This document shows, piece by piece, positions 1 to 46,395 of a DNA stretch of 46,395 nt. The position numbers and the translations under genes are program-made. Source of the stretch: Armatimonadota bacterium (GTDB lineage Bacteria; Armatimonadota; UBA5829; DTLH01). The DNA is taken from positions 1 to 46,395 of the forward strand of contig JBBRAE010000023.1 of NCBI GenBank assembly GCA_038207085.1, written 5' to 3'. The notes below the pieces were generated by a model. That model did not search any database, was not told the origin of the DNA, and saw nothing but the letters and a program-made list of their open reading frames with translations. Position 1 is the first letter of the stretch. Each line of letters starts with the position of its first letter.

Positions 1-309
1 TGAACGGGACGTTCGATCAACTGGAAACCGATGAGTTTGTCGTGATGCCAAACCATGTGCATGGGATTATCTGTCTCCGTTTGGGGATGGCGGAATCTGA
101 GGTTGTGCGTACTCCGAAAGAGGGCGGACACATTGGTCCGCTCCTACCCAGTGTTGTCGAAATTCGACGGCAAGCTTTGGCAGCGCAATTACTATGAGCG
201 AGTAGTCCGAGATCAGAACGAACTTGACGATATTAGGCTTGGGACAAAGATCCCGAACACCCGTAGGGGCGGACCAATGTGTCCGCCCTCTTCCGATGAC
301 GCACAATAG
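1..309 (+). pseudogene. REP-associated tyrosine transposase (RAYT, HUH Y1) remnant; 5' part outside the window, internally deleted/frameshifted
   Basis: Frame from nt 3 reads DEFVVMPNHVHGII (HUH motif). A different frame reads KLWQRNYYERVVRDQNELDDIR. The usual intervening helix and the downstream YI-NP motif are missing. Confidence 0.8.
120..290. repeat. Inverted pair of GTAG-type REP hairpins (120-147 and 263-290)
   Basis: 263-290 GTAGGGGCGGACCAATGTGTCCGCCCTC. 120-147 is its reverse complement with 1 mismatch. Each copy is an imperfect palindrome with a GTAG foot. Confidence 0.85.
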
Positions 310-327
310 GACAGTGAAAGGTTTTTT

Positions 328-1230
328 GTGATATTCCTCCAGATTCTCATCTCGGTCATTCTGCCGATTTTTATTATGATAGCCCTCGGTGTGCTGATCG
401 ACAGGCGATTTGAGCTTGATCTCAACACGATGACCAAGCTCAATTTTTATGTCTTCGTCCCGGCGCTCAGTTTTGTGAAACTCCTCGACGCCGACGTGAC
501 GCTTCGGCAGATGGGGGCGATCAGCCTGTTTGGCACGCTGCAGGTCGTTGTGTTGCTGGTGCTTTCGTGGCTTGTTTACTCGACTGGCTCGCTCTACAAG
601 CACCGGACGCCCCTTACGATGGGGACGCTTTTCTACAACTGTGGCAACTACGGCATCCCGCTTGTCGCGATCGCCTTTGGGAGTCGGCAGATCGGCACGA
701 TCACGGCGATTATCATCATCCAGACCCTCTTAAGTTTCACCCTTGGTATCTGGATTTTTGGGCTGAAAGCCCAGGGAGTTGCAAAAGCGGCTTTGGGGCT
801 TGCCAAAGTGCCGGTGGTGCAGGCGATGGCCGCCGCACTGATCTTCCGAGGGTTCCATATCCCCGTTCCCGCCCCGATCTACCGGCCGCTTGCGTTTCTA
901 TCCGACGGCTTGATCCCCCTTGCGCTTCTCACGCTTGGCATGCAGCTGTCGCGAACTAGGCTCACCCGGGGCGTGCGAAGTCTTTCTGCCGTGACTGTCA
1001 TGCGCCTTGTGATCTCTCCCATAGTCGCGGTGTTTCTCGTCAAACTTTTTGGGTTTTCGGGGACGCTTGCCTCGGTGTTGATCGTCGCCGCGGGCTTTCC
1101 GGTAGCCGTCAACGTCTACGTGCTCGCCGCCGAGTACGGTCAGGACGAGGACCTCGTGTCCCAGTCGATATTCGTGAGCACCATTCTTAGCGCGGTCACG
1201 GTTTCGGTTCTCCTTGCCATATATCGCTGA
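328..1230 (+). CDS. AEC (auxin efflux carrier) family transporter
   Basis: 300 aa, multi-TM; motifs FVPAL, NCGNYGIP, PVAVN..LAAEY. Confidence 0.85.
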   Translation: MIFLQILISVILPIFIMIALGVLIDRRFELDLNTMTKLNFYVFVPALSFVKLLDADVTLRQMGAISLFGTLQVVVLLVLSWLVYSTGSLYKHRTPLTMGTLFYNCGNYGIPLVAIAFGSRQIGTITAIIIIQTLLSFTLGIWIFGLKAQGVAKAALGLAKVPVVQAMAAALIFRGFHIPVPAPIYRPLAFLSDGLIPLALLTLGMQLSRTRLTRGVRSLSAVTVMRLVISPIVAVFLVKLFGFSGTLASVLIVAAGFPVAVNVYVLAAEYGQDEDLVSQSIFVSTILSAVTVSVLLAIYR

Positions 1231-1321
1231 AAAAATAGCTGGTTTATGCAAGGAGTGGGGTTGGCGCTTGTCGAAGGAGTCACCATATCAACTGGCACAA
1301 TAGTTGGTCATGGAGGCTCTT

Positions 1322-3307
1322 ATGTCACAAGTCGGACCGCCCTATCTTGGCGCGGCCTATTACCCCGAAGACTGGCCGCTCGAACAGATCGACGACGATA
1401 TCGCTCTTATGAAAGAGTCCGGCTGCAACGTCATGCGTGTGGCCGAGTTTGCATGGAGCCGCATGGAGCCCGAGGAAGGGCGCTACGACTTTGAGTGGCT
1501 GCATACCGTGGTCGACAAGCTCGGGGATGCCGCGATTGCGACTATTATGTGCACCCCGACCGCCACGCCGCCTCAGTGGCTAGTCGACCGCTACCCCGAA
1601 GTTCTCTATGTTCGCCGGGGGCAGCCGATGAAGCACGGCGGACGGCGTCACGCATGTCCCAACAGCCCGGTATATCGCGCTCACTGCGAGAGGATCGTCA
1701 CCAAGATGGCCGAGGAGTTTGGTCAGGACGATCGTATCATCGGCTGGCAGGTCGACAACGAGCTTTCTAGCCCAAATACCGGTGAGAGGGCGTGCACCTG
1801 TCCGGCGTGTATGCGCAAGTTCCAGGACGGGATGCGCGAGAAGTTCGAGACGATCGAGAAACTGAACGCCACCTGGGGCATGGACCTCTGGAGTCAGACC
1901 TACACCTCGTTTGGTCGGCTTCCCGGTCCGGACTGGGATATCTGGCACCACCACTCGCTTCTTGTCGCTTGGGAGGAGTTCATGTCTGACTCCTTTGTCG
2001 ACTTTTGCGGGGCTCAGGCCGACGTACTCCACAGACTCACAAATCACCCCGTGGGAACGGACATGATGCCGTTCCTGGGGCTGGATTACGGCGACATGCA
2101 CAAAAAACTTGACCTCGTGCAGTACAACCATTACAACTCGATGGAGAACCTTTGGGAGGTCGGGTTCTGGTTTGACATGATCCGGCCCTTGAAAGCCGCG
2201 CCGTTTTGGAACACCGAAACTGCGACCTGCTGGAACGGCTCGGGGGCGGCAAACGGCTACAAGGAACCGGGGTTCTGCGTGGTCAACTCATGGCTTCCGA
2301 TCGCGTTTGGCGGCGAGGCGAACCTCTACTGGCTGTGGCGTCAGCATTGGAGTGGTCAGGAACTGATGCACGGCGCGGTAGTCTCAAGCCAGGGGCGTCC
2401 GCTCCATATCATAGGCGAGGTGCAGGAAATTTCCCGGGGCTTCGAGGCCGCGGGCGACTTTCTCGGCTCCACAAGGCCCGTCAGCAACGGGCTCGGACTG
2501 CATTTTTCCCACAAGGCCGCCTGGATCTACATGCACCAGCCGATGGTAGCCGGGTTCAACTACCACAAGAAGCTCTCCGAGGATGTCTACCGGCCTCTCG
2601 CACAGGCGCAGCTTCGCCCCGACGTGCTTCAGCCCCACGTCGACCTCACATCCTACAAGGTGATAGTGAGCCCGTTTGTCGCGACGCTTGACGATGAGGA
2701 CCTGCGCGGCAGGCTCGAACGGTGGATCCGTGACGGCGGCACTTGGATCGCCGGGCCGCTCACCGACGTGCGCACCGAGCACGCGACCAAGTTCAAGGCG
2801 TCTCCCTTTGGGAGCCTGGAGGAGTGGGGCGGCGTCTACTGCACCTACGAGATTCCGGGTCAGCCCAGGGACTTTGGGATCAAGTGGGCGGACGGGCGCG
2901 AGTCTGAGGGCTCGGTCTGGTACGCGGCGTTTGAGCCCAAGGGCGCGGAAACACTCGCGAGCTACACCGAAGGGCCTATGGCCGGGCTAGCCGCGGTGAC
3001 CCGGCACAAGATGGGCAAGGGGCAGGTGATCCTCCTTGGCACGCTTCCGACCCCGGAGGACCTCGCGGGGTTTGTCACGCGGGTTGCAAACGAGGCCGGC
3101 GTCTCCCCTGTCGCGGAGGCTTCGGAGAATCTCTACGTCATCCCCCGGGAGGGAGAGGGTGGGCGCGGCTGCGTCGTAGTCGAGATCGAAAACAGGCCCG
3201 GCACGCTTGCGCTTCCCCATGAGGCGGTCGATCTGCTCACCGGCAAAACGCACACCGGGACGGTCGAGGTTGCTCCCTACTCCGTGATGGTGCTAAAGAC
3301 CGGCTAA
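1322..3307 (+). CDS. Beta-galactosidase, glycoside hydrolase family 42
   Basis: YYPEDW, AEFAWSRMEPEEGRYDF, WQVDNE, Cys cluster. Start placed at ATG 1322 after GGAGG (ORF is open from 1304). Confidence 0.9.
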   Translation: MSQVGPPYLGAAYYPEDWPLEQIDDDIALMKESGCNVMRVAEFAWSRMEPEEGRYDFEWLHTVVDKLGDAAIATIMCTPTATPPQWLVDRYPEVLYVRRGQPMKHGGRRHACPNSPVYRAHCERIVTKMAEEFGQDDRIIGWQVDNELSSPNTGERACTCPACMRKFQDGMREKFETIEKLNATWGMDLWSQTYTSFGRLPGPDWDIWHHHSLLVAWEEFMSDSFVDFCGAQADVLHRLTNHPVGTDMMPFLGLDYGDMHKKLDLVQYNHYNSMENLWEVGFWFDMIRPLKAAPFWNTETATCWNGSGAANGYKEPGFCVVNSWLPIAFGGEANLYWLWRQHWSGQELMHGAVVSSQGRPLHIIGEVQEISRGFEAAGDFLGSTRPVSNGLGLHFSHKAAWIYMHQPMVAGFNYHKKLSEDVYRPLAQAQLRPDVLQPHVDLTSYKVIVSPFVATLDDEDLRGRLERWIRDGGTWIAGPLTDVRTEHATKFKASPFGSLEEWGGVYCTYEIPGQPRDFGIKWADGRESEGSVWYAAFEPKGAETLASYTEGPMAGLAAVTRHKMGKGQVILLGTLPTPEDLAGFVTRVANEAGVSPVAEASENLYVIPREGEGGRGCVVVEIENRPGTLALPHEAVDLLTGKTHTGTVEVAPYSVMVLKTG

Positions 3308-3327
3308 TCGGGCTGGGTGTTGTCATA

Positions 3328-3366
3328 CGAAGAAAGCCTGCTGGCTTTAGAAGTGGGCTTTCTTCG
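3328..3366. terminator. Stem-loop after the GH42 gene, possible terminator
   Basis: CGAAGAAAGCCT ... GGGCTTTCTTCG inverted repeat; no clear U-tract. Confidence 0.4.
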
Positions 3367-3633
3367 CACAAAACATCCCCGCCGTTCGCCTGGTGACCGT
3401 GCGAAGCAAAATTAAGGCTCACGGCATAGTTTGTCCGCATTTGTTTCGTCCAGGTTAACACATGTGGCGCCATCCCGGCGTCGGTTCCCCATCCATTGGC
3501 CCCTTATTGCTCAAATCGATAAATAATTCGCGATTGCTGGCTTGCCTGGTACGATTACCTGGAATCTGGCGTTGCTATTGTAACGAATTGGTGACACCAT
3601 CTTAAGTCAAGGGGTATGTTAATGCACGGTGGC

Positions 3634-3651
3634 TTGTGCAAAATGACACAA
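3634..3651. promoter_or_regulatory. Rex-like operator upstream of the atp promoter
   Basis: TTGTG-caaaatga-CACAA (TTGTG-N8-CACAA), extended by GGC/GCC. Confidence 0.55.
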
Positions 3652-3678
3652 GCCCCTTGCGGACGGCTCTTATTGTTG

Positions 3679-3687
3679 TGCTATAAT
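3679..3687 (+). promoter_or_regulatory. Extended -10 promoter of the atp operon
   Basis: TGcTATAAT, about 20 nt upstream of the TTG start at 3707. Confidence 0.65.
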
Positions 3688-3706
3688 CGCACTGGAGGCG
3701 GTAGGT

Positions 3707-3928
3707 TTGGCCAAAGACGATTACAAATGGGTTCGCAGAGCGGCATCGGCATCAAGCATTGGGCTTGTGCTCGTGTTCTCCATTGTGATCGGCTACTTTT
3801 TTGGCTCGTGGCTTGACTCCAAGTTCGGGACTACGCCCTGGCTGATGCTTTTGTTCACGTTGATGGGCATCGCCGCCGGGTTTATAGAGATGATCAAGCT
3901 TGCACTACAGCTTTCAAAAGATGAATAA
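3707..3928 (+). CDS. AtpZ/AtpI family small membrane protein
   Basis: 2 TM segments, GSWLDSKFGTTPWLML motif, first gene of the atp operon, GGAGG SD. Confidence 0.85.
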   Translation: MAKDDYKWVRRAASASSIGLVLVFSIVIGYFFGSWLDSKFGTTPWLMLLFTLMGIAAGFIEMIKLALQLSKDE

Positions 3929-4319
3929 ACAACTGGACATTGGTTTCATCAAGCGCGTCTATCGCATGTCGATCATATTCTGGCTGGTCTCCCTGCTATT
4001 TTGCTGGGGACTTAAGAGCTGGCAGGCAGCGGTCGGTGTGACGGTCGGGTTTGTTATTTCGGTCGGGTCGCTTATGATCCTTGAGCGGGTCGTGACCACG
4101 CTTTTTACGCCTGAGCAGGTATCAGGCGGAGGAAAGCCGGTCAAGCGGCTGATGATAGTAGCATTGCTCAAGTATTTTGTGATCGGCGTCCTCCTGTGGG
4201 TATCGCTGGCTGGTAAATATGCCGATCCTATAGGTATAGCGGTTGGCGTGAGTCTGCCCTATATCGTGATAATGCTGAAAACCCTCGGAATGGCGATTTC
4301 GCCGGACTCCGGGGCTTGA
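3921..4319 (+). CDS. atpI: ATP synthase subunit I-like membrane protein
   Basis: 4 TM segments, directly before atpB; ATG overlaps the preceding stop region. Confidence 0.75.
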   Translation: MNKQLDIGFIKRVYRMSIIFWLVSLLFCWGLKSWQAAVGVTVGFVISVGSLMILERVVTTLFTPEQVSGGGKPVKRLMIVALLKYFVIGVLLWVSLAGKYADPIGIAVGVSLPYIVIMLKTLGMAISPDSGA

Positions 4320-4386
4320 TAGGATCGTGCCTGAAGCTTCTCGCGGCGCAGACTGCGCGCCGCTGCCAGCTTCGTCACGATGGGAA

Positions 4387-4419
4387 CGTAAATGGCATAA
4401 AGCGCCATTTACGAAGGAG
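4387..4419 (+). promoter_or_regulatory. Hairpin + SD element before atpB (copy 1)
   Basis: CGTAAATGGC-ataaagc-GCCATTTACG then AAGGAG. Confidence 0.7.
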
Positions 4420-4425
4420 AATTAC

Positions 4426-5154
4426 TTGGAAGGACATCATGGGTCAGGTTTGGTGGAAGGCGCCGCGTGGTCGCTGACCTTCTATGCCGGGATAGTTATC
4501 GTGCTGCTCGTTGCTATGTCGATCCTTGCTACCCGCAGGCTTTCGAGAATCCCTGGGCCGCTTCAGAACGTTCTTGAGCTTGCGGTTTCGGGGCTCGGGA
4601 GTTTCATCGAAGGAATAGTAGGGCCTGGAAGCTCCAAGTATGTGCCGTTTATTGCGACACTTTTTCTGTATATTCTCGCCCTGAACCTGATCGGTGTCGT
4701 TCCTGGTTTCAGGTCCCCTACAAGCGGACTCAACACGACGATCGCCCTTGCTCTTTGTTCGTTCTTTTACGTGCAGTTCCAGGCGATCAAGGTGAATGGC
4801 CCCGTCAACTACATCAAGCATTTCTGGGGAGAGCCGTGGTGGCTGGGGTTCCTGATGTTCCCGATTCACATCATCGGCGAGCTTGCCAAGCCGTTGTCGC
4901 TCTCGATCCGACTATTTGGAAACGTCTTTGGCGAGGACAAGATCATCGTGATCTTGGCGGGAATGTCGCCCTTTATCGTCGCGCCGTGGCTTAAGTATGT
5001 TCCGATTCAGTTCCCGATGCTTGCCTTTGCAGTCTTTACGAGCTTTATTCAGGCTCTTATCTTTACCGTGCTTACGGCAGGGTATCTGACGGTTCTTATC
5101 ACTCACGAAAGCGAACACGAACATGAGGCCCCGGTCAGTGTGGGTTCTCACTAG
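4426..5154 (+). CDS. atpB: F0 subunit a
   Basis: KPLSLSIRLFGN with the conserved Arg; FIQALIF. TTG start chosen from the SD at 4414-4419. Confidence 0.95.
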   Translation: MEGHHGSGLVEGAAWSLTFYAGIVIVLLVAMSILATRRLSRIPGPLQNVLELAVSGLGSFIEGIVGPGSSKYVPFIATLFLYILALNLIGVVPGFRSPTSGLNTTIALALCSFFYVQFQAIKVNGPVNYIKHFWGEPWWLGFLMFPIHIIGELAKPLSLSIRLFGNVFGEDKIIVILAGMSPFIVAPWLKYVPIQFPMLAFAVFTSFIQALIFTVLTAGYLTVLITHESEHEHEAPVSVGSH

Positions 5155-5190
5155 TTCTGTGGTGAGGCCCTGCTTCACCACCCAGAGAAG

Positions 5191-5226
5191 GTAAATGGCA
5201 AAAAACGCCATTTACGAAGGAGGAGG
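5191..5226 (+). promoter_or_regulatory. Hairpin + SD element before atpE (copy 2)
   Basis: GTAAATGGC-aaaaaac-GCCATTTAC then GAAGGAGGAGG. Confidence 0.7.
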
Positions 5227-5232
5227 TTCCAA

Positions 5233-5499
5233 ATGCTTTATTTTGCGATGCTGGCAATTGCAGTGGGCCTGGGTCTGCCGATAGCTGTTATCGGTGCTGG
5301 ACTCGGTCAGGGAAAGGTCGGCGCGTCGGCTATGGAGGGCATCGCCAGGCAGCCTGAGGCTGCGGGTAGGATTCAGCTCGCGATGATGATCGCACTCGGA
5401 TTCATTGAGTCGCTCGTCATCTACGCGCTCTTGATGTTCTTCCTGCTTCAGGGCAAGCTGCCTGCAACAGAAGAAGTTCTGAAAGCCATCATGAAGTAA
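5233..5499 (+). CDS. atpE: F0 subunit c
   Basis: GAGLGQG, ARQPEA loop, FIESLVIY. Confidence 0.97.
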
Positions 5500-5572
5500 G
5501 TCAAGCCTTTGATCGGGGGTCTCCATACTTTGGGGATCCCCTCGAAAAACGGGCGGCTGGAGGTTCACAAAC

Positions 5573-6076
5573 GTGGGAATCCTTGAACAACTTGGCATAG
5601 TTCCCGAGTTGATCTTGATCAATATTGTAGGATTTATTCTGCTTCTTCTGCTATTGAAGAAGTTCCTGTATGGTCCTATCACTCAGATGCTTGCGTCTCG
5701 CAAGGATGACATCAGGTACACCTATGACGAGGCCGAGCGCCATCGCCAGGCGATGGAAGATATGAAGAAGGACTGGGAGCTGCGCATGCAGCAGATCGAG
5801 GCCGAGGCAAACGCCAAGATTCAGGCCGCCGTCAAGGAGGCCCAGTCCGTGCGCGACGGTCTTGTCGCCGAGGCTCGCGACAAAGCCGAAAATATCGTCC
5901 AGCGCGGCACAGACGAGCTTGGGCGCGAGAAGCAGAAGGTCGTCACGATGCTTCGTCAGGAGGTCGCAAACCTCGCAATCGGCGCGTCCGCCATGCTGCT
6001 TGGCCGCTCGATGGACGACGAAACGCACCGAAAGCTGATCGACGACTTTATTTCAAGCGCAGGTAAGGCACAGTGA
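5573..6076 (+). CDS. atpF: F0 subunit b
   Basis: N-terminal TM, KKFLYGPI, long coiled coil; operon position. Confidence 0.95.
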   Translation: MGILEQLGIVPELILINIVGFILLLLLLKKFLYGPITQMLASRKDDIRYTYDEAERHRQAMEDMKKDWELRMQQIEAEANAKIQAAVKEAQSVRDGLVAEARDKAENIVQRGTDELGREKQKVVTMLRQEVANLAIGASAMLLGRSMDDETHRKLIDDFISSAGKAQ

Positions 6077-6612
6077 TAGATAGGCGCATAGTCAGGCGTT
6101 ACGCGGCGGCGCTTTTCCAGACCGCACTTCGAGAAGACGTAATCGACCTTGTGGAAAGCGACCTTGGGCTTGTGAGCTACACGTTCGAGAGCTCTCCCGC
6201 GCTTGCCGAGGCCGTCGGCTCGCCTCTTATTCCGGCTAACAAGAAGAAAGAGATACTCCAGAGCATCTTCAGTGAGAAGATCCACGAAGTGACGCTCCAC
6301 TATCTCTATCTTGCGATCGACAACCGCCGCGAAGGGGTGATCTCCGAGACCGAGCGCGAGTATATCGAGCTCGCAAACGAGGCCCGCGGGATTGTGACAG
6401 CCGAGGTGAAAGCCGCGGTCGAACTTACCGAAGACGAGAGAAGTCGCCTGCGCGCAAAGCTTTCCAAGCAGACAGGCAAAGCAGTCACCCTGAACATCAC
6501 GATCGATCCCTCGATCATAGGCGGCCTTGTAGTCCGAATCGGCGACACCGTTATGGACGGCAGCCTCAAGGGGCACCTGAACAGAATTAAGGACGAGTTT
6601 TTGGGGATATGA
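6073..6612 (+). CDS. atpH: F1 subunit delta
   Basis: RRYAAALF, DPSIIGGLVVRIGDTVMDGS. Confidence 0.95.
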   Translation: MIDRRIVRRYAAALFQTALREDVIDLVESDLGLVSYTFESSPALAEAVGSPLIPANKKKEILQSIFSEKIHEVTLHYLYLAIDNRREGVISETEREYIELANEARGIVTAEVKAAVELTEDERSRLRAKLSKQTGKAVTLNITIDPSIIGGLVVRIGDTVMDGSLKGHLNRIKDEFLGI

Positions 6613-6620
6613 TCCCTGTG

Positions 6621-6681
6621 GTTGGGGCTAGGGGATAGGGGTTGGTTTTTGCTAACCCCCAGCCCCCAACCCCTAACCCCC
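6621..6681. repeat. Inverted heptamer tandem repeat (STRR-like) between atpH and atpA
   Basis: GGGGCTA GGGGATA GGGGTTG (6624-6644) facing TAACCCC CAGCCCC CAACCCC TAACCCC (6653-6680). Confidence 0.85.
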
Positions 6682-6698
6682 GATTGTAGGAGCAAACA

Positions 6699-8219
6699 AT
6701 GGCAGTCAATATACGACCTGAAGAGGTAACAGATATCCTCGAAAAGCAGCTCGCGGGCTACACCAAAGAGGTCCACGAGGTCGGCGTCGGGACCGTGCTC
6801 CAGGTGGGAGACGGCATCGCCCGTATTTACGGCCTTGAGGATGTTATGGCAAGTGAGCTCGTCGAGTTCCCTGAAGGCACGATGGGAATGGTCCTGAACC
6901 TTGAAGAGGACAACGTCGGCGTCGTTATCATGGGAGCGACCGAGGGCATCAAAGAGGGCGACACGGTCAAACGGACCGGGCGCATCATCGACGTTCCCGT
7001 GGGCGAAGCGCTCCTCGGACGCGTCGTAAATGCACTCGGCGAGCCGATCGATAACAAAGGCCCGATCGTCACCGACAAGCGCAGGCTAGTCGAGACCAAG
7101 GCCCCCGGCGTCGTCGAGCGCCAGCCGGTGAACCAGTCGCTGGCGACCGGCTTGAAGGCCATCGACTCGATGATCCCGATCGGACGCGGCCAGCGCGAGC
7201 TTATCATCGGCGACCGCCAGACCGGCAAGACCGCAATTGCGGTCGATACTGTGCTAAACCAGAAGGGCAAAGACGTTCAGTGCATCTACGTCGCGATCGG
7301 CCAGAAGCTCTCCACAGTTGCTGCAATCGTTGAAGTGCTCGAAAAGCACGGCGCTATGGAGTATACGACGATCGTCTGCGCGACCGCGGGCGAGAACGCC
7401 GCGCTTCAGTATATCGCCCCTTACTCGGGTTGCGCGATGGGCGAGTATTTCCGCGACAACGGCAAGCACGCTCTTGTGATCTACGATGACCTTTCCAAGC
7501 ACGCGCAGGCCTACAGGCAGGTATCGCTCCTGCTCAGGCGTCCGCCGGGCCGCGAGGCTTATCCCGGAGATATTTTCTACCTGCACGCCCGACTCCTGGA
7601 GCGCGCGGCAAAGCTTTCCGACGACCTCGGGGCAGGGAGCCTTACAGCGCTTCCGATCATCGAGACTCAGGCCGGTGACGTTTCGGCGTATATTCCGACC
7701 AACGTCATCTCGATCACAGACGGTCAGATCTATCTTGAAAGCGACCTTTTCTATTCAGGAATCCGCCCGGCTGTCAACGTCGGCGTGTCGGTTTCCCGCG
7801 TAGGCTCCAAGGCCCAGACCAAGGCTATGAAGAAGGTCGCCGGTCAGCTCAAGCTCGACCTTGCGCGCTATTGGGAGCTTCAAGCGTTCGCTCAATTTGC
7901 GACCGACCTCGACAAGTTCACCCAGGCGCAGCTGAACCGTGGCTCCAAGATCGTCGAGGTACTGAAGCAGCCACAGTACAGCCCGATGGCCATGTCCGAT
8001 CAGGTCATGATCATCTACGTCGCGACCCACGGCTACTTGGACGACATCGACCAGAGTCGGATCAAGGCGTTCGAGACCGGGTTATACAAGTTCATGGAAG
8101 ATCGTTACGCCGTAATCGGCCACAAGATCGAAAGCACCGGCCAGTTCGACGACGAAACCGAAGCCGCGTTCGCGAAAGCGACTGCGGAGTACAAGGCGGA
8201 GTTCGTCGCCGGGAAGTAG
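6699..8219 (+). CDS. atpA: F1 subunit alpha
   Basis: GDRQTGKT Walker [11 protein letters not shown]. Confidence 0.99.
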
Positions 8220-8231
8220 ACTGACTACACT

Positions 8232-8611
8232 ATGGATCAGCGAATGAATGCGTGGGTTCAGTTCGCAAATAGCGACATCAGTGCGGCCCGTCTTCTGTAT
8301 GAGCACGGACAGTGGGATACATCAATATTCCATTCTCAGCAGGCTGCAGAGAAAATGGTGAAAGCGCTGCACATCCACTTATTTGGTGATCCAGTGCCAA
8401 GGGTTCACAGTGTGGAAAAACTGGCGGCAAATCTTGATGCGCCGCCTGATATAATAGACAAGGCGATTGATCTTACCGCCGAGTATATAGCGTCTCGTTA
8501 TCCGGACACGTTCTTGTTGACAGTCTATACCTAAGATGTGATGCCCGTGCGAGACTTGAAGATGCTGAAGCGGTCTGTGATTGGGCTCTTGGGAGGGTTT
8601 CCAATGGCTGA
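8232..8611 (+). pseudogene. HEPN domain protein, frameshifted near 8510-8540
   Basis: FHSQQAAEK, PRVHS, SRYPD. Premature TAA at 8532-8534. The expected C-terminal helix DARARLEDAEAVCDWALGRVSNG* continues in another frame to TGA 8609-8611. Confidence 0.8.
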
Positions 8612-8939
8612 CACGAGTAAAGTGGCTGATGTGCTTGCGAAACAGTTTCTTGAATCAGCACTGCCTGACATTGAGCAGGTGTTTGCGCCAGAGCATATCA
8701 TTTTGTTCGGCTCTCGTGCAAGGGGACAGGCCCGCGTCGACAGCGATATCGACCTGCTACTGGTATCAGACAGGTTCGAAGGTGTGAGATTTCCTGAAAG
8801 AATCGCTCGGTTTCTTAGAGAGATACGACCCGAGCCTGAGGTGGAGCCTTTTTGCTACACACCGGCGGAGTTCGAGACGATGCGCGATCAGACAACTATA
8901 ATTAAAGAAGCAACCCGCGAAGGGATTTGGATACAGTAG
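8604..8939 (+). CDS. Minimal nucleotidyltransferase (MNT), partner of HEPN
   Basis: LFGSRARG..DSDIDLL motif; ATG at 8604 overlaps the HEPN end. Confidence 0.9.
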   Translation: MADTSKVADVLAKQFLESALPDIEQVFAPEHIILFGSRARGQARVDSDIDLLLVSDRFEGVRFPERIARFLREIRPEPEVEPFCYTPAEFETMRDQTTIIKEATREGIWIQ

Positions 8940-8942
8940 ACA

Positions 8943-9799
8943 ATGGCAAGCATGCGCGATATTCGGCGTCGTATTGGCGTCGTCAAAAACATACAGCAGA
9001 TCACCAACGCGATGAAGATGGTCGCGGCGGCGCGGCTTCGTCGCGCCCAGGAACGCGCTGAGACGGCCCGGCCTTACGCCGACAAGATGATGTCGATGCT
9101 CGAAAGCCTTTCCCGCGCCGCGGGACAGATCGAGCACCCGCTCCTTGAGGTTCGCCCTGAGGAGAGGATCGCCGTTATCATAATCGGAGCCGAGCGCGGC
9201 CTTGCGGGCAGCTACAACCCGAACCTTATGCGCTCTGCGATGGAGCTGCTCTCCGGGCGCGACCCTGAGTCGGTGAAGCTCCTGATTTTTGGCCGCAGGG
9301 CCGAGGGGTTTTTCAAGCGCAAGCCCTACGAGATCGTTATGACAAGCGCACTTCCGGCGACGAACCTGCAGTTCTCGGACGTTCAGCCCGCCGCGGTCAG
9401 GGTGCGTGAAATGTTCTCCCGTGGCGAGGTGGACGCGGTCTACGTCGTCTACGCGAAGTTCATCAACGCAGCCGTCCAGAGGCCTACGGCGCTCAAACTC
9501 TTGCCGATCACCCCGCCTGATACAGCCGAAGAGACCGGCAGCGTGGAGTATCTGTTCGAGCCGGATGCAAATCACTTGCTTGGCAGACTCCTGCCCCGCT
9601 ACGTCGACACTCAGGTGTTCCGCGCGGCGGTCGAGGCGATGGCAAGCGAGTTCGGCGCGCGAATGACCGCGATGACCTCGGCGACCAACAACGCTTCAGA
9701 AGTCATCGACACCCTTACTCTGTCATATAACAAAGCCCGGCAGACGACGATTACGAAAGAACTCTTGGAGATCGTCGGCGGAGCGGAAGCGCTCAGATA

Positions 9800-9800
<1 letters not shown>
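8943..9800 (+). CDS. atpG: F1 subunit gamma
   Basis: QITNAMKMVAAARL, RGLAGSYN, RQTTITKEL. Confidence 0.98.
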
Positions 9801-11635
<1,835 letters not shown>

Positions 11636-11638
11636 ACA

Positions 11639-12058
11639 ATGGCTGAGAGAACGATGACCTTGGAAATTGTGACGCCGGACCGTATGGTCGTCTCTGACCC
11701 GGAGGTCGTCTCAGTCACCGCGCCGGGTGTGTCGGGCTACCTCGGCATTCTGGCAAACCACGCGCCGCTTATGACCGAGCTTCGCGTCGGGGAGATCGAC
11801 TACCGCCGATCCGACGGCACTGAGGTCCACCTGGCAGCAGCGCAGGGGTTTATGGAGGTCGCCGACAACAAGGTGACGATCCTCACCGACTCCGCCGAGC
11901 GCGCCGATGAGATAGACCTCGGCCGTGCAAAGGCCGCAGTCACCCGGGCCGAAGAGCGCCTCGTGCATCGTCAGGAGGAAGGTATCGACGCCCTTCGCGC
12001 CGAAGCCGCACTCCTGCGAGCTGTCAACAGGCTGCACGTGGTCGAGCGCTACATGTAG
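11639..12058 (+). CDS. atpC: F1 subunit epsilon
   Basis: LEIVTPD, GILANHAP. Confidence 0.97.
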   Translation: MAERTMTLEIVTPDRMVVSDPEVVSVTAPGVSGYLGILANHAPLMTELRVGEIDYRRSDGTEVHLAAAQGFMEVADNKVTILTDSAERADEIDLGRAKAAVTRAEERLVHRQEEGIDALRAEAALLRAVNRLHVVERYM

Positions 12059-12074
12059 AGTGATATAATCCATT

Positions 12075-12107
12075 GCAAATGGCCGGGACTTGTTCCCGGC
12101 CATTTGC
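12075..12107. terminator. 14-bp stem-loop after atpC
   Basis: GCAAATGGCCGGGA-cttgt-TCCCGGCCATTTGC. Confidence 0.55.
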
Positions 12108-12110
12108 GCA

Positions 12111-12190
12111 TTATCGGCAGCACACGGCAGTTCACGGCAATTTGCGGTAATTTTCGGCACTATATGGAACATTTTGGCCGAATTCGAGGT
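12111..12190 (+). repeat. 10-bp-period degenerate direct-repeat array upstream of the excisionase-like gene
   Basis: ttatCGGCAg cacaCGGCAg ttcaCGGCAa tttgCGGTAa ttttCGGCAc tataTGGAAc atttTGGCCg, followed by TATAAT at 12190-12195. Confidence 0.75.
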
Positions 12191-12250
12191 ATAATATATG
12201 TAGGGGACGACCCATCAGTCTCCCAGCAGCAGTTTTGGAGGAATGCTTCA

Positions 12251-12553
12251 ATGCAGCAGATACTCACAGTCGAGCAGGTCGCAAGTTACTTCGGGAAAAG
12301 CCCTCGGACGATCCGCCTCTGGATCACAAACGGCAAGCTCCCCGCCCGCAAGGTCGGCAAGTCCTATCTTGTCACCCAGGATGCAGTGAGCGAGCTTGTC
12401 AGCCCCCAACCCCTCGCCAAAGTCGACCGCAAGCATTCCGTTCGGGAGTTCCTCAGTTTCATGTCCGGCTGTAGTGCGAGCCTCGCAGATTTTCAAGCCC
12501 GACAGGAAGAGGAGATGCGCCTGGAGGAAGCCGCCTGGGGTAAGAAGAGTTAG
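12251..12553 (+). CDS. Excisionase-like (HTH_17/MerR-like) DNA-binding protein, probable antitoxin
   Basis: ILTVEQVASYFGKSPRTIRLWITNGKLPARKVGKSYLV; GGAGG SD; abuts the PIN gene. Confidence 0.85.
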   Translation: MQQILTVEQVASYFGKSPRTIRLWITNGKLPARKVGKSYLVTQDAVSELVSPQPLAKVDRKHSVREFLSFMSGCSASLADFQARQEEEMRLEEAAWGKKS

Positions 12554-12949
12554 ATGTCCTACGTCCTCGATGCAAGCGCCATAATCGCCCTCGCCCGCAA
12601 TGAAAAAGATGCACTAAAGACCGTCGGCGACGCCCTGGAAAGCGACAAATGCTACGTCACCCCTCCCACGCTCGTCGCAGTCTACTATTACCTATATGAA
12701 AACGATGGGGAAGCTCGCGCCGACCACTGGCTCGACTACATGATGAACGGCAAGATAGTCGGTGTCGACTCCTGGGGGGATTCGGACCTGCTGAAAGAAG
12801 CCGCCCGCGCAAGGACCATCGCCCGTCTGCCGCTTGATTCCACATTCGCCGCCGCAGTCGCCCGCCGCCGGGACGTGCCCATTATCACCGCGCTTTCAAA
12901 CTTCGAGGACCTCGCCGCTGCCGGTTTCTGCCGGGTCAAGTGGCTGTAG
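12554..12949 (+). CDS. PIN-domain (VapC-like) protein
   Basis: YVLDASAIIAL and LPLDSTFAAAVA..VPIIT. Some acidic active-site positions look substituted. Confidence 0.8.
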   Translation: MSYVLDASAIIALARNEKDALKTVGDALESDKCYVTPPTLVAVYYYLYENDGEARADHWLDYMMNGKIVGVDSWGDSDLLKEAARARTIARLPLDSTFAAAVARRRDVPIITALSNFEDLAAAGFCRVKWL

Positions 12950-13065
12950 AGCGCGCCGAGCTGGCCCCCTTCTGAACTCGCACGAAAACGTGTATAATAG
13001 ATCGGTATAGAATGTCCAGGTAGTTTTGCCTGGGCGGAACGCTCCCTGTAGCGCGTGAGGTCACT

Positions 13066-14529
13066 TTGAAGCAAAGAAAGCTCCTGCTCCCGATTTTCGC
13101 GGTCGTGTTGACGCTCGTTGCGTCGCTTGTCGCCGGCGCATCCCAAAAGCAGCCAACACCCACTTGGATGGGCATCTATATGTCCGGGCAGAAGATGGGT
13201 TATATGAGTCTTGTGGTCGCCAAGGACAAATACCGAGGTCGCGATGCCAACCGGATCGAAAGCTTTGTGCGCACCAAGCTTGTGCTGATGCGGGTAAACG
13301 TCCAGCAGGAGATTAGAACGACCACCTTCACCGACGAGCGATATTCGCCCTTCTTCGAAACCTTCGAGACATCCTCCGGCGGGCGAAAGACGACCGTCGA
13401 GGCGACTTTTACCGCAAAAGATGTTCGCTGCCGGGTGATAACCGACAGCAGCACCTCAAGCAAGGTCGTTCCGATCCCTGATGGCACGAGCCTGATCGGT
13501 GACTCGATGTATGCGCTGGGCGCAGAACGGCTAAAGGTCGGCCAGAAGGCAAGGATGGCCTACTTCAACCCGCTCGCCCTTTCAGTCGACCCGGTCGACG
13601 TCGAAGTGATGCGCGAGGAGCAGATCGAGATCAACGGCCGCAAATACGACACGTTTGTAGTGCGAAACACCACCCCGACCGGTGACATAATGGCCTGGCA
13701 GAAGGCCGACGGCTCGCTCGTGAAGACCGAAGCGCTCCTTGGGGTGACGATGCAGATTGAAACCGAAGCCGAGGCAAAAGCCGGGGTCGACTCTAACTAC
13801 GTCCCGCCGACAGATCTGGCCGTTGTGACCTCGGTCAGGGCAAATATAGACATCCCCAAGCCCCGCGTCACCCGCAAGCTTACGGTCAAGCTCATTGGCA
13901 AAATCGACACCAGGATGGCGATATCCGACGGCTGGCAGACGGTGACCTGGCTCGACCCGGCGGAAGGCAAATCGGTCGCGCAGTTCAAGATCGAGTCAAA
14001 GCCGTTTGTGCTGGGGGACTCGCTCCAGTTTCCGATCACGGCTCCCGAGCTTGCGCCTTACCTAAGAGCGACGCCTTACCTCGATGTCGACTCTCCTGAG
14101 ATAATGGCCAAGGCCGCGGAGATCGTCGGCGTCGACAAGTCGGCTTACTCGGCGGCGCTGAAGATTCGCGCATGGGTGTCGGACAATATGAAGCCGCGGG
14201 CCGATATGGGGGTCGTCCGCCCCGCAGCCGACGTTTTGAAAGAGAAGTCCGGCGTTTGCAGGGATTACGCGGTGCTTTTCGCCTCGCTTGCCCGGGCCTC
14301 GGGTGTTCCGACCAAAGTGATCGCGGGCCTCGTCTACATCAACGGCGGGTTCTACTACCACGCATGGAACGAGTGCTACGTGGGCCGCTGGGTGGCTTTT
14401 GACGCGACGCTTGGCCGGGATTTCGTCGATGCGACCCACATCAAGCTCGCAGAAGGCGATGCAACCAACATGTTCGACCTTGCGACGGTATTTGGAAGCT
14501 TAAAAGCTGATATAATAGATTTTAGATAG
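13066..14529 (+). CDS. Secreted transglutaminase-like domain protein
   Basis: Signal peptide; Cys-His-Asp triad motifs GVCRDYA, HAWNE, FDAT. Confidence 0.85.
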   Translation: MKQRKLLLPIFAVVLTLVASLVAGASQKQPTPTWMGIYMSGQKMGYMSLVVAKDKYRGRDANRIESFVRTKLVLMRVNVQQEIRTTTFTDERYSPFFETFETSSGGRKTTVEATFTAKDVRCRVITDSSTSSKVVPIPDGTSLIGDSMYALGAERLKVGQKARMAYFNPLALSVDPVDVEVMREEQIEINGRKYDTFVVRNTTPTGDIMAWQKADGSLVKTEALLGVTMQIETEAEAKAGVDSNYVPPTDLAVVTSVRANIDIPKPRVTRKLTVKLIGKIDTRMAISDGWQTVTWLDPAEGKSVAQFKIESKPFVLGDSLQFPITAPELAPYLRATPYLDVDSPEIMAKAAEIVGVDKSAYSAALKIRAWVSDNMKPRADMGVVRPAADVLKEKSGVCRDYAVLFASLARASGVPTKVIAGLVYINGGFYYHAWNECYVGRWVAFDATLGRDFVDATHIKLAEGDATNMFDLATVFGSLKADIIDFR

Positions 14530-14601
14530 CCTTTAGCTTTTAGCAATTAGCAGTTAGCTTGCCTGCTCATCCCGACTGCTAATGGCTAAAAGCTAACAGC
14601 T
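14524..14601. repeat. Gene-less inverted GCTAANN heptamer element
   Basis: CTTTAGC TTTTAGC AATTAGC AGTTAGC, 19-nt spacer, GCTAATG GCTAAAA GCTAACA. Confidence 0.9.
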
Positions 14602-14616
14602 TAAAGGAATTTAATT

Positions 14617-14976
14617 ATGGCACACGATTATCTTTGGGTGGCGATGTTCCTCCTGGTGGGAATTGGGTTTGTAGTAGTGACGCTTTGGGCGTCGTACTTC
14701 GTGCGGCCCTACAACCCCGAGGGGCAGAAGCGATCGACCTACGAATGCGGCGAGCGGCCGAAGGGGAGCGCCTGGGTCCAGCTTAGGCCCGGCTACTATA
14801 TCTACATGCTCGTCTTCGTCATCTTCGACGTTGAAGTGCTCTTTCTTTTCCCCTGGGCGCTTTCGGTCAAGTCCATGCGGGGCTGGCTGCCGGTAGTCGA
14901 CATGGTCATATTCGTCGCTGTCCTTACGCTCGGCCTTGTATACGCCTGGAAAAAAGGCGTGCTCAAGTGGGAGTAA
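14617..14976 (+). CDS. nuoA: NADH-quinone oxidoreductase subunit A
   Basis: YECGE, FVIFDVEVLFLFPWA, YAWKKGVLKW. Confidence 0.97.
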   Translation: MAHDYLWVAMFLLVGIGFVVVTLWASYFVRPYNPEGQKRSTYECGERPKGSAWVQLRPGYYIYMLVFVIFDVEVLFLFPWALSVKSMRGWLPVVDMVIFVAVLTLGLVYAWKKGVLKWE

Positions 14977-15000
14977 TGGGGTGTTGAGCCGATAGAGCAC

Positions 15001-15204
15001 GTTGGCTCGGATTTGCAATCCGGGGCCCGGCTGGCAAACAAGGGATCTGTGATCCCGCTCATTCGGCTGCGCCCAAACAAACGGCATCACAGATGCCTAT
15101 TCTGCCAAAACGTCCCGGATCACAGATCCGGACGAACAGTTGGTACAGATTCGGACGAACTATTGTGGCTGATCCTTACGAACTGTGTAGGGCGTCCGGC
15201 GAAC
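15001..15204. repeat. Degenerate REP-like palindrome cluster between nuoA and nuoB
   Basis: GGATTTGCAATCC; GGATCTGTGATCC and its exact inverse GGATCACAGATCC; GGCATCACAGATGCC; CAGATYCGGACGAAC-like units ending at 15137, 15160, 15183 and 15204. Confidence 0.7.
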
Positions 15205-15227
15205 TTATTGTGTGAGTGGAGTAGTTG

Positions 15228-15776
15228 ATGGAACTTGAGAAAGTTGATGCGATAAAGCGTCCGATCGACGCGTTTATAGAGCCGCTTCCCGGCGGCAATA
15301 TCCTGCTTGGCAAAGCCGAAGATGTGCTTGGCTGGGCCCGCGAGGGTTCGCTTTGGTATATGCTCTTCGGCCTCGCGTGCTGCGCAATCGAGCTTATGGC
15401 TACGGGCGCCGCGCGCTACGATTTCGACCGCTTCGGGATGATGTTCCGCGCAAGCCCGAGGCAGGCTGATCTCATGATCGTCGCAGGCACAGTCACCAAG
15501 AAGATGGCCCCGAGGGTCCGCAGGCTTTGGGAGCAGATGGCCGAGCCGCGCTACGTGATCGCAATGGGCAGCTGCGCAAACGCTGGCGGCCCGTTCTATG
15601 ACTCCTACTCGGTCGTGCGCGGCGTCGACCTGATCATCCCCGTCGACGTTTACGCCCCGGGGTGTCCGCCGAGGCCGGAGGCGCTGCTGCACGCATGCCT
15701 TGAGGTCCACAACAAGATCAAGGCCGAGGCGGATGCAAAGCGCGTCAAAAAGGTCAAGGAGGTGCGCCAGAAGTGA
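15228..15776 (+). CDS. nuoB: NADH-quinone oxidoreductase subunit B
   Basis: [21 protein letters not shown]. Confidence 0.97.
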
Positions 15777-17413
15777 GCGTGACGATCGATAGCATCAAAA
15801 CCACATTTGCCGAGACTATCATCGAGCTCTCCGACGCAGGCGACGCGACGGCCATTCGGGTCAAGCCCGACTCGATCACCTCGGTCTGCCGCGCGCTCAA
15901 GGCCTCAGGTTTCGACTACCCAGCAAGCATCACCGGAGTCGACCGAATCGACCGAATCGAGCTCGTTTATCACCTGACAGCGCTTGAGACAGGCGAAAAG
16001 GTGATTATCAAGACCGACCTCGACCGAGAAAAGCCCGCGATTGACTCAGTTTACTCGGTCTGGAAGGGCGCCGACTGGCAGGAGCGCGAGATCTACGACC
16101 TCCTGGGCGTCGTCTTTATCGGCCACCCCGAGCTTAGGCGCATACTTCTTCCCGACAACTGGGAGGGCTATCCGCTAAGAAAAGACTACGTCATGCCCGA
16201 GGACGACATGCACGGCCTTCCCAAGGACTGGTCGGAGCTTGGCGACCCTGAGCCTGAGCTGGCTGAGGTCTGCCGGCGGACCGAGGACGGCGGCTACGTC
16301 TGCGAGCCTGTTGGGACGCTTCACACCGAAGAGGTCCAGATCAGCATGGGCCCCCAGCACCCGAGCACCCACGGCGTGCTCCGCCTCGAACTGATCCTCG
16401 ACGGCGAAACCGTCGTAGACTGCCGCCCGGACGTAGGCTACCTGCACCGCGGGATGGAAAAGCTCGCCGAGTCGCGCACGTACATCCAGTATATGCCGCT
16501 CACGGACCGATTCGACTATCTTTCGTCGATTATGAACAACGCCGTCTACTGCGGCGCGATCGAGAAGCTTGCCGCAATCGAAGTCCCCGAGCGCATCGAG
16601 TACATCCGCGTGATCATGATGGAACTCCAGCGCATCGCAAGCCACCTCGTCTTTATCGGGACAATGGGGCTCGACCTTGGCGCGACGACCCCGTTCCTCT
16701 ACTCGTTCCGCGAGCGCGAGGACATCATAGACATCTTTGAAGCGACCTGCGGCGCGCGCTTGACCTACAACTATTTCAGGCCCGGCGGCCTGAGCCGCGA
16801 CATCCCCGAGGGCTTTGAATCGAGAGTTCGCGCCTACATAAAAAAACAGCGCAAGATGCTCCCAGAGTACGATGATCTCTTGACCGGCAACCAGATATTC
16901 CTGATCCGAACGCGCGATGTAGGGATCGTGAGCGCAGAGGACGCGGCCGACTTCGCGATGAGCGGCCCAAACATCCGCGCCTCAGGCGTCCCCTACGACG
17001 TGCGCCGAAGCGACCCTTACTCGATCTATGATCGGTTCGATTTCGAAGTCGTGACCGAACCCGCCGGCGACTGCCTCGCGCGCTACATGGTCCGCCGCCG
17101 CGAGATAGAGCAGAGCCTGAACATCGTGGAACAGGCGCTTGACGGCCTTCCCGAGGGAACTTACAAATACAAGCTCCCCGCGGTCTTCAAGGTGCCTGAG
17201 GGTGAGGTCTACCACCACATCGAAAGCTCGCGCGGCGACCTCGGCTGCTACATCATAAGCGATGGCACCGCGAAACCGTATCGTCTGAAATGGCGCGCCC
17301 CGTCGTTCATCACGCTCCAAGCCCTCCCGCAGATGGTGCGGGGCTGGAAAGTCGCCGACACAGTGGCGATCCTTGGGACGACCGACGTGGTGCTTGGAGA
17401 AGTCGACAGATAA
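15773..17413 (+). CDS. nuoCD: Fused NADH-quinone oxidoreductase subunits C/D
   Basis: EREIYDLLG and YPLRKD (C) fused to [18 protein letters not shown] and GEVDR (D). Confidence 0.95.
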
Positions 17414-17434
17414 GCTCCTGCTGTATTGGTTGTT

Positions 17435-17487
17435 GGGTGGCGATTTCCGAATCGCCACCCCAAAGCTAAGACGGGATTTCCGAATCG
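17435..17487. repeat. REP-like/terminator hairpin with a partial second copy
   Basis: GGGTGGCGATT-tccg-AATCGCCACCC; GATTTCCGAATCG at 17442-17454 and 17475-17487. Confidence 0.55.
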
Positions 17488-18077
17488 ACGGCGCTATCCG
17501 CACCGTCTCTTAAAGGCTGGCGCTATGCGCCACTGGATCCCGAATGGCGTAATGCATGGCAATTGACCCACTCGCTAGCCCGGAGCGAGACTTCTTCGTC
17601 TTGGGCCTTCTGCATATTACGCTTATGGCCGCGTATATTAATAGACAACGGATGGTGCAAGTATAAGGGGACACGTTGCCGGTCTACAAGCGCTCTCCAT
17701 CTACTCCATCATCTATGGATTTTCGGCAGATAGCTTTTCGGTCAGCCACAGAGTATTCGAGCCGAAAGTCAATAAGTATTCCGAGAGAACTTTGTGGGAA
17801 TGATTGTTGAAACCTGTGGCAGTTGTTTGCAAATGTGGAAGATAACGGATCGCGCGGCACCTGTTGCGGTCATAAGTCGGCGATGGAGTCGGCATTCAAC
17901 TATGATGGTTGCATTCTTCCCGTGTCATGTCAAACAATGGAATTTCGTAGAGTTGCTAATTTGGAGCGCATTACACAGTTGGCGCAACACCTTTGGTGCT
18001 GATGGCCTATCGCGCATTCCCTATCGGGAACACTGTCGGCGCGGCGGGCGCGGCGACCGGCCACTACGGGCTAACCC

Positions 18078-18257
18078 ACGACTAAGTACGAAGTGATTAT
18101 CTACTGGAGCGAGTAGGACCAGGCGTTTATCGCCGATGGGTAAACACACAGGGAGGCGCTTGAAAACGTCGAGATAGTCATCGACGAATGGGTCGAGACC
18201 GCCCAGGAAATAGGGCGAATGATACCCGCGCCGATTGGTCGGTTGAAGTACGCTTGA
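18078..18257 (+). pseudogene. HicB-family antitoxin pseudogene
   Basis: Translates as TTKYEVIIYWSE*DQAFIADG*THREALENVEIVIDEWVETAQEIGRMIPAPIGRLKYA*. Two stops, no start codon, and the PELPGC segment is missing. Confidence 0.85.
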
Positions 18258-18279
18258 CGCTTGAGTTAGGCGTTTGAGA

Positions 18280-18308
18280 TTGACGCAAACCCCTAAATAT
18301 GGTACAGT
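18280..18308 (+). promoter_or_regulatory. Sigma70-type promoter of the lysA operon
   Basis: TTGACG-N17-TACAGT with a TG extension. Confidence 0.55.
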
Positions 18309-18387
18309 ACAAACGAATCGGCTTTGGTTTTACACAGGCTGGTTCGTTTTTTATTGAAGACTTTTGCGAGAGGGTTTTGCTAAGCAG

Positions 18388-19734
18388 ATGATGCTCCTTG
18401 GAACTCAAAAGATTAACTCAGCGGGACACCTGGAGATCGGCGGCTGCGATACGATCGAGCTTGCCGAGCAGTTTGGAACGCCGCTTTATGTGATGGATGA
18501 AGACTATATCCGTGGCAACTGCAGGCGCTTTCTAAAGGCGTTTCGCGAGGGCTACGGCGACGCCGAAGTCGCGTTTGCGGGGAAAGCTTTTATCACCGCC
18601 GCGATGTGCCGCATCGCCGACAGCGAGGGGCTTTATCTGGACGTTGCCTCCGCCGGTGAGCTTCATACCGCGCGTGTCGCCGGGTTCCCGATGGAGAAGA
18701 TCGTATTCCACGGCAGCAACAAGAGCGTCGACGAGCTTCAGATGGCGATTGACCAGGGCGTTGGCCGGGTGCAGGTCGACAACTTCCTTGAGCTTGCCAG
18801 GCTTGACGAGCTCGCCCGCGCCTCCAAAAAGCGCATCGGCGTGATGCTTCGGCTGACACCGGGCATCGACCCTCACACCCACAGGCTTATTCGCACCGGA
18901 CAGGAAGACACCAAGTTCGGGTTCAACGTCAAGGACGGCTCCGCGATGGAGGCGGTTCGCCAGGCGCTCGAGTGCACCAATATCGAGATCAGGGGCCTGC
19001 ACTGCCACGTCGGCAGCCAGCTCTTTGAGACAAGCGCGCACGAGCAGGCGATCAAGATTATGGTCACGTTTATGCAGGACGCCAAGGACGAGCTCGGCTA
19101 CCAGTGCGGCGAGCTGAACCTGGGCGGAGGGCTCGGCATCAGATACATATCTAGCCACAAGCCCCCGACCATCGAAGAGTTTGCCGAGCGGCTGATCTCC
19201 ACGGTCAAAAAAGAGATCGCCAAGCACAAGATCGCTTCCCCCAAGCTCTTTGTCGAGCCGGGGCGTTCGATCGTGGGCGAAGCCGGAACGACCCTTTACA
19301 AGATCGGCGCGATCAAGGACGTTCACATCAAAGAGGATCCAGGCGTGCGCAGGTATGTCTCGGTCGACGGAGGCCTCTCAGACAACCCGCGTCCCGCGCT
19401 CTATGAGGCCGTCTACGAGTCAGTTGTCGCCAACCGTCCTGAGGCGCAAGCCGACACGCTTGTGACGATTGTCGGCAAGCACTGCGAGACCGACACCCTT
19501 ATCACTGACACTATGATTGCCAACCCCTCCGCAGGGGATATACTCGCCGTATACTCGACCGGCGCATACAACTACGCGATGGCCTCGAACTACAACAGGC
19601 TCGCCCATCCCGCGGTTGTGCTCGTCTCGGACGGCGAGGCGGACGTGATCGTCCGCCGTGAAACTATTGAAGACCTGGTAAGCCATGACGAGATACCCGC
19701 ACGGCTTGGTGGGCAAGTGGAATTGAGGAAATAA
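18388..19734 (+). CDS. lysA: Diaminopimelate decarboxylase
   Basis: FGTPLYV, AGKAF (PLP Lys), HVGSQ, EPGRSIV, HCETD, MASNYN. Confidence 0.96.
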   Translation: MMLLGTQKINSAGHLEIGGCDTIELAEQFGTPLYVMDEDYIRGNCRRFLKAFREGYGDAEVAFAGKAFITAAMCRIADSEGLYLDVASAGELHTARVAGFPMEKIVFHGSNKSVDELQMAIDQGVGRVQVDNFLELARLDELARASKKRIGVMLRLTPGIDPHTHRLIRTGQEDTKFGFNVKDGSAMEAVRQALECTNIEIRGLHCHVGSQLFETSAHEQAIKIMVTFMQDAKDELGYQCGELNLGGGLGIRYISSHKPPTIEEFAERLISTVKKEIAKHKIASPKLFVEPGRSIVGEAGTTLYKIGAIKDVHIKEDPGVRRYVSVDGGLSDNPRPALYEAVYESVVANRPEAQADTLVTIVGKHCETDTLITDTMIANPSAGDILAVYSTGAYNYAMASNYNRLAHPAVVLVSDGEADVIVRRETIEDLVSHDEIPARLGGQVELRK

Positions 19735-20379
19735 TTGTCTGATACTCGCGGATTTCTGATCAGGATGTTCGTGCTTATAATATCGATCACGGTACATGAG
19801 TTTGCGCATGCCAAAGCTGCGTACTTGGCAGGTGACGACACTGCAAAGCAAAAAGGGCGGCTGTCGCTCAACCCGCTCGACCATCTGGACCCGATGGGCA
19901 CCATCTTTATGGTGATGTCCTCGCTGGCGGGTTTTGGCATCGGCTGGGCAAAGCCCGTGCCGGTGAACCCGGCGCGGTTCAAGCATCCGAGGTGGGATGA
20001 GCTCAGAGTCGCAATGTGGGGCCCGCTTTCGAACCTGCTGCTTGCGCTTGTGATGGGGCAACTGCTCCGAATGTTCGGCCCGAGGCTTGGCCCGAATGAT
20101 GAGTATATGCTCGGCCTGTTTGTTATAATCAACATTGCCCTGGCGCTCTTTAACTTGATACCGATCGCGCCCTTGGACGGCTCGCACATATTCGCGGCGC
20201 TTCTGCCGCCCGAGGCTGCGTATAAGTATCAGATGTTTATGGCCCGCTACGGGTTCACGATACTGATTGCGCTCATTGTGCTGCCGGGTGTTGCGCACGT
20301 CGACGTGCTCGGGACGATTCTGCAGCGACCGGCGCTTCTGGTTTTTAGACTTGTAACCGGGCTAGACCCATTTCCATAA
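19735..20379 (+). CDS. Site-2 protease (M50) family membrane metalloprotease
   Basis: HEFAH and FNLIPIAPLDG. Confidence 0.93.
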   Translation: MSDTRGFLIRMFVLIISITVHEFAHAKAAYLAGDDTAKQKGRLSLNPLDHLDPMGTIFMVMSSLAGFGIGWAKPVPVNPARFKHPRWDELRVAMWGPLSNLLLALVMGQLLRMFGPRLGPNDEYMLGLFVIINIALALFNLIPIAPLDGSHIFAALLPPEAAYKYQMFMARYGFTILIALIVLPGVAHVDVLGTILQRPALLVFRLVTGLDPFP

Positions 20380-20406
20380 ATCAAACAAAAGGCGGACAGT
20401 AAGAGA

Positions 20407-21387
20407 ATGGCCAAACAGAGGATTCTAAGCGGTATGCAGCCTACGGGCAAGCTTCATCTCGGCAACTACGAGGGAGCGCTCAGCAACTGGGTGCGGCTTC
20501 AGGACGAATACGAATCGTTTTGCTTTATAGCCGACTGGCACTCTCTTACCACGCTTTTCGAGTCGCCGGGGCAGATCCAGGAGAACACCCGAAACGTTGC
20601 GATCGACTTTTTGGCAGCGGGGCTCGACCCCGAGAAGTGCGCGATCTTCGTGCAGTCGGCTGTAAAAGAGCACGCGGAGCTTCATCTCCTGCTTTCGATG
20701 ATCACCCCCGTTCCCTGGCTTGAGCGGGTGCCGACCTACAAAGAGAAGATAGACAACCTTCAGATCGAGAGTGCGGCCTACGGGTTGCTCGGCTACCCGG
20801 TGCTTCAGGCGGCTGATATTTTGATCTACAAAGCTAACGCGGTGCCGGTCGGGAAAGACCAGATTCCTCACCTAGAGCTTTCCCGCGAGATCTGTCGAAG
20901 GTTCAACTATCTCTACGGCGAGATTTTCCCTGAGCCCAAGGCGAAGCTGACCGAGTACCCGCTGATGCCCGGGCTCGACGGTCGCAAGATGAGCAAGAGC
21001 TACGACAACGCGATCTATCTCTCCGACACCGCCGAGGAGACCTTCCAGAAGGTGCGGAGCATGTTCACCGATCCATTGAAGATCTACAAAAAGGACCCCG
21101 GCCACCCGGATACCTGCCCGGTCTTCGCGCTGCACAACATCTACTCCAAGGGTGAGACCGAGGAGATATCGACGGTGTGCAAGGCGGGGGAGCTAGGCTG
21201 CGTAGACTGCAAAAAGCGGCTCACCGCGAACCTGAACGATACCCTCGCGCCGATCAGAGAGCGCAGAGTATACTTCCAGGAGAACCCCGACAAGCTCAAC
21301 GAGATTCTCGCCGCAGGATCGGATAAAGCCCGGGCCGTAGCCGCAGGGACGATGGCAGAAGTCCGCCACGCGATGAAGATTGGGTAG
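20407..21387 (+). CDS. trpS: Tryptophan--tRNA ligase
   Basis: SGMQPTGKLHLGNY, YPVLQAADIL, KMSKS. Confidence 0.98.
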   Translation: MAKQRILSGMQPTGKLHLGNYEGALSNWVRLQDEYESFCFIADWHSLTTLFESPGQIQENTRNVAIDFLAAGLDPEKCAIFVQSAVKEHAELHLLLSMITPVPWLERVPTYKEKIDNLQIESAAYGLLGYPVLQAADILIYKANAVPVGKDQIPHLELSREICRRFNYLYGEIFPEPKAKLTEYPLMPGLDGRKMSKSYDNAIYLSDTAEETFQKVRSMFTDPLKIYKKDPGHPDTCPVFALHNIYSKGETEEISTVCKAGELGCVDCKKRLTANLNDTLAPIRERRVYFQENPDKLNEILAAGSDKARAVAAGTMAEVRHAMKIG

Positions 21388-21418
21388 ATTGCAGTGGCCA
21401 GTTATGGAGGGAACCAAT

Positions 21419-21643
21419 ATGACTCGACGATTCTTGGTGCGTCTTGAACACGACAGTGAGTTCGATGGTTACGTTGCCTTTGTGCTGTCTCTGCCGGGCT
21501 GTGTGAGCCAGGGGAAAACGGAGCAGGAGGCCCTCACCAACGTAGAAGATGCTATCGAGGGCTATCTGCAGGTTCTCAAGGATACCGGCCAGGAGATTCC
21601 CTGCGGGGACGGTGAGGTATACACCGTAGAGGTCGCCGCGTAG
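21419..21643 (+). CDS. HicB-family antitoxin
   Basis: LPGCVSQGKTEQEALTNVEDAI; GGAGG SD. Confidence 0.9.
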   Translation: MTRRFLVRLEHDSEFDGYVAFVLSLPGCVSQGKTEQEALTNVEDAIEGYLQVLKDTGQEIPCGDGEVYTVEVAA

Positions 21644-21867
21644 TGACTCGTCTTGCGAATATTTCGGGCGGGCAGGCTGTCAAAGCTTTTCAGCGAGCGG
21701 AATATGCAATTCAGCGGCAGACCGCAAGCCATATTATTATGCATTGCGAAGGCCGTATGCCATTGACCATTCCCGATCGCAAGGAATTGGCGCCGAACCT
21801 GCTTCGAGCTCAGATCAAACTGACTGGACTAACGGACGCGGACTTTCTGGCGCTTCTCAAGAAGTGA
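21643..21867 (+). CDS. HicA-family toxin, possibly degenerate
   Basis: ISGGQAVKAF..RQTASHIIM (canonical GSH is ASH here); follows HicB. Confidence 0.8.
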   Translation: MTRLANISGGQAVKAFQRAEYAIQRQTASHIIMHCEGRMPLTIPDRKELAPNLLRAQIKLTGLTDADFLALLKK

Positions 21868-21877
21868 TACAATGCAA

Positions 21878-22103
21878 ATGAGCGATGACGCATCCCGCCT
21901 TCTTGACGAAGGCATCGATCATTCCACAGAAGGGCGCTTTGAGGAGGCTATCGAGCGGCTGAAACAAGCTGAACCCTGAGATCGCAAACGATATGGCCCA
22001 GATGGTTGCAAAAGTCGACGAGGGCATGGATGTCAGGGAACGGATCGCATCGGTTATACGGCAATTGCGCACACCCAATTCCGGACTAGCGACTAGCCAC
22101 TAA
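21878..22103 (+). pseudogene. Possible TPR-like gene remnant
   Basis: MSDDASRLLDEGIDHSTEGRFEEAIERLKQ, then a frame change to LNPEIANDMAQMV...; weak. Confidence 0.35.
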
Positions 22104-22111
22104 CGACTGGC
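22084..22111 (+). repeat. Heptamer tandem repeat before scpA
   Basis: GACTAGC GACTAGC CACTAAC GACTGGC. Confidence 0.75.
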
Positions 22112-22119
22112 GGCTCATC

Positions 22120-22893
22120 ATGAAGATACCTACAATCAAAAAGAATGGCTATCAGATAGTCCTCCCGATTTTTGAGGGGCCGCTTGACCTGCTCTTGCAC
22201 CTCATTCGTGAGAACAAGATCGATATTTACGACATCCCGATTGTGGCGGTGACCGACCAGTATCTCACCTACATCACGGTGATGGAGTCGCTCGACCTCG
22301 ACGTGGCGGGTGAGTTTCTGGTGATGGCGGCGACGCTTCTTGAGATCAAGTCGAGAATGCTCCTGCCTCCCGACCCCAAAGCTGACGATGACGACGAGGA
22401 ACCCATCGACCCGCGCAAGGAGCTTGTAGACCGACTGATCGAGTATCAGCGCTACAAAGAGGCGGCAGAGCTCTTCGGGAACTGGGAAATCGACCGGATG
22501 AAGGTCTTTCCCGGCGCCGAACGCGACATAGAGATAGATTACTCGGCCGTCATGATGAAAAACGTGACCCCGGTCGACCTGCTTGAGGCGCTTAAGAAGA
22601 TCCTGGCCGAGGTAAGCGACGGCGAGGAAGAGGTAACCACCCTCACCCGGCGCAAGGTGTCGCTCAGAATTCGAATGACTGAGGTCTGGCGGCGCGTCAA
22701 GAACGGCCCGCAGCTTGTGCTCTTTGAAGAATTGTTCGACGAAGCGCGCGACCGCACTGAGGTCGTCATCACGTTTCTTGCTATACTTGAGCTGTTGAAG
22801 CTGCACAGGATAGAGGTGCGGCAGGACGACGTGTTCGGGCGCATAGAGATACTGAGGATGGAAGAAGCGATGGAGAAGGAAGAGGATGAGTAA
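22120..22893 (+). CDS. scpA: Segregation/condensation protein A
   Basis: FEGPLDLLLHLI, FLVMAATLLEIKSRMLLP, FLAILEL. Confidence 0.96.
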   Translation: MKIPTIKKNGYQIVLPIFEGPLDLLLHLIRENKIDIYDIPIVAVTDQYLTYITVMESLDLDVAGEFLVMAATLLEIKSRMLLPPDPKADDDDEEPIDPRKELVDRLIEYQRYKEAAELFGNWEIDRMKVFPGAERDIEIDYSAVMMKNVTPVDLLEALKKILAEVSDGEEEVTTLTRRKVSLRIRMTEVWRRVKNGPQLVLFEELFDEARDRTEVVITFLAILELLKLHRIEVRQDDVFGRIEILRMEEAMEKEEDE

Positions 22894-23545
22894 CGAGATC
22901 AACGAGATCATATACGGCAGCCTGAAAAACATAGTGCAGTGCATGCTGTTTGTTTCGACAGAGCCGCTTTCGGTCGCGACTCTGGCGGCTGCGGCAGGGG
23001 TCGACGAGTGTTCGATTGAAGAGGCCGTCCACGAGCTGATACTCGATATCGGCCAGTCGGGCCTGCAGGTAAGTCGCATCGCAGGCGGCTACCAGATGTG
23101 CACGCGCGCCGAGTTCCACGAGATTTGCCAGAAGATTCTCGTTCCTCAGAACCAGAAGCTTTCGCGGCCCGCGCTTGAGACACTCGCGGTCGTCGCTTAC
23201 CGCCAGCCCGTCACTCAGCCCGAGATCGAGGCGATCAGGGGAGTGAGCGTCGACGGGGTTATGAAGACGCTGATGAACCGGGGCCTTGTCCGCGAGTGCG
23301 GCCGCAAACAGACCGCGGGCCGGCCGATTCTCTACGGCACGACGCCCAAGTTTCTTGAGCACCTCGGCCTCTCGGACCTCGCCGACCTGCCCGACATCGA
23401 CTCGCTCGCCGTTGAGAAGATCGAAGAGATGCAGGCCCAGCAGGAGCTCTTTGCAAACGCCGAGATCGCCGTAAAAATGTCCCAGAGCAGCGAAGAACCT
23501 GAGAGCGCAGGCGCTCCAGTGGGCAAAGTCACCTCACACGGGTAA
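22886..23545 (+). CDS. scpB: Segregation/condensation protein B
   Basis: LETLAVVAYRQPVT, GRPILYGTT. Confidence 0.96.
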   Translation: MSNEINEIIYGSLKNIVQCMLFVSTEPLSVATLAAAAGVDECSIEEAVHELILDIGQSGLQVSRIAGGYQMCTRAEFHEICQKILVPQNQKLSRPALETLAVVAYRQPVTQPEIEAIRGVSVDGVMKTLMNRGLVRECGRKQTAGRPILYGTTPKFLEHLGLSDLADLPDIDSLAVEKIEEMQAQQELFANAEIAVKMSQSSEEPESAGAPVGKVTSHG

Positions 23546-23571
23546 CATACTAACAGAAAGTCGTTTTTAGG

Positions 23572-24771
23572 ATGAAACACGTTGTTTCCGCCTTTTTGGC
23601 GTTGTTGATAGCAATTGGTCCGGCAGTGGCGATGGATGCTCCGGCGGTACCCGGCCCAAACTTGGGCGCGCCGAGCGCGATTCTGGTCGACGCGGTCACC
23701 GGGCAGGTGCTCTGGGCGCGAAACGAGCATACAAAGCGCCCGGTCGCAAGCACGACCAAGATTATGACCGCGATCCTCACCCTTGAGAATACGCAGATGA
23801 CCGAGGTCGTCACCGCGAGCAAGCGAGCAAGCGAGACGCTGTTTACCTCCCTTCACCTGAAGCCCGGTGAGAAGGTCGACGTTGAGAACCTGCTGCGTGC
23901 GCTTCTGATTCGCTCCGCAAACGACACTGCGGTCGCTTTGGCCGAGCACATTGGAGGAAGCGTCGACGGCTTTGTCCGTATGATGAACGACAAGGCGCGT
24001 GAGATCGGGGCGGAAGACACTCACTTCGTCACCCCGAACGGGCTGTATGCGCCGGGGCACTATTCTTCGGCTTACGACTTGGCGCTGATGGCGCGCTATG
24101 CGACGCAGTATCCGAAGTTCAACGAGATCGTCGCCATGCGTTCGAGCCGAATCGAGCGCTCGATCAACAAGCAGGACATCGTAGTTCGCTCAAGCTCAAA
24201 GTTTTTGAAGAGCTACACTGGTGCAGACGGCATCAAGTCCGGGTATATAAAGCAGGCCGGGCACTGTTTTGTCGGTTCGGCGACGCGGGGAGGCTGGCGG
24301 CTGATCGTGGTCGTTTTGAAGAGCCCGAACAGTCAGGCGGACACTACGGCGCTTATGGACTATGGCTTTGCCGGTTTTGAGCGGGTCATCCTGAATACTC
24401 CGGACACCGTAGTAACCAAAGTGCACATCGACGACGGCCAGAGCGAGCTTGCTGTGGTCCCAGCGAAGCCGCTTAATGCGGTCGTCCGAAAGGGGCAGAC
24501 GAGCCTTGCTAGGTCTTCGGTGCAAATCAACGAAAAGCTTTACGCGCCCATCAAAAAGGGCGACAAGGTAGGCACATTGACCGCGTATGTCGGCGACAAA
24601 GCCGTCGCGATGGTCGATCTCCACGCTGCGGCGGACGTACATCAGACCGTCGCAAGCGTTGCCTGGCCCTGGGTAAGAACTATGCTGCTGGTGGCAATGT
24701 TTTCAGTAGGAGTAGCGGGTGGAAGAGCGACTGCAAAAGGTATTGGCGTCAGCAGGCGTCGGTTCTCGTAG
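23572..24771 (+). CDS. D-alanyl-D-alanine carboxypeptidase (peptidase S11)
   Basis: Signal peptide, STTK, SAN, KSG motifs, C-terminal TM. Confidence 0.93.
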   Translation: MKHVVSAFLALLIAIGPAVAMDAPAVPGPNLGAPSAILVDAVTGQVLWARNEHTKRPVASTTKIMTAILTLENTQMTEVVTASKRASETLFTSLHLKPGEKVDVENLLRALLIRSANDTAVALAEHIGGSVDGFVRMMNDKAREIGAEDTHFVTPNGLYAPGHYSSAYDLALMARYATQYPKFNEIVAMRSSRIERSINKQDIVVRSSSKFLKSYTGADGIKSGYIKQAGHCFVGSATRGGWRLIVVVLKSPNSQADTTALMDYGFAGFERVILNTPDTVVTKVHIDDGQSELAVVPAKPLNAVVRKGQTSLARSSVQINEKLYAPIKKGDKVGTLTAYVGDKAVAMVDLHAAADVHQTVASVAWPWVRTMLLVAMFSVGVAGGRATAKGIGVSRRRFS

Positions 24772-25474
24772 AAAATGTGAAGAGCTGATCAGTGATGGTC
24801 GGGTTACGGTTAACGGCAATCTCGCCGATCAACTCGGGGTCCGTGCGGACGCCGAGCGCGACGAGATCAAGGTCGACGGCAAGCTCGTCACCTTGCCGGA
24901 GCGCAAGTATTATATCCTGCTCAACAAGCCCTCGGGCTATACGAGCACGAAGTTCGACCGGTTCGCCAAAAAGACCGTGATCGACCTGGTCGCCGACGTC
25001 TCGGCGAACCTGCACACCGTCGGCCGGCTCGATGTCGAGACTGAGGGGTTAATAATACTTACAAACGATGGCGACCTCACCTTCCGCCTGACCCACCCGA
25101 GCCACGAGGTCGGCAAGACCTATGTTGCAACGGTGCGGGGCGAGGTAAGCGAGCTTGACATGCAGGTCTTGAGCCGAGGGGTCGAGATCGAAGACGGCGT
25201 GACCGCGCCCGCCGAGGTGAGGCTCCTTGAGGTCTCTCCCGACTCCCGCTCAAGCGTGGTCGAGCTCACGATCCACGAAGGCCGAAAGCGCCAGGTACGG
25301 CGCATGCTCCAGGCCGTCGGTCACAGGGTAGAAAAGCTGACGCGCACCAAAATCGACGGCATCGAGGCCGGAGAACTCCCCGTAGGTTCGTGGCGTCACC
25401 TCACTGAGGAAGAAATATCCCAACTCCGCGGCGCGTCCGAGAAGGATAGCGGGGCAGCGGAGACGAATCCTTAA
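24719..25474 (+). CDS. rluB: rRNA pseudouridine synthase (RluB/RsuA family)
   Basis: S4 domain ERLQKVLA..SRR, GRLD, EGRKRQVRRM; scpAB context. Confidence 0.9.
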   Translation: MEERLQKVLASAGVGSRRKCEELISDGRVTVNGNLADQLGVRADAERDEIKVDGKLVTLPERKYYILLNKPSGYTSTKFDRFAKKTVIDLVADVSANLHTVGRLDVETEGLIILTNDGDLTFRLTHPSHEVGKTYVATVRGEVSELDMQVLSRGVEIEDGVTAPAEVRLLEVSPDSRSSVVELTIHEGRKRQVRRMLQAVGHRVEKLTRTKIDGIEAGELPVGSWRHLTEEEISQLRGASEKDSGAAETNP

Positions 25475-25500
25475 TCAACTGTGGATTTGAAGGAGTTAAT

Positions 25501-25746
25501 ATGAGTGGACTTGCACTTCAGAAATCTGTAAAGGCTATGGTCTACCCCAGTGAAGGTATGTACGTCGCCGAGTGCGCGGGCATATCAGTCGTGACTCAGG
25601 GTGCTACAATAGATGAGACTCTCCGCAACCTCCAGGAAGCAGTATCGCTCTTTCTGGATGGTGAAGACCCTAAGGAGTTCGGTCTTGCATCCGATCCGAC
25701 CATTGTAGTCACTTTCGAGATGGAGCTGATGCCGAGTGCCGCGTAA
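25501..25746 (+). CDS. HicB-family antitoxin
   Basis: YVAEC..VVTQGATIDETLRNLQEAVSLFL; AAGGAG SD. Confidence 0.85.
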   Translation: MSGLALQKSVKAMVYPSEGMYVAECAGISVVTQGATIDETLRNLQEAVSLFLDGEDPKEFGLASDPTIVVTFEMELMPSAA

Positions 25747-25985
25747 GCTCAGGCGACAAGAGCGGCTTCGAAATCGTTGCGGCTCTTTGCAGGTGCGGGT
25801 TCGAGGAGTTGTCCCGGCGTGGCAGTCACTCCAAGCTGCGTCGCATCGGGAGTCGGGGTGAGAAGCAGACTCTGCTGATGCCAGTTCACTCAATTGTGTC
25901 ATTGGGCACTCTGGCTGCAATTGTGCGGCAAGCCTCGCAGTATTTGTCGCAAGAAGAGATCAACAGAGAGTTCTATACCGACTAA
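25736..25985 (+). pseudogene. HicA-family toxin, frameshifted near 25760
   Basis: GTG-PRKLRR in one frame, then SGFEIVAALCRCGFEELSRRGSHSKLRR..PVH..GTLAAIVRQA..FYTD* in the next frame. Confidence 0.85.
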
Positions 25986-26005
25986 CAGAAAGCCATTATC
26001 CTCAT

Positions 26006-26848
26006 ATGAAGCTTAGAATCTTGCTGCTCGCGGCAGTGCTGGTTTCCGGTATGCTGATCTCCGGCTGCGCAAAACGTGAAGTGAAGCACGCAAGCGCCGA
26101 TAAGATCCCCCAGCGCATCATCTCCATCGCCCCGAGCCAGACCGAGGTGTTGTTCGCGCTTGGCCTTGAAAAGCGAATTGTCGGAGTGACCAGCCGCTGC
26201 AACTATCCGCCTGAGGCCAGCAAGAAGCCGAAGATCGGGGACATGAACGCAAGCATCGAGAAGATCGTCGCCCTGAAGCCCGATATGGTGTTTGCCAACC
26301 CCACCATCAACGACGCCGTGATCAACCGCATCGAAGGGCTCGGCATCCGGGTGTACGCGAGCGACCCGAAGACTTTTGACGCTGTGATCGCCGACATCAA
26401 AAGAATCGGGCAGGTCACCGGCTCGGAGAAGCGCGCCTCGGAGGTCGTGGCCGGGATGGAGTCGGCGGTCAAGAAGGCACAAGGCGCCTCCAAGTCGCAC
26501 TCCCGGATGCTTGTGGTCGCCGCTGCGAGCCCGCTTTATACAGCCGGGCCCGACACGCTTGTTGACGATATGATCGGCTACCTCGGCGCGGAAAACATCG
26601 CTTACGACCTCCCCGCAGGCCGCTTCAGCCCCATATCCACCGAGACCGCGATCGCGCGCAACCCTGAGGTGATCGTCGTCTCGCTTGCCTCCGATCGGGA
26701 GTTTTTCGAGAAGAGCAAGATATGGGCAGGGACTGACGCCGTCAAGCACCACAAGATAATCGTGATCGACCCCGACCTGATCTTCAGACCCGGCCCCAGG
26801 CTCTCTCTTGGCCTTGAGCAGATGTCCAAAGCGGTGTCTGTTCGCTGA
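26006..26848 (+). CDS. ABC transporter substrate-binding lipoprotein, BtuF/cobalamin-Fe type
   Basis: Lipobox LISGC, PQRIISIAPSQTEVLFALG, RPGPR. Confidence 0.88.
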   Translation: MKLRILLLAAVLVSGMLISGCAKREVKHASADKIPQRIISIAPSQTEVLFALGLEKRIVGVTSRCNYPPEASKKPKIGDMNASIEKIVALKPDMVFANPTINDAVINRIEGLGIRVYASDPKTFDAVIADIKRIGQVTGSEKRASEVVAGMESAVKKAQGASKSHSRMLVVAAASPLYTAGPDTLVDDMIGYLGAENIAYDLPAGRFSPISTETAIARNPEVIVVSLASDREFFEKSKIWAGTDAVKHHKIIVIDPDLIFRPGPRLSLGLEQMSKAVSVR

Positions 26849-26857
26849 GCCTGCTTC

Positions 26858-26884
26858 GTTTAACGGTTCCACCGCCGGGGGTAC
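26858..26884 (+). promoter_or_regulatory. Possible SigB/SigF-type promoter
   Basis: GTTTAA-N15-GGGTAC upstream of the small ferritin-like gene. Confidence 0.4.
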
Positions 26885-26934
26885 GTATTTATATGCGGCG
26901 CTAAAAGTTCCGCGTCGCTTTGGAGGTAAACCTG

Positions 26935-27177
26935 ATGGAAATGGAAAGAATCCGCCACGAGGAGCCGATGAGCAACTACAACCATGACTTGATCCAGCTC
27001 CTCTCGATCAAGCTCGACAGTGTCGCCCGCTATGATCTTTACAAGAAAGACGCCGAAGAGGGCGGCTGCAAGGGCTGCGTCACGATCTTCGACCAGATGA
27101 AGCAGGACGAGATGCGCCACATCGACATGCTGCGCGAGCAGATATCAGAGCACGTCAAAGAGGGTTCGTTCAAGTAG
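26935..27177 (+). CDS. Small ferritin/rubrerythrin-like helical protein
   Basis: YDLYKKDA, CKGC, DEMRH (ExxH); GGAGG SD. Confidence 0.7.
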   Translation: MEMERIRHEEPMSNYNHDLIQLLSIKLDSVARYDLYKKDAEEGGCKGCVTIFDQMKQDEMRHIDMLREQISEHVKEGSFK

Positions 27178-27198
27178 TTCAGATCTCAGTCGGTTTAG

Positions 27199-27225
27199 GC
27201 CTCGGGCACCCGCCCGGGGCTTTTT
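27199..27225 (+). terminator. Rho-independent terminator
   Basis: GCCTCGGGC-accc-GCCCGGGGC-TTTTT. Confidence 0.75.
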
Positions 27226-27319
27226 CAGGGTCTTTGCGCTCGACACCAAGCTGGATGTGCCGCCAGGCGCGGGTAAGGACGAGCTATTGAAGAAGATGCA
27301 GGGGCAAATACAGCAGGGC

Positions 27320-27619
27320 CTAAAGCCCAAACCACTTCGGCCTTACCAGTGGGGGTGCAAGTTCCTCTTTTTTATCTTCAGGCGGCGGTTTTGGGAGGAG
27401 GTGTTGCAGGCCCATTTCGGTAGCCCACTGCATAGTCCTCTGCCACCGGTCGAACCTGTCCTGCTGGTTCGAGAAATCGCGACCACTCACCGAAAGCGGC
27501 TCCGGTGGTGGCATGCCAAAGCTTCCATTATCTACCCAAGCCCGGTAGAGCTTCCTGTAGACCGACGCCCAAACGTCCCTCGCCGGATGATACTGTTGCA
27601 ACTCTCGTGACCCTTTCAC
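27320..27619 (-). CDS. Hypothetical protein
   Basis: Trp/Pro-rich 99-aa ORF filling an intergenic gap; start uncertain. Confidence 0.5.
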   Translation of the reverse strand: MKGSRELQQYHPARDVWASVYRKLYRAWVDNGSFGMPPPEPLSVSGRDFSNQQDRFDRWQRTMQWATEMGLQHLLPKPPPEDKKEELAPPLVRPKWFGL

Positions 27620-27766
27620 TGCTGTGGTGAGATCCTACACTGCAGTATAACGGAAACGAGCGGATTTTGCACGCACCCCTCAGCATCTTTTCGCCTGTCT
27701 CTGGAAGTGTTATGGCGCACAGGCCCGCTGGGGATGTGCGGGCCTGCGAAAAAAGTCGGAGTATGG

Positions 27767-28132
27767 CTAGTTTTTGTTGCGAAGCCGGGCGAGCGCGGCG
27801 TCGACGTTTGCAGCAAGCGGGATGAACCGGTCGAGCTGCAGCAGTTTGAACGCACGCTCCGCGGGTCCCTTTAGACCGACGACTACCAACTGCCCGCCGA
27901 GGTCCTGGATCTTTCGGAAGTGGTCGGTTATCCAGCGGAATCCGGGCGTGTCGATGTATTTCACGTCGCTTGCGTCGAGGATGATATCTTTTCCCGCCGC
28001 CCGCTCGATTTCGATGACGATCCCGTCCAGCACCCGCGTGCATTCGGTGTCGCAGGGGCCTTCGGGGTGCAAAACTACGGTATTTCCTATTGTCTCGACG
28101 CGCAAAAGTCGCGAAGTTTCAAGTTGCTCCAT
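27767..28132 (-). CDS. STAS domain anti-sigma-factor antagonist
   Basis: IILDASDVKYIDTPG, V-V-GL....R.FKLLQLD pattern. Confidence 0.85.
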   Translation of the reverse strand: MEQLETSRLLRVETIGNTVVLHPEGPCDTECTRVLDGIVIEIERAAGKDIILDASDVKYIDTPGFRWITDHFRKIQDLGGQLVVVGLKGPAERAFKLLQLDRFIPLAANVDAALARLRNKN

Positions 28133-28413
28133 AATAAACGGCACCTTCTCTTTCTCTCTTCGGGCCGTACAAAGGCGGTCGCGTGAGGTCTTGATGAAAC
28201 AGGCATACGGAGGGCAAACGTCAACTCTTCCCCTGTTCTATATTTGGCCAGAACCAGAATCAACTAAACCCTTCCTATTACCTGTTTATTTAGACGACGC
28301 GCAAGCCCGCCTCGTTCCACGTCCCAGCTTAATAATGCAGGATTGTCACTACCCGGGGGTTAACTCATGCTTGTCTTTGTGTTAACAGACGCGCTTGAAA
28401 GGAGCCAACGTAA

Positions 28414-29889
28414 GTGAGTGAAAACGCAAACTTCCTCGCACTCGATCTCGGAGCCGAGAGCGGGCGAGGCATAATAGGTTCGGTCAACAACGGAAAGCTG
28501 ACCCTGGAGGTCGTCCACAGGTTCCCGACCGGTGGGAACAAGCTCGGCGGAAGCCTATTCTGGGACGCTATCCGGCTCTTTGAGGAGATCAAGTCAGCCG
28601 TGTGCGAGGCCAGCAAGAAGGCCGAGCTTTCCGGTATCGCCGTAGACACCTGGGGGGTCGACTTCGGCCTGCTGGGGCGCGGCAACGTGCTCCTCGGGAA
28701 CCCCTACCACTACCGCGACTCGCAGACCACCGGCATACTTGAGCAGGCGTTCGGCAAAGTCCCCGCGCGCGAGATATTCCATCGCACCGGCTCCCAGATC
28801 ATGCAGATCAATACCCTCTTTCAGCTGCTTTCGATGGTCCGGCGCAAGTCGCCCCTGATCGAGGTCGCCGAAACGATGCTTATGATGCCGAACCTCTTTA
28901 GCTACTGGCTCTCAGGCGTCAAGGGCACGGAGTTTACAATCGCGACCACAAGCCAGTGCTTCAACCCCGAAACCGGCGACTGGGACTGGAAGCTCCTTGA
29001 CACGCTCGGCGTCCCGCAGCGGATATTCCCCAAAGTCATCAAGACCGGCACCGTGCTTGGTCCCGTCACCGACGAAGTCGCCGAGGAAACCGGAGCGGCT
29101 GGCGTCCCGGTGATAGCGACCGCCGCGCACGACACCGCCGCCGCCGTCGCCGCAGTTCCGGCGACAACCGAGAACTACGCCTTCATCAGCTCAGGCACAT
29201 GGTCGCTCACCGGCGTAGAGGTCGAAAAGCCCGTCATGACCGATCAGGCCTTCAGGGCAGGCGTCGCAAACGAGGGCTGCTTTGGCGGTACCTACAGGTT
29301 CCTGAAAAACGTGATGGGCCTGTGGCTCGTGCAGGAATGCCGCAGGACCTGGGCGCGGGAGGGTGAGGAGCTCGACTACGGCACAATCGTCCAGCTCGCC
29401 GCCGAGGCCAAACCGTTCAAGGCGTTCATTAATCCCGATGATCCCCTCTTCATGGCTCCCGGCGACATGCCCGCCCGCATCCGTGAATACTGCCAGGCGA
29501 CGGGGCAGTCGGTCCCCGAGACCAGGGGCGAGATTGTCCGAACAGCCCTTGAAAGCCTCGCGCTCCAGTACCGGGCCAACTTCGAGCGCATCGAAGAGGT
29601 TACTGGCAAGAAGATCGAAACGATCCACATCGTAGGCGGCGGCTGCCAGAACAAGCTCCTTAACCAGTTCACCGCAGACGCGACGGCCAAGCCCGTAGTC
29701 GCAGGCCCGATCGAAGCTACAGCCGCCGGAAACGTGCTCGTGCAGGCGATCGCGACGGGTGTTGTCGAGAACCTCGCTGAAGCGCGCCAGATCGTCCGCA
29801 ACTCGTTTGAGCTAGAGGACTTCACTCCCGCTGACACCGCTATATGGGACGAAGCCTATGCGCGGTTCCGGGGTATAGTCGAGAAATAG
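28414..29889 (+). CDS. rhaB: Rhamnulokinase (FGGY family)
   Basis: ALDLGAESGR, DTWGVDF, HDTA, SSGTWSL, KNVMGLW. Confidence 0.88.
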   Translation: MSENANFLALDLGAESGRGIIGSVNNGKLTLEVVHRFPTGGNKLGGSLFWDAIRLFEEIKSAVCEASKKAELSGIAVDTWGVDFGLLGRGNVLLGNPYHYRDSQTTGILEQAFGKVPAREIFHRTGSQIMQINTLFQLLSMVRRKSPLIEVAETMLMMPNLFSYWLSGVKGTEFTIATTSQCFNPETGDWDWKLLDTLGVPQRIFPKVIKTGTVLGPVTDEVAEETGAAGVPVIATAAHDTAAAVAAVPATTENYAFISSGTWSLTGVEVEKPVMTDQAFRAGVANEGCFGGTYRFLKNVMGLWLVQECRRTWAREGEELDYGTIVQLAAEAKPFKAFINPDDPLFMAPGDMPARIREYCQATGQSVPETRGEIVRTALESLALQYRANFERIEEVTGKKIETIHIVGGGCQNKLLNQFTADATAKPVVAGPIEATAAGNVLVQAIATGVVENLAEARQIVRNSFELEDFTPADTAIWDEAYARFRGIVEK

Positions 29890-29890
29890 G

Positions 29891-29970
29891 AAAAAATAAT
29901 GGGCCGGTCTAGCCGGCCCCAACAGAAAGGAGAGAAAGGAGGTGAAAGGGAGAACAAGAGGCGTCTCCCT
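29891..29970 (-). ncRNA. Candidate small RNA with anti-Shine-Dalgarno motifs
   Basis: Minus strand: 5' hairpin, then UCACCUCCUUUCU-CUCCUUUCU, then a GC-rich terminator hairpin (29901-29919) with U-tract. Both neighbouring genes are on the + strand. Confidence 0.55.
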
Positions 29971-30073
29971 ACAAACAATAGAGTCGCCAAGCAGGCGGCG
30001 TTATTGCCTACTCTCCTCTGAAAATGGCGTTTTTTGTCATTTTCATCTCCCCCGGGATAAAAAAGGTGCTTGA

Positions 30074-30718
30074 ATGCTAAAAGGTGTGATTTTCGATATG
30101 GATGGGGTCCTCGTCGACTCCGAGCCGTTTATCTGTGATGCCGCGATTAAAATGTTCGCCGAGCACGGACTGACCGTGCAGCCCGAGGACTTTCTGACGT
30201 TTGTGGGCGCGGGCGAGGACCGCTACATTGGAGGCGTCGCCGAAAAATACGGCTATCCGCTCGTTCTTTCCAGGGACAAGGCCCGGACCTATGAGATCTA
30301 CGGCGAGATCGTGCAGGGGAAGCTTGAACCGCTCCGTGAAGTAGGGGAGTTCATCACAAAGTGTCGGGAGAAGGGTCTGAAGCTCGCTGTCGCCTCAAGC
30401 GCCGACATGGTCAAGATCAGGATCAACCTAAGGGAGATTGGTGTGCCCTTTGAGACCTTCGACGCGGTGCTAAGCGGCGACGACGTCACCCACAAAAAAC
30501 CCGACCCTGAAATCTTTCTGAAAGCCGCCCAAGAGCTCGGAATCGCCCCGGAAGAAAGCCTTGTAGTAGAGGACGCGATAAACGGTGTAGCCGCCGCCAA
30601 GTCCGCCGGCGCCAAGTGTCTGGGGATCACATCAAGCTTTACAGTGGACGATCTAAGAGCTGCCGACTGGCACGCCCCCGACCTCGCCGACGTCCCAGAA
30701 GCCGCAATCAACTGGTAG
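30074..30718 (+). CDS. HAD-superfamily phosphatase (beta-PGM-like)
   Basis: FDMDGVLVDS, KPDPEIF, VEDA..G. Confidence 0.92.
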   Translation: MLKGVIFDMDGVLVDSEPFICDAAIKMFAEHGLTVQPEDFLTFVGAGEDRYIGGVAEKYGYPLVLSRDKARTYEIYGEIVQGKLEPLREVGEFITKCREKGLKLAVASSADMVKIRINLREIGVPFETFDAVLSGDDVTHKKPDPEIFLKAAQELGIAPEESLVVEDAINGVAAAKSAGAKCLGITSSFTVDDLRAADWHAPDLADVPEAAINW

Positions 30719-30808
30719 ACAAGCGCGAATACTCATGCAACATGCTTCGGGACAGCTTTTTCGTCCCGAAGCCGCCGCAACCGCCAACGCGCGCCAGTCC
30801 CCTCTGCA

Positions 30809-32605
30809 CTACTCTTTATAGATCGCGTCGAACTTGCACTTCGCCATGCACTCGCCGCAGTGGATGCACCTGTTCTGGTCGATCACATGAGCCGTGCGCG
30901 GTGCGCCGCTTATGCAGTTGACGGGGCACACGCGGGCGCAGAGCGTGCAGCCCACGCATTTCTCGGAGTTGACGTAGTAGCGCAGGAGCGACAGACACGC
31001 CCGGGCCGGGCAGCGCTTGTCGTTGATGTGCGCCTCGTACTCGTGCCTGAACTGCTTCAAGGTCGAGAGCACTGGGTTTGGGGCAGACCTCCCAAGCCCG
31101 CACAGGCTGGACCGCTGCACGGTGTGGCTCAGTCGTTCGAGCTTCCACAGGTCGTCAAGTTCGCCGTTTCCTTCGGTGATGCGGGTCAAAATCTCAAGAA
31201 GCCGCTTGGTCCCTTCGCGGCACGGCGTGCACTTGCCGCAGGACTCGTCCTGGGTGAACTGCAGGAAGAACTTGGCGATGTCGACCATGCAGGTATCTTC
31301 GTCCATGACGATCAGCCCGCCGCTGCCCATAATCGACCCCGCCTGCTGAAGCGATTCGTAGTCGACCGGGACGTCCAAGTACTCGGCAGGGATGCACCCG
31401 CCCGAGGGCCCGCCGGTCTGCGCGGCTTTGAACTTGCGGTCGCCCTTGATTCCGCCGCCGATATCAAAGATGATCTCGCGCAGGGTCGTCCCCATCGGCA
31501 CCTCGACAAGCCCGGTGTTATTCACCTTGCCCGCAAGCGCAAAGACCTTGGTGCCCTTGCTTTTCTCAGTCCCGATACCTGCAAACCACGCCGGGCCGTT
31601 CAGGATGATCGGAGGCACGTTCGCCCAGGTCTCGACGTTGTTGATAAGCGTCGGCTTGCCCCAGAGCCCCTCAACCGACGGGTAAGGCGGCCGAGGCCGA
31701 GGCATACCGCGCCTGCCCTCGATCGAATGAATCAGCGCCGTCTCCTCACCGCACACAAACGCCCCCGCGCCAAGCTTGATCCCGATCTTGAACGAAAAGC
31801 CCGTCCCCAGAATATTCTCACCAAGGAGCCCGTAGCTCTCAGCCTGCTTGATAGCCTTTCGGAGGCGATCTATCGCAAGCGGATACTCGGCCCTGATATA
31901 CACATAGCCGATGTTCGCGCCAATCGCGTACCCCGCGATCGCCATCCCTTCAAGGATGCTGTGCGGGTCGCCCTCAATCGCGCTTCGGTCCATAAACGCG
32001 CCTGGGTCGCCTTCGTCGGCGTTGCAGATCACGTATTTCTGGTCACCTTCGGCATCTGATGTGAGCTTCCACTTGATCCCTGTCGGGTAGCCGCCGCCGC
32101 CACGTCCACGGAGCCCGGAGTGGGTGACTGAGCCGATCACGTCAGAGGGCGTCATGTGGTCAAGCACGTGGGCGAGCGCGTCGTAGCCCTTCACTTCGAG
32201 GTAGTCTTCGATAGACTCCGGGTCGATGATCCCGCAGTTGCGGAGCGTAATTCTTAGCTGTTTTCCAAAGAACCCCGCGTCACCGAGCACCCTGATGCGC
32301 GAGCGGTCGATCCCGTCGGGGCTCACCAGGCGCAGAACGGGCTTATCCCCCGCGAGGTGCGACTCGACGATCTCCGGCAGGTCGGCGACGCTTACGCGCT
32401 GGTAGACGGTCTCATCGGGGTAGACCATAACCACCGGGCACATCCCGCACAGCCCGAAATAGACTGTCTCGATGATCCTAACGCGGTCACGGAGTCCCGC
32501 CCGGTCGATCAGCCTCTGCAATTCAGGCAAAATAGATGATTTAGCCGCGCCGGTACAGGCCGTCCCGCCGCAGATCAAGACGTGTTTGATGTCGGTCAAT
32601 GCCAT
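30809..32605 (-). CDS. NuoF/HydB/HndC-like flavoprotein with C-terminal 2x[4Fe-4S]
   Basis: GLRGRGGGG, NADEGDPGAFMDR, GAFVCGEETAL, GGPSGG, CGKCTPCREG, two CxxCxxCxxxC motifs. Confidence 0.93.
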   Translation of the reverse strand: MALTDIKHVLICGGTACTGAAKSSILPELQRLIDRAGLRDRVRIIETVYFGLCGMCPVVMVYPDETVYQRVSVADLPEIVESHLAGDKPVLRLVSPDGIDRSRIRVLGDAGFFGKQLRITLRNCGIIDPESIEDYLEVKGYDALAHVLDHMTPSDVIGSVTHSGLRGRGGGGYPTGIKWKLTSDAEGDQKYVICNADEGDPGAFMDRSAIEGDPHSILEGMAIAGYAIGANIGYVYIRAEYPLAIDRLRKAIKQAESYGLLGENILGTGFSFKIGIKLGAGAFVCGEETALIHSIEGRRGMPRPRPPYPSVEGLWGKPTLINNVETWANVPPIILNGPAWFAGIGTEKSKGTKVFALAGKVNNTGLVEVPMGTTLREIIFDIGGGIKGDRKFKAAQTGGPSGGCIPAEYLDVPVDYESLQQAGSIMGSGGLIVMDEDTCMVDIAKFFLQFTQDESCGKCTPCREGTKRLLEILTRITEGNGELDDLWKLERLSHTVQRSSLCGLGRSAPNPVLSTLKQFRHEYEAHINDKRCPARACLSLLRYYVNSEKCVGCTLCARVCPVNCISGAPRTAHVIDQNRCIHCGECMAKCKFDAIYKE

Positions 32606-32609
32606 TCCT

Positions 32610-32966
32610 CTACGCCACGACCCATTCGTGGATCACTTCGTTGTTCTGGATATGCTGCTGGACGATTCGACGGGCTTTTTCGGGGGTGATATGATAGTAT
32701 AGCACGGGCGCCTCGCCGTGTCTTTGCACCTGCACCAGCGGCTCAAGGTCGCATCTGCCGGAGCACCCGGTTTCTGTTACCGCGACCCCTTCAAGCTTGC
32801 GGGCGCCGATCTCGTCGGCGAGCGCCTCAACGACCGTCCGAGCCCCCGCCGAAACCCCGCATGTGGCGGTTCCGACGATCACCCGGGTTGTCTCCGAAGC
32901 TGCCCGCTGCTTTTTCTCTGTGGCGAGTCGTTTTACCTCGTCAAGTGCTTTACGTGCGTTAGCCAA
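32610..32966 (-). CDS. Thioredoxin-like [2Fe-2S] ferredoxin (HydD/HndB-like)
   Basis: VGTATCGVSAGA, TGCSGRCDLEP; TTG start after GGAGG. Confidence 0.85.
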   Translation of the reverse strand: MANARKALDEVKRLATEKKQRAASETTRVIVGTATCGVSAGARTVVEALADEIGARKLEGVAVTETGCSGRCDLEPLVQVQRHGEAPVLYYHITPEKARRIVQQHIQNNEVIHEWVVA

Positions 32967-33078
32967 TTGGCGAACCTCCAAGTCTGCACAGACACAGCGG
33001 CGTAAACGCCGCCGCAGTGGCGCAATTCTATCAAATACGGCGCGGTGTGTCCAACGTGATGGTGTCGCCGTATGCGCG

Positions 33079-33855
33079 TCAGTTGCGAAGAAGCGAAGGC
33101 ACCCCGAGCCGCTTTTCAAGCGTGAGCACCGCGTTGCCGTCGACAAACCTGTAATCCACCCGGTCCATGACAAGCCTCATAAAGTGGATCCCCATCCCGC
33201 CGATCGGAGGGTCGTCCATATTCGGCACGGGAACGCACTCGGGGTCGAAGCACTCGCTTGGATACTCAAGGGTGATCAAAAGCCCCCTGTCCGTCCTAGC
33301 GCAACTGACATAGATCAACTGGCCGGCGCACTCTCCGTGGCGGACGGCGTTTGAGAGCGCCTCACCCGCGGCCAGCCTGATATCGTCGATCTCGGTGCGT
33401 GTGAAGCTCATTGCGGCGGCGAAGCTGCATATCCTGTCGCGGCCCTCGCAGCAGGAGCTGACTTCCGCGGGCAGCTCGAACGTGTCGCTTGAAAGTGACT
33501 CGGCAGCCGGCTCGCAGACGATAGAGGGATCCTTCGGGGATACGGCGACGTCAAAGAGGTGGCGCACGCCGGAGATCGTCAGCACGTGATCAAGCTGTGG
33601 GGTGAGCGAGACGATCCGAAGCCCGCAGCCCGCAACATCCGCGTCCTGTGCGCCGATAATCAGTATCCGAAGCCCGCTTGAGTCGACGAAATCGAGCCCC
33701 CCAAGCGCCAGATCGATGCCCTGGTCGCACCTCTGAAGGGCGTTGACGAGAAGTTCGCCTAGTTCGTGGCAGTTCTCGAAATTGAGCTCGCCATGTGCGC
33801 GTATAAGCTGAGGCGAACCCGCCTCTATGCTCAGTTTTAGCTTATTTTCCATCAT
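33079..33855 (-). CDS. STAS (anti-anti-sigma) fused to an RsbW-like anti-sigma kinase domain
   Basis: N-terminal LDFVDSSGLRIL; C-terminal EALSNAVRHG and GGMGIHFMRLVMD. Confidence 0.88.
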   Translation of the reverse strand: MMENKLKLSIEAGSPQLIRAHGELNFENCHELGELLVNALQRCDQGIDLALGGLDFVDSSGLRILIIGAQDADVAGCGLRIVSLTPQLDHVLTISGVRHLFDVAVSPKDPSIVCEPAAESLSSDTFELPAEVSSCCEGRDRICSFAAAMSFTRTEIDDIRLAAGEALSNAVRHGECAGQLIYVSCARTDRGLLITLEYPSECFDPECVPVPNMDDPPIGGMGIHFMRLVMDRVDYRFVDGNAVLTLEKRLGVPSLLRN

Positions 33856-33875
33856 AATATGTGCAACAACATGAC

Positions 33876-36800
33876 CTATATACCCGGTGTTCCGGGTTTC
33901 AAAACAAGCACTGCTACATCATCTCGCCAATTTCCATCAGAAAAATCTCTAACCTTCTGAAGCAGATGATCACGCACGTCTTGTGCGTGTTTTGCGGGAG
34001 AGTGTGCGATGATCTCTCTCAGCCGATCGGGCCCAAGCATATCCTTGCCCGCCCGCGCCTCGGTGATGCCGTCGGTATACAGCACAAGCACGTCCTCCGG
34101 GGAAAGCCAGGCCTCACACTCCCCGTAACCGACGCCTGCTATAATCCCAAGCGCCGGACCTGTTCCTGAAAGCGACTCGACTTCTCCGGTCGCGCCCCGC
34201 CTGATAAGCGGCTCTTCGTGACCGCCGTTTGCGTAGACCATCCGACCGTCTGAGGTGTGCACAACTCCGTAGAAAAGAGTGATGAACACCTCCCGGCGGA
34301 CGTACCTCGCAAGCGCGTCGTTCAGTCTCTCAAGCACCCGCCCGGGAGCGGGGTCCTCGTGGGCGAACCCGTGGAGCATGTATTTGGCCATAGCTGTGTA
34401 GACCGCCGCGGGGATTCCCTTGCCAGAGACGTCGGCCATTACGATGCCGAAGCGTCCGTCGCCAAGCTCCATTACGTCATAGAAGTCGCCGCCAACCTCG
34501 ATATCTTCACCGGCTGCCAGATAGGCCTCGGCGATCTCATAGCCCGAGAGGTCAGGGATAGCCGAGGGCAGAAACGCCCGCTGTAGCTCATGCGCGATCT
34601 GCCTCTGATGCTCAAGCCCTCTTTGAAGCGCCCATTGGCGCTCCTTGGCGTGTGAAATATCCTGAAATACCGCCACTGCGCTCGCGATCTCACCGTCGGG
34701 GCCGAATATCGGCACAGTGTTTACCGACACCGGCACCTCTTTGCCGTCCTCGTGGCGAAGGAGCAGTTCCTCGTTTACGCAGGTTTCGCCGTAGAGCAGT
34801 GTGCGGCTGAGCGGTATCTGGTCGGCTGAGATCGGCTCGCCGCCGGGACCAAGCACGTGGTAAGTTTCGGGATACTCCCAAAGCGTCGCGTTGGTAAGCT
34901 GGCGGATGCCAATAAGCTCCATTGCGGCCTTGTTCGCCGAGAGCAGCTGTCCGTCAGGCGCGGATACGACGACCGCTTCAGGGATGCTTTCGATGATCGT
35001 ATGCAGACGGTCGCGCTCGAGCCGCGTACTCGCTTCGGCCTCATGGAGCAGTTCCCAGCCCTGTGCGCGGTCTATCGCGGTCGCCGTTCTAAGCGCAAAC
35101 ACCTCAAGCAGGTTCTTTTCTCGCTCGCTGAACTCCCTTGGTTCGCTCCCCCCAAGTATCGCTACTCCGCAGAGCGTATCTCCTACGACAAGCGGCAGCC
35201 CAACGACCGCGCGAGCTCCGGCTTTTCGCATATAGGTGTTCAGAAAGCTTGGGTCCAAGTTCACGTCGGAGGAGACGATCATCGACCTGCTTTCGGCGAC
35301 CATGCCGCCGAATCCCTGGCCGATGCTCTGGTGCCAGATTTCCGGCTCGGGCACATCGACGTTGTGCCACACCCGCGAGCGCATGGCGTTGCCGTCGTCC
35401 TCAACTAGCATGATCATTCCGTACTGCAGTCCAAGCAAACTGCAAATCGCCGTCAGGAGTCGCGGGGTCAGGACTTCGGGGTCGACGCTTGAGAGAGCGA
35501 CCGCTGTCACTGCCTGCAGCGCGTTCAGATCCTCGCTGGTGGTGGTCAGCTCCTCATTCTGGCGCTGCATCTCAACCGCCTGACTGGTCAGTTCCTCATT
35601 CTGCGCCGCGATCTCCTCGCTTTGGGCCTGAATTTCTTCACTCTGTGCCTGAAGCTCTTCGTTTTGGCACTGAAGATGCTCGTTTTGAGTATCGAGCCGG
35701 TTTTTGGCCGCCTGCAGGTCCTCTGAGATCTCCAGGCTTTCAAGGTAACTGATGCAGTTTTCCGCCGCGACACCGATCTCGACAGACGCAGTCTCTATCA
35801 GCTCAAGCGTGTCTTCATCGTAGCCGTAGATCGAGGCAAGCGCGATCGCGCCTACGGTGTGGCCCGGAATACCCATCGGCACGCACACCATACTCCTTGG
35901 GACGATCCTGCCAAGGCCTGGGTCCACTGCGAATACGGTGTCCACTGGCACATCGTTCATCACAAGCGGCCGGCCCGAGTCGATCACCTGCTCGACGATC
36001 CCGTCCGGACCTGTAAGGGAGAGTGCCTTGTCCCCGGGGATTCCAAAAGTTGCGTGAACCAGAATATCGCGTTTGCGCAGGATATAGACCACTCCTATCT
36101 GAGAGCGGGTGTGGTCGGCCAGTTCTTCAAGTGCGTGCTGGGCGAGGTCATCGAGTTCGATGGTCGATGAACATACGCCTCCGATGTGTGCGTGCGCTTC
36201 CAGGTTGCGTTCCCGCTTTTCAATGGACAAAGCCATCCGCCTGATCGCAGCGGAGGTGAGACTGAGCTCGTTTTTGAGCATTTTACCGTCTGCGCCCGCG
36301 GGTGTGTCGTCGAGGTCTTCGACCCCTGCGAAGTCACCCCGGCTTATCGCTTCTGCGGCTCGTGCGATCCTCCTGGTTGGGCGGGTTACGGACCTGGTAG
36401 TCATGACCGCGGATATCAACGCGAGGAGCAAGCCCGCCAGAAACAGTGAGCCCGTGACGAAAATGGCGCGCTCCCTTGCGGCTGAAAGCTCCCCTGCTTT
36501 TGCCCGCACCTCGTCGTGGCCCATTTCTGCAAGTAGTCCCGCAGAGGCGATGATTCCCTCGGACACGGGGTTTACTGTGGAAACGTGGAACTTGAGCGCC
36601 TCACGCGCTCGCTTGGCGTTGATGAGCTCGATGCACTTTGTTTCGGACTGCGCGAGGTCGAACAACTGAGTCTGCATCTCTTCGAAGAGCCTGCGTTCTT
36701 TGTCATCGTGCAGGTTCCTCTTTAGCAGACTGACTGACTCTTTTTCCTTGTTGTCGGCGGTCAGATAATCTCGGAAATAGCCTTTGTCCCCGGAGTTGAT

Positions 36801-37013
36801 GTAGTTTCTAAGTGACGTCTGCTGGCGCTCGACGGCGAACGCCAGCTGGTCTGACGCTCTGATCTGATTGACCAGCGTCCCTTCGATGACCTTTGATATG
36901 TTCACCGTCTGCGCAAACTCGCTTCGGGTGACGACTACCAGCAGTCCGAGCACCAGAATGATGCTTCCAAACCCCAGGGTCAGGTTGTATTTGATCGACT
37001 TGTCTTTTCGCAA
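33876..37013 (-). CDS. Membrane sensor with HAMP, GAF, coiled coil, GAF, PAS and SpoIIE/PP2C phosphatase (RsbU-like)
   Basis: Two TM segments; LQRAFLP, VGGDFYD, DVSGKG, YTDGITEA, DD motifs; EE/QEE heptad coiled coil. Confidence 0.9.
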   Translation of the reverse strand: MRKDKSIKYNLTLGFGSIILVLGLLVVVTRSEFAQTVNISKVIEGTLVNQIRASDQLAFAVERQQTSLRNYINSGDKGYFRDYLTADNKEKESVSLLKRNLHDDKERRLFEEMQTQLFDLAQSETKCIELINAKRAREALKFHVSTVNPVSEGIIASAGLLAEMGHDEVRAKAGELSAARERAIFVTGSLFLAGLLLALISAVMTTRSVTRPTRRIARAAEAISRGDFAGVEDLDDTPAGADGKMLKNELSLTSAAIRRMALSIEKRERNLEAHAHIGGVCSSTIELDDLAQHALEELADHTRSQIGVVYILRKRDILVHATFGIPGDKALSLTGPDGIVEQVIDSGRPLVMNDVPVDTVFAVDPGLGRIVPRSMVCVPMGIPGHTVGAIALASIYGYDEDTLELIETASVEIGVAAENCISYLESLEISEDLQAAKNRLDTQNEHLQCQNEELQAQSEEIQAQSEEIAAQNEELTSQAVEMQRQNEELTTTSEDLNALQAVTAVALSSVDPEVLTPRLLTAICSLLGLQYGMIMLVEDDGNAMRSRVWHNVDVPEPEIWHQSIGQGFGGMVAESRSMIVSSDVNLDPSFLNTYMRKAGARAVVGLPLVVGDTLCGVAILGGSEPREFSEREKNLLEVFALRTATAIDRAQGWELLHEAEASTRLERDRLHTIIESIPEAVVVSAPDGQLLSANKAAMELIGIRQLTNATLWEYPETYHVLGPGGEPISADQIPLSRTLLYGETCVNEELLLRHEDGKEVPVSVNTVPIFGPDGEIASAVAVFQDISHAKERQWALQRGLEHQRQIAHELQRAFLPSAIPDLSGYEIAEAYLAAGEDIEVGGDFYDVMELGDGRFGIVMADVSGKGIPAAVYTAMAKYMLHGFAHEDPAPGRVLERLNDALARYVRREVFITLFYGVVHTSDGRMVYANGGHEEPLIRRGATGEVESLSGTGPALGIIAGVGYGECEAWLSPEDVLVLYTDGITEARAGKDMLGPDRLREIIAHSPAKHAQDVRDHLLQKVRDFSDGNWRDDVAVLVLKPGTPGI

Positions 37014-37874
37014 CTAATCTCGGCCTCCCGCCGCTGGCTGACATGCCCGGTAGGCGCGTGTCTTCATGTCAATGAGTTGCAGCCTCTCAAGCATCGCTGT
37101 GGGGACTCTTTCTTTGGTTCCAAGCACCAGAAATCCTCCTGGCCTAAGCATATTGTAAAGCAGTTCCAGCACCCCTATCTGGGCGTGGTGTCTCAGGTAA
37201 ATCAGCACGTTTCTGCACAGAACTAGGTCGAAACCATCGGGGTTGACGGCGCGTATATCCTCGAGCGCGCTTTTGGACGTGAGGTCATGAGTGACAAACT
37301 CAACTGCCGATTTGAGCGCGGGGGCCGCATGCACCTGTCGTCCGTCGTCGATGAACCATTCCCTGGCCCGCTCGCAAGGGACGCATGGCAGCAGGGCCTT
37401 GGTGTAGGCCCCGCGCCTGGCAGCATCGACTGCGTATGAGTCGATATCACTACCCAAAATTCTTACCTCATCTTTTTGTGGGGCAAACATGCTCATGCAC
37501 ATAACCTCGGCTGCAAGCGAGTAGGTCTCTTCACCGCCCGCACATCCCGCGCTCCAGATGCGCATGTGCCGTCTTTCGCTTCGGCATGTGGCGAGTATCT
37601 GCGGCAGAACGTGCGAGCCCAAAAGATCAAAGACATCTCTATCGCGGAAAAACTCGCTGTACTTGATTGTAAGGTCCCGCACGAGCATTTCGCACTCGCC
37701 GGGGTCTGCATCAAGCAGCTTTCCGTAGTCCTCCAGAGAGGCGCAGTGATTCGCGGCGACCCTGCGCTCAATGCGCCGTCGCAGTGTGGACTCCCGGTAG
37801 GCGAAAAAGTCAACCCCAGTGGCCGAGAGCACCCGATTTAAAATCGGTCCAATACTCGCTCCGTCCGCGCTCAA
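37014..37874 (-). CDS. cheR: CheR-type protein-glutamate O-methyltransferase
   Basis: FFRD, IWSAGCAGGEETYSLA, DLVLCRNVLIY, PGGFLVLG. Confidence 0.92.
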   Translation of the reverse strand: MSADGASIGPILNRVLSATGVDFFAYRESTLRRRIERRVAANHCASLEDYGKLLDADPGECEMLVRDLTIKYSEFFRDRDVFDLLGSHVLPQILATCRSERRHMRIWSAGCAGGEETYSLAAEVMCMSMFAPQKDEVRILGSDIDSYAVDAARRGAYTKALLPCVPCERAREWFIDDGRQVHAAPALKSAVEFVTHDLTSKSALEDIRAVNPDGFDLVLCRNVLIYLRHHAQIGVLELLYNMLRPGGFLVLGTKERVPTAMLERLQLIDMKTRAYRACQPAAGGRD

Positions 37875-38030
37875 TCCCGTCCCTCCATCAGATAAGTCTA
37901 TGATATCCGATTAAGCTCGCATCGTCAATACTTCACCGTAATATCACAAATATTGGACTGCTGAGGCGTATGAATGAACATGCGTTGTTGCCAAGGTGAT
38001 GGTCTGTCGGTAGAGATTTCGCCCGCGTTA

Positions 38031-38059
38031 TTGACACCCAACGCAAGCAAGGATATAGT
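38031..38059 (+). promoter_or_regulatory. Sigma70 promoter of the ROK kinase operon
   Basis: TTGACA-N17-TATAGT. Confidence 0.75.
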
Positions 38060-38089
38060 AAAGTCGACTTTGAACGGAGGACTGAAGAC

Positions 38090-39067
38090 TTGCAGACAAA
38101 CAACAAACCTTATATAGTAGGCGTCGACCTTGGAGGGACGAATGTCCGGGCGGCTGTGGTGACCCGTGAAGGAAGAGTTCTCGGGGAGGGACGCGAGTCG
38201 TCGCGCGCGATGGACGGGCTCGATCTGACCATCGCCCAGATAATTAAAGCCATCCGAGGCGCGGTTGCCTCCGCCGGAGTAGATATGGGTGATGTCGCCG
38301 GAGTCGGGATGGGTGTACCGGGCCAGCACAAGAGCCGCGAGGGGATCGTCCTTTGGAGCCCGAACTTCAAGGACTGGAACGGCGTGCAACTCCTTGCGCC
38401 GATCCGTGAGGACCTCGGCATTCCTATATATATGGGCAACGACGTCAATGTCGCGGCGCTTGGAGAGTATCAGTTTGGCGCGGGCCGTGGGTCGAGTTCG
38501 CTTGTGATGCTGACGCTCGGCACGGGAGTCGGCGGGGGAATCATTCTCGGCGGCAGGCTGTGGCTTGGCGCAAGCGAAGGCGCGGCTGAGGTCGGTCATC
38601 AGGTAGTGATCCCCGACGGGCCGGTGTGCGGCTGCGGTAGATCAGGCCACCTCGAAGCCCTCGCCGGACGCGACGCGATCGTCGAGCGGGCCGCCCGAAA
38701 GATCCAGATGGGACGAGAGAGCACCCTGATCGAAGACATCGACTGGCCGCAGTGGAGCGTCACCCCCGCATCAATCGCCAAAGCCGCCGCGGCTGGCGAC
38801 GAGGTCGCGATCGAGACGATGTCCGAGACGGGTTACTACATCGGCCTTGGCGTTTCAAACCTTATTAATATACTGAGCCCTGAGGTAGTGATCATCGGCG
38901 GCGGGATTTCCCAGGCCGGAAATGTCCTTTGGGGCCCGATCCTCCGCACCGTCCACGCCCACGCCCTGACCGAAAGCCGAAAAGCCTGCCGGGTCATCCC
39001 AGCCGAACTCGGCGACGACGCCGGCGTGATGGGCGGAGTCGCGATGGTCATCCAGGAAGCAGGGTAG
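38090..39067 (+). CDS. ROK family sugar kinase (glucokinase-like)
   Basis: GVDLGGT, NDVNVAALGE, GTGVGGG, EVGH, CGCGRSGHLE. Confidence 0.93.
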   Translation: MQTNNKPYIVGVDLGGTNVRAAVVTREGRVLGEGRESSRAMDGLDLTIAQIIKAIRGAVASAGVDMGDVAGVGMGVPGQHKSREGIVLWSPNFKDWNGVQLLAPIREDLGIPIYMGNDVNVAALGEYQFGAGRGSSSLVMLTLGTGVGGGIILGGRLWLGASEGAAEVGHQVVIPDGPVCGCGRSGHLEALAGRDAIVERAARKIQMGRESTLIEDIDWPQWSVTPASIAKAAAAGDEVAIETMSETGYYIGLGVSNLINILSPEVVIIGGGISQAGNVLWGPILRTVHAHALTESRKACRVIPAELGDDAGVMGGVAMVIQEAG

Positions 39068-39075
39068 GGGGAGGG

Positions 39076-39540
39076 GTGCCAATCGCATACATAGCTTTGG
39101 GCACAAACCTTGGCGACAAACGCGCGAATATCCAAAGAGCGCTTGAGTTACTGGGAAAAGAGCCGAAAATACATATTGAGCGGGTATCATCGCTTTACGA
39201 GATGGAGCCGGTCGGCTACACCGATCAGCCCGACTTCGTAAACGTCGCCGCGCGCCTTGTGACCGAGCTTTCGGCGCGGGAACTGCTTGGGGTCGCGCTT
39301 GCCGTAGAGAATATTATGGGCCGAGTGCGAACAATCAGGTGGGGTCCGAGAGTCATAGATATAGATATCCTGATGTATGACGACGAAAGGGTCGAGGAGC
39401 CGGACCTTGAGCTGCCGCACCCGAGGATGACCGAGCGTCGGTTTGTCCTTGAGCCGCTCGCCGAGATCGTGCCTGGGCTTGTGCTGCAAAACGGCAAAAC
39501 TGTGGAAGAGGCGCTCGCTGATCTCGCAACTCAAGACTGA
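39076..39540 (+). CDS. folK: 2-amino-4-hydroxy-6-hydroxymethyldihydropteridine diphosphokinase
   Basis: YIALGTNLG, WGPRVIDIDIL, LPHPRM..R.FVL.PL. Confidence 0.95.
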   Translation: MPIAYIALGTNLGDKRANIQRALELLGKEPKIHIERVSSLYEMEPVGYTDQPDFVNVAARLVTELSARELLGVALAVENIMGRVRTIRWGPRVIDIDILMYDDERVEEPDLELPHPRMTERRFVLEPLAEIVPGLVLQNGKTVEEALADLATQD

Positions 39541-39549
39541 TAATTTACT

Positions 39550-40887
39550 ATGAACAACTACAGGTACGAAGCTGTCGATAAGGCGGGAAAGACGGTTCGC
39601 GGCGTGATGAACGCCGCCGACGAGCAGGCGGTCGCCCAGCGCCTCGTTGCGATGGGGTTTGTGCTGCAGTCGATCGTCCCACCCGCGGCCGCTCAGGTCA
39701 CATCCCAGGCTGGCGCCCGGACATCTCAAGCCTCCCAGGCCACGCCCAAGATGGAGAGTTTCCCGGTCTCAATCGACTCGTGCATCAAGCTCGCGCCTCT
39801 TGGCAGGTTCATAAGGCAGCTTGCGACGCTTGTGCGCGCGGGCGTGCCGATGGCCCAGTCGCTTCATGACGTGGTCGGGACTACCTCAAACCCCAAACTG
39901 CGCCGCGCAGCCGACGACATGCGCGTCCGGGTCGAGGGGGGGGCGAGCCTGTCCTCCTCAATGGCCGCGCATCCCAGCCTTTTCCCAGTGCACGTGGTCG
40001 GGGTAGTGTGGGGCGGGGAGATGGGCGGATATCTCGACGCCGCGCTAGACGACGCCGCGACCGAGATCGAACAGGAGGCCAAAGACCGCCGCTACGGCAG
40101 CATCGGGTGGTTCCTCGCCAACATCAACATTGTCGCTCTGATCTTTATGATCCCGCTTATCAATCTGAAAGGTTTTGTCATCAAGGCGCTCGGTGATGCG
40201 GGCAAGCTCGCCGGGGGCTCGGGGACGTACGGCTCGAAAAACTTCGTTCCCGATGGCCTCAGCCGCGACAACGTGATTTCCGGCCTTATTTCGGCTTACT
40301 TGGACAGCGTGGTCCACATCTGCCTGCCTATTCTCGTCGCGTGGCTTGTTGGGCGGGCGGTCTGGCATCGCCTGAAGCGCGTTCCCCAGGTTCGGCGAAT
40401 GATTGACGCTGCGCTTGTCTACGTCCCGGGGTGGGGCGGGATGCACCGGGAACGCGCCCGCAGCAGGTTTTTGCGGACACTGCACCGACAGTACGAGGCC
40501 GGTGTCGCCCCGGGTCAAGCGTGGGCCGCCGCGAGCATGTCGGTCCGAAACTCCGAGATCGCGAGGCGGCTTCGGGAGCATGAGTCGGACGCAAGGCAGC
40601 AGGGAGGGAGCCTTGAGCTTGCTTTTGCCCGCTCCGGGGTGTTTGCATCCGACGATTCGGGTATGGTCGCAACAGGAGAGCGCGCTGGAGCGGTGCCCGA
40701 TATGCTCAGCAAAATGGCCGATCACCACGCAAGCGTCGCCGACACATCAAAGTCCAGACAGAAAGTGCTCTCGATCATAATCTTTATCGTCGGGCTATCG
40801 GTGATAACGGGCTACATTACTTTTCTTGCCATGCAGTCTTATATGGACTTTGCTTTTTCCGCGCCGAAATTGTTGGGGCTCGAATAA
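39550..40887 (+). CDS. Type II secretion system F family (PilC-like) protein
   Basis: YRYEAVDKAGK..G, FIRQLATLVRAGVP, GERAG. Confidence 0.85.
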   Translation: MNNYRYEAVDKAGKTVRGVMNAADEQAVAQRLVAMGFVLQSIVPPAAAQVTSQAGARTSQASQATPKMESFPVSIDSCIKLAPLGRFIRQLATLVRAGVPMAQSLHDVVGTTSNPKLRRAADDMRVRVEGGASLSSSMAAHPSLFPVHVVGVVWGGEMGGYLDAALDDAATEIEQEAKDRRYGSIGWFLANINIVALIFMIPLINLKGFVIKALGDAGKLAGGSGTYGSKNFVPDGLSRDNVISGLISAYLDSVVHICLPILVAWLVGRAVWHRLKRVPQVRRMIDAALVYVPGWGGMHRERARSRFLRTLHRQYEAGVAPGQAWAAASMSVRNSEIARRLREHESDARQQGGSLELAFARSGVFASDDSGMVATGERAGAVPDMLSKMADHHASVADTSKSRQKVLSIIIFIVGLSVITGYITFLAMQSYMDFAFSAPKLLGLE

Positions 40888-42086
40888 TGCCGACTTATAC
40901 CTACAAAGCCAAAGACCAGCTCGGTGGCACGACCACGGGAAGCGTCGAGGCGTCAGACAGCAAGGCCGCCGCCGGTATGGTCCGGGAGATGGGTTACTGG
41001 CCCCTTGAGATCAGGCAGGAGGGGGCCAGGCGCTCGACCAACAAAGTCGACCGCCGTCTGGTCGTCTCCACAAACCCGGTATGGACCGGAGTCTCCACCC
41101 GCACGCTCGCGGTTTTCTTCCGCCAGCTTGCGACGATGCTTCACGCCGGGATGTCACTCGGCGAGTCGCTCGATTCCCTGGGCCGCCAATCTCACCTGAA
41201 AGCACTTGCCGTAATATCCGCGCGCGGGGCCGACCATGTGCGCATGGGCGAGTTCTTCTCAGATGTCATGTCCGCCAACCCCAGGATATTTTCGGAGGCT
41301 CAGATTGGGCTCTTTCGCGCCGGGGAGACCGGCGGAATGCTTGATACGATGGTCGACCGGATCGCGGGCTACCTTGATCGCGAGCTTGAGATCCGCCAGA
41401 AGTTCGCCCGAGCCACGTTTTACCCGAAGCTTTTAATAGGCTTTATCGCGCTTTTTCTTCAGTTCTTCCCGCACCTGCCGGCGATCGTGTCCCGTGGACT
41501 CCCGGTGATCTATCAGGCGCTCACGCACTCTACGCTCCCACTCGTCTTGATGCTTGTCGGAGTCTATGTGGTGGCCAAACTCCTGCTCACACTGAAAAAT
41601 GTGCGGTTTGCCTGGGACGGTTTCAAGCTTGGTTTCCCCGTGCTCGGGGCTGTCACGCGGAAGCTCGCGATGGCGAGGATGGGGACAAGCATGTCGGTGA
41701 TGTTTTCGGCAGGCGTGCCGATCAGTGAGACAATCGAGGTTGCCGCAAACGCCTCGGGTAACGAAGTCATTCGCCGGGCAGTGATGCGCGCTATCCCCCA
41801 GGTCCAAAGAGGTATACCGATCACCCAAGCGTTCAAAGAGGCGGGGCAGATGCCTGAGATGGTGCTCAGCATGCTTTCAACCGGCGAGCGCACCGGTGAC
41901 ATCGGTAGTTCGCTCGACAAGGTTTCGGAATACTATGAGGACGAGGCGGTTACGACCCTTGAGAAGACCGCGCACGTGCTCTTTGCCGTTATGATCCTCG
42001 TGCTCGGCATTTGCGTGGGCAAGATCGTCATCGGGTTTATGAGTGGGTACTACGGTGGAATCCTCTCGGGTGGGGGTGTGCAGTAG
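40887..42086 (+). CDS. Type II secretion system F family (PilC-like) protein
   Basis: YTYKAKD, FFRQLATMLHAG, AGETGG, TGERTG..L.KVSEYYE. Confidence 0.9.
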   Translation: MPTYTYKAKDQLGGTTTGSVEASDSKAAAGMVREMGYWPLEIRQEGARRSTNKVDRRLVVSTNPVWTGVSTRTLAVFFRQLATMLHAGMSLGESLDSLGRQSHLKALAVISARGADHVRMGEFFSDVMSANPRIFSEAQIGLFRAGETGGMLDTMVDRIAGYLDRELEIRQKFARATFYPKLLIGFIALFLQFFPHLPAIVSRGLPVIYQALTHSTLPLVLMLVGVYVVAKLLLTLKNVRFAWDGFKLGFPVLGAVTRKLAMARMGTSMSVMFSAGVPISETIEVAANASGNEVIRRAVMRAIPQVQRGIPITQAFKEAGQMPEMVLSMLSTGERTGDIGSSLDKVSEYYEDEAVTTLEKTAHVLFAVMILVLGICVGKIVIGFMSGYYGGILSGGGVQ

Positions 42087-43217
42087 TTGCCAGTCGACTC
42101 GACCCACTACGAAGTCCTCGGTGTGCCGAGGAACGCCGACGCCCAGGCGATCAAAAAGCGCTACAGGGAGCTTGTCCGCAAGCACCATCCCGACGTTCGC
42201 TCCGACAAGGCTGAGGCTGAAAAGCGTTTCGTAGAGATCATCGAGGCCTACAAGACGCTTGTCGATCCTCTGAAGCGAAGCGCATACGACGCGACTCTTC
42301 CTGAGGTGACGCGCCCCGTTTCGTCCTCAAACGCCCGTCCCGGCTCGGACCGAATCGACCCCGGCCAGCGCACCAGCCAAAGACGCCAGCCCGTCAGCCC
42401 CCGCGTTGCGCTTGCGATCAAAGAGGCCGAGCTTGCCTTTATCCGGCGCAAACTTACTTTGGCCGAGTCGCTCTGCAGGCGTGCGATATCTCTGGACCAA
42501 ACCTGCGCCCGGGCGCACGCGATCTTGGGCGACATCCACCGCGCGCACCGCAAGTACCAGCACGCGATCAACGAGTATACGCTCGCGGTTCAGTTCGACC
42601 CCGCCGACGCGGCAAGCCGGGAAAAGATGGAGAAGCTGATCGAGCGGATAAACCCGGTGCGCTTCTCATTTGAGTCGTCCGACGGCAAAGTCCCACCGCT
42701 GGTCGTCGCCCTGCACCTGATGGGCTGGGCGATGGTCGTATTCATGCTGTTTCTGGTCTACATCTACCCGGGCAAGCCCGTCACGCTCTTTCGTCAGATG
42801 AACGCGCCGTTTGTTTCGAGCTGGAGTTGGAACCTGATTATGCTGCTCCTCGGCGACGGCGCGCTTGCGGGCTTTTTGCTCGGCTCAAGCGGGATCGTGA
42901 ACCACCCCGACGAGGAGTTGATCTTCGAGTCCGGCGCGCACAGCAGGACGTTTCTGCCGACGGGGTTATTGCTCCTTGTCTTCGGCCCGTTCTTCTTTCT
43001 AGGCGTCTCGATACTTTACACGGTGCTCGCGACGCTCCAGGACGCCTTCTCTCGCTCGATCGTGATTGTGATCGCGGTAGTGATGGGAATCGCCTTTTTC
43101 GCAAGCCTGCTATATACCGCGGCGCCGATGTCGGTTATAATACTTGGCGGAAACGTCGTGTGGGTAGGCCTGGTAATCGGCTGGTACCTAGGTGCGATGT
43201 TCCAGCCCGAGAAGTAA
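42087..43217 (+). CDS. J-domain protein with TPR region and multi-TM C-terminus
   Basis: HYEVLGV, HPD motif, TPR-like AHAILGDI..AINEY..AVQFDP, about 5-6 hydrophobic segments. Confidence 0.85.
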   Translation: MPVDSTHYEVLGVPRNADAQAIKKRYRELVRKHHPDVRSDKAEAEKRFVEIIEAYKTLVDPLKRSAYDATLPEVTRPVSSSNARPGSDRIDPGQRTSQRRQPVSPRVALAIKEAELAFIRRKLTLAESLCRRAISLDQTCARAHAILGDIHRAHRKYQHAINEYTLAVQFDPADAASREKMEKLIERINPVRFSFESSDGKVPPLVVALHLMGWAMVVFMLFLVYIYPGKPVTLFRQMNAPFVSSWSWNLIMLLLGDGALAGFLLGSSGIVNHPDEELIFESGAHSRTFLPTGLLLLVFGPFFFLGVSILYTVLATLQDAFSRSIVIVIAVVMGIAFFASLLYTAAPMSVIILGGNVVWVGLVIGWYLGAMFQPEK

Positions 43218-44025
43218 GTGTGATAGTGCGCGATATGTGTGATCGTGCGCGATATTCATCGCGCACGAAACAGAAGAAAGAGGACTTAAGTCCGGTTAAT
43301 CGATTTAAGCCGACTCACCGGGGCATCAAATGGGCCGTTTTAAGATAAGTGAAGACTGTTATCCATACTTTCTCACAAGCACAATCGTCAAATGGCTACC
43401 CGTGTTCGTTTCACCGGCGACGTGCGACATCGTTATCGACAGCTTGCAATACTGCAGAGACAAGAAGGGGCTACGGATACACGCGTACGTTATCATGCCA
43501 ACGCATCTGCATCTAGTGCTGTCGTCTGATTGCGGCTTGACGGACATTATCCGGGATTTCAAGCGACATACGGCGAGTCAGATAGTGAAAGAGTCTGAGC
43601 GGAGGCGTGACCCACCGTTTCAGAACGTTTTCAAGTTCTGTGGCAGGGACAACCGTCCGCCTACCGAGTCCAAAGTATGGCAGAATGGAAACCATCCCGA
43701 GATGATTATCAATGAGGACTTCTTTCGGCAAAAAACGGACTATATTCACAATAACCCGTTTCACAAAGGACTGATAACCGACCCACACTGGTGGACATAT
43801 TCCAGCGTCAGAGACTTCGAGGGCTCTGGAAGTGGGCCGCTCGCGATCGACTTATTGGAGTGGTGAGATTGCTCGCGCCTGCAAAGAAGCCGAGCGATTT
43901 CAATCCCGCAGTTTGGCAGTAGACCTTAGTCCGGCAGTTCAACTGCCTTTGCGTTCTTTTTCGTGCGCGATGAATATCGCGCACGATCGTACCTCGGTGC
44001 GATGTTCCAGCCCGAGAAGTAAGTG
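43184..44025 (+). mobile_element. RAYT element bounded by 30-bp inverted palindromic repeats and a 37-bp direct repeat
   Basis: Direct repeat 43184-43220 / 43989-44025 (1 mismatch); perfect inverted repeat 43241-43270 / 43959-43988. Confidence 0.88.
43330..43866 (+). CDS. REP-associated tyrosine transposase (RAYT / TnpA-REP, HUH Y1)
   Basis: YFLT, AYVIMPTHLHL, RDFKRHT, VWQ, DYIHNNP, WTYSS; appears intact. Confidence 0.92.
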   Translation: MGRFKISEDCYPYFLTSTIVKWLPVFVSPATCDIVIDSLQYCRDKKGLRIHAYVIMPTHLHLVLSSDCGLTDIIRDFKRHTASQIVKESERRRDPPFQNVFKFCGRDNRPPTESKVWQNGNHPEMIINEDFFRQKTDYIHNNPFHKGLITDPHWWTYSSVRDFEGSGSGPLAIDLLEW

Positions 44026-44034
44026 GAGGAAACC

Positions 44035-44820
44035 ATGATTTCAAGAGTAACAGCGCCAAAGCTCAGGGAGATGAAAGCCGCAAAGGAGAAGATCACCGTC
44101 CTGACGGCCTACGACTACCCCACGGGGAGGCTTCTTGACGAGGCGGGGATCGACGTCGCACTCGTCGGCGACTCGCTTGGGATGGTTGTCCTCGGCTACG
44201 AAAACACGCTTTCGGTGACGATGGAAGACATGCTCCACCACGCCTCCGCGGTCGTCCGTGGAGTAAAGCGCGCGCTTGTGGTGGCCGACATGCCGTTTAT
44301 GTCATACCAGGTGACGGTGGAGGACGCTGTCCGAAACGCGGGAAGATTTCTTCAGGAAACAGGAGTCCAGGCTGTGAAGCTTGAGGGCGGCAAGGCGATT
44401 GCCCCGACCGTCGAGCGCATAGTAAACCTCGGCATCCCGGTGATGGGCCACCTCGGCTTTACTCCACAGTCGACGCATCAGCTCGGCGGTGCGCGCGTGC
44501 AGGCCAAAGACGATGCCGCCGCGCTTCGGCTCCAGGAAGACGCCCGAGCGCTCCAGGACGCCGGAGCCTTCGCGGTCGTCCTCGAACTGGTCCCCGCAGA
44601 CCTAGCCGCTCGCGTCACCAAGGATCTCTCGATCCCGACTATCGGCATAGGCGCAGGCCCCGACTGCGACGGCCAGGTCCAAGTCGCCCACGATCTTCTC
44701 GGCCTCTACCCGGACTTTGTGCCAAGACACGCCAAGCAGTATGCGAACGTCTGGGAAAGTGTGATCGACGCCTACCGAGGCTATGTGCGTGAAGTGAAGT
44801 CGGGCGAGTTTCCCAAGTAG
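44035..44820 (+). CDS. panB: 3-methyl-2-oxobutanoate hydroxymethyltransferase
   Basis: LTAYD, LVGDSLG, VKLEGG, GIGAG..CDGQV. Confidence 0.97.
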   Translation: MISRVTAPKLREMKAAKEKITVLTAYDYPTGRLLDEAGIDVALVGDSLGMVVLGYENTLSVTMEDMLHHASAVVRGVKRALVVADMPFMSYQVTVEDAVRNAGRFLQETGVQAVKLEGGKAIAPTVERIVNLGIPVMGHLGFTPQSTHQLGGARVQAKDDAAALRLQEDARALQDAGAFAVVLELVPADLAARVTKDLSIPTIGIGAGPDCDGQVQVAHDLLGLYPDFVPRHAKQYANVWESVIDAYRGYVREVKSGEFPK

Positions 44821-44885
44821 CCGTCCCGCCAAGTTTCGCGGCGAAACGACTGCGGGTAAACAACAAATGAAAGTATTTTGATCTC

Positions 44886-44919
44886 CAAAAGCCGAGCCTA
44901 CTAACGGGCTCGGCTTTTG
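44886..44919. terminator. Bidirectional intrinsic terminator after panB
   Basis: CAAAAGCCGAGCCT-actaac-GGGCTCGGCTTTTG. Confidence 0.75.
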
Positions 44920-44932
44920 TCGTCTAAAATAT

Positions 44933-45730
44933 ATGGTTATACGAAGATTTACATCGGTCGCCGCGCTGCTCCTCCTGGGGCTCGGCGTCACCGCTTTGGC
45001 TGGTAATGGCAGCATATCTATCATCGCGCCGACCGCTGCGCAGCTTCAGGAGGGGCGCAGCTACGATATCACTTGGACGGGTATGCGCGGCGCGTTTGTC
45101 TCGATCTCGGTCGAAGGGACACTTACGTCTATTCCAGGCAGCCCGCGCGGTCAGCTTGAGATCAAGGTCGCCGACTCCATCCCCGCAGGGCTTGGGACGT
45201 ACCGCTGGACGGTTCCGTTTATCGACTCACTCAACTTCAACGTTCGCGTCACAAGCTACGCCGCGGACGGCACACCCACCGCAGAGGACTCGCGGGCCTA
45301 CACGTTCAGGCCTGACTTCCTCGCAAGCCGTAAGCTCGACGGCATCTACGTCGACCTGCGAAACCCCGCGCATCAGCGACTCTACCTGGTCAGGGGGAAC
45401 ATGCCGATCAGGATATATCTGACCTCCGGAGCCCGCACCGGCATCGCGCTCCCGAAAGGCTCGAATAGTGCAAGCCCGCACAACCACTACGGAGTGTTTC
45501 GTGTCACGGACAAGACCCCGATGTACTGGTCGAACGAGTACGATGTCTGGATGACCCATGCCATGCGCTTCTGGAAGGGTCACTTCATCCACGGGACCTA
45601 TCCGAGCGAGTATACCTACTTGGGGACGCCTGCATCGTCGGGGTGCATTCGGCTTGATCGAACAAACGCGATGGATCTCTACAACATGACTCCGGTGGGA
45701 ACTCGGGTGGAGGTATTGACGGGGGGATAA
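44933..45730 (+). CDS. Secreted L,D-transpeptidase (YkuD) family protein
   Basis: Signal peptide; FIHGT ... ASSGCIRL, GTRV. Confidence 0.9.
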   Translation: MVIRRFTSVAALLLLGLGVTALAGNGSISIIAPTAAQLQEGRSYDITWTGMRGAFVSISVEGTLTSIPGSPRGQLEIKVADSIPAGLGTYRWTVPFIDSLNFNVRVTSYAADGTPTAEDSRAYTFRPDFLASRKLDGIYVDLRNPAHQRLYLVRGNMPIRIYLTSGARTGIALPKGSNSASPHNHYGVFRVTDKTPMYWSNEYDVWMTHAMRFWKGHFIHGTYPSEYTYLGTPASSGCIRLDRTNAMDLYNMTPVGTRVEVLTGG

Positions 45731-45926
45731 AATAAGTGAGGCCGCCGGAGCCTCAAAAAGGCGGCGGCGGCCATCGTTTCGAAATTCCTACCCTCACAGG
45801 TAGTTGAAGTGCTCGTGAGGGCTTGTGTTCATGACCCGTAGGTCATGTGACCTGGGCTAAAACCGTCAGCCCCCCAAGCCACCTCGTTGACTATCTATCA
45901 TGTTAGTCACCACCTCCTTGTGTGTC
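45730..45926 (-). ncRNA. 6S-like rod-shaped structured RNA
   Basis: TTGACA-N17-TATATT promoter; closing stem 45906-45919/45758-45772; inner stem 45854-45885/45806-45837; central bubble with a small hairpin; terminator 45737-45755. Confidence 0.6.
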
Positions 45927-45932
45927 ATTAAT

Positions 45933-45961
45933 AATATACCTCGTTTGGAGCATGGTGTCAA
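45933..45961 (-). promoter_or_regulatory. Sigma70 promoter of the structured RNA
   Basis: Minus strand TTGACA (45961-45956), N17, TATATT (45938-45933). Confidence 0.75.
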
Positions 45962-45989
45962 ACTGAAGAATAAAGATTTTTGGGAAAAT

Positions 45990-46208
45990 TTATCCTTCAG
46001 CTTTGACGGGCGTTTTGAGCGCATTTCGCACCTTTTCCCGAGCGCCTTCCGCAGTCTCGATCACTCTCGTTAGCTCGTCTGCTATAGGCTCCAGGAGCCG
46101 TGACGCGTCGATCTCATCCCGAGTCGCCGCCCAGTAAGCCTTAAGCCCAAGCTCCAAATGCGCCACCGCCCGCTTTATCTCGAAAAACTCGTTGTCTATG
46201 TCTACCAA
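45990..46208 (-). CDS. Hypothetical helical protein
   Basis: 72 aa, TTG start after GGAGGTG, amphipathic coiled-coil-like composition. Confidence 0.6.
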   Translation of the reverse strand: MVDIDNEFFEIKRAVAHLELGLKAYWAATRDEIDASRLLEPIADELTRVIETAEGAREKVRNALKTPVKAEG

Positions 46209-46395
46209 AGGGACACCTCCGATCAGGCAATAGGTAACAGTATATACCCCAAATGCAGTGTAAACGGTTGAGGCAAAAGTGTAAAGCGCCTGACAACCTG
46301 AGCCGACGTATCCTAAAGTTCCGTTTGTTCTCGTTTCTGAATATTTTCGTCAGCGTCCGGGGATTGCATGGAGGATAGTCATGCCTGCTGGAGGA

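Follow-up and report, generated by a model that had tools for sequence, protein, structure and literature searches.

How REP hairpins and the genes of REP-associated tyrosine transposases (RAYTs) spread is still an open question. The stretch of DNA analysed here (46,395 nt, called the window below) carries an intact RAYT cassette that looks freshly inserted and is accompanied by a duplication of its flank, a footprint that RAYT-type transposases are not known to leave and that may record how a RAYT copies DNA. How did this duplication arise?

Results

Anatomy of the cassette

The cassette lies between a J-domain gene and panB and covers positions 43221-43988 (768 bp), its ends being defined by the inverted repeats alone. 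The features are listed in Table 1. An earlier note on this DNA had described perfect 30-bp inverted repeats at 43241-43270 and 43959-43988. These were found again, and the arms extend to 35 nt with 34 of the 35 positions complementary. Each arm folds into a hairpin with a 10-nt stem, a 4-nt loop and a 10-nt stem (-15.9 and -14.9 kcal/mol), and none of 200 shuffled sequences was equally stable. Two matches to the arm hairpin were observed in the window where none was expected. Across the 46,395 nt the hairpin was present as the two cassette copies and one half copy, with one further 9-mer match at 20637. Immediately 5' of the hairpin stand GTGT at the left arm and GTAC at the right arm (other strand), in agreement with the earlier statement that the hairpins have no GTAG foot.

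The two sides of the cassette are not alike. The right arm ends at 43988 and copy 2 of a direct repeat begins at 43989, so this junction is precise, as had been noted before. On the left side, copy 1 of the repeat and the arm are separated by a 20-nt spacer. Over 15 nt (93%) the half-hairpin in this spacer is complementary to the outer portion of the right arm (43974-43988). The spacer belongs to a 19-nt tandem duplication at the left arm (43215-43233 and 43234-43252, 89%). A promoter and terminator scan of 42900-44300 gave nothing above shuffled sequences.

Table 1. Positions of the features at the RAYT locus of the window
Feature	Position	Strand	Basis
J-domain/TPR membrane protein gene	42087..43217	+	ORF; Pfam DnaJ 79.7 bits; C-terminus aligned with 17 orthologues
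Direct repeat copy 1, contiguous with the J gene, 37 nt	43184..43220	+	Sequence comparison
20-nt spacer with half-hairpin copy 43222-43236	43221..43240	+	Repeat search
Left inverted-repeat arm with hairpin 43244-43267	43241..43275	+	Inverted-repeat and hairpin scans, folding
RAYT gene (Y1 HUH transposase, 178 aa), intact	43330..43866	+	ORF, family profiles, homologue alignment
Terminator-like hairpin, weak consensus match only	43933..43947	+	2 sites in region against 1.4 expected in shuffles
Right inverted-repeat arm with hairpin 43962-43985, abuts copy 2	43954..43988	+	Inverted-repeat and hairpin scans, folding
Direct repeat copy 2, orphan J gene end, 37 nt	43989..44025	+	Sequence comparison
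panB (3-methyl-2-oxobutanoate hydroxymethyltransferase)	44035..44820	+	Pfam PF02548 390 bits; NCBIfam TIGR00222 324.7 bits

The RAYT gene

The protein encoded in the cassette matched the NCBIfam family NF047646 (REP_Tyr_transpos) over residues 6-158 with 100.4 bits at a cut-off of 80. The HUH motif (H59, H61) and the catalytic tyrosine Y138 were invariant in an alignment of 38 homologues, which bears out the view that the RAYT is intact. The Pfam profile Y1_Tnp was barely passed (23.2 against 23), and the IS200/IS605 profile NF033573 reached 20.6 bits, below its cut-off of 55. Among solved structures the best match was TnpA-REP of E. coli (4er8), a weak one (E = 0.035). The nearest homologue is 66% identical. 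The GC content of the cassette was 0.50 and its GC3 0.62, compared to 0.59-0.62 and 0.74-0.78 in four host genes. This supports the cassette as a discrete, compositionally foreign unit, as had been proposed for a discrete insertion.

The direct repeat and the J-panB junction

The direct repeat begins with GTACCT in both copies, is 37 nt long and is identical at 36 of 37 positions. No third match was found in the window when up to 3 mismatches were allowed, and none of 100 shuffles contained two matches. The single mismatch is at position 7, a synonymous change between the leucine codons CTA (copy 1) and CTC. CTA is rare here, with 4 of the 131 leucine codons in the four host genes. The repeat contains 1 nt, the final 10 codons of the J-domain gene, its stop codon (43215-43217) and 3 nt. 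The earlier observation that the last codons and the stop are duplicated was thus correct.

In the alignment with the 17 orthologues, of which the nearest is 59% identical, G365, W366, Y367 and G369 were invariant, and the J protein ends at the same point as the orthologues despite the adjoining cassette. The final base of copy 2 is the first G of the GGAGG of panB. When positions 43221-44025 were deleted in silico, the stop codon of the J gene was followed by 12 nt with the GGAGG and then by the ATG of panB at 44035, as the earlier note had said for removal of the insert with one repeat copy. The sequence therefore supports that the cassette interrupts the junction between the J stop and the panB ribosome site. 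The repeat was also considered as a target mimic of the hairpin arm. This was rejected, as the best local alignment scored 13, a value that 399 of 2000 shuffles and 893 of the 2937 37-mers of the window also reached.

Related cassettes in other genomes

Genome contigs were scanned for RAYT relatives, which gave 79 loci with 33-47% identity (at least 604 stretches; best 80 of at least 467 relatives), none of them from the window's own genome. The earlier note had asked for long direct repeats at other RAYT copies, and the answer was divided. One independent second case was found among 77 related cassettes, whereas 75 of the 77 (76 loci; best 80 of at least 467 relatives) had no flank repeat independent of the hairpins. 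The second case, L043 from Chitinophagaceae, has a repeat of 125 nt at 5745-5869 and 6594-6718 that is identical at 116 positions and brackets a RAYT cassette. It covers the final 37 codons of an M3-peptidase gene, the stop codon and 11 nt. Copy 1 directly adjoins the left arm, and the gap between the right arm and copy 2 is 5 nt. The RAYTs of the window and of L043 are about 38% identical and the duplicated host genes are different. Six close relatives of the L043 cassette in other contexts had neither short nor long repeats at their ends, as judged by eye.

Tandem duplications of a RAYT 3' end together with the downstream hairpin were observed at two loci. In L012 a 286-nt unit is present twice (278 of 286 identical), and in L082 a 121-nt unit (113 of 121 identical) is followed by a third, decayed copy. 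In our reading of the sequences, all four cases (window, L043, L012 and L082) appear to have the copy of the 3'-side flank attached to the hairpin element at its 5' edge on the same strand. The other boundary, away from the hairpin, varies (37, 125, about 84 and about 222 nt). With two cases of the cassette type only, the rule at the 5' edge could be a coincidence.

Several other repeat pairs were rejected. L020 has an internally deleted second cassette, L031 a pair of 39 nt around an unrelated gene and L057 a 283-nt duplication located 3 kb from the RAYT. For L008, L016, L019, L054 and L069, coordinates and sequence were the only basis for classing the pairs as copies of the hairpin or the cassette. 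In L075 about 100 nt with a hairpin are found on both sides of the RAYT, which is ambiguous as a flank repeat. None of 83 loci had a homologue of the J, panB, T2SS-F or YkuD proteins of the window. A plasmid collection contained no DNA match to 43150-44060; six plasmid records had protein matches, and the four examined had no repeat of the window type. The tandem case L082 came from this plasmid collection.

Discussion

A possible origin of the repeat

Our tentative preference is that the 37-nt repeat arose as a by-product of RAYT nicking and DNA synthesis and not as a target-site duplication of fixed length. We lean to this because the two repeats differ in length (37 and 125 nt) and because no such repeat was present in 75 of the 77 other cassettes among the best 80 of at least 467 relatives. 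Most likely, a cassette of the REPtron/TIRtron type entered the 12-nt spacer between the J stop and the panB start as single-stranded DNA.

We infer the following enzymatic steps and their order. The RAYT would nick one strand where a hairpin arm has its outer (5') edge and keep the 5' end bound by its tyrosine. We know of no cleavage site for the RAYT subclass of the window. The freed 3'-OH would be extended by a host polymerase. If the template strand was without the cassette, as after a fresh insertion into one strand, or if the cassette was folded back by its 35-nt arms, the polymerase would copy the flank beyond the cassette. The extended 3' end would then attack the enzyme-bound 5' end and reseal the strand. 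The product would have the order flank copy, cassette and flank, and the new copy would abut the 5' edge of the hairpin. The length of the repeat would be set by how far the synthesis ran, and selection would keep those products that have a whole J gene and the hairpin 37 nt away from the ribosome site of panB.

Several features are consistent with such a by-product. The precision is one-sided, with copy 2 directly following the arm end and the spacer on the other side. The pairing of the spacer with the right arm would bring the base of a fold-back stem to within 1 base (T43221) of the end of copy 1 and directly to the start of copy 2. The 19-nt tandem duplication at the left arm is another local duplication in the same cassette. 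The rarity of the repeat fits a by-product better than an obligatory footprint. Most of the other cassettes may be old, however, so the absent repeats are also compatible with an insertion-linked duplication that decays.

A related chemistry has been proposed before. For the amplification of REP units, the legend to Fig. 7B in PMC3333891 puts forward a nick, extension of the 3'-OH by host polymerases and an attack by a second 3'-OH on the Tyr-5'P complex, by which a unit is added next to the REP, and the same paper describes a 5'-phosphotyrosine intermediate of TnpA-REP. On our analysis, this model of nicking, extension and strand transfer could yield the structure in the window without new chemistry. 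That the polymerase skips the cassette as it extends is our additional assumption and is absent from the published model. The earlier note had taken the 37 nt as a target duplication made by an undescribed insertion mechanism. This was not established, given the two different lengths, the many cassettes without a repeat and a published model (PMC3333891) that could account for the structure.

Other explanations of the repeat

A true target-site duplication at insertion is unlikely in our opinion. The RAYT, with or without host enzymes, would have nicked the two target strands at points 37 nt from each other. Joining of the cassette's 5' ends to the target 3'-OH ends and filling of the gaps would have duplicated the 37 nt, and a low cleavage specificity would account for the varying length. 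The repeat brackets the cassette, deletion of one copy restores the site, L043 provides a second case with 125 nt, and the repeat boundaries are alike on the + strand (TG|G at 43183/43184 and 44025/44026). TnpA-REP is also described as cutting both strands and as needing little sequence for cleavage (PMC3333891). A classical transposon, however, would have one repeat length abutting both ends, whereas the lengths here are 37 and 125 nt and each case has only one precise junction, with spacers of 20 nt in the window and 5 nt in L043. In addition, 75 of 77 other cassettes (best 80 of at least 467 relatives) and the six close relatives of the L043 cassette had no such repeats, and a duplex held by 37-125 bp would presumably need a helicase or a replication fork to be separated. 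Quite unlikely is a template switch in replication, or break repair, without RAYT catalysis, in which a stalled or broken nascent strand copied the cassette from another place and went back to its first template 37 nt upstream of the point of departure. Variable lengths and a short filler at one junction (20 and 5 nt) would be expected from this, and polymerases could stall at the stable hairpins that lie at either end of the cassette. Yet the right junction of the window has no microhomology (GATC|GTAC against CTG|GTAC) and no donor copy is known. In two unrelated genomes the copied unit stops precisely where the inverted-repeat arms stop, a sign that the element has a defined end.

We regard a two-step origin as improbable. 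Flank and cassette may have been duplicated in tandem, with one cassette lost afterwards, or the cassette may have inserted at two points 37 nt apart, after which unequal crossing-over took place within it. Tandem duplications of a gene end with a hairpin element do exist in L012 and L082, as does the internally deleted second cassette of L020, but two rare events with exact boundaries would be required, one of the intermediates would truncate the J gene, and no remnant of a second cassette was found to the right of copy 2. Very improbable is a Campbell-style recombination, where a circle carrying the cassette and a copy of the gene end would have recombined at the chromosomal gene end and left hybrid repeats. 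Both repeats cover a gene 3' end with its stop codon, like many att sites, but the RAYT is the only family match between the repeats and the insert has no integrase or recombinase. Moreover, 37 nt are short for homologous recombination, and the two cases concern different genes and distant RAYTs. The search for an attachment site found no tRNA gene and no Rfam family in the window. Six of the eight coding differences between repeat copies are synonymous (P = 0.02 in a uniform mutation model). This excess was considered as a sign of allelic origin and rejected, because most of the changes are transitions at third positions that lead toward AT, and the locus is AT-rich; in L043, with 31% GC, four of the seven coding changes are GC-to-AT in the orphan copy, as free decay gives. 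An assembly artefact, finally, is hardly credible. The window looks metagenome-derived and its proteins occur on a single contig only, but one base distinguishes the two repeat copies, the sequence where the right arm meets copy 2 is unique and could not have been invented by an assembler, and the analogous structure in L043, with 9 mismatches, comes from an unrelated assembly.

What the repeat may tell about RAYT activity

If the joining of the flank copy to the hairpin's 5' edge holds more widely, natural products would support the model of nicking, extension and strand transfer, and RAYT activity could duplicate pieces of neighbouring genes. If the rule fails, the locus is a rare and well-documented RAYT cassette insertion. 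A more speculative possibility is that RAYT/TIRYT cassettes move as units and that the resolution of the covalent 5' intermediate by an extended 3' end leaves long flank duplications of variable length. In that case RAYT-catalysed insertion or amplification would have its first footprint in natural sequence. With such repeats, RAYT activity in genomes could be detected, counted and dated, and the spread of REP-type hairpins could be tested directly. The background given in the earlier note, that RAYTs are rarely mobile, agrees with the phrase 'no evidence of tnpAREP mobility' in PMC8266576.

Comparison with known systems

The cassette resembles the REPtron of the E. coli K-12 model in that a Y1 HUH gene lies between inverted palindromic hairpins and that its RAYT scores above the curated cut-off. 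It differs by hairpins without the GTAG tag, which marks groups 2 and 3. Within the 46 kb, no dispersed hairpin copies were seen. TIRtrons were described by Di Nocera et al. (2013, PMC3733652) as RAYT-like genes with terminal inverted repeats, some of them self-complementary, in genomes without GTAG REP families. In the window, too, a RAYT-like gene lies between terminal inverted repeats other than GTAG REPs, but the GGGGWSAS motif, which that paper gives as common to many TIRtron repeats, is absent from the arms. The terms 'direct repeat', 'duplication' and 'target site duplication' do not occur in the main text of PMC3733652. Such cases may already be included in the REPtron and TIRtron lists that supplement PMC3733652, PMC6006769 and PMC3333891.

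Judged by motifs only, the RAYT fits the Y1 subclasses 2.6 and 2.4 (Bertels groups 5 and 4; Quentin et al. 2018, PMC6006769). Its 178 aa compare to 179 listed there, and it has WQ at residues 117-118 and YIHNNP at residues 138-143, in line with the patterns YIH[QN]NP of subclass 2.6 and YIxNNP of subclass 2.4. Genes of subclass 2.6 are described in the same paper as flanked by 'atypical secondary structures'. In contrast to these subclasses, the HUH motif of the window is preceded by T and not by N (THLH), and the host is Armatimonadota-like and not of the Bacteroidetes.

Like the IS200/IS605 elements IS608 and ISDra2, the cassette encodes a Y1 HUH transposase and has hairpins close to its ends; single-strand chemistry through a 5'-phosphotyrosine and a link to the replication fork, both outlined in PMC3333891, are further points in common. 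According to the same source the known elements act on one strand and have neither terminal inverted repeats nor flanking repeats, which agrees with the earlier note on the missing target duplication, whereas both repeat types are present in the window. The BIME amplification model of Ton-Hoang et al. (2012, PMC3333891) was put forward there to explain REP units and does not deal with gene ends or whole cassettes. The window and L043 differ from its predicted product in that the flank beyond the cassette is copied and the cassette itself is not copied again, whereas the tandem duplications of L012 and L082 resemble this product.

Anatomy of the cassette

The 768-bp cassette (43221-43988), a gene for a REP-associated tyrosine transposase (RAYT) between inverted hairpin arms, lies between the J-domain gene and panB. 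The 37-bp duplication that the earlier note described around the RAYT gene was borne out. The repeat occurs only twice in the whole window, and two matches were reached in none of 100 shuffles. It takes in the final 10 codons and stop of the J gene plus 3 nt, and the 37 nt showed no structure of their own on folding. The perfect 30-bp inverted ends that had been noted were also found, within longer arms. Each arm carries a 10/4/10 hairpin, for which two matches were observed in the window against none expected; folding gave −15.9 and −14.9 kcal/mol, and equal stability was seen in none of 200 shuffles. The right arm directly adjoins copy 2, the downstream copy of the repeat, as had been stated. 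When 43221-44025 was taken out, the stop was followed by 12 nt including GGAGG and then by the panB ATG, which confirmed the proposed restoration of the J stop and of the SD and start of panB.

Positions of the repeats, hairpin arms and genes in the window and in three related loci
Source	Feature	Position	Description
Window	J-domain/TPR membrane protein gene	42087-43217	
Window	Direct repeat, 37 nt	43184-43220 / 43989-44025	36/37 identical
Window	Left spacer, 20 nt	43221-43240	carries half copy of hairpin; part of 19-nt tandem duplication (repeat pairs D3, I3)
Window	Inverted arms, 35 nt each, between repeat copies	43241-43275 / 43954-43988	34/35 complementary, first 30 nt perfect
Window	RAYT gene	43330-43866	178-aa Y1 HUH protein
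Window	panB	44035-44820	
L043	Direct repeat, 125 nt	5745-5869 / 6594-6718	116/125 identical
L043	Hairpin arm; RAYT; hairpin arm	5870-5918; 5977-6546; 6540-6588	all between the two repeat copies
L012	Tandem duplication, 286-nt unit	1484-2054	2.0 copies, 278/286 identical
L082	Tandem duplication, 121-nt unit	2938-3275	113/121 identical, plus decayed third copy

The J gene is whole, since its protein ends where 17 orthologues end. The 178-aa protein scored 100.4 bits with the curated RAYT model NF047646 (cut-off 80) and just 20.6 bits with the IS200 model (cut-off 55). In an alignment of 38 homologues, 17 of them also 178 aa long, the HUH histidines H59 and H61 and the tyrosine Y138 were invariant. 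The closest solved structure was E. coli TnpA-REP (4er8), with a weak match (E = 0.035).

The cassette was probably acquired, as suggested by its composition, by the restored junction and by the finding of no further copies of its hairpin within the 46-kb window. Its GC content is 0.50 and the GC3 of the RAYT gene 0.62, whereas four neighbouring genes have 0.59-0.62 and 0.74-0.78, respectively. The nearest J orthologue in a search of 5.8 billion protein clusters was 59% identical, and the nearest RAYT homologue in the protein-cluster search 66%; RAYT relatives in genome contigs were 33-47% identical among the matches listed.

Other repeats in the window

Two inverted arms of 33 nt (94% complementary) lie 115 nt apart at 115-295; each forms a GC-rich hairpin, one preceded by GTAG. 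They make up a REPIN-like doublet of a family distinct from the cassette hairpins. A looser hairpin pattern also matched at 19638-19657. A conserved hairpin, some 30 nt long, lies immediately 5' of a GAAGGAG ribosome site at 4366-4419, 5169-5222 and 30013-30042 (minus strand). The first two copies are upstream of the genes for the ATP synthase a (4327-5154) and c (5233-5499) subunits, and the third, 25 kb off on the opposite strand, is ahead of ORF 30074-30718. Short GCTAA-rich repeats, direct and inverted (D1, I4, I7, I11), cluster at 9792-10230 and 14528-14606. At 45800-46395, GC falls to about 0.45 compared to the window mean of 0.58, and the ORFs listed there are all short.

Related cassettes

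The flanks of 78 cassettes were compared, that of the window and 77 in 76 loci; these came from at least 79 loci, three of which were left out for short flanks. The comparison was then extended to 800-nt flanks and to a self-comparison across whole loci in 84 sources (896,833 nt). Most of the listed relatives had the usual REPtron layout of a RAYT gene with hairpins inverted on both sides, and their direct repeats were copies of these hairpins. The window anatomy recurred with unrelated sequence in one of the 77 listed cassettes, L043 on a Chitinophagaceae MAG contig. Here, the duplicated sequence is the end of an M3-peptidase gene (4140-5858), comprising its final 37 codons with the stop, plus 11 nt; the left arm adjoins copy 1, and a 5-nt gap lies between the right arm and copy 2. 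Six RAYTs that are 65-74% identical to that of L043 lie in other gene contexts and showed no repeat at the cassette ends. Within this clade, cassettes have therefore moved to different places, and they are not always accompanied by the repeat. In L075, about 100 nt containing the hairpin are found on both sides of the RAYT gene, which is ambiguous as a flank repeat. Long flank duplication around RAYT cassettes is recurrent but rare.

Partial and neighbouring copies were also observed. An Armatimonadota MAG (L020) has a complete cassette at 5893-6590 and another copy (7283-7510) 0.7 kb further downstream; the latter kept both hairpin doublets but, of the RAYT gene, only about the final 100 nt, and is an internally deleted, non-autonomous derivative. 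A Planctomycetaceae MAG contig (L046) has two RAYT genes (4040-4579 and 6001-6540), 1.4 kb apart and both amid hairpin repeats. In L008, a 193-nt repeat (92%; 3780-3972 / 4790-4981) extends from the upstream hairpin to about 97 nt inside the RAYT ORF and is probably the trace of an incomplete second cassette.

Origin of the flank duplication

The tandem duplications in a Desulfobaccales MAG (L012) and a Salinivibrio kushneri replicon (L082) have as their unit the 3' end of the locus's own RAYT gene plus the downstream hairpin. When each is viewed on the strand that has the relevant hairpin in forward orientation, all four structures (window, L043, L012, L082) seem to us to follow one rule: a copy of the 3'-side sequence is joined to the 5' edge of the hairpin element. 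The far boundary of the flank copy varies (37, 125, about 84 and about 222 nt). In the tandem cases the hairpin was re-copied along with the flank, whereas in the window and L043 the entire cassette was skipped.

A classical staggered-cut target duplication would be another possible origin but fits less well, since each case has one imprecise junction, the repeat length varies and such repeats are rare. Variable length and filler would be accounted for by template switching without the RAYT enzyme, but this does not account for unit ends that coincide exactly with the arms in two genomes, and no microhomology was seen at the right junction of the window. Campbell-type integration matches a repeat made of a gene end plus stop; the insert, however, has no recombinase gene, and the synonymous excess between the copies (6/8) is equally explained by AT-biased third-position decay. 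Two exact, rare events would be required by either two-step route, a tandem duplication that then lost one cassette or a pair of insertions with later unequal crossing-over. An assembly artefact is unlikely because the copies differ by a mismatch, the junction sequence is unique and the L043 case is independent.

Known HUH chemistry together with DNA synthesis best explains the flank duplication, which would be a by-product of these and not a target duplication of a new, fixed-length kind. The earlier note's reading, a recent RAYT insertion by an undescribed duplication-making mechanism, is partly supported: the cassette with its long flank duplication is real and probably acquired, but a new mechanism is less likely than this explanation. 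As described in portions of Ton-Hoang et al. 2012 (PMC3333891), E. coli TnpA-REP works on single strands only, via a 5'-phosphotyrosine intermediate, has few sequence requirements at the cleavage site and is able to act on either strand. In the model of local BIME amplification proposed there (Fig. 7 legend), the first cut gives a 3'-OH that the host polymerase extends, and a subsequent 3'-OH attacks the Tyr-5'P complex, which adds a unit. The L012 and L082 tandem structures look like the product of this model. For the window cassette, the same cut, extension and attack on Tyr-5'P may have occurred with one added step, in which the template strand during extension would be without the cassette (after a fresh one-strand insertion) or would have it folded back via the arms. 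The segment 43222-43236 pairs with 43974-43988 (inverted pair I3), and the base of this fold is one base (T43221) off the end of copy 1 and exactly at the start of copy 2. The flank on the far side would be copied by the polymerase and, on resealing, the new copy would lie against the 5' edge of the hairpin. Selection may have retained products with an intact J gene and the −15 kcal/mol hairpin shifted off the panB ribosome site.

Comparison with known systems

No statement on flank duplications at RAYT or TIRYT genes (TIRYTs are RAYT-like variants with terminal inverted repeats) turned up in full-text literature searches of passages of article text. None was mentioned at 'direct repeat', 'duplication' or 'target site' in the searched text of PMC2817692, PMC8266576, PMC3333891, PMC3116915, PMC6006769, PMC3686654 and PMC3733652, nor at 'flanking' or 'target site' in that of PMC5581495. 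Membership of the cassette in IS200/IS605 was ruled out by model score and end structure. By its WQ and YIHNNP motifs and length alone, the window RAYT fits subclasses 2.6/2.4 in the table of Quentin et al. 2018 (PMC6006769). The cassette passes the RAYT protein tests and probably works like a RAYT. In anatomy it comes closest to the TIRtron variant of Di Nocera et al. 2013 (PMC3733652), in which non-GTAG inverted repeats enclose a RAYT-like gene.
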